Source: Somniosus microcephalus
Lineage: Eukaryota
Assembly: GCA_052327205.1 (NCBI GenBank)
Contig: CM126207.1
Location: forward strand, 51,088,001-51,152,000
Direction of reading: 5' to 3'
DNA length: 64,000 nucleotides
The notes under the pieces are model-generated. The model was not told the DNA's origin, did not search any database, and worked only from the letters and a program-made list of their open reading frames with translations. Below, one piece after another: positions 1 to 64,000 of the stretch. A program made the position numbers and the translations under genes. The stretch's first letter is position 1. Each line of letters begins with the position of its first letter.

Positions 1-1403
1 CCCGCCCCCTCTGCATATCCACATGTTGCTATCCACCTCCATGTGCCCCAGATCCACTGAAAAATTGGGGGTGGAGCAGGAGGCAGAAAGCCTAGCCATT
101 TCTGTCCTGTTGAACTATTGTTGTAAAGAACAAATGGTTATAAATACTGGCCAAAATTAGGGGGCGGTGGAGATGGCGATGGATGTAATGTCTTTCACAT
201 ACGTAACAAAATCACTTCAAATGTAATTAATTGGACGTGAAGCGCTTTGGGACGTCCTGAGGACATAATAAAATATTATATATAGTCTACACCTTTTAAT
301 TCAAATTGCTTGATTCAAATTATCTGATAATTCCGATGTTTGCACTAAATTCCCACATTGCTACTTGCATTGCTTGTTTCAAATTAGTGAATGACTCCAT
401 TTTGTAGTGCAAATTTTTTTTTAATTATCAGGAGTAGACTTTTTTGTTTTTGGGATGTGGGTAACACTGGTACAGCAATATTTATTACCCATTCCTAGTT
501 GGCCTAAGGGCATTAAGAATCAAGCACATATTATGGAATAAGAATCACACGCTAGCCCACAAATTACCAACACACACAATCTTTGGGTTAGTAGTCCAGT
601 ACCATAACCAGTAGGCTATCATATCCCGGAATTTAAATGCAAGTTTGTTCTTTTTTGACTTGATTTGCATACTATATATGTTGAAATCGGTATTTATTTT
701 TCTAAATACCTGTGGCACCCACAATGACCCAACTGATAGTTCATGCCAGTAAAAATATTACATATTGCACATGATAATATGAACACTTTCCACATGCAAC
801 ACCAGTTACATCATATTGTAAGAATAATCTCCAAAGTGCAGATACTTTATGTAAACCACTTAACTTTAATCTGTAGAATATTGTGCATTACTTTGTTCAT
901 TTCAGTTGTGAATTTCTTTGACGTTCCCGCACGAACTTGACATTCATGTACAAACTTAATGTTCCCAAATCCTACATGTAGTCAGTTTTATTTAAAAAAA
1001 CAAGAACCAAGAATAGAATTCTGTAATTAGTCCTTCATGTTCACTCTGATTCTGCAGGTTGCTGGTTTAAGCATAAATGCTCCTCATTCCTCGATTACCT
1101 TTCCTGTGTTCATTTATATAGTATTCGGCACACTAAACGTAATTAATTCACTGTCAAAAGTTATTTAAAGACAACAGACCATTTTTTAAGAGGAGTGTTG
1201 CTATTTTTGGAATAAAATAATGTCTCTGTTTAAATTGATTTGAATAATTAACTGAGCTTTGGGGGAATTTAAAGCAATCCTGATCCAGGCATAACCTTCT
1301 TTGGCAAACTGGTTATGCACTTATCAGATTTGAGCTGTGTATGATTCTTGCTTTAATTAACTCTAAAGGTTCTTTCTAGAATTACATATTTTCTGTTGTT
1401 TAG

Positions 1404-1492
1404 CAAATAAGGGAAGCCTACCCGAATTAACATTAGCTCAGAAGAACAAGCTGAAACATCTCACCATAGTAAGCTTGGCTGCAAGAATGAAG
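1404..1492 (+). CDS. COPS7B: COP9 signalosome subunit 7B, internal coding exon ([30 protein letters not shown])
   Basis: AG at 1402-1403, GT at 1493. Translation matches CSN7 PCI-domain sequence and splices in frame to the exon at 3451. Confidence 0.95.
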
Positions 1493-2186
1493 GTACTTAA
1501 GATTTTGTTTGTGCATACATGCTAGGTGTCCTGGATGCATTGCCATGTAGTGACTTTTTTTTGTGTTCTGTTTCAGTTTTGTAGCCAACACATTTTTCTA
1601 AGAGCCTAATTGAACTTGTGAACATTGTTTATTTTACATAGGCCTTAATTTTTCTTTATTTAACTTGGGCAGCAATTATACTCTACAATTGGTACTATTA
1701 CTACAGTGGAAAGTGAATACAAACACAGAAATCCATAGCTAATTTTTATACAGTGCAGTAATATTTGAAATTATTAATATCATTATGGCTGCTTGGGAGA
1801 TCTTAGACCTATTGAGAGATGCCTGGGAGGTGCCTTAAAACCAGAAACCAAAACACATGGCCCTTTTATAACCAAGTGTGCTGTATTTAACTGACAACAG
1901 CTGCTCTCTCATGCTTAGAAGATTATACATTTTTTTCTCTCTCTCCCCACCCTCCCACCTTCCCAAGAACGTGTAGGAGCAGGACATGTTCTCGGACCTT
2001 TACAATATTGCCGTTGAGCTAGCTTCCAGCCAGGTGGTCAATCAGAAAGGCCTTGGGTGGCTAGTCCTCTAGTTTTTTTTTCCTTTTCTTGTGGGAGATC
2101 TCTTACACTGGTACAGTTGAAATGTTTCATCTCTCATTTTTGTTTAATTATTATATACTGTTTGTTTCTTAAAATGGAGAATATTC

Positions 2187-2290
2187 CAGGGGACTAGGTG
2201 ATGCTGCAGGTGTACACTAGCCTTTCACCTCTGGTATCTCGGTTTGAATGCAGCTGAAACTGATGGATGACAATCTCCTCTGACTCCTGT
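2187..2290 (+). mobile_element. Degenerate tRNA-derived SINE head (ancient)
   Basis: cactagcctttcacctctgg...ggtttgaatgc resembles a SINE tRNA-like head with B-box; highly diverged. Confidence 0.4.
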
Positions 2291-3450
2291 CTGTCTGGAC
2301 TCTACATGAAATGGGGTTGGCCAGTTTTAACCCAATTCCTAATGGTTCTGGGCTGACAGCACAAAACTGCCCCGAATTGGCAATTAGTTCAGAACCCACA
2401 GGATGGTTGATGGGAAAAGTGTAAAACTGTTGCTCTGTTACTTTTCTAAAGTCGGGACTTAGGCACATTGTTGGGAAAGAATAGAGGGTGCTTTAGTTAG
2501 AGGATTAACATCTAACCGTACTGTGCTTGACCGAGGAGTACTTGATACTAAAGCTGGCTGCCTAAAATGCATTCTGCTCGCCCCCCCCCCCCCCCCCAGC
2601 ACTAACGACCTTCACAAATTTTATCTTAAAAATGGAGAATTTGTATTACCATTGAGTGTGTTACAGCACCAACATTAGAGGATTTTGGTAAAATGTTATA
2701 AAATCCTAAGTAAAGTTCAAATGATCTAAATAGACATCTAAAACTCCTGCCATTGTTGTCAAAGTTCATTTTTCCTTCTTAAACTTCTGAATTTCTCATT
2801 TGTGTTCTGCTTTTGCGGTTCATACATCTGCCAGTTTTGTACAATCACTGTTGTTGCCTCATAGTCTCATTGTTTTTTATGATTGATGCTAAATAAGGAT
2901 TGTAGAAAATGTCAACAAACGAGAAGAATAGGTTTTACTAGATAAATCACCTGTTTGAGAACCTATACTCAAATGTTCTCTTTTAAACTAGTGGTCAGAG
3001 AGGAGTTTTCCCTACGTTCATAGTTTAATTGTTTGACTACCTTATAGAGCTGATTACCTGACAATACTACTACTCTACATCAAGAGAATGCCCTTGTACT
3101 AATATTTGTAAAGAGATAGTTAATTTATGATGCTGAGTTTTGTATTTGTATGAGAACAATAATAATTTCATATTCGCTAGATATGTTGTGATAGTTAATA
3201 GTAATGAAAAGGTGAAACCAAGATATTTTTCCTATTTGCAATTTTGATAAGATGTTGTAGGAATATTACATTGAAAGTAAGGAATTACTTCTCAGCACTT
3301 CATTGTATTTTTATATTGGGTTCAATGTTGAAAAAATAACAATGATTTTTGATTTTGTCCATCTTCTAGGGATATTTATAAATCAGGAATAAAAAATATT
3401 TTTATGGTAATTGCAGTGAAGTTGTTAACCAGTCTTTTATAATTTTGCAG

Positions 3451-3653
3451 TGTATTCCGTATTCCATGCTTCTGAAAGACCTCGATATAAAAAACCTCAG
3501 AGAATTGGAGGATTTAATTATTGAAGCAATTTATACTGATATAATACAAGGCAAACTTGATCAGCGAAATCAGCTTCTTGAGGTTGACTTTTGCATCGGC
3601 AGAGATCTCCAAAAGCAAGACATCAGCAACATTGTTAAAACTCTCCAGCAATG
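3451..3653 (+). CDS. COPS7B: COPS7B coding exon ([52 protein letters not shown]...)
   Basis: ttttgcag acceptor, tg|gtaatt donor. Near-identical to vertebrate CSN7b PCI domain. Confidence 0.97.
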
Positions 3654-4563
3654 GTAATTGTGTGTTTTTTTTTGTGAAATTAGCAATTTTCTCTACAGTA
3701 ATAATTATATAACAGAAACATTCTGTGGAACAATCACAAAAATCCTTAGAATCTGTCAGTATCTTAATGAAACAAATGAATGGAAAACTTACCTGCATTC
3801 GTGATGTTTATTTCACATGTATACTGATACCAAGATGAGTACAGGAAGTTTTGGCCATACAATATTATGGTCCTCAAAAATGCAGCAAAATGAAATAAGT
3901 GCCGGATTTTCCCTAAATCAAATCATTTTGGATAAATATATCCCCTCCCAGTGCACAGTTCTTTCATGTTTTTCCTGAAATTTTTATAGTGAAAAAGTAA
4001 TGTCAACTGAGAGGGCAATATATTGATATGTTTTTTCTAGTTAAAACTCAGCTCTTCTGAAATAGAAGTACACGTTCAGCACTTGTGTTACCTTGTATCA
4101 TTTTCAAATGCCATTACACTCTAAACAGAAAGGAGGTAACCCATGCACTCTTAAAATAAGAAGCTGGCAGATACTGGGAATAAATCTTACTATCTGAAAA
4201 TTGGGATGCTACAAAGATGTAAGCAAATGGGCCTTTTTGAAATATATTTTTGTTATACACACTGTAGCAGTTGCTTAAAACACACCCGTGTCAAAGATCT
4301 ATGGCAATTACAGTAGAGAGGATTGTTGTCATTTTATTTAATGTATTTTATTTTAATTTTGTGGCTTTTTTTTTTTAAGTGAAAGTTATGACTTTTCTGA
4401 AATACAGCTTGAGGTACTGTAATTGCATTGTACGTTCTAGATTAGCTCGAATTTGTGGAAATGTATTCATCAGTTATCTTAAGTTGCTATTTTTTGGAAT
4501 GCATTTGTCTGACGGCTGCATGAAAAAGATCATACCGCCAACAATTGTCCTGTTTCTTAACAG

Positions 4564-4669
4564 GTGCGATTGTTGTCAAGCAGTTCTGCTGGGGATTGAG
4601 CAGCAAGTCCTCCGCGTAAATCAGTATAAAGAAGGTCACGCAAAAACTCAGCAGCAGGTAGAAACTGAG
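4564..4669 (+). CDS. COPS7B: COPS7B coding exon ([35 protein letters not shown])
   Basis: ttaacag acceptor, gag|gtaagt donor. Phase is consistent with the upstream exon (split TGG codon). Confidence 0.96.
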
Positions 4670-5011
4670 GTAAGTTATGAAGATAAACAAGAAATGACTA
4701 TTAGACCCATCAATCCTGCTTTTTCCACAGAACATGTACAGTTTACTTCAATATGGACAGTACCCAACCTAGTTAATCTCTTGACGGGGATTTGTCATTT
4801 ATTCCATAAGCTGGAACCTTACAAAAAAAATTAAATGTGCACCTGTATCAAATGCCTTTTCAAAATCAAGTAATTTTTAGAATATTTCTATAGCTTGATC
4901 CCTTTTGCTGCTATCTTATGATTATTTTTCCAGATTTGAACTTTGCATGTTCTTATAACTTTTGAAGCAGTGAGTTCTCTTGGCTAAAACTCTTCCCTTA
5001 ACTACCATCAA

Positions 5012-5920
5012 AACCAGATTAACTAGTCATTCATTCATTTTGCTATTTGTGGGATCTTGCTGTGTACATAAGTCCTACATTACAACGGTGGGTGCACTTC
5101 AAAAGTACTGCAGATCTCTGATGACCTGGCCTGGAACCATAATACTGAGGCTATGCTGAAGAAGGCACACCAGCACCTCTACCCTCTACGGTGCCCGAGG
5201 AAATGCGGCATAAGCACACAGTGGCTTGTGAACTTTTACTGCGGCACCATAGAGAGTGTCCTGACGAGTGGTGTCAATGTGTGGTATGGTAACACCACTG
5301 CACAGAACAAGAAAGCCATCCAGAGAGTTGTGAATATGGCAGAAAAGATCATCGGGTGTGCACTTCCGTCCATCGAGGAGATCTTCCAGACCAGGTGCCG
5401 GAACAAGGCCCGCTCCATCATCCAGGACCCCAATCACCCTGGGCACAAACTGTTCTTCCTCCTGCGGTCCGGACGTCGGTACCGCAGCATCCGAACCAGA
5501 ACCAGCAGGTTTAAGAACAGTTTCTATCCACAGGCAGTGCGCCTACTGAACTGCTAATCGCACTGCCCCATATATTATAGTTATATGTTTATGTAAATAT
5601 ATATATTATACTTATATTACCATGTATTTATCATATTACATTACTATTATTTCCAGTGGTAATTGAGGCTTTTTTGCACTATTCATCATATCCTGCAACT
5701 TGGACTGTTATTGCTATACTTTCTGCTTATTTGCTTATTGTTTTTATTTATACTTGTTTTTATTTTTTGCTTTTATATTTATATGCTTGTATTGTGGGAG
5801 TGAGTGGGGAGTAAGCATTCCATTGTACTAGTTACATATGGCAATAAAATGATCTTGAATCTTGAAGCTTTGGGATGTCCTGAGGTCGTGAAAGGTGCCA
5901 TATAAATGCAAGTCTTTTTT
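5012..5920 (+). mobile_element. DeuSINE-type SINE 3' part (about 5012-5110 and 5866-5920), split by a Rex1/Babar insertion
   Basis: gtgggatcttgctgtg...cacttcaaaagtact resumes as gctttgggatgtcctgaggtcgtgaaaggtgccatataaatgcaagtc, collinear with the uninterrupted copy at 14712-14885. Confidence 0.75.
5113..5865 (+). mobile_element. Rex1/Babar-type LINE, 5'-truncated 3' end
   Basis: ORF 5153-5557 (FYCGTIESVLT..WYGN..LQ/IQRVV..HPGHKLF..RYRSIRTRTSRFKNSFYPQAVRLLN) is the typical Rex1/Babar C-terminus; tail aataaa..tcttgaatcttgaa. Confidence 0.85.
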
Positions 5921-6271
5921 TTAATAAGTGACTGCATTTCAAAAGTAATCCATTGGGTGTGATACTTTGGGACATCCTGAGTATGTGATAGAGCACTATA
6001 TCCATTTCTTTCCTCCCTTCTGTGAATTTGATTGAAACAGTTTCTGCATTTTAGATAAAATGTTTCAATAATTCTTTCTTTGTAAATTCTCATCTTTGGA
6101 CTAGCCATCCCTATTGCCAAGAAGGTGGGGGAGGATTGACTTGCTTAGAGAAGGCCATGAATGCCTCCTGTGGCTGGGTGGTAGGAGGTGCTAGAAACTG
6201 CTAGGTATATTTTTTCTCTTTTTGTTTTGTGCTACCTCAATCATCATTCGCAGCTAAAATGGGACCTGAGT

Positions 6272-6381
6272 TTTTTTAATTCGTATATGGGGTGTGGGTG
6301 TCGCTGGCAAAGCCAGCATTTATTGCCCATCCCTAATTGCCCTTGAGAAGGTGGTGGTGAGCTGCCTTCTTGAACCGCTGC
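6272..6381 (-). mobile_element. LINE 3'-end fragment (CR1/L2 group); related copies near 450-510, 21357-21540 (+) and 22731-22930 (-)
   Basis: Shared motif ggcaa(a/g)gcc(a/g)gcatttattgcccatcccta(a/g)ttgcccttgagaaggtggtg recurs in the window. Confidence 0.7.
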
Positions 6382-7045
6382 CATCTATACTCATTCCTAT
6401 TCTGAATGTTGATGAAGCTCCATTGTTCCGTACCACTGAGTTGCCCAAATTTAATTATTTTTTTCTGGAGGTATAGATTTTGATGTCCCTAACTTTATTA
6501 CACAAAAGAACAACAGTTGTTGCTTTGGCAAAAGATAACCTGATGTACAGGTTGAGTGGAACTCAAAAGGTTTACAAGTCTGATTGTATCCAACAAAAGT
6601 CCAAAATATCCATTGACATCGCTGGTGCAAAACAGAACCTGGGGAAAACTTGTATGTAATCGCCTTTTGTTTCTAACGTAGACACTTCATGGTAACAATA
6701 TCATCATAGTTTATTACTGTTGGACATTATAGGCTTAACTTAATATAGTAGGACAACAGGGGAGGGATAGCTGGGGCATGAGCATGACATTAGCTGAAAT
6801 ATGGGGCAAGCACACCTGATGGGCTTAAATAGATAAACATGCATAAATGTAATTATATAGCTGACAATACACAGCTTATTGGCTTTAATAAGTAATATTA
6901 GGAGAGAGGTGCACAGGGATAAAGTGCTCAATTAGCTTTTTTTAAAAAAAACTGAAGTGACTTAAATGCTTTCCTGTGCATCATGCTTCAATGCTCTGCT
7001 ACAAGAATAACATGAATTTTGATGGTTGTTATTTTTATTTTTAAG

Positions 7046-7204
7046 GTGGCGAACATAAAGAAGACATTGAAGGCAACAGCTTCTACCTCAGCACAAGATC
7101 CTGATCAGCATCCCATGGATCGTGACACTCCACAGCTTGTTGAACAACGTCCATCTACAAAGAAATTGTCAAAAGCTAAAAGTTTATCATCTAGCCGTCA
7201 TTAG
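7046..7204 (+). CDS. COPS7B: COPS7B last coding exon ([17 protein letters not shown]...[10 protein letters not shown])
   Basis: ttttaag acceptor, TAG at 7202-7204. The C-terminal SSRH is CSN7b-type; AT-rich 3' UTR follows. Confidence 0.95.
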
Positions 7205-8964
7205 AACAGTACGTGGACAGGAATACTCCAATGCTTATAGGGAAACTGAGAAGAAATGAAAATATAGTGAACTGTGCAACAGTTCACATAAATGACACAT
7301 TGAAAAAGATGTAAACAACTTTTCCTGTGCATTTGAAAAAAAATTTTGTAATACGCAGGTTTTATAGTAGAAAACTGAATGACTACTGAATCATCCTTTC
7401 CTATTAAAAGGCACTGGTTACAAACTGACTTCTGAAGTGATATGCACGAAAAAATGCTTTATGTTCACATTTGTTCACTGTTCCCTGCAGTGACTGAAAA
7501 GCCGAAATAGTAAGCCTGTAGGCACACACCGTACCACAAAAGTTAGTCTGCAATGAAGTTACTTTAAAAGCAATCTCTACAGTTAGTAGATTGTAAAGAA
7601 ATTTAAATAGAAAACTAATGACTTGTATTTTATTGAGGTACTTAACTGATTCAAATACTTTGCTCCATAAATCTTGTGTACAATAATCTCAAATTGATGC
7701 ACTTAAAAAGAGCCAACAGACTTGAAATGTGATTGCTCAAAAGCACATTGGAAAGAGATGAAAACAGTATTGGGGTTCTTTGATGCAATTAGTGGTGTCT
7801 TTAGCATTAGAGCTAAAATTTCAAGACTTTAGTTTGAGAATTGCCTTTCAAAGCACAATTGGTAACCACAAAAAATGGAGACATGTCATTAGATGCAAAT
7901 TGCATTTAAGAATACCAATATATGTGGTAGTTGCGTAACTTTATGGATGGGTAATCTGTGTAAGTTATAACCCAAAAATGTGATTATATTTATCCAATGA
8001 AAAGCTAAATCTAATTTATAAATCTGGTGAGAAGTTTAATACTGTATTTTAAAGTGCCAGCAATTCGAGTCTCAAACCATTCTATCTATATTAACCTTTT
8101 GAATCGAGAAACAGTTGGCCATGAGATTTTCCTGGTGGGAAGCAACCTGGAGCCTGGCATTGTATTTGACACAGTGGGGGTAATTTTAACTTAACCTGCT
8201 AGCAGTAAACTGACTGGATTGGATCAACCACCCATTTTACTTTCTGATTTTATTTTCCATTTCCAGGTTAAACTAATTCCCTATTTTTTTTTTAGGGCAT
8301 TTCTCCCATCAGACATGGCTAGACTCATTTTCTCAAATGGACAGAACTTCAGATTAGTGAGTGGATGGAAGGTATCAATTAAATTAAAAACTAAATCCGG
8401 CTTCCTGGTCCATTCTCTGCAAACTGTTGACCAATGAAGGATTTTTAATTTACATACATTAAAAAGGAATGCCTATACATAGAATTTAAATGTGGACATA
8501 ATGGGATGGGTATTCTATTATCCTTAAGGTAAAACTTAAGGATAAACTTAAGGATAATAGAATAAGTAAAGAGGGTGGAGGTGTAGTGTTCTCAGTCGCG
8601 GAAGATTTGGCATCAACAGAACGAGACACACATCCTCAGGAAAAGTTGTCAAAATTAATTTAAGCCTGTCACAGCACTAGTGTGAGGTTAGTAATTGAGG
8701 GCATACTACAAAACTCAAAGGAGAAGTGTCAAAAGCAATATGGAACTGAGAAGATGAGGGAGGGAGTGAAGGAAAAAATGCATTACTTTAATTGTCCTGA
8801 ATTCTTGCAAAAGTAAATTGGAATGGTGCAGATTAAGTGAGGCCATCAAAAAGGAGATGATTAGTTAATGAGAAAAGTGGAAAAAAATTATAATACCAAC
8901 AAAAATAATCTGATTCTTCAGATGTGTTCAGGTGAGTACCATAAGGATAAGATGAGAATTATGG

Positions 8965-9267
8965 TCCATAGCCTTCCGAGGTAGAGAATTCCAAAGATTC
9001 ACAATCCTCTGAGTGAAGAAATTTCTCCTCATCTCAGTCCTGAGTGGCCAACCCCTTATCCTGAGACTCTGACCCCTAGTTCTAGACTCTCCAGCCAGGG
9101 GAAACAGCCTCTCAGCATAGCATCTACCCTGTCAAGTGCTCTAAGAATTTTGTATGTTGCAATGAGATCACCTCTCGTTCTTCTTAAGTCCAGAGAATAT
9201 AGGCCCATTCTACTCAATCTGTCCTCATAGGACAACCCTCTCATCCCAGAAATCAATCTAGCGAACC
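8965..9267 (-). mobile_element. CR1 LINE fragment (ORF2 C-terminus)
   Basis: MRGLSYEDRLSRMGLYSLDLRRTRGDLIATYKIL is the CR1 ORF2 C-terminal motif. Confidence 0.88.
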
Positions 9268-10829
9268 GAGGTTGTAGGAATATTCCTCCGGCACTTTGTC
9301 AGGGAATACATTACAGAACAAAATAAAAAAAGAGATTGGCAATCCAATTATTTAGGAAGTGTAGGTAATTGTTTGGAAACAAGGTAATACTCAAAAGACT
9401 GCAGCAGATAAAATGATTAGAATCTTGATGAAATGAGAGTGAAGTGACTGAGAATTACAGGGCAAATTAGCTTAATATTACTTGTGGTGGAAATGAAGGT
9501 ATCTGTAAAAAGGAAGATTGGCCTTAAATTGTGTTTGAGGATATAATCGTTTTTATTGATGTAGGAAATTCAGTAGATTTATCTCATGTGATTTGTTTTT
9601 TTTCAGAAAAAAAACAATTCCTTTATATGGTGAATTGGGTATAACTTCAGAATGGGCTAGTATGTGTAAAATAGATTCCATATATTACTGCACTGTGAAA
9701 ATATATGCATTTTCATGCATGAAGTTGGAAACCAACATAAACACAACAGCAATCATTTTCATTATGGTTTTTATAATGGAAAGTTATACCTTTTCTCAAA
9801 TTTATAAGTCCTAACCAGCTCTAAAAGCAGCAAGCCGCATGTGATTATTTTCAGGAAAGTTTCCTGGTTCAAAAAAATCAGGTTTGGGGAAAAAAAATTG
9901 CATGCTTTTTTTAATAAGTGAAATGTTACTGAATGAGATTGGAACACATTAATTTTGCAACTGCCAGGGCATCGCTTCTCAGTGACTGCTGCAAGTTCGA
10001 TGACTTCCACGGACAGGGCTCTCATCCTCCCTTCAGAAATTTGTGTTTTTCCTCTCTAGATGACTGGGTTATGGAGCCATATATGTAGCTGTAAGTATTA
10101 CTTTCTGGTGTAATTCAATATTAGATGACTCTAATGTTATTAAAGGGTGGTGCAGAGCATTTTCAAACAACTATGGTCCCCAAAGAGTCATCAGTTAATT
10201 TGGTTCCTTGCTTTAAAACAGCTTACCATACTCAAAATAAAAGCTGTAACAAGAAGATTCCCCTTTTATAGCAAATGTATTTCATATAGACACATATGAT
10301 TTGGCTATAAATAGCAAACACATGAAATCTTCCCATTGTGAGTTGGGCCAGGAGTATTTTTAGCCACTTACAGCCTTCCTGTTTGGGATTACAAAGAGCC
10401 CTGTATATTGAGGGATTGGAAAATTTACATGGATAATTAAAAAGTAGTGATACATAGCTGTTGGATTACTGTAGTAATATTATTCCACACTGGCAGTAAA
10501 TACTGATTTGAATCATTCAGAATGGATTGGATCGATTCCTTAGTCAATAGGAAGTAGAAGGAATAAGGGTTTGGAATAGGAAAGTGTTTCTGAAAAAAAT
10601 AGCCAGATTGGATTCTGAAACCAGACCTGGAAGACAGAGCAAGTTGAATGCTTAATGATCTTCTCAGTTTCACGTGTTATGTATTTATTTTCTAAATGTA
10701 GGTTGTTTCCACAGAAGAAGTGGCTGCATTTAGGTGTCTGTGGAATAGATCTATATTCTAACCATTATGGTCATAACAGAAGGCATAACAATATTGAATT
10801 CCTTACTAAAATATTCCTTAGTAAACTAT

Positions 10830-10945
10830 TGCAGATGCTGGAAATCTGAGAGTGGGCCTTAAGACCTGAAACGTCAACTGACTGACCGGTTTCTCCTCAG
10901 ACGCTGCCTGACCTGCTGAGTATTTCTAGCTCTTTGGGGTTTTTT
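10830..10945 (+). mobile_element. Short Penelope-like pLTR remnant with degenerate hammerhead
   Basis: agacctgaaacgtcaact...gacgctgcctgacctgctgagtatttctagc is homologous to 15757-15825. Confidence 0.65.
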
Positions 10946-11239
10946 TTTAATTTCTTGCTACACGACAGTTTCAAATATGACAATGAAACAAATGTGATTA
11001 TCCAGCCACTAGAGGGAAGCAAACATCATGTTTTCAGTGTACCTCATCCTGGCCAAATTAATTTTGTTCTGATTGTGGCAAAACTGTAGCACCATTTTCA
11101 TTTTGAATTAACATAAAAACATGTCTTCTGTTGACTAAATCTAGTGATACAGATTTTTTTAAAGTTTATTTATATGTAATTAATAGGTTTCTATTCCTGT
11201 TCATAACAAACTTCTAGTTCAGGCAGAAAAGATATACTA

Positions 11240-12270
11240 TTACTGCAGAAGCTGGAAATCTGAAATAAAAACAGAAAATGCTAGAAATATTCATCAGGTC
11301 AGGTAGCATCTGTGGAGAGAGAAATAGAGTTAACGTTTCAGGTTTATTTCAGGTCAATGACCTTTCATCAGAACTGGAAAAAGTTAGAGTTGGAACGGGT
11401 TTTAAACAAGTACAGAGGCAGGGAAAGGCGGGAGGGGAGGAAAGAACAAAAGGGAAGGTCTCTGATAGGATGGAAGGCAGGAGAGATTAAATGACAAAAG
11501 GGGGTGGTAATAGGACACGTAAAGAAACAAAAGATGGGTCTAGAGGAGGTGTAAATGGGAATAGCAGAATCATTACCAACAGCTGCTGTCTGGAAAAATG
11601 GGAGCAGTAGTTATTACCTGAAATGCTGAACTCAATGTTGTGTACGGAAGGCTGTAAAGTGCCTAATCAAAAAATGAGGTGCTGTTCCTCGAGCTTGCGT
11701 TGAGCTTCATTGGAACAGTGTAGGAAGCCGAGGTCAGAGTGGGAGTGGGGCAGAGAATTAAAATGACAGGCGACCGGAAGCTCAGGGTCACGCTTGCGGA
11801 CTGAACGGAGGTGTTTCGCAAAGCGATCACCCAATCTGTGTTTGGCCTCCCCAATGTAGAGGAGACTGCATCATGAGCAGCAAATACAGTATACTAAATT
11901 GAAAGAAGTACAAGTAAATTGCTGTTTCACCTGGAAGGAGTGTTTGGGGCCCTGGACAGTGGGAAGGGAGGAAGTTTAAAGGACAGTTGTTGCATCTCCT
12001 GCGCTTGCATGGGGAGCTGCCGTGGGAAGGGGAGGGGGTGTTGGGGGTGATTGAACCAGGGTGTCACGGAGGGAACGATCCCTTTGGAATGCTGAAAGTG
12101 GAGGGGAGGAGAAGATGTGTTTGGTGGTGGCATCACGCTGGAAATGGCGGAAGATGATCCGTTGAATGTGGAGGCTGGTGGGATAGAAGGTGAGGACAAG
12201 GGGAACCCTATCGTGGTTCTGGGAATGAGGGGAAGGAGTGAGAGCAAAAGTGTGGGAAATGGGATGGAGG
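11240..12270 (-). mobile_element. Penelope-like retroelement, 3' portion (RT C-terminus, GIY-YIG endonuclease, pLTR)
   Basis: RVPLVLTFYPTSLHIQRIIFRHFQRDATTKHIF..AFQRDRSLRDTLV, then KQQFTCTSFNLVYC GIY-YIG region; reverse-complement homologue of 15090-15872. Confidence 0.88.
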
Positions 12271-12274
12271 GGCA

Positions 12275-14710
12275 AATGGGCAAGATTGCACACAAGTTCT
12301 GCTGCAGAGGACTCAAGTGAGCACTTCGATGGGGCAGGCTATAGAAGAAGGCTGATGGATATGCACAATGAAATGCTTGGTGCATTGGCAGGCCTGCCTG
12401 CAATGTCGAGGAGCATAGAGGAGTCCAGCACCAACTTGGCACAGGGCTTTGCACAGGATGGAAGTGACGGCCAACTCCATTAGCACACTTGCAGACCCAG
12501 CCAGGATGCAGCATTTGATGGCCGATGTCTCAGCTTCCATTGCAGCACAAGCAGAAGCCACACAACGTCTGGGTGCTGCAGTGGAAGCGCAGACTTCTGT
12601 CATGCAAGGTCAGCTCACTGCCACGCAATCTCAGACTGCTGCCATCGTGGCTGCGGCTACCAGTGTTCAAGAACCTGCTGTCCTCTCTCCGGATTACAGC
12701 ATTCGTCCTCTCACTCCGCCAGTGCCCTTGCTATTGCCTGTCAACCATGCAGACCAGGCTGCTGCCGCCCATGGTGCAGTCCGAAGCCGGGCCTTCAAGG
12801 CCCAGAGCTGCTCAAGATCACCCTCCAAGGCCATCTGCAGTCTTCCCCCACTGAAAGTCCGCAGTCTTCCACCAGCCATGCTGCAGCCATTGGGTTAGCT
12901 CTGCGTAGGAGCACTAGGACAGGCAAAGGCCCACAGAAGACAGGCACTAAGGGAATGCACAAGGGTGATTACGTAGTTTACATTTGTATGCAATATGGCA
13001 TGATTTCATTTATAAATTTGGTTTGGAATGTTTATTTTGTGTTGGCTTTTATTTTTGTATTGTGGCCAAGTGGACGCTGTGATGGTCAGTGACTGAGGGA
13101 AGGTAAAGTGTGGGACTGTTGGTGAATGTGGAATTGGGGTTGCGTATACTGGCTTCGCAGCCGGGTGAGTCTGTCACGGACAGCCCGGCCAGAAAGGGGC
13201 TGTCTGGGTAGCTTCCTCTTCCTCCTCCTCCTCAGCTGGTCACCGTATGGCTGGTGGCAATGGCTGTGCCTCACGAAGGCGAGGTTGTGCAGCATGCAGC
13301 AGACCACCATGAAACTCGACACCTGCTCTGCCGAGTAATGCAGGGCTTCTCCAGAGCGGTCCAGGAAGCGGAAGCATTGCTTTAGCACGCCAATGGTCTG
13401 CTCGATGATATATTGTGTGGTAGCTTGGCTTTCATTGTATGCATGCTGCCCACATATGTGTGGATTGCGCACCAGTGTCATGAGCCATGTTGTTAACGGA
13501 TAGCTCTTGTTGCCCATGAGCCACCCTCTGGTTTGTCATGGTGGCTCAAATGCAGATGGGACAGTGGACTGCCCCCAGAATGAAGGCATCATGATTGCTG
13601 CCAGGATATCGAGCATTGACCTGCATGATTGGCTGAGTGTAGTCACACACCAGCTGGACATTGAGAAAATGGAATCCCTTTTGGTTGCGGTACATCTCAG
13701 AGTTGACATGCGCCACCCACAAAGCGATGTGTGTGCAGTCAATGGCAGCCTGCACCATGGGGAAGCCTGCAATCCTCATGAAGCCACGTGCTCACTCCGC
13801 CTGCTGCTCTCTGGCCAGAGAGAAGGAAATGTATTCAGCTCTCTTGGAATACAGAGCCTCAGTTTCCTCCCTTATGCAACAATGCACAGCAAACTGGGAG
13901 ATGTTGCAAATATTTCCTCCCACACATAAAAGTTAATGACCACCGTGACCTTCACAGCCACTGACAATGCAGTCCTTACCTTGCTGAGGTTGCAGTTGTG
14001 GCTGCAGCAGGTGGCGCATTTCAGTGAGGACATCCATGGTGAAGCACAGACATCTGACACACTGTTCCTCACTGAGGTTCAGGAAGGAGAATTGCTCCTT
14101 GAACACCCTGGGCGGATATGACCTCCTGCTGAGAGCCCTTCTCCCCTCCTCCTTCTCCTCCCTTTTCCCCCAGCTTGTCCTGCTCTGTGGTGCCTCTGCT
14201 CATTGTCTATGTCATGCTGCAGGCCAAGTGGAATGCCTACTAGTGCACCCATGTCTTGGAGCAAATGGTCTGTGCAGAATCCTTGAAATCAGGACAAAGT
14301 CCTTCAGCATCTGCCACACCACACCCTGTAGATTTTAGCAACTTTAAATAACTGTACAAACCACCAAACACTTCTACAAACTCAGCAACAGCCAGTAGAA
14401 ATCAACCAGCAACTAACCTGTAAATAGTTGATGATCCCTTTAAATAGCGCTGGTGAGGAGTCCTTCCTGCTGCTGAACTCATGTTCAGCTGTGTAGGCTT
14501 AAGAGAGGCAGTTAGCTGGAACGTTGAGCTCCAATATGGCAGCGCTGGTGTCAAATCAGCATTACACGCTGATTGTAGTCACGATCTGCCTACTCTGCAT
14601 AGTTCCGGCACATGCTCCCTGCGCCCTGCCCAAGATGGCATCCGGCCCGGCCCACACCAGAAGTGTGCTCAGGTGCTATTTTGGAACCATAGCAGAGCTG
14701 AATTTTGCAG
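12275..14710 (-). mobile_element. PIF/Harbinger DNA transposon remnant: decayed transposase on - (about 13086-14252) and convergent second-ORF remnant on + (about 12280-12970)
   Basis: Motifs AGFPMVQAAIDCTHI, YRNQKGFHFLNVQLVCD, ARYPGSNHDAFIL, IEQTIGVLKQCFRFLD, VCCMLHNLA. Frameshifted; catalytic GDKGY reads GNKSY. Confidence 0.9.
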
Positions 14711-14711
14711 C

Positions 14712-14885
14712 TATTATCTGGTCGTTATCACATTGCTATTTGTGGGAGCTTGCTGTGCACAAATTAGCTGTCGCGTTTCCTACATTACAACAGTGACTCC
14801 ACTTCAGAAGTACTTCATTGGCTGCAAAACGCTTTGGGACGCCTGAAGTCGCGAAAGGCGCTATATAAATTCAAGTCTTTCTTTC
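14712..14885 (+). mobile_element. DeuSINE-type SINE 3' half with L2-like tail
   Basis: gggagcttgctgtgcacaaatt...aaggcgctatataaattcaagtctttctttc; homologous to 33586-33770 (-). Confidence 0.8.
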
Positions 14886-15089
14886 AATAACACTGCTGTT
14901 TCAGTGAATACTGAGCTGAGCTGAAGAACTCTCACTAAAACCATTTTCATTAGCGAATTGAAGATCACAATGATGCTTTTGACAATTGAAAAGCAATTAT
15001 TGTGACTACAGAGGTTCTTTTTAGAACTGGAGTTTACATGCTATCCCAATGATGATGCTTGGAATCCATGAGTGGTGAGCATACCATGT

Positions 15090-15872
15090 CCAGGGCCCCA
15101 AACACCCCTTCCAGGTGAAACAGCGATTTACTTGTACTTCTCGCAATTTAGTATACTGTATTCGCTGCTCACGATGTGATCTCCTCTACATTGGGGTGAC
15201 CGCTTTGCGGAACACCTCCGTTCAGTCCGTAAGGGGGACCCCAAGCTTCCGGTCGCCTGTCATTTTAATTCACTGCTACACTCCCACTCAGACCTCGCCG
15301 TCCTCGGCCTCTTGCATTTTTCCACGGAAGCTCAGCGTAAGCTCGAGGAACAGCACCTCATCTTTCGATTAGGCACTTTACAGCCCTCTGGACTCAACAT
15401 AGAGTTCAACAATTTCAGATCATAACCTCGGCCCCTATCATTTATATATATATATTTTTTTTTCTTACCAAACTTTTTGTCTGTCTTTTTTTCTTCTCCC
15501 CCACATGGCAGCTGTCTTTCATTCTGCCAGCACAATTTACACTTCATCTAGAGCCATCCTTTGTTTCTTAACCTGTTCCATTACCATCTCCTTTTGCCTT
15601 GAATATCTCTTAATGTCTCTTAATCTCTTCCACCTTCCATCCTATCACAGACCTTCCCTTTTGTTCTTTCATCCCCTCCCCCCTTTCCCAGCCTCTTCAC
15701 TTGCTTAAAAATCTGTTCCATTTCCTGCTTTTTTCCAGTTCTGACGAAAGGTCATCGACCTGAAACGTTAACTCTGTTTCTCTCTTCACAGATGCTGCCT
15801 GACCTGCTGAGTATTTCCAGCATTTTCTGTTTTTATTTCAGATTTCCAGCATCTGCAGTATTTTCTTTTTGT
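15090..15872 (+). mobile_element. Penelope-like retroelement, 5'-truncated, with 9-bp TSD
   Basis: GIY-YIG motif KQRFTCTSRNLVYCIRCSRCDLLYIG; direct repeat ataccatgt at 15081-15089 and 15873-15881. Confidence 0.9.
15737..15773 (+). ncRNA. Minimal type I hammerhead ribozyme motif in Penelope pLTR
   Basis: AGUU-CUGACGA-A-AGGUC(AUC)GACCU-GAAA-CG-UU-AACU: catalytic boxes, stem II, palindromic stem III, stem I AGUU/AACU. Confidence 0.75.
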
Positions 15873-18800
15873 ATACCATGTTCTTCCCTGGATATAAGCA
15901 TAAATCTTTTCATTTAAAAATTTTGTTTAATTTCATTTGAATAACATATTCTTTGAAGACAATTTTAAAATGCAGTGCTTATATATTTTGTGGAGTGGGC
16001 ATGATCACCAAATTTGTTCTTTTCAGAATTTACTATAACATTGAAGTCATTAAGGATCTATTGTGAAATTGCATATGTATTCAACAGAGGGAGCTGGTCC
16101 CGTTTTGGAGCCAAATTGGTTAACAATAACGTGAAACACTAATTTTCAATTTATTGCAGAGTGAATGGAAACTTTATACTCAGTGTGTTCAGATTATTCT
16201 TACATAAAGCTTTACTATTATTAAGATCATAAACTAAAAGGATTTCAGAAGTTCGATAGTTTAAATAATTAAGAAGTAATTTTATTAGGGTGCGTTTAAG
16301 TATAGTTTGGTGGACAGTCTAATCCCATTGTGGTAGTTTAAATGCTATATTGAATTCTATATTTCAACAGTTAATTCAATAACATAATTTAGGAGAACCA
16401 GAATAAGTATGTGCCTGGTGTTGGTCAAAAGTTGAAAGACTGGTGAAGAATGAAGAAGAAGAAGAAAACAGATTACTTACTGATTGAGTTCCGAGGCCTA
16501 AACCAGTGCACCGAAAAAAAATCTGAATTATTTTGATAAAGCAGTTGAACCTTATCAATGAGGTTGAATGTTTTTATAATTAGCATTGTCCAAATCCATA
16601 TTGAACTAAACAGAAGAGCATAATTGTCACTTGTTGCTTCACTATATAAACTGAAAAGGAATAACTTTGTCAAGCATATGTACAATATATTACTGATATG
16701 CTGTGCAAAATTAAACCCAGCTACGGTTGTGATTCTGTAATTCTGGACTGCTTAATGTTACGTTACGTTGAATACTGTTACTGCTGTGTTGTAATTTCAA
16801 AGCTGATTAAATTATTCTGGTTGTGATAATTAAGTGGTTGTGATAATTAAGTTGACAATCATCTTGTCCTACACTACATAGAATTAGTATTTAAAAAACT
16901 AGTTATTAGTTGCATAACAAACTGCATCCTGTTCAGTCTTTGATATCTTTAGGGTGAGACAAGATATAAATTGGCTTAGCCAATTCCTGGTGGTGACCAG
17001 GCCATAGCTGAGTTTGTTCATGACTTGAGAGGAAATCTAAATTATATATCACAAATAAATACCCCAGACATAAACCTAAATTGCTAATACTATTCTTGCA
17101 TTTTTGACAATCACCTCTCAACAAAAATACAGATAGACAAAGCTGGTTACAGTCTCTCTGGCTCTCTTCCATACAATAGTAGGTTGGGGGAATTAGAAGT
17201 ATAGTCTTCAGTTATCTACTATGTTTCACCTGATGTTGATAAGCTAAAGAAGGATGAGGAAGACCAAACATCTTAGTTCATTCATCCAGATAGACTCTAC
17301 ATTCTCCTCATTGCAGCATCTCATTTATTTGTTAAATGATTCCAGTGTTTTCACTTCCACTACTCCACTGATCACTCTGATGTACTGGTCACTCTGATGT
17401 TGCCTTCAGTGGTTATATTTGAACCAATGCAGAAGGAACACAAAACTGCATTTAATCCATGCAATACCTAACCTACGGCTGCTTAATATCATCACCACAT
17501 GCAAAGAGAAAAGATATTCACTTTCATAGCACTGTTGTCTCTTATTTTGATAAACACTATTGACAAAAGTGATATTACTCATAATAAAAATTGGCTTGTA
17601 GATTGCCAAATGAAAAGCATTATCCAAGTGAGTTGGTACCTGTTATAATTTTAACCAGAAAAGGGTGATTTGCTTAAATGAAAAGTCTGTCAATTTACCT
17701 AATATATATGACATATTTAAGCAGTGGGACATGGAAGGTTCAAAGTTCTCCCTTTCAGAAAAATATTGGTGTTGTTTCTACCCCACCACCTCCACTGGTA
17801 AAGGCAGTGAGTAATAAACCCATACAGACCACAAAATTCCAGTTTCAAGCTCCAATCTGTGCTGAGTTTGCTAAAAAAGGAATCATCCATATTTTCATTA
17901 GTCAGAAGGAAGTTATTGATTGCTTAAAAATTCATTTTGTTGTCATTTACACAAGGAATAAGACAATAAACTCAGCCTGTAGAATAACTTAACTACAGAA
18001 ACTTGTTCATGTTTCTGCATATTTGCATCGAATCTTAAGATGAAATAAAGTGTTCAAAGGAAATGTTTCTTGCATCATTTGTATCTTTTGTTAGTTATTA
18101 TTCATGGCAGCATTTATGAAATTTGATAATTCATTACACCTAATGTGAAGAAATAATCACATGCTAATGATTTGTAGTTTTAGCCTGAATTATGTGGCCT
18201 GACGGTTTGCTATCTTTGCCTATCAAAGACATCAGGTGGGCATCCCTTAACATTTTCAGTCAATTACTCAGTAGCACAAGAGTATATTGTTAACCCTGAG
18301 GTACATTCTTCCCATTCAGTGCATGCTTCAGATGGTAAGTTCTGGCTAATAAGAAACTGCAGTCTTCCATCAACACCAATAACAGATGCTGAAAGAATTG
18401 TAACATCGCCTTTATTTGAATTGGGGCACAGCTTTTACATGGAATTTACAGCACAGAAACAGGCCATTCAGCCCAACTGGTTTGTGCCAGTGTTTATGCT
18501 CCTCCCACCCTACTTCATCTAACCCTATCTGAATAAGGTATCCTATGCAACTTACTGAACCTTGAGGATGTTTTTACTAGCTGCTTTTGAACTAGTTATT
18601 ATACAAGAATGGGAAAGATGATGCTGAGCTTTATTGCACCCAATGGAGCTTCTTATGACATCAATAATAATTTTTGTCTTTGGTGTTGTATTGTTTTATT
18701 AGCTAAGGTTTCAAATTGAGGCTGTTTCTTCACTAAGAACAAAATGGTGAACTGCAGACATTCTATCTGAGAATCAGGCAGAGTTGTTCATAAATAGCCA

Positions 18801-19673
18801 ATAAGGGGTTTCTTTTGATGATTAATGATTAAATGTTAATGGCTGCAGCATTTGTCAGACTAATATGTAATTTCAATCATTGCCACATGTGAAGATAGTC
18901 TCATTGGAACACAGGATGAGAAATGTAATGGTTACAGGCCATTGTCATATTGCCTACCAAGGAGCACAGACTCTTGATATTTTGTTTGCTTGACTCCACC
19001 AGAGAAAGCCCAGAAAGATAAATGACTCAGCTCGGGCTGCTTGTATTGATTCCGGGTGAAAATGCACCAGCTCCATGGGTGTAACATTTCATCCCAACAC
19101 AACTCAAAACTGCATGCTGTGTACCAAGAAACAAGAAAATACTCAGCTGTAGAAACTATTCCATTACAAGAATCTGAAAGCAGCATTTGCAAAAAGATAT
19201 ATTAACCCTTTATGGACTGTTACCACTTCTCTTATACAAGTATTGTGCTGTTTATTGTATCTATATTTTTGCTTCTGTAAATCATTTTTATTGTAAATAA
19301 ATACAGCCTTTATCCAACTTGCTCAATGTGTTTAGATTGTGATATTTTCTATCTTACAAGTTGACCTAAGATGTTGTGGGCATTCTACATGTTCTCCACC
19401 AAACAATTTACCATAAAACAAAAAAAAGCATTAATTGTTAAATGTGGGCTTTGGTAGTTTGGCACAAAATAAAGGATGTCAGTCTTAGTTTGCAGGTAAT
19501 GCCATCTGCTTATGGAACGTGTTGTCAAGTCACATCAGAAAACGGCATGGAGAAAACCCCAATATAACATTACTCACTGATAGGTCCTGTAGCAAATGTC
19601 AACGGAGTGGCTTCTTAGTCAATATAAAGACCTAAAATGGTAGATTTCCATGAGGGAAGCAAAGTAACTTTTA

Positions 19674-20606
19674 CATAAGAACATAAGAACATAAGAAATA
19701 GGAGCAGGAGTAGGCCAATCAGCCCCTCGAGCCTGCTCCACCATTCAATAAGATCATGGCTGATCTGATCCTAACCTCAAATCTTCTATCACTCTGCATC
19801 CACCCGAACCCATGTGATCTCCCGGGAGAGGCGAAAAACCAGATAAAGACCCAATGGCCAATTTGGGAGAAAAAAATCTGGGAAATTCCTCTCCGACCCA
19901 TCTAGGCGATCGAAATTCTTCCAGGAGATCACTCTGTCCCTATATTTTCTACAGTACTTACCTTCTGTAAAGGCGATCTCCACCCCAGCCAGGAACAGGA
20001 ATAAAACCATCTCCTGAAATCTAACACAGAATTAGAACACAGTAGGAGCAGAACCAGGCTACACAGCCCCTGGGCCCACTCCACTACCCACAGGGCCATG
20101 ACCATTCCGAACCTAGACTCATGTCCAATTTCCTGCCCGCTCCCCGTAACCCTTAATTCCCTTTACTTCTACGAAACTATCTATTTCTGTTTTAAATTTA
20201 TTTAATGATGTAGCTTCCACAGCCTTCTGTGGCAGCAAATTCCACAAACCCACCACCCTCTGAGTGAAGAAGTTTCTCCTCATCTCAGTTTTGAAAGATC
20301 AGCCCCTTATTTTAAGATTATGCCCCCTAGTTCTAGTTTCACCCTTCATTGGGAACATCCTCACCGCATCCACCCGATCAAGCTCCTTCACAATCTTATA
20401 TGTTTCAATAAGATCACCTCTCATTCTTCTGAACTCCAATGAGTAGAGTCCCAATCTACTCAACCTCTCCTCATATGACCACTCCCTCATCCCCGGGATT
20501 AACCGAGTGAACCTTCTTTGTACTGACTCGAGAGCAAGTATGTCTTTTCTTAAGTATGGACACCAAAACTGTATGCAGTATTCCAGGTGCGGTCTCACCA
20601 ATACCT
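19674..20606 (-). mobile_element. CR1 LINE 3' end with long composite 3' UTR and (ttcttatg)n tail
   Basis: ORF 20299-20601 VRPHLEYCIQFW..RGDLIETYKI; acataaga x3 at 19674-19697. Confidence 0.9.
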
Positions 20607-21759
20607 TTTAATATAAAGATTTCCTAATGGGCAATAACCCTTATCTTTGGTTGAATATTCTAAATTGAAAGCATCCTCGTGTCCTGATATTTTATTTTAA
20701 ATTTCATTCGGTCACACAGGGCAACAATAATAATATAGGAATGCACATAAGTTAAAATTTGTAATGAGCCTGTACTACATCACAATGCTCAGAAAATGTC
20801 ATAAAATATTATGGAAACCCTGAGATCTGTTAGAATCTTTCAACGTCTCTGGACTGTGTTACTGGAAATTATGCATAAAGCTGAAATTTGTGGTGCTTTC
20901 TCATTTTCACAGGTTCTTTTTGATGTTGCTGGCAGTGAGTGCATGGTGGGCAGCTAACAGATGGCAAACTCTGTCAATTGAATCATGTGATTTGAAATGA
21001 AATGTTAATGTACTGTGAGATTTGAATTGTAATGATAGCAGGTTTTTATTTCACTGTGTTATAGAGAAATAGCATACCCTGCCTCTGATATTAAGTAACA
21101 AATTAACTTTATATAATTTAAATTAGATCTGAAAATATACAATTAAACAGCCTGAATATGACATCTCTTGTAAGTGCTATTTTGTAATGGTATGATAGTC
21201 AATCACAGAAGTTATTAAGGAGTGCATATTAGTTAAAATATTGTCTAGGTCATCGGGACAATTTATAATACACAGGACAAATTATTACTATACTAATCAA
21301 TCATTCACTTTAGTTTAAAGATAGTCTGCATATTTTAGTGCCTAGATAAATAATAACTTCGTCGTCGCTGGGTCAAAATCCTGGAACTCCCTCCCTAACA
21401 GCACTGTGAGAGTACCATCACCACATGGACTGCAGCGGTTCAAGAAGGTGGCTCAGCACCACCTTCTCAAGGGCAACTAGGGAGGGGCAATAAATGCTGG
21501 CCCTGCCAGCGACGCCCAGATCCCATAAGTGAATTAAATAAACCTTCCTTTTCACTGCAAGAATCTTCCTTGAACCAGTTCAATTTCCCTGGGAATTTTT
21601 TGGGCATCTCTGTACATGTGCATGGAGAAACTATGTTGCTTATGGCTATAAGGTAATATAGTTCTGTGCAAGTAGGAGGAATTGTTGTTCCACATACAAT
21701 AATTTGAAGGTGTTGCATTCCTCTCCACTATGCATACACATAGATATTGTTAACGAAAA

Positions 21760-22381
21760 GTAGGAATGTAGGAACAGGAGTAGGCCATTTAGCCCCTCGA
21801 GCCTGTTCCACCATTGAATGAGATTGTGGCTGATCTGCGACCTAACTCCATATACCCGCCTTTGCCCAATATCCCTTAATACCTTTGATTAATAAAAATC
21901 TATCAATCTCAGATTTAAAATTAAAATTTGATCTAGCACCAATTGACATTTGCGGAAGAAAGTTCCAAACTTCTACCACACTTTGTGTGTAGAAGTGTTT
22001 CCTAATTTCACTCCTGAAAGGTCTGGCTCTAATTTTTAGACTATGGCCCTTAGTCTTAGTCTCCCCAGCCAGCGGAAATAGTTTCTCTCTACCCTATCTG
22101 TTCCCCTTAATATCTTGAAAACTTCAATCAAATCACTCCTTAACCTTCTAAATTCCAGGGAATACAGCCCTAGTTTGTGTAATCTCTCCTCATAATTTAA
22201 CCCCTGGAGTCCAGGTATCATTCCGGTAAATCTATTCTGCACTCCCTCCAAGGCCAATATATCCTTCCTAAGGTGTGGTGCCCAGAACTGCTCACAGTAC
22301 TCCAGGTGTGGTCTAACCAGGGCTTTGTATAGCTGCAGCATAACTTCTACCCCTTTGTATTCTAGTCCTCTTGATATAAAA
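21760..22381 (-). mobile_element. CR1 LINE 3' end
   Basis: LYKALVRPHLEYCEQFWAPHLRKDILALEGVQ..; CR1 3' terminal ggagtaggccatt..cccctcgagcc motif. Confidence 0.9.
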
Positions 22382-24891
22382 GTAGCACATAAATGTTCCA
22401 AATCACATCTAATAGAAAATGTTAGAAGTGTTTTTGGCATAGAACAAAGGGTCAATTTTCTTTGAAACTGATTAACACACTCGTTTGTTCTGCCCATAGA
22501 GTTCATATATATAAATATAAAACTAGAATGTATACCCTATACTTAGTTTTTCTTTTTTCCCTAATGCATGTTCAGTCTGGTATCCTAACAGAACAATGGA
22601 AAATGAGCAGCAAATTGAAAAAAAAATTTTTTAAGTTCTGTTCAGCAAATGACACACAATATGGTAAGGACATAAACTCTATTGAGGATATCAAGTCAAC
22701 TGATTCTGCCAAACTTTGACAATAAGACTTTTTTGTATTTGTTTATGGGATCTGGGCACCGCTGGCAAGGCCGGCATTTATTGCCCATCCCTAGTTGCCC
22801 TTGAGAAGGTGGTGGTGAGCCGCCTTCTTCAACCTCTGCAGTCCGTGTGGTGATGGTACTCTCACAGTGCTGCTAGGTAGGGAGTTCCAGGATTTTGACC
22901 CAGCGACGTTGAAGGATCGACGATATACTTCTAAGACTGGAAGAAGCATCTGCATTTATGAACTGCCAGATTAATAAATGACCATAAATAATGCTAGGGT
23001 TAAATGTAACGTATAGTTACATCCCTGGTGGAATTTAAGTCCTGCGTAATGTTGCTGCAGTGAATACTGTTATATTACAGCAGTCAATCGAGTGCAATTT
23101 TGTTCCCTAGAATACAGATTTGTTTTTAAAAATCTGCTGTTGGAGATCCTTGTCTAGTCATATGCTATTTTTAACCTCTGGTCTGGTCAGCTTTTACCTT
23201 CCAGTTTGAACCTAGATCAGAAAACTGACATTCCCCCTTCTCTGCGGGTGTATGGATCCTGGCTTTCAGTAGACTAAACCTCCTAGTATAAAAAGCTCAT
23301 ATTATAAAAATGACGCAATTTTGACAATTTGGCTCTTCATCCTCAAGGATTAGAAAGAAGTGTTGGAAAATGTAAAAGAGGCCATATAGATAATTGATGG
23401 GGAAAGGAGACTAGGTCTATTTTGAGACTGGGTATAAGGTACGTTTTCAGCTCAAAAGCAGCTTCCACCTTATGTCTTTCTTAGTTGTTACAGAGACATT
23501 AATCCACCCACAGTGGAAAATATTCTTGTTAATTGCACTTCAATTTGATGAGCACATAGAAAACGATGTCATTTCGGAATATCTGAGCGTACTTTTCCCT
23601 CCAAGAGTTATTTAGAATAGTCAGAAATCATTCAGATTCCATCCTGGCTCATATTAAACTAGCATTGCAATTATAATCATTTATTGTCAAAGTAAGTAGG
23701 CCAGAAAACTGCTTGGCGAAACAGTGCCAAAAGCGGAATATTGTGGCGGGAAAGCGAGTGAAGGTCCTCGCACGGAACTTGCTGCTCTGTGAAGTTATAA
23801 TTACATTATTTTAAAGAAAGAATGGTCAACAATCCCTATTGTCGATCATAGAGATTTCTCGATTGATATATTTCGTGTAGAACGAGGGGAATGTGATGAA
23901 AGGAAAACTAAATAAATCCCAGAGAAATAGCGTGTGCCTGTGACAAGACAAATGCTCCTCAGAACCTCGCGCTGAATTTAAACAAAACAAGAAACTGCCA
24001 CCATGACGTATTTTTATGTATTATACGGATTGTAATAAATAAGGAGACTTTTCAGACTTTGTGAAATGCAATTTAACACGTAACAGCTATTAGGACAAAT
24101 GTTACAAACTCTGTATTTCTTTGACCTGCAGTTCACCATCTGTTCAGTTTGTTACATAAATAAACTTTTTATAAATATCTCTCTTTTATAAACATATAAA
24201 TAGTTTAAACATAAATACATTTATGCAGAAATGAAATAAACAATTTATAGTAGCGACAATGTACAGCTGCATTAGTTCCTACAACACGTTCCATCACGTT
24301 TCTTTGCAGTAAGGTCGCTGGTGATGTGGTTCGTCGTACCGGGAGTTATGGCATCGTTTTCGTATTAAACGGTACTTTTAGGGAGACAACAAAGACACAC
24401 AAGTAGTTTTCGGAACCCATCATCAGCCCGGTGTCCTGTGGATAGAAACATAAGGTGTCAGTGTGGCAGGGAGTGAGTGTCGGACACAAGTGTCCCAAAG
24501 TGTAGGGGTGGAAAAACCTGCATTTTGAATTACACTCGGATATGATCTATAGGTTATACTCTGGAAAGTTAACAAAAACTGGTTTAAACAAAAAATGTAA
24601 ACTGTCGAAAACTGTCGTAATGTAACTAAAACACTTTACGTTTCCCTGTTGCAATCACAGTTGGAGTTGATTGAATCTGAGAAACCCTGGATTCCTTGCT
24701 CCCTGAATCGCCGCATCAATCGTGTGGATGCAGCAGAAACCAGCAGCCAGTATTGTAATGGACGCAACAGGCGGCGACGAGAGAAAGTTTCAAAAAAACT
24801 TTTGAGCTAACGTAAATTACCAGCAAAGTAAAACCAAGCGAATTCGAGCAATGCTTGCAACAGTCGCTTACCGTCGCTAGGTGTCGTAGAT

Positions 24892-25152
24892 CTAACAGCC
24901 CAGTCCGCTCATCGCTCCTATTCTGTCCAGCTTGCGTCCGAAACAGCCCTTGGACAAGCCTTTCTTGTTGATTCCTCGGAACCTCCTGGGGTTGTTGTAG
25001 TCGTTGAAAAGCCGAGCCCAGGTGCTCTTTGATCTGGCGTTGAAGCTGAGGTCTCGTAAAAACCGGACCTTGGAATTCACATCTGCAAGGGCACCCCTTT
25101 CTTCTGAGGAAAGGTACTCAGAAAATTCTTCACCTAATAAATGTGCAAGATC
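24892..25152 (-). CDS. NPPC: C-type natriuretic peptide precursor, coding exon 2 (contains CNP-53 at 24895-25053 and CNP-22 at 24895-24960)
   Basis: Acceptor ttttacag|gat at 25152. [86 protein letters not shown]: 17-aa Cys ring ending at the stop codon. Donor gtaag 20 nt after the stop. Lies downstream of COPS7B as in mammals. Confidence 0.96.
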
Positions 25153-25728
25153 CTGTAAAAGGAAGCGGAAATAGGCAATCTTTAGTCATAGTATATAACA
25201 TCGGAATATATTTAAATTAGCTCAGTGTCATTGTTTACCATTATAAACATTATAAATGCTAATCCAGTTATGTATTTCAACCATGCATTAATATTTATAG
25301 CCACCGTATTTATATCTGAATTTGTCACCAAAGACACAATAGGAATGAAACGTGAGATCATTTACTATCAACAATATTGCAATGGGAAAAATAGTATTCG
25401 CAAAAGAAAAATCAATGGTGGTCACAGAAGGGACTGTGTAAACACACTGAAGAAATGCACCTGTTTTAAAAACAAATTATATCATATTCATTTTTAGATG
25501 GTTATTTTTGTAAATATAAAGTTTATTACTTGATTTAAAACAAACATGAAAATATTAATTGCACTGATTTTCAAATGCGAAAGGCAGCAAAGGCTTGCGA
25601 TAAATTTCTAACAATTACTCATTTTAGTTGATTTAGTGATGTAGAGCGTTAGGTTACACAAACACTATGCATGCTTCTTAACACGGATCGCCCATGACTT
25701 GCTATCTGAACAAATGTCATCAACTTAC

Positions 25729-25818
25729 TTGCTGTGACTGAAGCAGGGGCTTTGCATCCGTCCTTGTGGGCAGCAGAGCCAGGAATAGTCCAAATACCAA
25801 AAACGAGGAGATGTTCAT
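25729..25818 (-). CDS. NPPC: NPPC coding exon 1, signal peptide (MNISSFLVFGLFLALLPTRTDAKPLLQSQQ)
   Basis: ATG at 25818, 90 nt, hydrophobic core with TDA|KP cleavage-like site, phase-0 donor caa|gtaagt joining exon 2 in frame (116 aa total). Confidence 0.92.
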
Positions 25819-25947
25819 TCTTGTTTGATCAGGTGGCGAATTCTACGGCTAGATACAATAGAATTAAAGTTGGTGGGTTAAGGTTTGGAGTTCTGTCTGC
25901 CTCTAGATCAAGAGTCGTCTGCTGCTTTCTCGGCAGCTTTTCAATCA

Positions 25948-26000
25948 TTTTATAATATGAAATGACGTCACCCCTTGGAACTTGCGAAGAACAATCAGAG
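25948..26000 (-). promoter_or_regulatory. NPPC core promoter: TATA box, perfect CRE and inverted-CCAAT-like motif
   Basis: TATAAAA on - at 25948-25954, about 130 nt upstream of the ATG; TGACGTCA at 25963-25970; ctgattgt on - near 25992-25999. Confidence 0.8.
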
Positions 26001-28899
26001 GAAGGACAAGCCCAGCCTTTTCTTCCTTTTCTGCTTTTAGATCATCAGGTTTTTTTTTCTGCTTCTTCACTGCAAATTGCTGGTTTTAAAAACTGCAAGT
26101 TCTGATGGTTCTCCAATAGTGGGTCTACAAATAAAATAATTCAATCATGGCATTCTTCCAGTGGAAACATTGGCAATTTTATAGTGAGAACAAGGAATGG
26201 GTGCATGAATTGATAAACCACTTATCCATATATAAAACAAATTATGCAAGGGTAGAACTTTATTTTGATTGTGCTGTCCCCCCCCCCTTCCCTCAACAAA
26301 CTATACACACCCACCATATATGAAGCAGAAGTTCCCCACTTGGAGTTACAATATCTATATTGAGTCTCTCATATCTTCACGCGGATAATTCGAAAAACAT
26401 AACTCTTCCCCCCAGTGCTGGAGAGATCGTTGGGTGGCTTTGACGTACGTAGAATGAATTAGAAATTTACAAGTACTTTTTACAGCGTTAATATCGAATT
26501 GCTATTCTTGCGCTACAGTGACCCAGATGCGGTGGGAACAATGTGAAAGAACTGCAAGAAACAATTCTGGCTGCAAACTGTATTAGTCATTTTCCGGGGA
26601 CGCTTGGTTCAATCTATTTTTTTTAACCATTATCAATTAAAAACATTCACACAGTTTAAAGGTGACCTATAATACCATTGCAAATGCGTTTTTATTTTAA
26701 TTATACAAATCACGCTTTGCTGAATATTAATGCATTAAAATGTAACACTTTGAACACAGAATTGAAGTTTAGATGGAATAACGCAGGAAAGTAGTCTGAT
26801 GCACGTCGGCACAAAAACATTTACTTCATATTTTCACTTTTCAAAAAAATAAATAATGCACACAATCGGCAACTGAGCCGAACAGTCTTTGATTGCAAAT
26901 TTATTATTGCAAAAAGCGGAAACATCTTATTACTAAAACTGGAAGTAATTCTTAATATCGCGAAGATGATCTGCTTTCAAAGGCAGGGTCTGCTTTCTCT
27001 GTTAACTTCAGTCAAATCTGCAACGCTCAGAATTTGTGAAACTAAAACTATATAATTCTGTTTCATACAACAATCGGCTTGTGAGATTTTACAGAGCAGT
27101 GGCGCAGATACATGTCGCCAGAGATGAATTAGCAGGCTGCAGCACTGGAAATCCCTGTGATGGTTAATGTTAAGTTTGAGTAATTGAGTTGGTACGTTTT
27201 GGTCAATTCCTTGCCTCAGCCCCAACAGAAAGCACTTTCTGAGAATTGGGACACTGCTGTTTTAACAATATTTTGTAAAACAAATAATGATCCCCTGACT
27301 AAAACAGCAATATTTCTATGCAAATGTTCACAAGAATATTATTTAATGATGGGGAAATAAATGCTTTCCCGTTTCAATTGCATGTATCAAAATAGTGCCC
27401 GCTTTCAATTAAAATGCAAGATCAGTTGGTCTAGTGCTAAAATGAATAGAGCTAAAAGGCTGGTTCAGCCTTTAGTAAATCGCCACGCATCAAATATTCC
27501 ACACCTCATTAATAACGCTATAGATTTTAAAGAATGGTACACGTTTCATTTTTTTCAGAAAATATAAGTGTGTAAATTTCCAGTTCACTGCTAAATAATT
27601 CGTGTGAAATGTGGCTCTACATATAAAACCTTGATGATATAAAAGGTTCTTCGTCAAGCTTAGTTACTTCCTCTTGGAGAGATTCGGGGCCCGTTACATT
27701 AACCATAACATGCACATTTAAGAAGAACATCATTGTGGCAGGACACACTTTTTGCCGAAGATTCTCAGCGGGAAGAATGTCTTACTGTGAATCTTGGGTA
27801 AAATGCCTGTGTCCTGCCACACTTAGATTCAGTCAACCTAGCCGTTATTGGGTCTCCAACCTGAGCTGACTGGATACGTGTTTATATCGGTAATATTTGT
27901 AGGACAGCCTGGGTGGATCAGAGGGTCTTTTCCGTTCCGTCATTGTTCGTATATTCTTCTTAAACGTTTTAGAAGAACATCAGTTTTGATATGTTTCACA
28001 GAATTATATGGGAAAAGGCTGCTGTTTAAAGAGCCCACAAGCACTCCATATTAGGTGTACAAAAGTTTCTATCCTGGCTATCAATGGTTTGACGAGATAG
28101 ACCTTCAGTTTGTGTTTATGTTTGTGTGTGTACGTGACGGGGCGGGGGGCGGTGGAGAGTCGGGCTCGAGGGGTCTCCAAACTCCAACTCATAGGCCACA
28201 ATCTTTAGTCCAGGGTGGACCGTTCTAATTTAGTGGGCACGGGGGATTTCACGGGGAAAGGGTTGTTCTTAATGCTGTTGCCTCAGTGGATTTAAGCTAA
28301 ACCGGAAGACCAACATTTCTTCGTATGGATAACTTGACATATCTGCAGGCTCCATCGCAAGTACCTAATGCAGCCCAACCTCTGGCCATACTGGTAATGT
28401 TCGAATGTTTTTGTCATGTTAGGAAGTACAGGAACAGTTGAGTCCTAATAAATGCATAACTAGATTGCCAATACCCGTGGATTCTAATGTCTGCAAACTG
28501 CCGGTGGAAATGACTACTTTGGCACTATAGCTCGGATAATCAATTCGATCTAAACGAAAAAGGGGAGCTGAATAAAAACGTATTTCGCACGAAGTTTATA
28601 ACAAAGTCTATTTTGTGCTACAATGAAACGGATTGAGCATTCTTAAGTGTGCCAAGTATCAAAATCTGAACGAATGGAAATTACCTGTCGCACATGCTTA
28701 GATCCAAATTGTCTATGCACCTGTAATGCTTGGTTTGCATTGGAATTCCATGCTGGGAGTCCATTGTAATAAGTGGTAAGTTGTCTCAGTCTTTACAATT
28801 TTGGACTGTTTTTCAGTTTCACTTGCTTTCCTTATTTGATTCATTTCCCCTAATTCACTGTTTTATCTAATCAATTGCTTTTTCCCTCACCTTACACCC

Positions 28900-29345
28900 A
28901 TTTCCACTGACAACTTAATCCGTGGGTCACCTCCAGACTTAATTTATCCAATGCTATCCATGATGGCCTCCACCACAGGTAGACTTCATCTTATCCAAGA
29001 CTGCTGCGTGCATCCTATTTTGCTCCCCTATCACTCCCGTCCTTGCAGCTCCCAGTCCTCCCAACACACTGACTCTAAAGTACATGTCCTTACAAATCCC
29101 TCCTGTAACCTCCTGCAGTCCACTGTACCAAAATGTGCCCTCCACTCTTCTGACTCTGGCTTTACAGTTTCTCCATTTTCCCTTCCACTGTCAGTGGAAA
29201 AACCTTCAGCTGACTGGGGCCTAAACTTCGAAACCCTCTCCCTAAAACCCTTCTACCTTGCAACTTCTTTGCTCATCTTCAAAAGTCTTCTCAAAACTTC
29301 CTTCTTCTACCATGCTTTCCCTCTCTTCCCACATTCTACGACTGT
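28900..29345 (+). mobile_element. Old L2 LINE 3' fragment
   Basis: gtcacctccagacttaattt..ccaatgct..tggcctc..cttatccaagactgctgc matches the L2 ORF2 end (compare 39220-39330 on -). Confidence 0.65.
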
Positions 29346-29395
29346 TTGAGCTCTGTTTTACCCCTGTAAAAGACCTAACTTTAAGAGTATTATAA

Positions 29396-30630
29396 AATTG
29401 AATTTTTTTGAAGAGGTAACAGAGAGAGTAGACAATGGTAATGCAGTAGATGTAATTTATCTGGATTTTCAAAAGGCCTTCGATAAGGTACCCCATAATA
29501 GACTGATGAACAAGGTCAGAGAATGTGGAGTCAGGGGACAAGTAGCAGAATGGATTGCTGGCTGGCTTCAGGACAGAAAGCAGAGAGTAGGAGTAAAGGG
29601 TAGCTATTCACAGTGGTAGAGGGTGGGTAGTGGTGTTCCACAAGGATCAGTGCTGGGATCACTGCTGTTCACAATTTACATTAATGATTTAGATTTAGGA
29701 ATCGAAAACACAATTTCTAAATTTGCAGATGACAGCAAATTGGGGGGTTAGTCAATACTGAGGAGGACTGCAACAAGTTACAGGAAAACATGACTAAACT
29801 TGCAGAATGGGCATATACTTGGCAAATGAAGTTCAACACAGATAAATATGAGGTATTACATTTTAGTAAGAAGAATAGGGAGGTCACTTATCACTTGGAG
29901 GGTGCGAGTCTAGGTGGGGTAGAGGAACAAAGGGATCTCGGAGTACAAATGCATACATCATTAAAAGTTGCAACACAGGTTAGCAAGGCCATAAAAAAAA
30001 CCAAGCACTAGGGTTTATTTCTAGAGGTACAGAATTGAAAAGTAGTGAAGTTATGCTAAACCTGTAGCGAACCTTGGTTAGGCCACACTTGGAGTACTGC
30101 GTACAGTTCTGGTCGCCATATTATAAAAAGGATATAGAGGCACTGGAGAGGGTGCAGAGAAGATTTATAAGGATGATACCAGAAATGCGAGGGTGTACAT
30201 ATCAGGAAAGGATGAACAGGCTGGGTCTCATTTCTCTTGGAAAAACAAAGGGTGACCTAATAGAGGTCTATAAAATTATGAAAAGTTTTGATAGAGTGAA
30301 TACTGAGAGAACGTTTCCACTTGTGGGGAAGAGCATAACTAGAGGCCTTCAATATAAGATAGTCACCAAGAAATCCAATAGGGAATTCAGAAGAAACTTC
30401 AGAAGAAAGAGTGGTGAGAATGTGGAACTCGCTACCAAAGGGAGTGGTTGAAGCGAATAGTATAGATGCATTTAAGGGGAGGCTGGACAAGCATATGAGC
30501 GAAAAGGGAATAGAGGGTTATGCTGATAGATTTAGATGAGGAAAGACAGGAGGCTAGTGTGGAGCATAAACGCCGGCATGGACTGGTTAGGCCGAATGGC
30601 CTGTTTCTGTGCCGTATATCCGATGTAATG
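29396..30630 (+). mobile_element. CR1 LINE, RT to 3' end, decayed
   Basis: [42 protein letters not shown], with stops and frameshifts. Confidence 0.92.
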
Positions 30631-33129
30631 TAAAATGCAAGTTGTTGCTGAGTGCTCTACTCTAGTACCACCGGAAGGATGATGTTTGTGAACAGCAAGA
30701 TGTAACAAATATGACTCCTTTCTTTCACTAAACTATTAAGTTAATTAATAAGCATAAGGTGGATAATATCTCACTTCTGACTAAGATGTTTATTTCCCCA
30801 AACGCGGTGATAAAATGCAAAAAGTCTTCCCTCTGATACTCTAAGTAGATGCCAGCTGTGAGTTTTGTTAGGGATTAGTTTCTCGACAGCTATCTTGGGA
30901 CATGTGTAGGTTCATTGAAACCCAGGGGAATATCATACACAATGCTGAATTCTTTTGAGAGAATCAGGGCAGCCAGTAGGGTTCCTGTCGCGTTGAATGT
31001 AGAACATCTAATTAGCGCGGTAATTTAATAACGTTTAAGATAGTCCACTGCTTTTTAAAACGTTACATGTAACAGACATGTAGTGTCTCACACCGTTTCG
31101 TGTTATTATGCTTATATTTTACTAACAATTTATGATCGTTACGCATGATTTTTCTTGATCGCATTCGTTTCCTCGTCTTTTTCTGTTTTCTCTTGCCACA
31201 CAGACCCATTTGACAAAAGTTGCGGTTACCAAGAGAGGACATTTTGTATTTCAATTGGTTTGCAAGGAACTGGCGCATCATAGACTAAGTCTCCAGTGTA
31301 ATGGCTTCGATTAAATGCTTCGTGGACGCTTCCAGGTAACATTGTGGTTGAATGGCACAATCAAAGACAGCAAGTCGTAAATACAAAATTTAATTCATGC
31401 CGAATTATAACCATTGCATACACTTCTCTATGTGAAGCTTCAAGTGGTCCTTGCACATATACAAGATTCTAAAGGTTACAGTTGGTTTCATTCTTTCGTT
31501 CTGTTTTTACTTATTTTCAGTGTTACACGTTGGTACAAACATAGCCAAAATTCCGCAGGTAATGTGCTTAGAGTCTTCAACCTCACATACTTACCTCTGA
31601 AGAACAAATCAAAACGTTTTGATCTTTTCATATTTAATCCAGATACTTCCCTAGAGAGGATCCGATTATAAAGTTGTAGGGTAACATGATTTAACATTTT
31701 CTTGGGCTCCAGTTAGCGCATTCTGAATAAGACTGTATCAGACAAATCATGTGTGGTCTGACACCTCCGAAATTGACACGAGAGCTGCACAGCTAATTTT
31801 CTCTAATTTCACTAAAAAATACGATTCACAAAAAAATAAATAGGAACAGCACTGACGACTGGCGGTGGATTCAATCGTGACTCAATCTGAGTTGTTATTT
31901 TGTGGAATAAATACATTTTCATCATTGTTTATTTTGCCAGTAGCTGCGACTTAAAACATGCTCAGATGGTTTCCACGCGGAACCTTTTATTCAGTTTAAG
32001 ATCACGAAGGCAAGTCATACATATATGTGATACAATTTGTCGTTAAAAAGTTTCTTTCATTTCACACTTCATATCAAAGGAAAAGTACCGCAACTTCAGT
32101 TAAACTGAGCTCTGCTGCTAGGTAGTAAAGTGGAAACATATTTTCTTGATTAAGATAGCTTTAGCGGATCATATATGCGTGTAATATCGAACAGCTACCC
32201 GAATTAAGCATAACAGATTCAGGAGTATTGGTATCGACAATACATGTACGCATTTCGAACAGTTGTAGAGAGGAGCTGTCCTATGTATACTAACAGATGG
32301 CCAGTCCAAATTCTTGGATCCGATATTATTAATGTAACCATTCTTTGAGGATAATGTCATACGGTCTATTGGTAGCATATATGAAATTTATGTATGTATT
32401 ATGGAATTTAAATCAAATGTGACACAAGGAACTTCAAACGCCTAAATACAGCGTCCATCCCCATGGAGAGCTCACGCCATTACCATTTTTATGCGTAAAC
32501 GTTTCACGGTTTTTATTCTGGTTTTGCTACACGTTCGCAACAGAATAATAATCAGGGACATTGAAAACGTCACCTGCTCGGAAATGTATTAAGAGCATTC
32601 CCAAATCAATGTTTCCCAAGAAATGATTCCTTTTAAACAAAATGTGACGCTGACCAAGTTACGAGTTCGGGTATGAAAATGGTTGTATGTAATAGTGTAG
32701 ATAATATTGGTACCATAATACAGTTACACAAATAAGTTGGCAAATTTTGGACGCGTTAATATTCGGATTATTTTGAGCTACGAAGAATATTCCAGTCTTT
32801 AAGCGGGCATCGGCGGCGGTTTTCTGCCTCATATTTAACTATCTCTAAAAATAAAGGAGGAAATCACTGCAACTACGTAAAGGAAGGCGGATTGATGTCA
32901 GCTTGATTGTGTTTTCCTGTATTACGAGATAGCATTTGTCATTTCTAAATCATTTATTTATTTTAATGCAGACACTTCCTATCGTCGGCCGCTTTGTTGT
33001 CTGAACAGTTGCTGTCCAAGGTGGCGACAATGATTGATAGTTGTCAAAAACACGCGGCTGCTTCAATAGTGCAGCTAAATTCGACATTTGTTAAAAATGA
33101 TTTTTTTTAAAAAAAGATTAATCCTGCAA

Positions 33130-33560
33130 ACGCTTAAAACGAGCGGAGGAAAGCAGGGTTGATAACGGCAACGCAGGATTTGAATGCGAGAGATGTGGAT
33201 GGATGGTCGGGGTGACGCTGGCTATTCCCGGCACCTGCCTTCCGGGTAGAGCAGAACACGGCCCCCACAATCCAGTGCGCCCAGGCTCCTCCCCTTCCGC
33301 GCGCAGGCGGCTGGAGCGCAGGGCTCGCGAGGCCGTTCAAAGAGGATCTTGAGGCCGTTAAAAGAACAACTCGACGCCGTGAGCCCGGTGCGGCCGCGTC
33401 GTTCACTTGTCGGCCCCTCTCTGTGTAAGTGCGGGGAGCCGGGAGTGGCTGTTTTGTTCAGTAGATTGTATTCAGAGTGGAGTGACTTGTGGACGGGAAA
33501 AGGCCATGTTAGAATCGCACCGAGTCTGAAGCTGTTTTATTTCAGGGCCTTTCTGGCGAA
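33130..33560 (+). promoter_or_regulatory. CpG-island promoter with probable non-coding first exon (donor gt at 33425), likely of DIS3L2
   Basis: Dense GC/CpG stretch (gcgcgc, gcggccgcg, tcgcga) followed by tgt|gtaagt donor; position fits the COPS7B-NPPC-DIS3L2 order (inference). Confidence 0.65.
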
Positions 33561-33585
33561 ATGAGCGCATCCTATTTCAAGCGGA

Positions 33586-34015
33586 AAGAAAGAACTTGCA
33601 TTTATTTAACGCCTTTCACCACCTCAGGCTGTCCCAAAGGGCTTTGCAGCAAATTAAGTACTTTTTTTGTGTGAAGTGTAGTCACTGTTGTAATGTAGGG
33701 AACGCAGCAGCCAATTTGCGCACAACAAGCTCCCACAAACATCAAATGTGATAGCGACCAGATAATCTGTGTGTGATGTGGATTGAGGTGTATATGTTGA
33801 CCAGGACACCGGGGAGAACTCCTTTTTTGAAATAGTGTCATGGGCTCTTTTACGTCCACCTGGCAGAGCAGATGGGGCCTTGGTTTAAAGTCTAATCCGA
33901 AAGATGGCACCGCCCCCTCAGCACTGCTCTCGAGTGTCAGGCCAGATTTTCGTGCTCAAGTCTTTGGAGTGGGACTTGAACCCACAACCTGCTACCCACT
34001 GAGCCACAGCTGACA
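33586..34015 (-). mobile_element. Near full-length tRNA-derived DeuSINE-type SINE
   Basis: Head gtcagctgtggctcagtgggtagc..ggttcaagtcccactcc on -, central domain, tail tgcaagttctttcttt. Confidence 0.85.
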
Positions 34016-34880
34016 TCAAGTTGCTCCCTAAAATAGCCATTCAGGAAAAGCTGTTCTCGGTAGTGATACTTGGTCCTAGAGCTGGCTATTGACACCACTT
34101 TTCACAACCTCCAGAACCTGTGAGATCAGCTAGCAGCCTGACCCATTTGCACGGGATACAAGCATCATTACAGGAGTTGCCTGTCTTCTATCGAGACCTG
34201 GTTAGAGTCTGGAACATGGTTGCTTCCAGCAGGAGCGCTTCCTCCCCGTCGGAGTTGGCGGTTATCCTAGCGGAGCTGCTGCTTCATAATCCACACTTGC
34301 GTGTAGCTGACTTTGGTGACACATGGCCGGCGGCGAGGAGGTCCCTGGCTGTGAAGGTAACCAGAGTCAGGGACGTACTAAATTGCGGCGGAGTGGACTG
34401 GATGTCACCAGCAGCATTGGCAGCCTGGATGTCCTGGTGCTACGTCCAGTCCAAGCCATCCAGGAACAGAAAGTTGCACTCTGCTATGACTTCACCAGGT
34501 GTATTGAGGAGGCTCAAGCGTGTGGAGCGACCCTGCCCTCATTCGAGTAGAATTTCTCACCTGGATGAGGCCCTGGAATCTTCACCCCCAAACTAGAGCT
34601 GTCTCTGTAATTCCTTCTGTGCCATTCCACTTTGCACGGAGGATTTCCTGTGTGGTCTGCTCCTTCACATTCTCTACTTCCTTGCCTTCGTCTTCTGTGC
34701 AGATGCGCCCTGTTGTCTGGCAGAGACCCTAATGGAAGGTCCGCTATGCGGGAGGCCTTCCTTGCACCATTGGGGATCTGGGGTAGATGGTGTTGCATGG
34801 AGCGGTAGTGTGCAACAATTTTTTTTTTATAATTTCAGGGATTCCCAGACTGCAACTTTTGCCACCTTGAAGAGTCTGTT

Positions 34881-37800
34881 AGAATCATAGAATGGCCTCC
34901 TTCTGTGCTGTAACCATTCAGCCCGGCGAGCCCATGCCAGCTCTCTGCAAGAGCACTTCAGCTAGTCCCACTCCCTTGCCCTTTCATAGAAACATAGAAG
35001 ATAGTAGCAGGAGTAGGCCATTCGGCCCCTCGAGCCTGCTCTGCCATTCAATGCGAACATGGCTGATCATCCAAACTCAGTACCCTGTCCCTGCTTTCTC
35101 CCCATATCCCTTGATCCCCTTAGCCTTAAGAAATATATCCAACTCCTTCTTGAATATATTTAATGAATTGGCCTCAACTGTCTTCTGTGGTAAAGAATTC
35201 CACAGGTTCACCTCTCTGGGTGAAGAAATTCCTCCTCATCTCAGTCCTAAATGGCTTGCCCCTTATCCTCAGACTGTGATCCCTGGTTCTGGACTCCCCC
35301 GCCATCGGGAACAGCCTTCCTGCATCTAGTCTGTCTAGTCCTGTTAGAATTTTATAAGTTTCAATGAGATCCCATCTCATTCTTCTAAACTCTAGCAAAT
35401 ATAAGCCTAATCGACCCAATCTCTTCATATGTCATTCCTTCCATCCCAGGTATCAGTCTGGTGAATCTTTGCTGCACTGCCTCCATGACAAGAACATCCT
35501 TCCTCAGATAAGGCGACCAAAACTGCACACAATACTCAAGGTGTGATCTCACCACGGCCCTGTACAACTGCAGCAAGACATCCTTGTTCCTGTACTCGAA
35601 TCCTCTTGCTATGAAGGCCAACATACCATTTGCCTTCTTAACCGCCTGCTGCACCTGCATGCTTACCTTCAGCGACTGGTGCACAAGGACACCCAGGTCT
35701 CGTTGCACTTCCCCCTTTTCCCAATCTATTGCCGTTCAGATAATAATCTGCCTTCCTGTTTTTGCCACCAAAGTGGATAACCTCGCATTTATCCACATTA
35801 TACTGCATCTGCCATGCATCTGCCCAATCTGTCCAAATCGTACTGGAGTTTCTCTGCATCCTCCTCACAGCACACGCCCACCCAGCTTTGTGTCGTCTGC
35901 AAACTTGGAGATATTACATCTAGTTCCCTCGTCTAGATCATTAATATATATTGTGAATAACTGGGTTCCTAGCACCCATCCCTGCGGTACCCCAATAGTC
36001 ACTGCCTTCCACTCAGAAAAAGACCCATTTATTCCAACTCTTTGATTCCAACTCTTTGCTTCCAACCAGTTTTCTATCCAAGTTAGTACCTTTCCCCGTA
36101 GCCCTGCAAATTTTTTTCCTTGAGGTACTTAACCAATTCACTTTTGAAAGCCACAATTAAATCTGCCCCCTCCACCCTTTCAGGCAGTGAATTCCAGATC
36201 TTAACCACTCGCTGCGTAAAAAAGTTTTTCCTTATGTCGCCTTTGGTTCTTCTGCCAATCACCTTAAACCTGTGTCCTCTGGTTTTTGAACCTTCTGCCA
36301 ATGGGAACAGTTTCTCTCTATCTAGACCCCTCATGATTTTGAACACTTATCAAATTTCCTTTCAACCTTCTCTGCTCTAAGGAGAACAACTCCTGCTTCT
36401 CCAGTCTATCCACATAACAAGTCCCTCATCCCAGGAACCATTCTCATAAATCTTTTCTGTACCCTCGCTAAGGCCTTCCTAAAGTGCGGTGCCCAGAATT
36501 GGACACCATACTCCAGTTGATGCCGAACCAGTGTTTTATAAAGGTGGTTCATAACTTCCTTGCTTTTGTACTCTGTGCTTCTATTTATGAAGCCCAGGAT
36601 CCTGTATGCTTTTTTAACTGCTTTCTCAACCTGCCTTGCCACCTTCAATGATTTTGTGCACATATACCCCCAGGTCTTTGTGTTCATGCAACCCCTTTAG
36701 AATTGTACCCTTTAGTTTATATTGCATCTCCTCGTTCTTCCTACCAAAATGTATCACTTCACACTTTTCTGCATTTAAAGTTCATCAGCCACGTGTCCGC
36801 CAATTCCACCAGCCTGCCCATGTCTTCTTGAAGTCTATCACTATCCTCCTCATTGTTCACTATACTTCCAATTTTTGTGATATCTGCAAATTTTGAAATT
36901 GTGCCCTGTACACCCAAGTCCAAGTCATTAATATATATCAAGAAAAGCAGTGGTCCTAGTACTGACCCCTGGGGAACATCACTGTATACCTTCCTCCAGT
37001 CTGAAAAACAATCGTTCACCACTACTCTCTGTTTCCTGTCACCTAGCCAATTTCGTATCCATGCTGCCACTGTCCCTTTTATTCCACGGGCTTCAGCTTT
37101 GCTGGTAAGCCTATTATGTGGAACTTTATCAAACGCCTTTTGGAAGTCCATGTACACCACATCAACCGCATTACCCTCATCAACCCTCTCTGTTGCCTCA
37201 TCATAAACGCAATCAAGTTGGTTAAACACGATTTGCCTTTAACAAATCTGTGCTGGCTTTCCTTAATTAATCCATACTTATCCAAGTGACTTAATTTTGT
37301 CCTGGATTATCGTTTCTAAAAGTTTCCCCACTACTGAGTTAAACTGAGTGGCCTGTAGTTGCTGGGTATATCCTTGCACCCTTTTTTGAACACTGGTGTA
37401 ACATTTGCAATTCTCCAGTCATCTGGCACCAGCCCTGTATCCAAGGAGGATTGGGAGATTATGGCCAATACCTCCGCAATTTCGACCTCTCTCAGCACCC
37501 TTGGATGCATCCCATCTGGCCCTGGTGACTTATCTACTTTAAGTACAACCAGCCTTTCTAGTACCTCCTCCTCATCAATCCAGTATCTCAACTACCTCCT
37601 CTTTCACTATGACTTTGGCAGCATCTTCTTCCTTGGTAAAGACAGATGCAAAGTACTTATTTAGTACCTCAGCCATGCCCTCTGCCTCCATACATAGGTC
37701 TTCATTTTGGTCCCGAATCGCCCCCACCCTCCTCTAACTACCCATTTACCAGTTATATGCCTATACAAGACTTTTGGATTCCCTTTTATGTTAGCTGCCA

Positions 37801-37995
37801 ATCTATTCTTATATTCTCTCTTTGCCCCTCTTATTTACTTTTCCACTTCCCTTCTGAACTTTCTATATTCAGCCTGGTTCTCACTTGTATTCTCAACCTG
37901 ACATCTGTCATACGCCTCCTTTTTCTGCTTCATCTTACTCCTTATCTCTTTCATCATCCAGGGAGCTTTGCCTTTGGTTGCCCTACCTTTCCCCC
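34881..37995 (-). mobile_element. CR1 LINE (outer): 3' tip at 34881-34984, body at about 36089-37995
   Basis: [51 protein letters not shown]; 3' UTR continues across the inner CR1 (..ctcccttgcccttt | ccccgtagccctgc). Confidence 0.9.
34985..36088 (-). mobile_element. CR1 LINE (inner), same subfamily as 58650-60228
   Basis: catagaaacatagaagatag tail; [19 protein letters not shown]; cctttc at both junctions. Confidence 0.9.
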
Positions 37996-39404
37996 TCCAC
38001 ATTTTTTGATGGAATGTGATAGGTTACAGCTCCTTTTCAATTATTTGAGGGGGCTGCGCCTCAATTTCTGGTTGTATTTCAGCCATATGCTCCTGATCTC
38101 AGGCCACTCAATGGGGGAGGAGGGTAAGTCGGAAGACCTTGTGGATCTACTCTGGGACATAGCGAAGATGGTGATTCACAGGTTCAGGATGAGCTTGGCC
38201 AATGGGGAGGGGCCTTCTGGCTGGCTGCTTCTTCCATGGTCCCGTCCGCGCCTTGGTAGCCCTGGAGAGGGAGCATGTGAAGTCCAATGGTAACGCAGTG
38301 CCTAATAGACATGCAATAACATCATAATTTTTATAAGTTTCCTTTTGGTTCTGTTAAAATTGGGCTTTTACATTTCAATTAGCTGTGCCCCCTGAAAACA
38401 AAGTTGCACATGCAACCAACCAAGATCTCATTCTAGGCCAGTAAACATGCACAATCCCAATCCAAAATTTGAGTAACTATGAAGTAAACTAGGTGTCCAT
38501 TTATTAGTTTATTGCATTACTTTGTTAACCAGAAAGCTAATACTTTAGACAAGGGTTTTAATGATGGCTCAGTGGATAAATACACTGCGACTGAACCATA
38601 CAAGCCAGGCAAGTACCATGTTCAATCTGGTCTGTGCTGATTTAGCAGACCTCAGCTGCAGCAATAATGGGGATGTTACAATTGACCTCAGTTTTTCTGG
38701 GGTATGGAGGAGTGGGGAAATCTACCAGGGTGCCTACTTCCTGAATGGACTACAACAACAACTTGTATTTATATAGTGCCTTTAATGTAGTAAAACATCC
38801 CAAGGCGCTTCACAGGAGTATTATAAGACAAAAAACATTTGACACCGAGCTACATAAGGAGAAATTAGGGCAGGTGACCAAAAGCTTGGTCAAAGAGGTA
38901 TGTTTTAAGGAGGAAAGGGAGGTAGTGAGGCGGAGAGGTTTAGGCAGGGAATTTCAGAGCTTAGGGCCTGGGCAACAGAAGGTACGGCCACCAGTGGTTG
39001 AGTGATTATAATCAGGAATGCTCAAGAGGGCAGAAATAGAGGAGCGCAGATATCGCGGGGGGGTTGTGGGGCTGAAGGAGATTAGAGATAGGAAGGGGCG
39101 AGGCCATGGAGGGATTTAAAAACAAAGATGAGAATTTTGAAATTGAGGTGTTGCTTAACCGGGAGCCAATGTATGTCAGCGAGCACAGGGTTGATGGGTG
39201 GACGGGACTTGGTGCGAGTTAGGACACGGGCAGCTGAGTTTTGGATGGCCTCAAGTTTACGTAGGGTAGAATGTGGGAAGCCAGCCAGGAGTGCGTTGGA
39301 ATAGTTAAGTCTAAAGGTAACAAAGGCATGGATGAGGGTTTCAGTAGCGGATGAGCTGAGGCAACGGTGGAGACGGGCGATGTTACGGAGGTGGAAATAG
39401 GCAT

Positions 39405-39585
39405 TATTACGTCCGTGAATGATTGAGACACGGACAGCAGGAGTGGAACAAAATAAGTCTTCACTGATGGAAGTCAATAGTGAAACTGAAACAACAGAGG
39501 CTCACTAGCGCCTTTTATACAGGGGTGGTCACTGCCGGTACTGCAGCCTGAGACCAGTTATTCTCTTAAAGGTACATACACAACA
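39405..39585 (-). repeat. 3' LTR (181 bp)
   Basis: Direct repeat of 44242-44422; I find one mismatch (39462 c vs 44299 t). Confidence 0.97.
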
Positions 39586-42500
39586 ATTCCTCCCCTTTTA
39601 GATAAACAGTACATAACATTCATTTAACAACTAAATGATAACTAATTACAATCACAATTACTGTTACTAGATACATTGGTTAAGTTTAAGCAATTATAAG
39701 TTCAGTCTTTGAGGAGGCTTCCTGATTCTGTCTGGATAACGCCTCTTTGGGGTATCAGGTTCTTCTGGCAATGTTGAGTCGGGATCAATGTCGTTGTTTG
39801 GTTCATCTGCTTCCAATATTACCGGTTCTGCGGTAGCTGCAATTGGAACGTCGATTTCATTACCAGGTGTATCAGATCGTGGTGTGGAGTTGACGTTTTC
39901 CAGTGACTCTAGAATCTGGTCAGCATGGCGTCTTACAATGCTCTCCCCAACGTCCACGGTATACATGAGAGGTCCTTGTTTACAAATCGTTCCTGGCTGC
40001 CATTTCTCAGTGCGGTAGTCCTGGGCCAAAACTGGTTGACCTATCTTAAAACTCCTGGTCGGCCTTTCATTCATATTCTGAAACTGCCTGTTCTCCACAT
40101 CTCTTCGGACGTTTGGCTTAACCAAATCCAAGCGGCATCGTAGTCTTCGATTGAAGAACATCATGGCTGGAGTTTGGTTGGTAACCGCATGTGTCGCATT
40201 CCGGTAGGCAAACAAGAAGTTGTCCACCTTGTGCTGTAGGGGTATATCTTCATTACACATTGCCTTGATAGCCTTCTTGAATGTTTGGACAAACCTCTCG
40301 GCCAATCCATTAGTGGCTGGATGATATGGGGCAGATGTGTAATGCTTAACACCATTGTTCTTTAAGAACCTCCGGAACTCTTCAGACACAAACTGTGGTC
40401 CATTGTCAGAGCAAATCTGTTCAGGCAGCCCATTCCTGGCGAATATGGTTCGTAAAACTGTGATAGTTTTTTCCGTGGTGGTTGCGGACATTTTTATTAC
40501 CTCTGGCCACTTTGTGCATCCACCGCAATTAAAAACATCAAGTCCATGAAGGGACCAGCAAAATCAATGTGCACCCTTTGCCATGGAGATGAGGGCCACT
40601 CCCATGGATGCAGAGGAGCTTGTGGTGGGGCGTTTTGGACCTTCTGGCATCCTGCACAGCTCTTGGTCATCTCTTCGATTTCTCTATCGATTCCCGGCCA
40701 CCACACAAATGCTCTGGCTAAGTTCTTCATTTTTACCCCACCCAGATGACCCTCATGAAGCTCATTGAGCACGCTATCCGTCAACTTAGGTGGAATTACT
40801 ACTCTGGATCCACACATCAAGGTTCCTCTGCACACTGACAGCTGCTCTCTTCTCGGCGGGAATGCTGGCAGCAGTGGTTCGCCATGTGCTGACCATCCCT
40901 TCACCGTTAAATCTTAGACCCGTGATAGTGTCGGGTCATTCCGTGTTTCCTTTTCTATGTTTGCATTTGTCACAGGGAGACATTCGACTATGGTCGAGTG
41001 TAATAACTCCATTGGATCCACTGCAAGGTCGTCTTCTTCCACCGTCGGCAACGGTAGGCGTGACAATCCATCAGCATTTCCATGCTGTTTAGTTCCTTTG
41101 TACTCGATGTCATATTGGTGTGCCCCTAGGAAAAGGGACCATCTCTGCAGCCGTTGTGCTGTCATTATCGGTACGCCCTTCTGAGGGTTGAAAATGGAGA
41201 CAAGAGGTTGATGATCGGTTAGTAGAGTAAATTTTTGACCGTGCAGGTAGTGATTGAACTTCTTCACCCCCCACACTAGGCTGAGGGCCTCTCTGTCAAT
41301 CTGGGCGTAGTTACGCTCGGCAGAAGTTAACGAGCGTGACGCAAAAGCTATCGGCCTCTCTAAACCATCAAGGAATTTATGTGACAGTACCGCCCCAATG
41401 CCGTAGGGAGACGCATCACACGCCAGTCTGATCAGCAATGCTGGGTTGTAGTGAGCCAATACTTCCCTTGAAGTGATTAAGTCCTTACTCTTCTGAAAAG
41501 CACGCTTACAATCATCGCTCCATTTCCATGCTACCCCCATTCGTAGCAGGGCGTTCAGTGGGTGCAGAATTGTCGACAAATTCGGCAAAAACTTATGATA
41601 GTAATTCACCAATCCGAGGAATGACCTCAGTTGCGACACATTTTCAGGCGCTGGGGCCTTAACAACCGCTTCAATTTTGTCAGGGGACTTATGTAACCCC
41701 TCTTTCATCAATCACGTGGCCACAATACGATATCTGTTTCTTAAAAAATTCGCACTTGGGGCGGTTGGCTCGCAGCCCATGTTCCCGTAGTCTAGTGAGC
41801 ACCTGTTCTAGGTTGTTAAGGTGTTCACTGTCATCTTCACCTGTCACAAGGATGTCGTCCAAGTAACACTGAGTCCCCGGAATCCCTTGCAGGACTTGCT
41901 CCATCGCTCTTTGCCATATTGCCGGAGCCGATGCTACTCCGAATACCAATCGATGATACTGGTAAAGACCTTTGTGAGTGTTTATCGTGAGATACTTCCT
42001 AGAGGACTCTTCAACCTCCATCTGCAAATATGCTTGTGCTAGGTCAATTTTTGTAAAACGCTTCCCTCCAGACAGTGAGGCAAAGATGTCTTCTATCCTT
42101 GGAAGAGGATATTGTACTGTGTGAAGGACTGGGTTCACCGTCACCTTAAAATCCCCACAGATGCGAATCTTCCTTGGCTCCCCGGACTTATTGCTTAACG
42201 TTTTCTTCATGACAGGAACAATGGGTGTCGCCCACTCGCTCCAGTCGACCTTAGACAACACGCCCGCCTTCTCCAGATTCTCCAGCTCTGCTTCGACGGC
42301 TGGGCGAATTGCATATGGTACCAGTCTTGCTTTGAAAAACTTGGGAACTGCATTCTCTTCTATTTTTATTGAGGCGGTTACGCCTTTAAGCGTGCCCAGT
42401 TCTTGTTGAAATACCTCTTTGGCGTTCGCTAAGATTGTTGACAATCGTCCAGGAGTGACGTCTTCATCTTTTTTACCATCCACCGTCATTGCATGAATGG

Positions 42501-44241
42501 AATGCCAATTAAGTTTATCTTCCTGATCCATTCCCGTCCCAATAACGGTGGTCCACCATTTGGCAGTATGTAGAGATACAATTTCCGTATTTTCTTGCCG
42601 TTGTATTCGACAGGCACCCTTATTTTTCCTCTGGGGTATACTTTTTGCCCCGTATACGTCGTCAAGACGATGGATGTCTGTCTCAAGGGTATGTGTGAAA
42701 ATAGCCGCTCGTAGTCTCGTCGATTCATGATGGTCAGCGCTGACCCTGTATCCAATTCCATTTTAACTTGGGACCCTGCTATCGTGAGGGTGACCCAAAT
42801 GGTTTGGTGATCCTCTTTTGCGATTACATTGTGAAGTTTGAGACAGCTTAGTCTCCTGTTCCCGGATTCACTATCGCTCATCTGGTCTTCGGAACTACTG
42901 TCCGTCATCTTTTGTACTTTCTTGTACGGTTCCTTAGTAGCCTTTTTGTTGTCGCTGGTCTTCTTCCCAGACCTGCAAACTTGTGCAATGTGTCCCATTT
43001 TCCCGCATTGCCTGCATATTTTGTCTTTGGACCAGCAGTCCTTTTGGTCATGGTTAGTTCTGCCGCAGCGATAACATTTTGCAAATCCCCGTGTCATTTC
43101 GTGGGTGCCGTATTCCTGTGGTTTTTGTTGAATTTCTGCAGCTCCCCTGGCTGCTGCTTCATACGATACTGCCACGCTGAAAGCCTTATCTAGCGTCAGC
43201 TCTTTCTCTGAGAGTAACTTCTTCTGTGTTCCTTCACTTAGGAGTCCACAGACAAATTTGTCCCGTAGGGTATCTGCCAGTCCTGCTCCGAACTGGCAGT
43301 GCTTTGATAGCTTGCGTAGTTCCGTAAGATACTCAGCATTGCTCTCATCTTTGTGCTGAGTTCTCCTGTGGAATTTAAATCTTTCTGCTATCAACAGCGG
43401 TGCAGGGTTTAGGTGTTCCTGTAGGACAGCAACAATTTCGTTAAAACTCTTCGGTTTGGCTGGAGTAATCAGGTCCCGCAATAGGCCGTACGTTCTAGCG
43501 CCCATTAAGTTTAGCAATATCGATGCCTTTTTCCCCTCCACTATTTCGTTTGCCTCGAAATATACCTCGACTTTTTCCACATACGTGGTCCAGTCCTCTA
43601 TTGTATTATCAAAAACAGTGATAGTCAGTCTTCGGCATCTTGCAAATCTAAAATGGCGCCTCCCGCGCTTTGCCTTCTTCCCCGATTTTAACAGAATGGC
43701 GCCTCCCGCACTTTGCTGTCTTCCCCACTGATTAAGATGGCGCCTCCCGCGCTTTGCCTTCTTCCCCGCTGTTAGCGCTGCTTTCCACGGTTTCTTGCGC
43801 GTTTATTATTTTTTTAATTTTCCCGTCGTGGAACAACCCTGTGGGACTCTTGCCTCCCTCTTCGCGGGTCTATATGCAGCCCGGCTTCGTAGCACTGGCC
43901 GTGCCCTGTGTGCTCCACCCTCTCTTCTTCCCGACAACGCTGCTCGGCCCCGTTGCAAACCACCCGCTCGAGTTCGCGACCGCTGCAGCCCAGGAAGGAT
44001 CAGTGCACTACCTGCCACCAGCCCGATTAGCTGAAGCACCGTCGACAGGAACCAGGCCCCGCATCCGACAGCTTCTCCAGCAATCTTCAACTCTGCAACA
44101 CAGGGCAGAAGCCCACGGTCGACGCCCGTTTCTACTGCCTCTTACTTTCTTTCTGGCCTCGACCTCTGCTCACTTCGCTGTAGGAATGGATCCCAGGAGG
44201 TGGTGCAGACTGTAGGTAGGTTCGTATCTGCTCGTCGCCAG

Positions 44242-44422
44242 TATTACGTCCGTGAATGATTGAGACACGGACAGCAGGAGTGGAACAAAATAAGTCTTTA
44301 CTGATGGAAGTCAATAGTGAAACTGAAACAACAGAGGCTCACTAGCGCCTTTTATACAGGGGTGGTCACTGCCGGTACTGCAGCCTGAGACCAGTTATTC
44401 TCTTAAAGGTACATACACAACA
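44242..44422 (-). repeat. 5' LTR (181 bp), ends TG...TA
   Basis: Contains TATAAAA and AGTAAA on -; PBS follows immediately. Confidence 0.97.
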
Positions 44423-45728
44423 GATATGTGGTCGGAAGCTCATTTCAGGGTCAAATATGATACCAAGGTTGCGAACATTGTGGTTCAGCCTCAGACAGAT
44501 GCTAGGGAGAGGGATGGAGTCAGTGGTTAGGGAATGGAGTTTGTGGCGGGGACCGAAAACTATGGCTTCGGTCTTCCCAATATTTAATTGGAGAAAATTT
44601 CTGCTTATCCAGAACTGGATGTCGGACAAGCAGTCTGACAATTTAGAGACCGTGGGGTCGAGAGAAGTGGTAGTGCAGCAGAGCTGGGTGTCGTCAGCGT
44701 ATATGTGGAAACTGACGCTGTGTTTTCGGATGATGTTGCCAAGGGGCAACATGTAGATGAGAAATAGGAAGTGGCCAAGGATAGACCCTTGGGGGACACC
44801 AGAGGTAACAAGGTGGGAGCGGGAAGAGAAGCCGTTGCAGGTGATTCTCTGTCTACGATTAGATAAGAATGGAACCAGGCAAGTGCAGTCCCACCCAGCT
44901 GGATGACGGTGGAGAGGCGTTGAAGGATGGAGTGGTCAACCGTGCCAAAGGCTGCAGACAAGTCAAGAAGGACGAGGAGGGATAGTTTACCTTTGTCACA
45001 GTCACAATGGATGTCATTTATGACTTTGATGAGAGCCGTTTCGGTACTGAGGCAAGGGCGGAAACCTGATTGGAGGGATTCAAACATGGAGTTCCGGGAA
45101 AGATGGGCACGGATTTGGGAGGCGACAACACATTCAAGGACTTTGGAGAGGAAAGGGAGGTTGGAGATGGGGCGGTAGTTTGCAAGGACGGAGGGGGTCT
45201 AGGGTTTGTTCTTTGAGTAGAGGGGTGATGACGGTAGATTTGAGGGAGAGGGAGACAGTACCTGAGGAGAGAGAACCATGAACAATGTCAGTTAACATGG
45301 GAGCCAGAAAAGGAAGTTGTGTCGTCAGCAGTTTGGTGGGAATAGGATCGAGAGAACAGGAAGTGGGTCTCATGGACAAGGTGAGCACGGAGAGGTCATG
45401 AGGGGAGATCGGAGAGAAACTGGAGAAAGATGTGTGTACAGGGCTTGGGCAGGGGGGAACCTTAGAGGAAGTTTGGCCCAATGGGCTAGGGGAAAGAAGG
45501 GAAGTGGCAGAGGCAGCTGAACAGATGGTATCAATCTTAGAGACAATGAAGTCCATGAACTTCTCTCACTTGTTTAAGGTGAGGGTGGAGGAGATGGGAA
45601 AGGGGTTTAAGAAGACGGTTAGCAGTAGAGAATAGGAGCTGGTGTTTATCTTTGCATTCCAGAATGATTCTGGAATAGTGAGCAATTTTGGCAGACGAGA
45701 GCAGGGACGATAATGCTTTATCTGGCCA

Positions 45729-48600
45729 TGAGGTAGACTTTGCCATAAAAAATGAACTAGTTGGGCATCTCAGAGACTCTCCTAGCAGTATAAACGAGCG
45801 TCTCATGATTCTTTGGCTCACCCTAGCCCAGAACCAGTGCGCTACGGTCATCAGTGCGTACGCCCCAACACTGGAAGCCACAGACGAGACCAAAGAGGAA
45901 TTCTACTCCAGCCTCGAACAATCCCTGTCCCGAGTCCCAACGGCCGACAAGCTGATCCTCCTTGGCGACTTTAACGCCAGAGTTGGAAAGGACACAGACC
46001 TCTGGGGAGGTGTGATCGGCAGAGAGGGGGTAGGGAAAGCCAACTCCAACAGTACCCTCCTCCTGTCGAAATGCTTAGAACATGGCCTTGTCTCTCTGAT
46101 GGAACAAGGTTTTGGTTATGACAAGTACAAGGCTTCATGGCAGCACCCTCGTTCCAAGCACTGACATCTGGACTACGTCAGCGTCCGAGTGAGGGGCCGC
46201 AAGGACGTCTGCATCATCCGCGCCATGACGAGCTGACGACTGCTGGACAGACCACCGCCTAATCCGCTCTGTCATCTCCATCAATGTAGCCCCAAAACAG
46301 CGGTGGCAACAGAAACAATGCTGCAGGAAAATCAACGCTGGAGCACTCAAAGACCCCGCTAAGAAAGCCCTATTCAGCCTGCGCCTCACAAACAACCTGA
46401 CGACTCCCAGTGATTCAGAAACAGAGTGTCCACAGCACCTGGTCTGCACTCAAGGCCAATATAATCAGCACCTGTGAAGAGACGCTCTGTCACTCGACCA
46501 GGAAATGCCAAGATTGGTTCGACGAGAACGACCAGGAGATCCAGGAGCTAATAAGCCGCAAGCGCAAGGCATTCCTGATCTGGAAACAGCAACAGAACTC
46601 GAGAGCAAGAAAGCAGCTCTACAGACGCCTGAAGGCCGAGGTCCAAGAAAAAACTCGCGACCTAAAGAACAGATGGTGGGTGCAGAAAGCGCAGGAGATC
46701 CAGCAGCTAGCCGACAACCACAATGTGAGTGGATTCTTTAGCGCAATCAAGATCATCTATGGCCCAAGCACCCAAGGTCTTACCCCACTGCGGGCCAAAA
46801 ACGGAGAGGTACTCATCAAGGACAGAGGGGCAGTCAGTGCCCGCTGGAAGGAGCACTTCGAAGATCTCCTTAACCGGAAAAACAACAAGGCCTCAGGAGC
46901 AGATGGAATCCCTGCCGAGGCACTAAAGCATAGCGGAGAAGCACTACTGGCGCGAATTCATGAACTAATTTCCCTTATCTGGAAGGAGGAGTGCATGCCA
47001 GACGCTGTAATTGTGACTATCTTCAAGAAAGGTGACCAGTCCGATTGCGGTAATTACAGAGGAGTTTCCCTGCTGTCTGCCTAGGGAAAGTCATTGCAAG
47101 AATCCTCCTCAATTGCCTTCTCCCAGTGGCCGAAGAGCTCCTCCCAGAGTCGCAATGCGGATTCTGCCCACTAAGGGGCACAATGGACATGATCTTCACT
47201 GCACGTCAATTACAAGAGAAATGCAGGGAACAGCACCAACCACTGTACATGGCCGCCTTTGATCTCACAAAGGCCTTCGACACTGTCAACCGTGAGGGAT
47301 TATGGAGTGTCCTCCTCAAATTTGGCTGCCCTCAAATGTTTGTCACCATCCTCCGCCTGCTTCACGATGACATGCAAGCCGTGATCCTGACCAACGGTTC
47401 CACCACAGACCCAATTCACGTACGGACCAGGGTCAAGCAAGGCTGTGTCATCGCACCAACGCTCTTCTCGATCTTCCTTGCTGCACTGCTCCATCTCACC
47501 CTCAGTAAGCTCCCTGCTGGAGTGGAGCTAATTTACAGAACAAACGGGAAACTGCTCAACCTCCGTCGCCTCCCATCCAGATCCAAGGTCGTCCCATCCT
47601 CTGTCGTCAAATTACAGTATGCAGAAGACGCTTGCGTCTGCGCTCACTCGGAGGTCGAACTCCAAACCATTGTCAACACCTTCACCGAAGCATATGAGAG
47701 CATAGGCCTTACACTAAACATCCGTAAGACAAAGGTCCTCTACCAACCTGCCCCCGCCACACAGTGCTGCCCCCCGATTATCAAAATCCACGACAAGGCC
47801 TTGGACAACGTGGACCACTTTCCATACCTCGGGAGCCTACTGTCAACAAGGGCAGATGTCGATGACTAAGTCCAACACCGCCTTCAGTGTGCCAGTACAG
47901 CCTTCGGTCGCCTGAGGAAGAGAGTGTTTGAAGACCAGGACCTCAGACCCGGCACTAAGCTCATGGTCTACAGAGCAGCAGTGATACCCGCCCTGCTGTA
48001 TGCCTCAGAGACATGGACCATGTACAGCAGGCACCTCAAAGCACTGAAGAGGTACCACCAACGCTGCCTCTGCAAGATCCTGCAAATCTATTGGCAGGAT
48101 AGGCGCACCAACGTCAGTGTTCTCGCTCAGGCCAACATCCCCAGCATCGAAGCTTTGACTACGCTCGATCAGCTCCGATGGATGGGTCAGATCGTCCGCA
48201 TGCCTGATACGAGACTCCCAAAACAAGCGCTCTACTCGGAGCTCCAACTTGCCAAAGAGCCCCAGGTGGGCAGAGGAAACGCTTCAAGGACACCCTCAAA
48301 GCCTCCTTGGAAAAAGTGCAACATCCCCACCGACACCTGGGAATCCCTGGCCCAAGACCGCACAAAGTGGAGGAGAAGCATCCGGGAAGGCACCAAACAC
48401 CTCAAGTCTCTTCACCGGGAGCCAGCGGAAGGAGCGCACGTCAACCCAAGCACCCCACCCATCCGCCGTCTGGCCCCCCCCCCCCCCCCCCCGTGACAGA
48501 GACTGTAGGGTCCTGCATTGGACTCATCAGTCACCTGAGAACTCATTTTTAACGTGGAAGCAAGTCATCCTCTGTTCCAAGGGACTGCCCAAGAAGAAAA
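45729..48600 (+). mobile_element. RTE-clade LINE, 5'-truncated (APE endonuclease plus RT), decayed
   Basis: VISAYAPT, LILLGDFNARVG, ESQCGF, FDLTKAFDTVNRE, VKQGCVIAPTLFSIF, FPYLGS, LLYASETW; 3' end gggactgcccaagaagaaaa. Confidence 0.93.
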
Positions 48601-48830
48601 GCCAGATCTGGTGGTGAATAGCTAAACCAGTTGTCCGCCATATCCGTTCAGGTCTGCGTCCCTTGGACTTAAGGGAGCGAAGATGAAGGCCGTACCAGGG
48701 GGAACGGCCAGGGTGAGAGAGAGTAATTGTTTTAATAGGGACGAGGGCATGAAAGGCGGTGGTGAGGGTATGGTTGAGCAGATTGGTAGCTGCAGAAATG
48801 CCACAGTGATCTGTTGTGGAAAAGAATAAT

Positions 48831-49591
48831 GGCCCGGAATTTGTGGTCAGCGGCGAAGCGAAGGCATTTGCCACTGACCCGAAGTAAGTTTCGCACAAAG
48901 ATCTCGCGATCTCTGTGTCGAGAAGTTTGGGTTTTCCGATGCCTAATTCAAATCAACGGAGAATAGTGGGAATCCCCTAGTGTGAGCTGCTGTGATGTCA
49001 ATAAGCTGTCTAAGCAGCCAATCAGAATGCAGAATTCTCAGACAGCGAACATGGAAGTGAGTAAGCTTTTAAAATTCAAACTTTTTCAAAATGTTAGAGA
49101 GCGAAACAAAGATTGGGGCTCTCACATGGGGAAAAGGCAAACCTGAAATAAAGATGAACAAACTTAAAAAAACACTTTTTTTAAAGTTTCTTAAAGTTTT
49201 TCATTTTTATTAAAATGGATAAATTTGACTGGACAAAATGAAAATTAGTTTTTCAGGGCCATAACCTTTGTTTAGCGGTCAATATGCTGTTAAAACCCCA
49301 GTTACACCTAATCCCCTTGGGTCTAACTTTTATTGGGGTATTTAACAGCGGTATTACAGCAGAAGAGCCAAAGTTTTCGTCAGTTTCCCTGATCTGAGTG
49401 ATTACACTGATTGCCGGCTCTGGGGGGTGGGATGTGGGGTGCCAAGCGCAGCCTGTAGAGGAGCAGTGAATGACGGACAGCAACTTCAGGATTTCCACAT
49501 GCGCCAAATCACAAAGTTGCGGTCAGTTTCAAAAGCGGAATGACAACGAACACTGCCAGTTCGCTATCATCCGGACCGCAAATTCCGGGCT
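48831..49591. mobile_element. Non-autonomous Harbinger-like MITE
   Basis: TIRs ggcccggaatttgtggtc / gaccgcaaattccgggct; 3-bp TSD aat at 48828-48830 and 49592-49594. Related end fragment at about 56782-56810. Confidence 0.8.
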
Positions 49592-49914
49592 AATGTGTGG
49601 ATACTGGATTAAGATATGGATTAGGATTGGGTTCAGCTGGTACACCTGTGGTTAAATAGCCTTTCAACTGTCACTTTCATGGAGAGGAGTCACGTGATGA
49701 ATAGTAATTTGGGTGAAGTACTGTGGAATTGTATTCCTGGAGGACACTGTCTTCTAAGCGAAAAGGGAGTAAGAAAATCTTAAATACACCTCTGTTGAGA
49801 TCACTACTCTTGCTAGATAATGGGTATTAATTTTAAAATAATTGTTGGCTTCAGTGATTTTCTGAATGAAATACAGTAACACGAATGTGCTTTAATATAA
49901 GTTTTTGCACAACT

Positions 49915-50085
49915 GTCCTCTTTTTAAGACGCTCCTTAAAACCTACCTCTTTGACCAAGCTTTTGGCCACCTGTCCTACTACCTCCTTTTGTTGCTTGGT
50001 GTTATTTTGTTTGCTAACACTCCTGTGAAGCGCCTTGGGATGTTTTATAACGTTAAAGCCGCTATATAAATGCAAGTTGTTGTTT
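49915..50085 (+). mobile_element. L2 3' tail fragment
   Basis: ctccttaaaacctacctctttgaccaagctttt..ctcctgtgaagcgccttggga..tatataaatgcaagttgttgt; homologous to 38752-38910 (-). Confidence 0.8.
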
Positions 50086-50804
50086 GGTTCAAAAAGAATG
50101 TTGGAGCATGAGTGCTGGGTTGATTTTGATTCAGGATTTAACGATGGGTTTCAAACCATCTTTTCCTAATCAAAAGCCAAAGTTGATTTTGGTATGTGTA
50201 AATTCCAGCTATAGAGATCTGTAATGTATGATCATGGCTCGAAACTTTATTGGGATGAGCAGCTGACAAAATTGAACTTTATTCTGATTGGAAGCAGGTC
50301 TGAGCGGTCTTCAAAATCCTAAAAGACATGGATTTTTTTGATCAGCGGTGTCCAGCTTGCATACCATAGGCCATATATAAAGCCCTTGCAATACAGCATT
50401 GAAGCCCAGGCAAATCAGACTTGTTGCTTTTCTATTTCTTATTTTTGATTGTCTTCTTTGAATTTTGTGGGCGTGGAGCTTTGAAAAGGGCTGATTTTAG
50501 ACGTATTGCCTCATTGATCGATAAATCCTGCTTTCTAAGCTTTAGAAATGTGTAGCAAACATATTATGTAGCAAGAGATATATATTTTGAAAAGCAAAAT
50601 ATTTTGAATAAACATAATTAAGATAAAGGTATTTATTGTGCTGGTATTTTTATATGATGATGGCATATTGCTTTAAAGCTATTTTAGATATTTAATTTTG
50701 GATTTTCTAGGATAATATCGTATTTTACATCAGATGTTGATATGTATTATTTTCTCTACAGCTTCACTTGGTCTCTTTATTTGTGACTGTATCAACATCA
50801 CCAA

Positions 50805-51687
50805 ATGGATCATTCAGGACAAGCAAAGGAAACATTTCCCTCTTTTGATGCAAGAAATGGTCACAGTAAGATTGGCAATCCACAAAAAAATGCTTATTCT
50901 AGGCTGGTAAACCAGCACCGTAGTGGCAGGTTTAGAGCATATCTAAATCAATTTGCTCAGCAGATCAGTTGTATAGACCAAAATGATGAAAGTGGAATTA
51001 CTCCTGTGACTGATTTGAATCTTTCAGAAGTGGAAGCTGTGCAACGAAAGGATATTAATAACCAACAAAAACTAGGAGGAAACGCAAAAACCAGCCACTC
51101 TGCATTTGCAGTGGACATTGACAGCACTACCCTATTTCCAAACATGCCTGTTAATTTTTTGGAAAAAGTTGGGGATGCCGGTGAGACAGTTATGCCTGAC
51201 TCTTGGAAGAAGAAGCAGCAGGGGTTGGCAACCAGAAAGCAAAACAAGCAAAGAGATACCAACACCAGCCAGGATGGAGATACTGAATCGGGAAATGAAG
51301 TTATGTTCAAAGAAACTAGGCCTAAACAAGTCCAGCCAAAAACACTTTCAGACAGTCACAAAGAGTTTGCAGGGTTTGCAAAAACAGCAACTGCTGGCGA
51401 TAGTGATCGTTACTCTGGGTCTGCATTGCCAAGGCATAAATCGCCTTTTGACAATTGTATTCAGAGTGTTGATCTAGGGAGAACAGAGAATGATGTACAA
51501 GTAACTAATGAGCTGGAAGTGCAGAATAATAAGAAAAAGAGAAATAGAAGAAAGAGCAAAGGGAAAACTGACCTAAGCTTGGGTGTAACTCCGTGTTCAG
51601 ATGGAGTCTGCATTGGAGACCAAGTTACTGCACTTCATGATTTGGAATCTACACAGCCAGAGAAAGCCAATATCGACCATGTGCAAA
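50805..51687 (+). CDS. DIS3L2: Probable first coding exon of DIS3L2 (exon 50762-51687), encoding a long low-complexity N-terminal region
   Basis: Non-repetitive 304-codon ORF; acceptor tttctctacag at 50761; donor aaa|gtaaga at 51688 gives phase 1. Assignment rests on synteny and exon layout; no RNB domain is seen in the window. Confidence 0.62.
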
Positions 51688-54600
51688 GTAAGACAATAGA
51701 AGATACATTTCACTATTAAAACTTGTTGAATTCCTCTGTTGTAAGTATTAATGGATTAATTTTAATCTGTTTGCAAAATACTCCCAAGAATTAATTCAAT
51801 TTGAAAATTAATTTCCTCAAAATACAAATGCTTAGACATAGTGCTGTAATTTGTGTGGGCCTTGCAATGGTTCAAATTATAGTCAGTGTCCCTTAACCAG
51901 GATGGCAGGTAGGAATAAAGTTCATCCAAACTGAGCCAAGAAAAAAATTAAAGCTTTAAAAGCTTTGGGAATTGATTTGCTTTTGGTGAAAATGACACCA
52001 TTAATTGTGTCCTGTTGTGATCTTGCAAACAATTGCATTGCATTTAATATATTAATTCCTGTCCACAAGCATTACTTCCTGTAACGCCTTTTATGTCAAC
52101 ATTTTCAATAGAAATTGCCTATTATAAACATTTATAATAGGAAAGCACCCTATCTAAATGTGTTACAAATGTTGGTCTGCCTTACTCTGTTACAGAAAGG
52201 TCATTCCCATAAGTGGTTCGAGCTTTCTCTATTCAGAAGTGTGCGTGTACTGCCCAATAGCGAATTAATAATAGCATCACCCAGGACTGTAGAAATAGGA
52301 CCTTGTGATCTGAACTGGATATCATGCCTTTTGCACATGTCCTTCAATCTTTTCAAAGGCAGACCGAGTAAACACTTTTTAGTATGTTGTGGCCAGATAT
52401 GAATTGTTGAGCTGCTTTATTTACAGACAGCAAATTAATGTACAGAGTAACAGTAGTAATCAAATCTCATCTTGATTCAACTAACTACAAAGCCCATCTT
52501 GGGAACAAGATAAGTAATAAAAATATGCCACACTGCTCCACCTAACTTTTCTGGGCTCCTGATCCTGACTGGTTCTGGGCTTCAGATGACTGCGTTTCCA
52601 CTCATTAGGCATGCTTCCTTCCCCAATGTAGCTGGTTGGATGACTGCTTATCCGTCTTTATCCTTTTCTCTCTGTGTTTCCACAAAGTCAGATGGCCGCC
52701 CCTCTGACTCAGTCCCCATTCAATGACTTGCTGGTAGGCCTGTCAACCAGACTGACTACTTTTCCTCCCCCTTTGAGGTGTGGCTCTCCAGACACCATTT
52801 CCTGTTCCACTCAAAATAAATAGGGACCATCGTAGCTTAATGAATCAGGGTTGAGTGAATTGACTTTCATTGTCTCTATTTGAAGTAGATGATAAACTGA
52901 CATTCTACAAGCTGGCTTGTCTAACTTGAACAAACATCTTTAATGGCTGCAGTGGGTGGCTTTTAAACCTGTATAAATTCATTTTGTTTTGAATACAACA
53001 CTTAAACATCCCCAAATCCTATGTGCCTGTCTGGCGTTAGCTTACGACTGAGTAAGATTTTTTTTGCAATTGAGCATCAGGAAGCCCAAAGCTATTGGAG
53101 TAGAATTTGCTGCATTGGTGAGATCAGCAGCGTACGCTGTACCTTTCGCCATTTTGTGTGCTGATCCTGCCGTTGCTAACTTAATCCAAAATTTCCTGGC
53201 TTTCTAATGAGAATACACTGCAGTGAGCATAACCGTGAATCTGAAGTGGCACAACCAACGGCTAGTATATTGATCCCATAATGTTAATGGTGCAATTTCT
53301 TTGTTATGGTGATATTAGCTCTGAACTCAACAGAAATTTTTATAATAAAATGAAGCCTTTTCACCACTACGGGAAATGTATCCAAATAACCTTTGCTGAG
53401 CCTAGTAAAAACTATCAATCTGTAAAGCATTCAACTGCAAATGTGTAGCTTATAATTGGGAGTTGTCAGTTTCACAATATAAAATAAACATTTGAAGATG
53501 TAAAAATGTAACGATTCTGCTTAAGTCTGTACGAAAAGGCAAATTTATATATAGAAGTTACTATGATGTGGATATTGAAGAAATCAATCTTGATTACAGC
53601 TGACTCTTGCACTGTTTAACTGTACTGTTAGAACATGCATATACAAAGTTGTCTTTAATACCAGAAGTTGCTTCAGAGAAGGTGAAACCGAAACGGGCTT
53701 TTTACTTGATGAAATGGATATTGCAGCTTTCGTATTCTCTGCACTGATGGCGTTGATCAGCTGTACATTAGGACAATTTCATCACCATTAATTTATTTAT
53801 GTTCCCATTTACCCCGAATAGCAACTAGTTACTGTGTTGCGTTTTCAATCAGTCTCCGTGTTGGATGATACTCTGGTCTGTCTTGGGTACAGATAAGCAA
53901 CAGTGTCTCTGAGCAGGTAGAAGAGAGGGTAGATAAAGAAATAATGTGTGTGTATATAGGGAGGGAAAAGAAAGAGGTGTTACGTGACAAGGCCAACAAT
54001 ACATTTATTCTAATTGAACTGAATTGCAGACCCAGTAAAGTGTCCCAGGCCAACCCCCTACCACACACAAACATCCAAAACATGCCTATACAGTACTTAC
54101 TTGCTACTTGGCATGTATTTATTAAAATATTCTCGTTTATCAGCAGTATGATCTCTTAGACCTTCATAATTTCTGTCTCGTACCAGCTCATACATATGTA
54201 AGACATGACTCGCATTTGGTAAAGTAATGCTCTTTTAACGCTAATTGATTCCAGAAATTAATTTGTTCTACCTGCTTGATCGGATAGAAATCATGTCCCT
54301 GTGCACAAGGATAAGCACGTCTTCCTCTAATATCTTCCTTAATTATCTAATAGCTGCATTAATTCTGCCTCTGTTGAACCACTTTCTACATTATTATGCA
54401 AATGAAGGACACTAGCAGTGCTGTGTAAACACCATGCCTAATATACTTTGACTGCAAGTTACAGACCATTTAGAAAGGCTCTCAATTGAACTTCTGGTGG
54501 ACCCTTTCAATCCATAAATCACACTGCTGTCAGGTCACTACTGCCATTATTTTTCAATCCAAGTGGCAGTGACAAGAAAACATTCGTTAATTAAGGAAAT

Positions 54601-55306
54601 TTGCAATCGCCATTGGTTTTAATGGGAGGAGCTGTTAACTTTTCAATATTTTGGTGAGTGTTACAGCAGAGTCCCAGGAAGTTATTGCATGGCATCAATC
54701 ACTTGTGCCATGTCATAATTTGTTCTTTTGCAACATAAAGCGGGCCCTGCGACATAGATGCGCCATTACAATTACATTACAAAGTAGGACTCGAGCACTG
54801 AATACTATGTCACCAATGGTTGGGGGAATGTACAAAAGGTTACATCCAGAAGAATAGTGGGGGCAATTCGAACCCTACTCGCTCAGCAGAAACCTGGTGG
54901 ATGGGCAGTTAAAACCGCCCTGGCTCTTGCCTGTCTGTAAGCCGCCATGATTGCAACATCTGCAATTTTAATTTGCATTCCTGAGCAGGCAGCAAGGACA
55001 CACGCCGAGAGTCAACAGGGTCCTTCTTCACATATGCATGTTGCGGCTCAATGACATCATTGAGACCCGACTGTAATTTTAACTCCGGCCTGAGTGGGGA
55101 ATCCACCTGGAGTTAAAATCGGGGCCACTGGTGTTTAGGGTGGGGGTGCTATCACCTCTGTTGACACCTCTACTGCCTCTGTGCTGTGTCTGACATCCAT
55201 TCTTGGATGAGTTGTAACTTCCTCCTGCCAAACATTGGGAAGACGGAAGATATTGCCTTTGGCCTTGCCACCGACTCCCATCTCCCTCCCTGGCCACTGT
55301 CTCGGG

Positions 55307-55471
55307 CAATGTTCCCTTTAAGCTGTGCGGCCACGCAGCGATCTGCAGGTCCTGTGCAGCTGGCTCAACAGCGTTCTGATGGCAAAAACCGCGCATACAT
55401 GGAAATTTGAATGGGCCGCGCAACCCCTTAAAGGGGCCACATATGCAAAAAAAAAATTAGCAGGCACATTG
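55307..55471. mobile_element. hAT-type MITE inserted in an old L2 fragment (about 55180-55950)
   Basis: Ends caatgttccctttaa / ttagcaggcacattg; 8-bp TSD gtctcggg / gtctcgag. Confidence 0.78.
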
Positions 55472-56084
55472 GTCTCGAGCAGAACCGTACTGCAACCTCT
55501 CTATCCTATTTGACCTGGAGCTGAGCTTCTGACTTCATATCTTCAGCACAAAGACTGCCTATTTCTACCTCCGTAACATTGCCCACCTCAGCCCATCTGC
55601 CACTGAAACCCCACTCGAACTACTGTCACCTCCAAACTCCATTATTCCACTGTTGTTCTGGCCAGCCTTCCATTCTCCTCCCTTGTTAAACTTCAGCTCA
55701 TCCAGAACTCTGCTGCCCTTAATCCTATTCCACATGAAGTGACGCTTGGCCATCCTGCCCATCCCACCTGTCCCCGTTGATTTACAATAACTTTCATAAG
55801 AACATAAGAAATAGGAGCAGGAATAGGCCACTTGGCCCCTCGAGCCTCCAATTTAAAATTCTCATCCTCGTATTTACATTTTGTTTTATTGCTTTGGTCC
55901 TCCACAGCCCTTAACCCCATCCAACCTTACAGTCCTCACTGTACTCTCCTTTCTTCTGACTCCAGCCTCTGATTCACCACCCATCCCCCCACGCCCCACC
56001 ATTGGCAGGCATGCCTTCAGTGATCCAAATCTAAGTTCTGGAAAATGTTGGGTTCCCACACCACAGTACTATGAGATCAAAGGA

Positions 56085-56397
56085 CAGAGACCCGGGTTCG
56101 AATCCAGCCTCGGGCGACTGTCTGTGTGGAGTTTGCACATTCTCCCCGTGTTTGCGTGGGTTTTCTCCGGGTGCTCCGGTTTCCTCCCACAGTCCAAAGA
56201 TGTGCGCAGTTAGGTTGATTGGCTATGATAAATTGACCCTTTAGTGTTAGGGGGATTAAATACGTGGGGTTACAGGGATAGGGTGGGATATGTGTTGGTG
56301 TAGGGGTTACGGGGATTGGGTGGGATATGTGTCGGTGCAGGCTCGATGGGCCGAAATGGCCTCTATCTGCACTGTGGGGTTTCTGTGATTCTGTGAC
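56085..56397 (+). mobile_element. HE1/V-SINE family SINE
   Basis: B-box ggttcgaatcc, V-domain gtctgtgtggagtttgcacattctccccgtg..ctccggtttcctcccaca, CR1-like tail; internal ~37-bp tandem duplication at about 56266-56340. Confidence 0.88.
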
Positions 56398-56914
56398 CCC
56401 CTTCCCAAACTACCAAACTCCAGCAGCTCAATTGCAGTATCATCAGAACCAGATTTTCTCAAACCCAGGCCTGCCCTTAGGTGCAGCTAAACCTTATTTC
56501 CTCTGTCCAGTGCTAATACCAGAGATATCCTTCCAATTGGTGAATATTGTATGCCGATTTGATCCGTATTCCCTGCAATAAAAATAGTAAAGGATAAAAA
56601 TGAAAAATATAGCAAGGAAATGTATATAAAATATAAAGACCCCTCATTTACAGTTTTCATAGAATAATGGACAGAGTTGTAAAGTTCTATCCTTAAAGCA
56701 CAAGTTAAAAATCCAAGAGTTATCATTTAATAAAAATGGAATTTGACTTATTTGTCACTGTAAATTAGTGGCGCAGATATTGGCCTGGATTTTGCGGTCA
56801 GCGGCGAAGAAACAGTGCTAGCTGTTCATTACACTTGCACTTGAGCACAGACTTTCTGTGGGCTTTTGCACTGGAACTTGCTGTGATTAATGATTAGGTC
56901 AAGTGCATATTGAA

Positions 56915-58430
56915 GTACTTTTTAAATGTGATGAGGACTTCTGCCTCTACCACGCTTTCAGGCAGTGAGTTCCCACCATCCTCTGGGTGAAAACATTTCT
57001 CCTCAACTCCCCTCCAGTCCTTCTACCAATTACTTTAAATCTGTGCCCCCTGGTTATTGACCTCTCTGCTAAGGGAAATAGGTCCTTCCTATCCACTCTA
57101 TCTAGGCCCCTCATAATTTTATACATCTCAATTAAATCTCCCCTCAGCCTCCTCTGTTCCAAAGAAAATAACCCAGCCTATGCAATCTTTCCTCATAGCT
57201 AAAGTTCTCTGGACCTGGCGACATCCTCGTAAATCTCCTCTGTACCTCTCTAGTGCGATTACATCCTTGGTGACCAGAACTGTACGCAGTACTCTAGCTG
57301 TGGCCTAACTAGTGTTTTATACAGTTCTGTCATAACCTCCCTGCTCTTATATTCTATGCCTCGGCTAATAAAGGCAAGTATCCCGTATGCCTTCTTAACC
57401 ACCTTATCTACCTGTCCTGCTACCTTCAGGGATCTGTGGACATGCACTCCAAGGTCCCTCTGTTCCTCTACACTTGTCAGTACCCTACCATTTATTGTGT
57501 ATACTTGAGGCCTTGTTAGGCCTCCCCAAATGCATTACCTCACAATTCTCCGGATTGAATTCCATTTGCTACTTTTCTGCCTACCTGACCAGTCCATTGA
57601 TATCTTCCTGCAGTCTACAGCTTTCTTTCTCACTACCAACTACATGGTCAATTTTTGTATCATCTGTAAACTTCTTAATCATGCCCCTACATTGAAGTCT
57701 AAATCATTGATGTATACCACAAAAAGCAAGGGTCCTGCGGAACCCCACTGGATATAGCCTTCCAGTCACAAATGCACCCGTTGACCATTACCCTTTGCTT
57801 CATGCCACTGAGCCAATTTTGGATCCAACTTGCCACGTTCCCATGCATCCCATGGGCTTTTACTTTTCTGACCAGTCTGCCATGCGGGACCTTATCAAAA
57901 GCCTTGCTAAAATCCAGGTAGACTACATCAAACGTGCTACCCTTATCGACCCTCCTTGTTACCTCCTCAAAAAGTTCAATCAAGTTAGTGAGACATGACC
58001 TTCCCTTAACAATACCATGCTGACTGTCCTTGATTAATCCATGCCTTTCTAAATGATGAATAATACTGTCCCTCAGAATTCTTTCCAATAATTTGCTCAC
58101 CACCGAGTTTAGGCTGACACAGGCTTGTAATTACTCGGTCTATCCCTTTTTAAACAACGGTACGACGTTAGCAGTCCTCCGGCACCACACCTGTAGCCAG
58201 AGAGGATTGGAAAATGATGGTCAGAGCCTTCGCTATTTCCTCCCTTGCTTCTCTTAACAGTCTGGGATGCATTTCATCCGGGCCTGGGGTTTTATCTACT
58301 TTCAAAGATGTTATACCCCTTAATATTTCCCCTCTCACTATGTTTCTCCCATCCAATATTTCACACTCCTCCTTAACTACAGTGTCTGCATCATCCCTCT
58401 CTTTTGTGAAGATAGACGCAAAGTAGTCAT
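56915..58430 (-). mobile_element. CR1 LINE fragment
   Basis: KTPGPDEMHPRLLRE, DVVYLDFSKAFDKVPH, LVRPQLEYCVQFW, RRLRGDLIEMYKI. Confidence 0.9.
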
Positions 58431-58526
58431 TAAAAACAACTTACAATTTTCTTTGTATGATGTAATTATTAATGTCCACCTGAACCACTGGAACAAGAAT
58501 ACAGTCCTTTTTAACATGTTATAAGA

Positions 58527-58648
58527 AGGATGGCACCTCCAACAAAGCAGCACTCCTCAGTACTGCACTGAAGTGTCAGCCTAGGAGTGGGACTTGAACC
58601 CATAACCTTCTGACTCCGAGGCAAGACTACTACCAATTGAGCCGAGCC
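58527..58648 (-). mobile_element. DeuSINE-type SINE 5' head
   Basis: gatggcacctccaaca..agtgtcagcct..ggagtgggacttgaaccca; homologous to 33900-34010. Confidence 0.75.
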
Positions 58649-58649
58649 T

Positions 58650-60228
58650 ACATAGAAACATAGACATAGAAGATAGGAGCAGGAGTAGGCCATTCGGCCC
58701 CTCAAGCCTGCTCTGCCATTCAATGCGATCATAGCTGATCATCCAAATTCAATACCCAGTCCCTGCTTTCTCCCCATACCCCTTGATCCCTTTAGCCTTA
58801 AGAAATATATCAAACTCCTCGAATATATTTAATGAATTGGCCTCTACTGCCTTCTGTGGTAGAGAATTCCACAGGTTCACCACTCTGGGTGAAGAAATTC
58901 CTCCTCATCTCAGTCCTAAATGGCCTACCCCTTATCCTTAGACTGTGACCCCTGGTTCTGGACTCCCCGACCATCGGGAACATCCTTCCTGCATCTAGTC
59001 TGTCCAGTCCTGTCAGAATTTTATAAGTTTCAATGAGATCCCCTCTCATTCTTCTAAACTCCAGTGAGTAAAAGCCCAATCGACCCAATCTCTCCTCATA
59101 CGTCATTCCTGCCATCCCAGGTATCAGCCTGGTGAATCTTCGCTGAACTCCTTCCATGGCAAGAACATCCTTCCTCAGATAAGGTGACCAAAACTGCACA
59201 CAATACTCAAGGTGTGGTCTCACCAAGGCCCTGTACAACTGCAGCAAGACATCTTTGTTCCTGTACTCGAACCCTCTCGCTACGAAGGCCAACATACCAT
59301 TTGCCTTCTTAACCGCCTGCTGCACCTGCATGCTTACCTTCAGCGACTGGTGCACAAGAACACCCAGGTCTCGTTGCACTTCCCCTTCTCCCAATCTATT
59401 GCCATTCAGATAATAATCTGCCTTCCTGTTTTTACCACCAAAGTGGATAACCTCACATTTATCCAAGTTATATTGCATCTGCCATGCTTCTGCCCAATCA
59501 CCCAACCTGTCCAAATCATCCTGGAGTTTCTCGGCATCCTCCTCACAGCACTCACGCCCACCCAGCTTTGTGTCGTCTGCAAATTTGAAGATATTACATC
59601 TAGTTCCCTTGTCTAGATCATTAATATATATTGTTAATATCTGGGGTCCAAGGACCGATCCCTGCGGTACCCCACTAGTCACTGCCTGCTACTCGGAAAA
59701 AGACCCGTTTATTCCAACTCTCTGCTTTCTGTCTGCCAACCAGTTCTCTATCCAAGTCAATACCTTGCCCCCAATCCCATGTGCCCTAACTTTACATGCT
59801 AATCTCTTATGTGGGACCTTATCGAAAGCCTTCTGAAAGTCCAAATACACCACATCCACTGGTTCTCCCTTATCTATTTTAGCAGTTACATCCTCAAAAA
59901 AATTCCAGTAGATTAGTCAAGCACGATTTACCTTTTGTAAATCCATGTTGACTTTGTCCGATCCTGTCACTGTTTTCCAAGTGCTCTGCTATTACATCTT
60001 TTATAATGAACTCTAGCATTTTCCCCACTACCGATGTCAGGCTTACCGGTCTGTAATTCCCCGTTTTCTCTCTACCACCTTTTTTGAATAGTGGGGTAAC
60101 ATTAGCTACCCTCCAATCCATGGGTACTGTTCCAGATTCCATCGAATGTTGGAAGATGATCAGCAATGCATCTACTATTTCTAGGGCCACTTCCTTAAGT
60201 ACCCTAGGATGCAGATTATCAGGCCCTA
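58650..60228 (-). mobile_element. Relatively young CR1 LINE, 5'-truncated, with a 290-aa open RT segment
   Basis: ORF 58810-59682 [30 protein letters not shown]; upstream GPDNLHPRVLKE..NYRPVSLTS. Confidence 0.93.
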
Positions 60229-61666
60229 GCTCAATGCATTGAAACTCCAGCATGCTACGTGTACAGAATTGTAATTCAGTTAGTAGTTGTTTCAGTTCCT
60301 CATTAGTAATCTTCTCTGCTTTGGCATGTTTCATGCTCTGAAATAAACTACACAAACTAGTGAATGAAATTGTATTCCAGATGTGAAGATGTCCACAAGT
60401 ACATATATTTACTTCCACAGAACTTTGTTTTTTGTTTTCCACCTAGGCCAGGGGGGCCAGACGTCCTGACATTTCTCTCCTCCCCGTCCTAGTAACCATC
60501 TCAGGACCAGCGTGTACAGGTGACCTTGGTTGCATTTGTTGGTCTTGGAAACCATGGTTAATATGGCTTTACTGGAAACTGTAATTTGATCAATTATCAA
60601 AACTAGTTCAAGTACTAAAGCTTCAGTACTTTTGTCATCAGCCAATAGTGACTTCCTTTTAAAGTGAAGTATTTTGGGAGTTGGTGTGTGGAGAGTCACC
60701 TTGCCCTCTTGTTCTGTGGAATTATCACACGTTTTGAATTACCTCCTAAGCTAATGGATATACAGCATAAATCGAGCTCCATTGCGTGCATTTAGCAGCT
60801 GTGCTTTTCACTGGCTGGCATTGGTGCATTCTGTGGAGTTGTATCTCTGTTTTTCTGCCATATCAAAGGTGTGTGGCACATTAATCCCCGTTCAGTCTTG
60901 CTTTTCTGATCAGAAAAGAGCGAAAGAAAGACTTGCATTTATATAGCGCTTGTCACGACCACCAGTCGTCCCAAGGTGCTTTACAGCCAATGAAGTACTT
61001 TTTTATCAGACTTACTTTAAGCCTATAGCTTCTATAAATTGAATGTTCCCAATATGGAAACATTAATATTGCATCTAGGTTTAAAATTGGTCAGGAGAGC
61101 TTTTGAGCTGGTTGTTAATGTGTCTTCTGATCAATTCTTATCAAAGGTGATAACATTTGCCTCCACCTAACTAATCCGACCCATCTTATTGGTATGATCA
61201 AGAAGGTTCCATAATATGGACATCAGAAGGACTTTTGCATTCTATGTAGTCAGATTTTGTTTGCTAGTGCTCCTGTGAAGCGCCTTGGGACGTTTTATGA
61301 TGTTAAAGGCGCTATATAAATACAAGTTGTCGCCAGGGCCAAGGCCCTTTGGATACACTTGAGTGGAGTTTATAGGGAAGCAAAATAATAGGTTTGCCTA
61401 TATCTGTGAAATCGAGTGACATGTCGTTAGATGGCAGATCACCAGGACAGCTGTTTCTGCTGCATAAGCTTAAAGGATGTTTTCAAAACGGAGATATAAA
61501 GTAATTTGTACAATTACAATAGATATTATAGCCTTGATCTTGCTGCCAAGTTGGTCACGCAGATTTGTACTTGGAGGGGAAGGAAAACCTGGGGCGTGAA
61601 GGAGTACTTTCTGTTTAAATACTCCCCCACCCATCTTCATGCTAAAAACAATACATGTATTTATGT

Positions 61667-62695
61667 AATAACAACAGAAAATGCTGGAAAAACTCAGCAG
61701 GCCAGGCAACATCCGTGGAGAGAGAAATAGAGTCAACGTTTCAGGTCGAAACCCTTCGTCAAGACTGAAAAAGCACAGGAAATGAAACAGAGTAAAAGGC
61801 CAGTTTGGGGGCTGGGAAATGGGGATGAGAGAACAAAAGAGAAGTGAAGAGACATTAAGAGGTATTCAAAACAAGACGAGATGGTGATAGGACTAGTGGA
61901 GAGACAAAAGACAGCGCAGGAGATGCAACACCTGCCCTTATACCTCCCCCCTTCCCACTGTCCAGGGCCCCAAACACCCCTTCCAGGTGAAACAGCGATT
62001 TACTTGTACTTCTTGCAATCTAGTATACTGTATTCGCTGCTCACGATGTGGTCTCCTCTACATTGGGGAGACCAAACGCAGATTGGGTGACCGCTTTGCA
62101 GAACACCTCCGTTCAGTCCGTAAGGGTGACCCCGAGCTTCCGGTTGCCTGTCATTTTAATTCACCGCCCCATTCCCACTCAGACCTCACCGTACTCGGGC
62201 TCTTGCATTGTTTCATGGAAACCCAGCGTAAGCTCAAGGAACAGCACCTCATCTTCCGATTAGGCACTCAATATCGAGTTCAACAATTTCAGATCATAAC
62301 CTCGGCCCCCATTATATTTTTTATCCACACCTTTGTTTTGGCCCTTCCCCCTTTTTTTTCTCTCCCACATGGCAGCTGTCTCCCATTCTGCCAGCACATT
62401 TCACACCTAATCTAGAGCTGTCTTTTGTCTCCACTAGTCCTATTACCATCTCGTCTCGTTTTGAATACCTCTGAATGTCTCTTCACTTCTCTTGTTCTCT
62501 CATCCCCATTTCCCAGCCCCCAAACTGGCCTTTGAATCTGTTTCATTTCCTGTACTTTTTCAGTCTTGACGAAGGGTTTCGACCTGAAACGTTAACTCTC
62601 TTTCTCTCTCCACGGATGCTGCCTGGCCTGCTGAGTTTTTCCAGCATTTTCTGTTGTTATTTCGGATTTCCAGCATCCGCAGTATTTTGCTATCG
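61667..62695 (+). mobile_element. Penelope-like element with inverted pLTRs and 15-bp TSD
   Basis: GIY-YIG ORF 61987-62415 (NLVYCIRCSRCGLLYIGETKRRLGDRFAEH); 61667-61915 is the inverted copy of 62417-62661; TSD tacatgtatttatgt at 61652-61666 and 62696-62710. Confidence 0.93.
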
Positions 62696-63839
62696 TACAT
62701 GTATTTATGTTATCTTAAACTATTATTGACTTTACTGCTTGACACCGTCCTGTCATTTCTTCCCTATTCAGCTGCTCAGGTGACATTACCTAGAGGGATG
62801 ATTGCCAGTGTTCTGTAGCAGCTCCATTTATTTCATTTGGAGGCAGTATTTTGTTCCAACTTGCAAGTCACTTAGAGCTGCCTGATGCTGGAAAAGCATT
62901 GCTAGCTGCATACTTGGGCAGTAGAGGGCTCTCATGGGATCGTGTACAGCATAAAAGCATAGTTTAATGTTATCACATAAGTAACTTTAGGAAAGTTAGC
63001 TGAGGTATGATGGTAAAAGAGAGGTATTCACTTTATTAAAAAAAAAAAAAAAAAAAAAAATCCTTGATTTATTTTCAATTCTCCGTTCCGAATCTTGGTC
63101 TAGCAATTGTTTGGGTTCAGTTTTGCATTTCTACTTGTTAAATTCTGTACAAGTACCCCAACACATATAGTATAACTACACTAATAATGCAGAGTAAAGT
63201 TGACAAAATCCTATTTAGACCCAAATCCATAATTGCAGTATTCTGGCGAGATGGTGAATTTCTGCCAAAGCAAACAAAATGTGTAAGATGTTGATTGGTG
63301 ACACAAGTGATATCTACCACTGGCTTTGAAAATATAAGAATTTTACTATTTAATTCATGGAGAGTTTACACATTGCTATAGCTATGCTGGGTGATTTCTA
63401 ATGAGAAGGTAAACCTCATAACTAAATTTCTTAAGGTGGGTGTCTGTCCCGAAGCCTGCCTTTGTAATGTCGTGAGAGCAATGCATTTATTTTAAATTCT
63501 TCGTGTGAAGATAGTAAGAGCTCTGCAAAAATACTGGGTGTCTAATACTGTAGACATCCAAACGGAGAGCAATAATAGATGTGTAGGCAATTCACAGAGG
63601 TTTGTAGAAGTAATGGAGCTAAAATGGACTTTATCCAAAAGGAGCCAGGGATAGCACTAATGTTGGTAATCAGAATGGGAAGGATGCGTAGAAAACAGTC
63701 ATGAGTGTTTTCTAAGTCAGTATGTTAAAAGTACGCTGAGCAAACCTGCAGTGCTAGACCTGGTTCTGTGTAAAATTTGTTGACACTCCTATAAGGAAGA
63801 ATGCCTTTGACTGCAGGTAGATTATAGACAGGTTGGGGG

Positions 63840-63970
63840 CAATGGACCCTCAATTTTTTTGGGTGCACGGCCCCTTTTAAGTAGCTACGTGGCCCATTCA
63901 AAACACAGCGCATGCGAAAAGCCGGCTGCGCAGGAGGGCTTGAGGGCTGCGCAGCTTAAAGGGAACATTG
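63840..63970. mobile_element. hAT-type MITE, same family as 55307-55471
   Basis: Ends caatggaccctcaa / ttaaagggaacattg; perfect 8-bp TSD gttggggg at 63832-63839 and 63971-63978. Confidence 0.85.
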
Positions 63971-64000
63971 GTTGGGGGAGTGGGCAGATATGTGACAAAG

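Follow-up and report, generated by a model that had tools for sequence, protein, structure and literature searches.

The Leu9-Lys10-Leu11 triad of mammalian C-type natriuretic peptide (CNP-22) is important for the activation of NPR-B; the open-access literature gave nothing usable on this triad, on an alanine scan of CNP or on named neprilysin sites. In the accessible accounts, the mammalian CNP gene, NPPC, is composed of three exons, with 30 codons in exon 1 and a non-coding exon 3, and its precursor gives a 53-residue furin product. According to the accessible part of PMC11172276, ANP and BNP derive from CNP-3 and NPPC from CNP-4, and zebrafish has four CNP paralogues and a divergent CNP-4 ring (PMC10454581, accessible part). 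The CNP-4 peptides of teleosts, gar and bowfin (for example those of Oryzias latipes and Anguilla) bear His9, and those of teleosts usually have Met or Ile at position 11 and Met20; in carp relatives CNP-4 has gained a tail. Human BNP (PDB 3n56 and 1yk1) and teleost BNP carry Arg at ring position 4, the equivalent of position 9 in CNP-22. The elasmobranch cardiac CNP (CNP-3 type; Triakis P55208 and Scyliorhinus P23259) has a tail-less ring with Val9, and published shark physiology, in the portions accessible, concerns this paralogue and not CNP-4.

Here we analysed a stretch of 64,000 nucleotides from Somniosus microcephalus, hereafter the window, which contains an intact NPPC (CNP-4) gene of three exons encoding 116 residues with zero internal stops. 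The precursor matches the Pfam ANP family (PF00212) with an E value of 2.6e-13 and 50.3 bits against a cut-off of 27, so the match is not due to chance, and it contains the 17-residue ring between two Cys together with the conserved core of the family. Translation bears out two readings of the preliminary description: residue 9 of the mature peptide is Arg, encoded by CGC, and the 22-mer is tail-less as in CNP, since TAG follows the Cys codon and exon 3 starts beyond the stop. The positions of these features are listed in the table below.

Features of the NPPC (CNP-4) gene, in window coordinates.
Feature	Position	Strand	Description and basis
Candidate proximal promoter	25948..25970	-	CRE-type palindrome 25970-25963 and TATA-like box 25954-25948, read from sequence
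Exon 1, coding part	25729..25818	-	ATG at 25818; 30 codons for signal peptide and first pro-region residues; aligns to shark orthologue N-termini
Intron 1	25153..25728	-	576 nt, GT..AG, phase 0; skipped exactly in contigs of runs X17 and X18
Exon 2	24872..25152	-	Pro-region, mature peptide, stop codon 24894-24892, 20 nt of 3' UTR
Predicted furin site R-x-x-R, residues 60-63	25054..25065	-	Motif and length; processing inferred from human proCNP
Lys-Lys preceding CNP-22, predicted second cleavage site	24961..24966	-	Inferred
Mature CNP-22	24895..24960	-	17-residue disulfide ring 24945-24895; ends at Cys, tail-less
Arg9 codon CGC	24934..24936	-	Read from sequence
Intron 2, within 3' UTR	24436..24871	-	436 nt; skipped in contigs of runs X9, X11, X17 and X18
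Non-coding exon 3, start	24300..24435 (start only)	-	Contig alignments of relatives

A cut at the first R-x-x-R motif would yield exactly 53 residues (CNP-53, 25053-24895), with human proCNP processing as the model (PMC5766980 and PMC9312265, accessible parts), and the human exon layout also matches that of the window gene (PMC5766980, accessible part). A second R-x-x-R motif at 24973-24984 (-), residues 86-89, lies just ahead of the Lys-Lys pair and could release a 27-residue form; it is present in several shark orthologues, not in all. Upstream of the gene, a perfect palindrome that we take to be of the CRE type stands a few bases before a presumed TATA-like box, about 130-150 nt ahead of the ATG. 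The spliced contig of a relative starts at 25923, which is compatible with this candidate promoter and cannot prove the transcription start. Contigs from four organisms skip intron 2, and two of these runs skip intron 1 as well; NPPC is spliced as predicted in the relatives, with the Arg codon in place.

A maximum-likelihood tree built from 65 precursors places the window protein among sharks in a clade of 33 rows (support 98/95) that holds mammalian, turtle, amphibian, lungfish, coelacanth and teleost (including medaka) CNP-4/NPPC; the shark subclade itself has weak support (81/75). In sequence similarity the nearest shark records are those of squalomorphs. Human NPPC stands head to head with DIS3L2. 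The same arrangement is found here, with NPPC on the minus strand of C6 at 51.11 Mb and DIS3L2-type exons (RNB and Dis3l2_C_term domains) on the plus strand at C6:51.29-51.50 Mb, 180-385 kb away. The comparison of neighbours also covered a PDE-delta-family match 9.5 Mb away. From the tree clade, the DIS3L2 exons, the exon layout and the 53-residue product, we conclude that the window gene corresponds by orthology to mammalian NPPC (CNP-4). A BNP orthologue or a hybrid gene was rejected on the tree, the locus and the absent tail: BNP is tailed, belongs to another clade and comes from the CNP-3-derived locus, and the CNP-3-type genes of this genome lie on C25 in a clade separate from that of the window gene on C6. 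Early DIS3L2 exons were not found in the window by a motif search, and a Pfam search for the first domain of DIS3L2 missed this locus. Between NPPC and the core exons of DIS3L2, a frame of 310 codons at 50787-51719 (+), the strand of DIS3L2, is free of stops; it does not look repeat-like, returned no usable match in the ESM Atlas and is possibly a large early exon.

Compared with mammalian CNP-22 (PDB 1jdp chain H), which likewise has no tail, 20 of 22 residues are the same; the window peptide has Arg for Leu at position 9 and Ala for Ser at position 16, and Ala16 is common in amphibians too. The preliminary description spoke of a BNP-like ring. This wording did not hold, for the likeness is confined to one residue: counted by hand from the alignments, 15 of 17 ring positions are identical to human CNP and 13 of 17 to human BNP.

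Arg9 is shared by 11 of the 12 named shark orthologues (protein search and cluster members), Scyliorhinus torazame having Gly and none having Leu. These twelve comprise Heptranchias, Pristiophorus, Heterodontus, four carpet sharks, two mackerel sharks and three ground sharks, and the count omits two mis-spliced models that contain no ring (P0022 and P0129). Shark records also stood on top of the initial protein search, which returned 20 proteins. The predicted precursors of Heptranchias perlo (XP_067850742.1) and Pristiophorus japonicus (UniRef100_UPI00398F1AAC) are likewise 116 residues long and have a mature 22-mer identical to that of the window; both records are predictions only, with a few differences in the signal peptide and pro-region, and the Heptranchias precursor is 92% identical to that of the window over 116 columns. 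Such records are annotated as 'C-type natriuretic peptide 2-like/4-like' in RefSeq/UniRef. The mature peptide sequence is already known from RefSeq for other sharks, and the finding in itself is ordinary. No report of shark CNP-4, of its Arg9 or of an Arg9 assay was found in the open-access literature, a coverage outside which most subscription journals fall, and the accessible parts of PMC9014859, PMC9219923, PMC9180634 and PMC6878697 hold nothing bearing on position 9 or on sharks; this silence is weak evidence of novelty.

The preliminary description had allowed that the Arg codon might be an error of assembly or a private variant, since CGC differs from CTC (Leu) by a single base. We rejected this explanation, whose probability we consider close to nil, on the orthologues and the run contigs: the substitution recurs in the shark orthologues and in Callorhinchus, two named species have the very same 22-mer, and no change to a Leu codon appears in the seven runs whose contigs cover the codon (X1, X2, X9, X11, X17, X18 and X20). 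Eight of 22 listed runs, from several organisms and studies, were aligned, X21 being unreadable at the codon. None of the listed runs is recorded as RNA, a blank entry that carries no evidential weight. The comparison used assembled contigs only, not raw reads, so rare alleles are invisible in it, and the X2 contig is identical to the window throughout and may be its source; these points are what the error explanation retains. The alignment of orthologues proposed at the outset, run for sharks and a chimaera, thus found Arg9 widespread and supports the view that the residue is real and deserves an assay.

The chimaera orthologue (Callorhinchus milii XP_007900593.1, P0130) has Arg9 in a ring altered at positions 7 and 8, on a long branch. 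Given these ring changes and the branch length, its Arg9 could be of independent origin. Residues 7 and 8 of Callorhinchus CNP-4 are Tyr and Arg, whereas almost every other member of the family has Phe and Gly there; the peptide may be degenerating or have become specialised as a ligand. No NPPC/CNP-4 of a ray or skate was recovered among the best 120 of 516 protein matches and the 20 unnamed proteins named from 125 representatives; CNP-3-type, CNP-2-like and receptor proteins of rays were recovered in the same searches, and in the tree the ray peptides join either CNP-3 or, with long branches, the CNP-2-like set. It is possible that batoid NPPC was lost, diverged strongly, or lies hidden in a cluster or below the listed matches. 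On present alignments, the best reading is that Arg9 is an old cartilaginous-fish substitution shared by a chimaera and almost every shark examined. That it has been retained in a chimaera and in six orders of sharks suggests that selection, and not indifference, has kept it.

The family survey shows how variable this position is. Among 125 representatives, 115 have a readable ring and 99 of these are tail-less; in the tail-less set, position 9 holds 10 different residues and reaches 2.36 bits, the maximum of the ring, followed by position 17 (2.28), and Arg13, Ile14, Ser18, Gly21 and both Cys are invariant. Hydrophobic residues (L, M, V, I or F) occupy position 9 in 87 of the 99, and Arg occurs in just two, both chondrichthyan (a shark and a chimaera). 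In the 113 non-shark matches, the best-scoring, teleost-rich part of 516, the residue is His in 67, Leu in 42, Gln in 2, Thr in 1 and Tyr in 1. The conservation of Leu9 claimed earlier is borne out by just 42 of these 113 matches, and is too strong a statement outside tetrapods. Lamprey CNP has Gly at this position. Since Leu9 is found in bichir, sturgeon, coelacanth, lungfish and tetrapods, the bony-vertebrate ancestor would have had Leu9, and the chondrichthyan ancestor would have had Arg9. The best reading of the alignments is that position 9 is a tolerant site.

A review, in its accessible part, states that Leu9 is functionally important for the action of CNP on the dogfish rectal gland (PMC11000733). 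This raises a second explanation, in which Arg9 markedly weakens NPR-B activation and leaves CNP-4 as a low-potency or NPR-C-biased peptide, with the Val9 cardiac CNP-3 doing most NPR-B signalling. The drift of the chimaera orthologue at Phe7 and Gly8 along its long branch would fit this explanation, as would the missing ray CNP-4, as if the gene were dispensable, and the wide range of peptides that NPR-C accepts (bioRxiv 10.1101/2020.07.09.196394, accessible part). However, sharks keep the remainder of the ring, both processing sites and the exon layout intact; many bony fishes have a CNP-4 with His9, so that a polar residue fits a retained gene; and missing from protein lists does not mean missing from ray genomes. 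We regard a marked weakening as unlikely.

A family search identified four natriuretic peptide genes in the genome, all ending at Cys: the window CNP-4, a tandem pair of CNP-3 type on C25 (Val9 in both) and a CNP-2-like gene on C38 (Met9). Of these genes, CNP-4 alone encodes a charged residue at position 9, and published shark physiology, in the parts accessible, covers one of the four CNPs. The lineage had been described as lacking ANP and BNP, and neither the family search nor a killifish BNP query revealed a tailed gene here; the query returned the same four genes plus one match containing stops at E 3.5, and no convincing fifth. Both searches score the best candidates only, so the absence of a tailed ANP/BNP is not proven. 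One candidate for a hidden tailed ANP/BNP, a 14-residue match of the family search with E 4 inside a retroelement-looking stretch, was rejected. The C25 pair (C25:33,080,092-33,088,813, minus strand) looks intact and tail-less, with its members 8.6 kb apart in tandem, and is the kind of locus where ANP and BNP arose; the second member groups with chimaera and stingray paralogues in the tree.

Comparison of ten receptor-family exons identified three natriuretic receptors, of NPR1, NPR2 and NPR3 type, each by its first exon only. The NPR1-type exon, on C41 at about 4.394 Mb (locus L047:447-1139, minus strand), is 79-91% identical to four shark NPR1-like proteins, 78% to a fifth and 44-50% to NPR2 proteins; NPR1-like records also exist in other sharks and in four rays. 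The NPR2-type exon is 75-85% identical to four shark NPR2 proteins. The genome has an NPR-A-type receptor, and the searches found no tailed ligand for it. The NPR2-type and NPR3-type first exons stand head to head 280 kb apart (C2:294.66 Mb and 294.94 Mb). Human NPR2 and NPR3 lie on different chromosomes. The NPR3-type exon may be NPR3 proper or a paralogue.

This setting opens a third explanation, namely that Arg9 makes the tail-less CNP-4 a dual or NPR-A-preferring agonist, the missing ligand of shark NPR-A. An NPR1-type exon is present, all four natriuretic genes are tail-less, and CNP-4 alone among them carries a charge where the others have Val, Val and Met; human and killifish BNP have Arg at the equivalent position. 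In the accessible part of PMC10095932, peptides active at human NPR-A typically have polar or positive residues at ring positions 4-5, and a krait ring, although it has no tail, is still able to activate rat NPR-A. The structural evidence, as far as the source is accessible, nevertheless appears to weigh against such a switch, the tail being needed. In the rat NPR-A crystals (bioRxiv 10.1101/2020.07.09.196394, accessible part), the three residues behind the ring are counted by the authors as one of four essential features, and this tail builds a pseudo beta-sheet. Leu11, Gly15 and Met17 of the window peptide are of the CNP type, and the CNP-3 genes of the heart, whose locus gave rise to ANP and BNP (PMC11172276, accessible part), are at least equal candidates. 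We judge NPR-A agonism of this kind to be quite unlikely. Its evolutionary form, in which CNP-4 gained the BNP-type Arg at ring position 4 before the split of sharks and chimaeras and so became a natural tail-less NPR-A agonist by a second, independent route, seems to us a distinctly improbable course.

The receptor contacts of position 9 were compared in the alignments. In rat NPR-A, the equivalent residue is a Gly among waters in ANP, and in DNP a His stacked between Arg162 and Phe165 (bioRxiv 10.1101/2020.07.09.196394, accessible part). Among the 120 receptor matches, the 119 that are readable all have Arg162, NPR1 and NPR2 alike, and residue 165 is Tyr in 79 and Phe in 40. No co-evolution of the receptors at rat positions 162 and 165 was seen in sharks within these 119. 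The human NPR-A chain has Glu162, and the sharks have Arg there, with no acidic change, so the pairing of human BNP with its receptor need not carry over. Judged from these alignments, sharks have no compensating change of their own at the two contacts, which do not tell the receptors apart and give no ground for predicting that NPR-A activity was gained. The PDB searches returned no NPR-B chain, and the pocket argument is accordingly borrowed from NPR-A.

Taken with these contacts, we consider it likely that CNP-4 still acts as a local activator of NPR-B and a ligand of NPR-C, with Arg9 at most tuning its potency; the NPR-B-type and NPR-C-type first exons in the genome were counted for this reading. 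Furin would trim the secreted precursor to CNP-53, and cleavage at Lys-Lys would give CNP-22, whose ring would close and locally activate NPR-B, raising cGMP, before clearance via NPR-C and neprilysin. Side chain 9 would sit in a roomy spot near an Arg and an aromatic residue of the receptor, as in the NPR-A crystals, and would hence be tolerated; Arg9 would probably alter potency modestly and not the choice of receptor. Counting against this reading are the long retention of Arg9, the hydrophobic residue in 87 of 99 tail-less representatives against Arg in two, the polar or positive ring residues 4-5 typical of peptides active at human NPR-A, the NPR-A for which no tailed ligand was found, and the dogfish review on Leu9. 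Regarding protease resistance, a minor neprilysin site before Leu9 is presumably lost with Arg9. A large effect is unlikely on the sequence, since the first neprilysin cut of CNP, between Cys and Phe (PMC5766980, accessible part), is retained.

The testable gap is that sharks and rays have NPR-A genes, and that the searches of this genome found four CNPs, all tail-less, and neither ANP nor BNP. If Arg9 CNP-4 activates NPR-A, the ligand of this receptor would be named and one ring residue could replace the tail, which would bear on how ANP/BNP selectivity evolved and on the design of dual NPR-A/NPR-B peptides. If it does not, Arg9 would be a lineage marker at a tolerant site.

Elsewhere in the window, frames at about 39,700-43,800 (-), 44,400-48,500 and 58,800-60,400 resemble by eye a broken LTR retrotransposon, with gag, protease, reverse transcriptase and integrase pieces, and several LINE-type fragments. 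On C6, at about 5.0-8.2 Mb and 12.7-13.5 Mb, there are large tandem clusters of ANF_receptor-family exons, which are probably class C chemosensory receptors.
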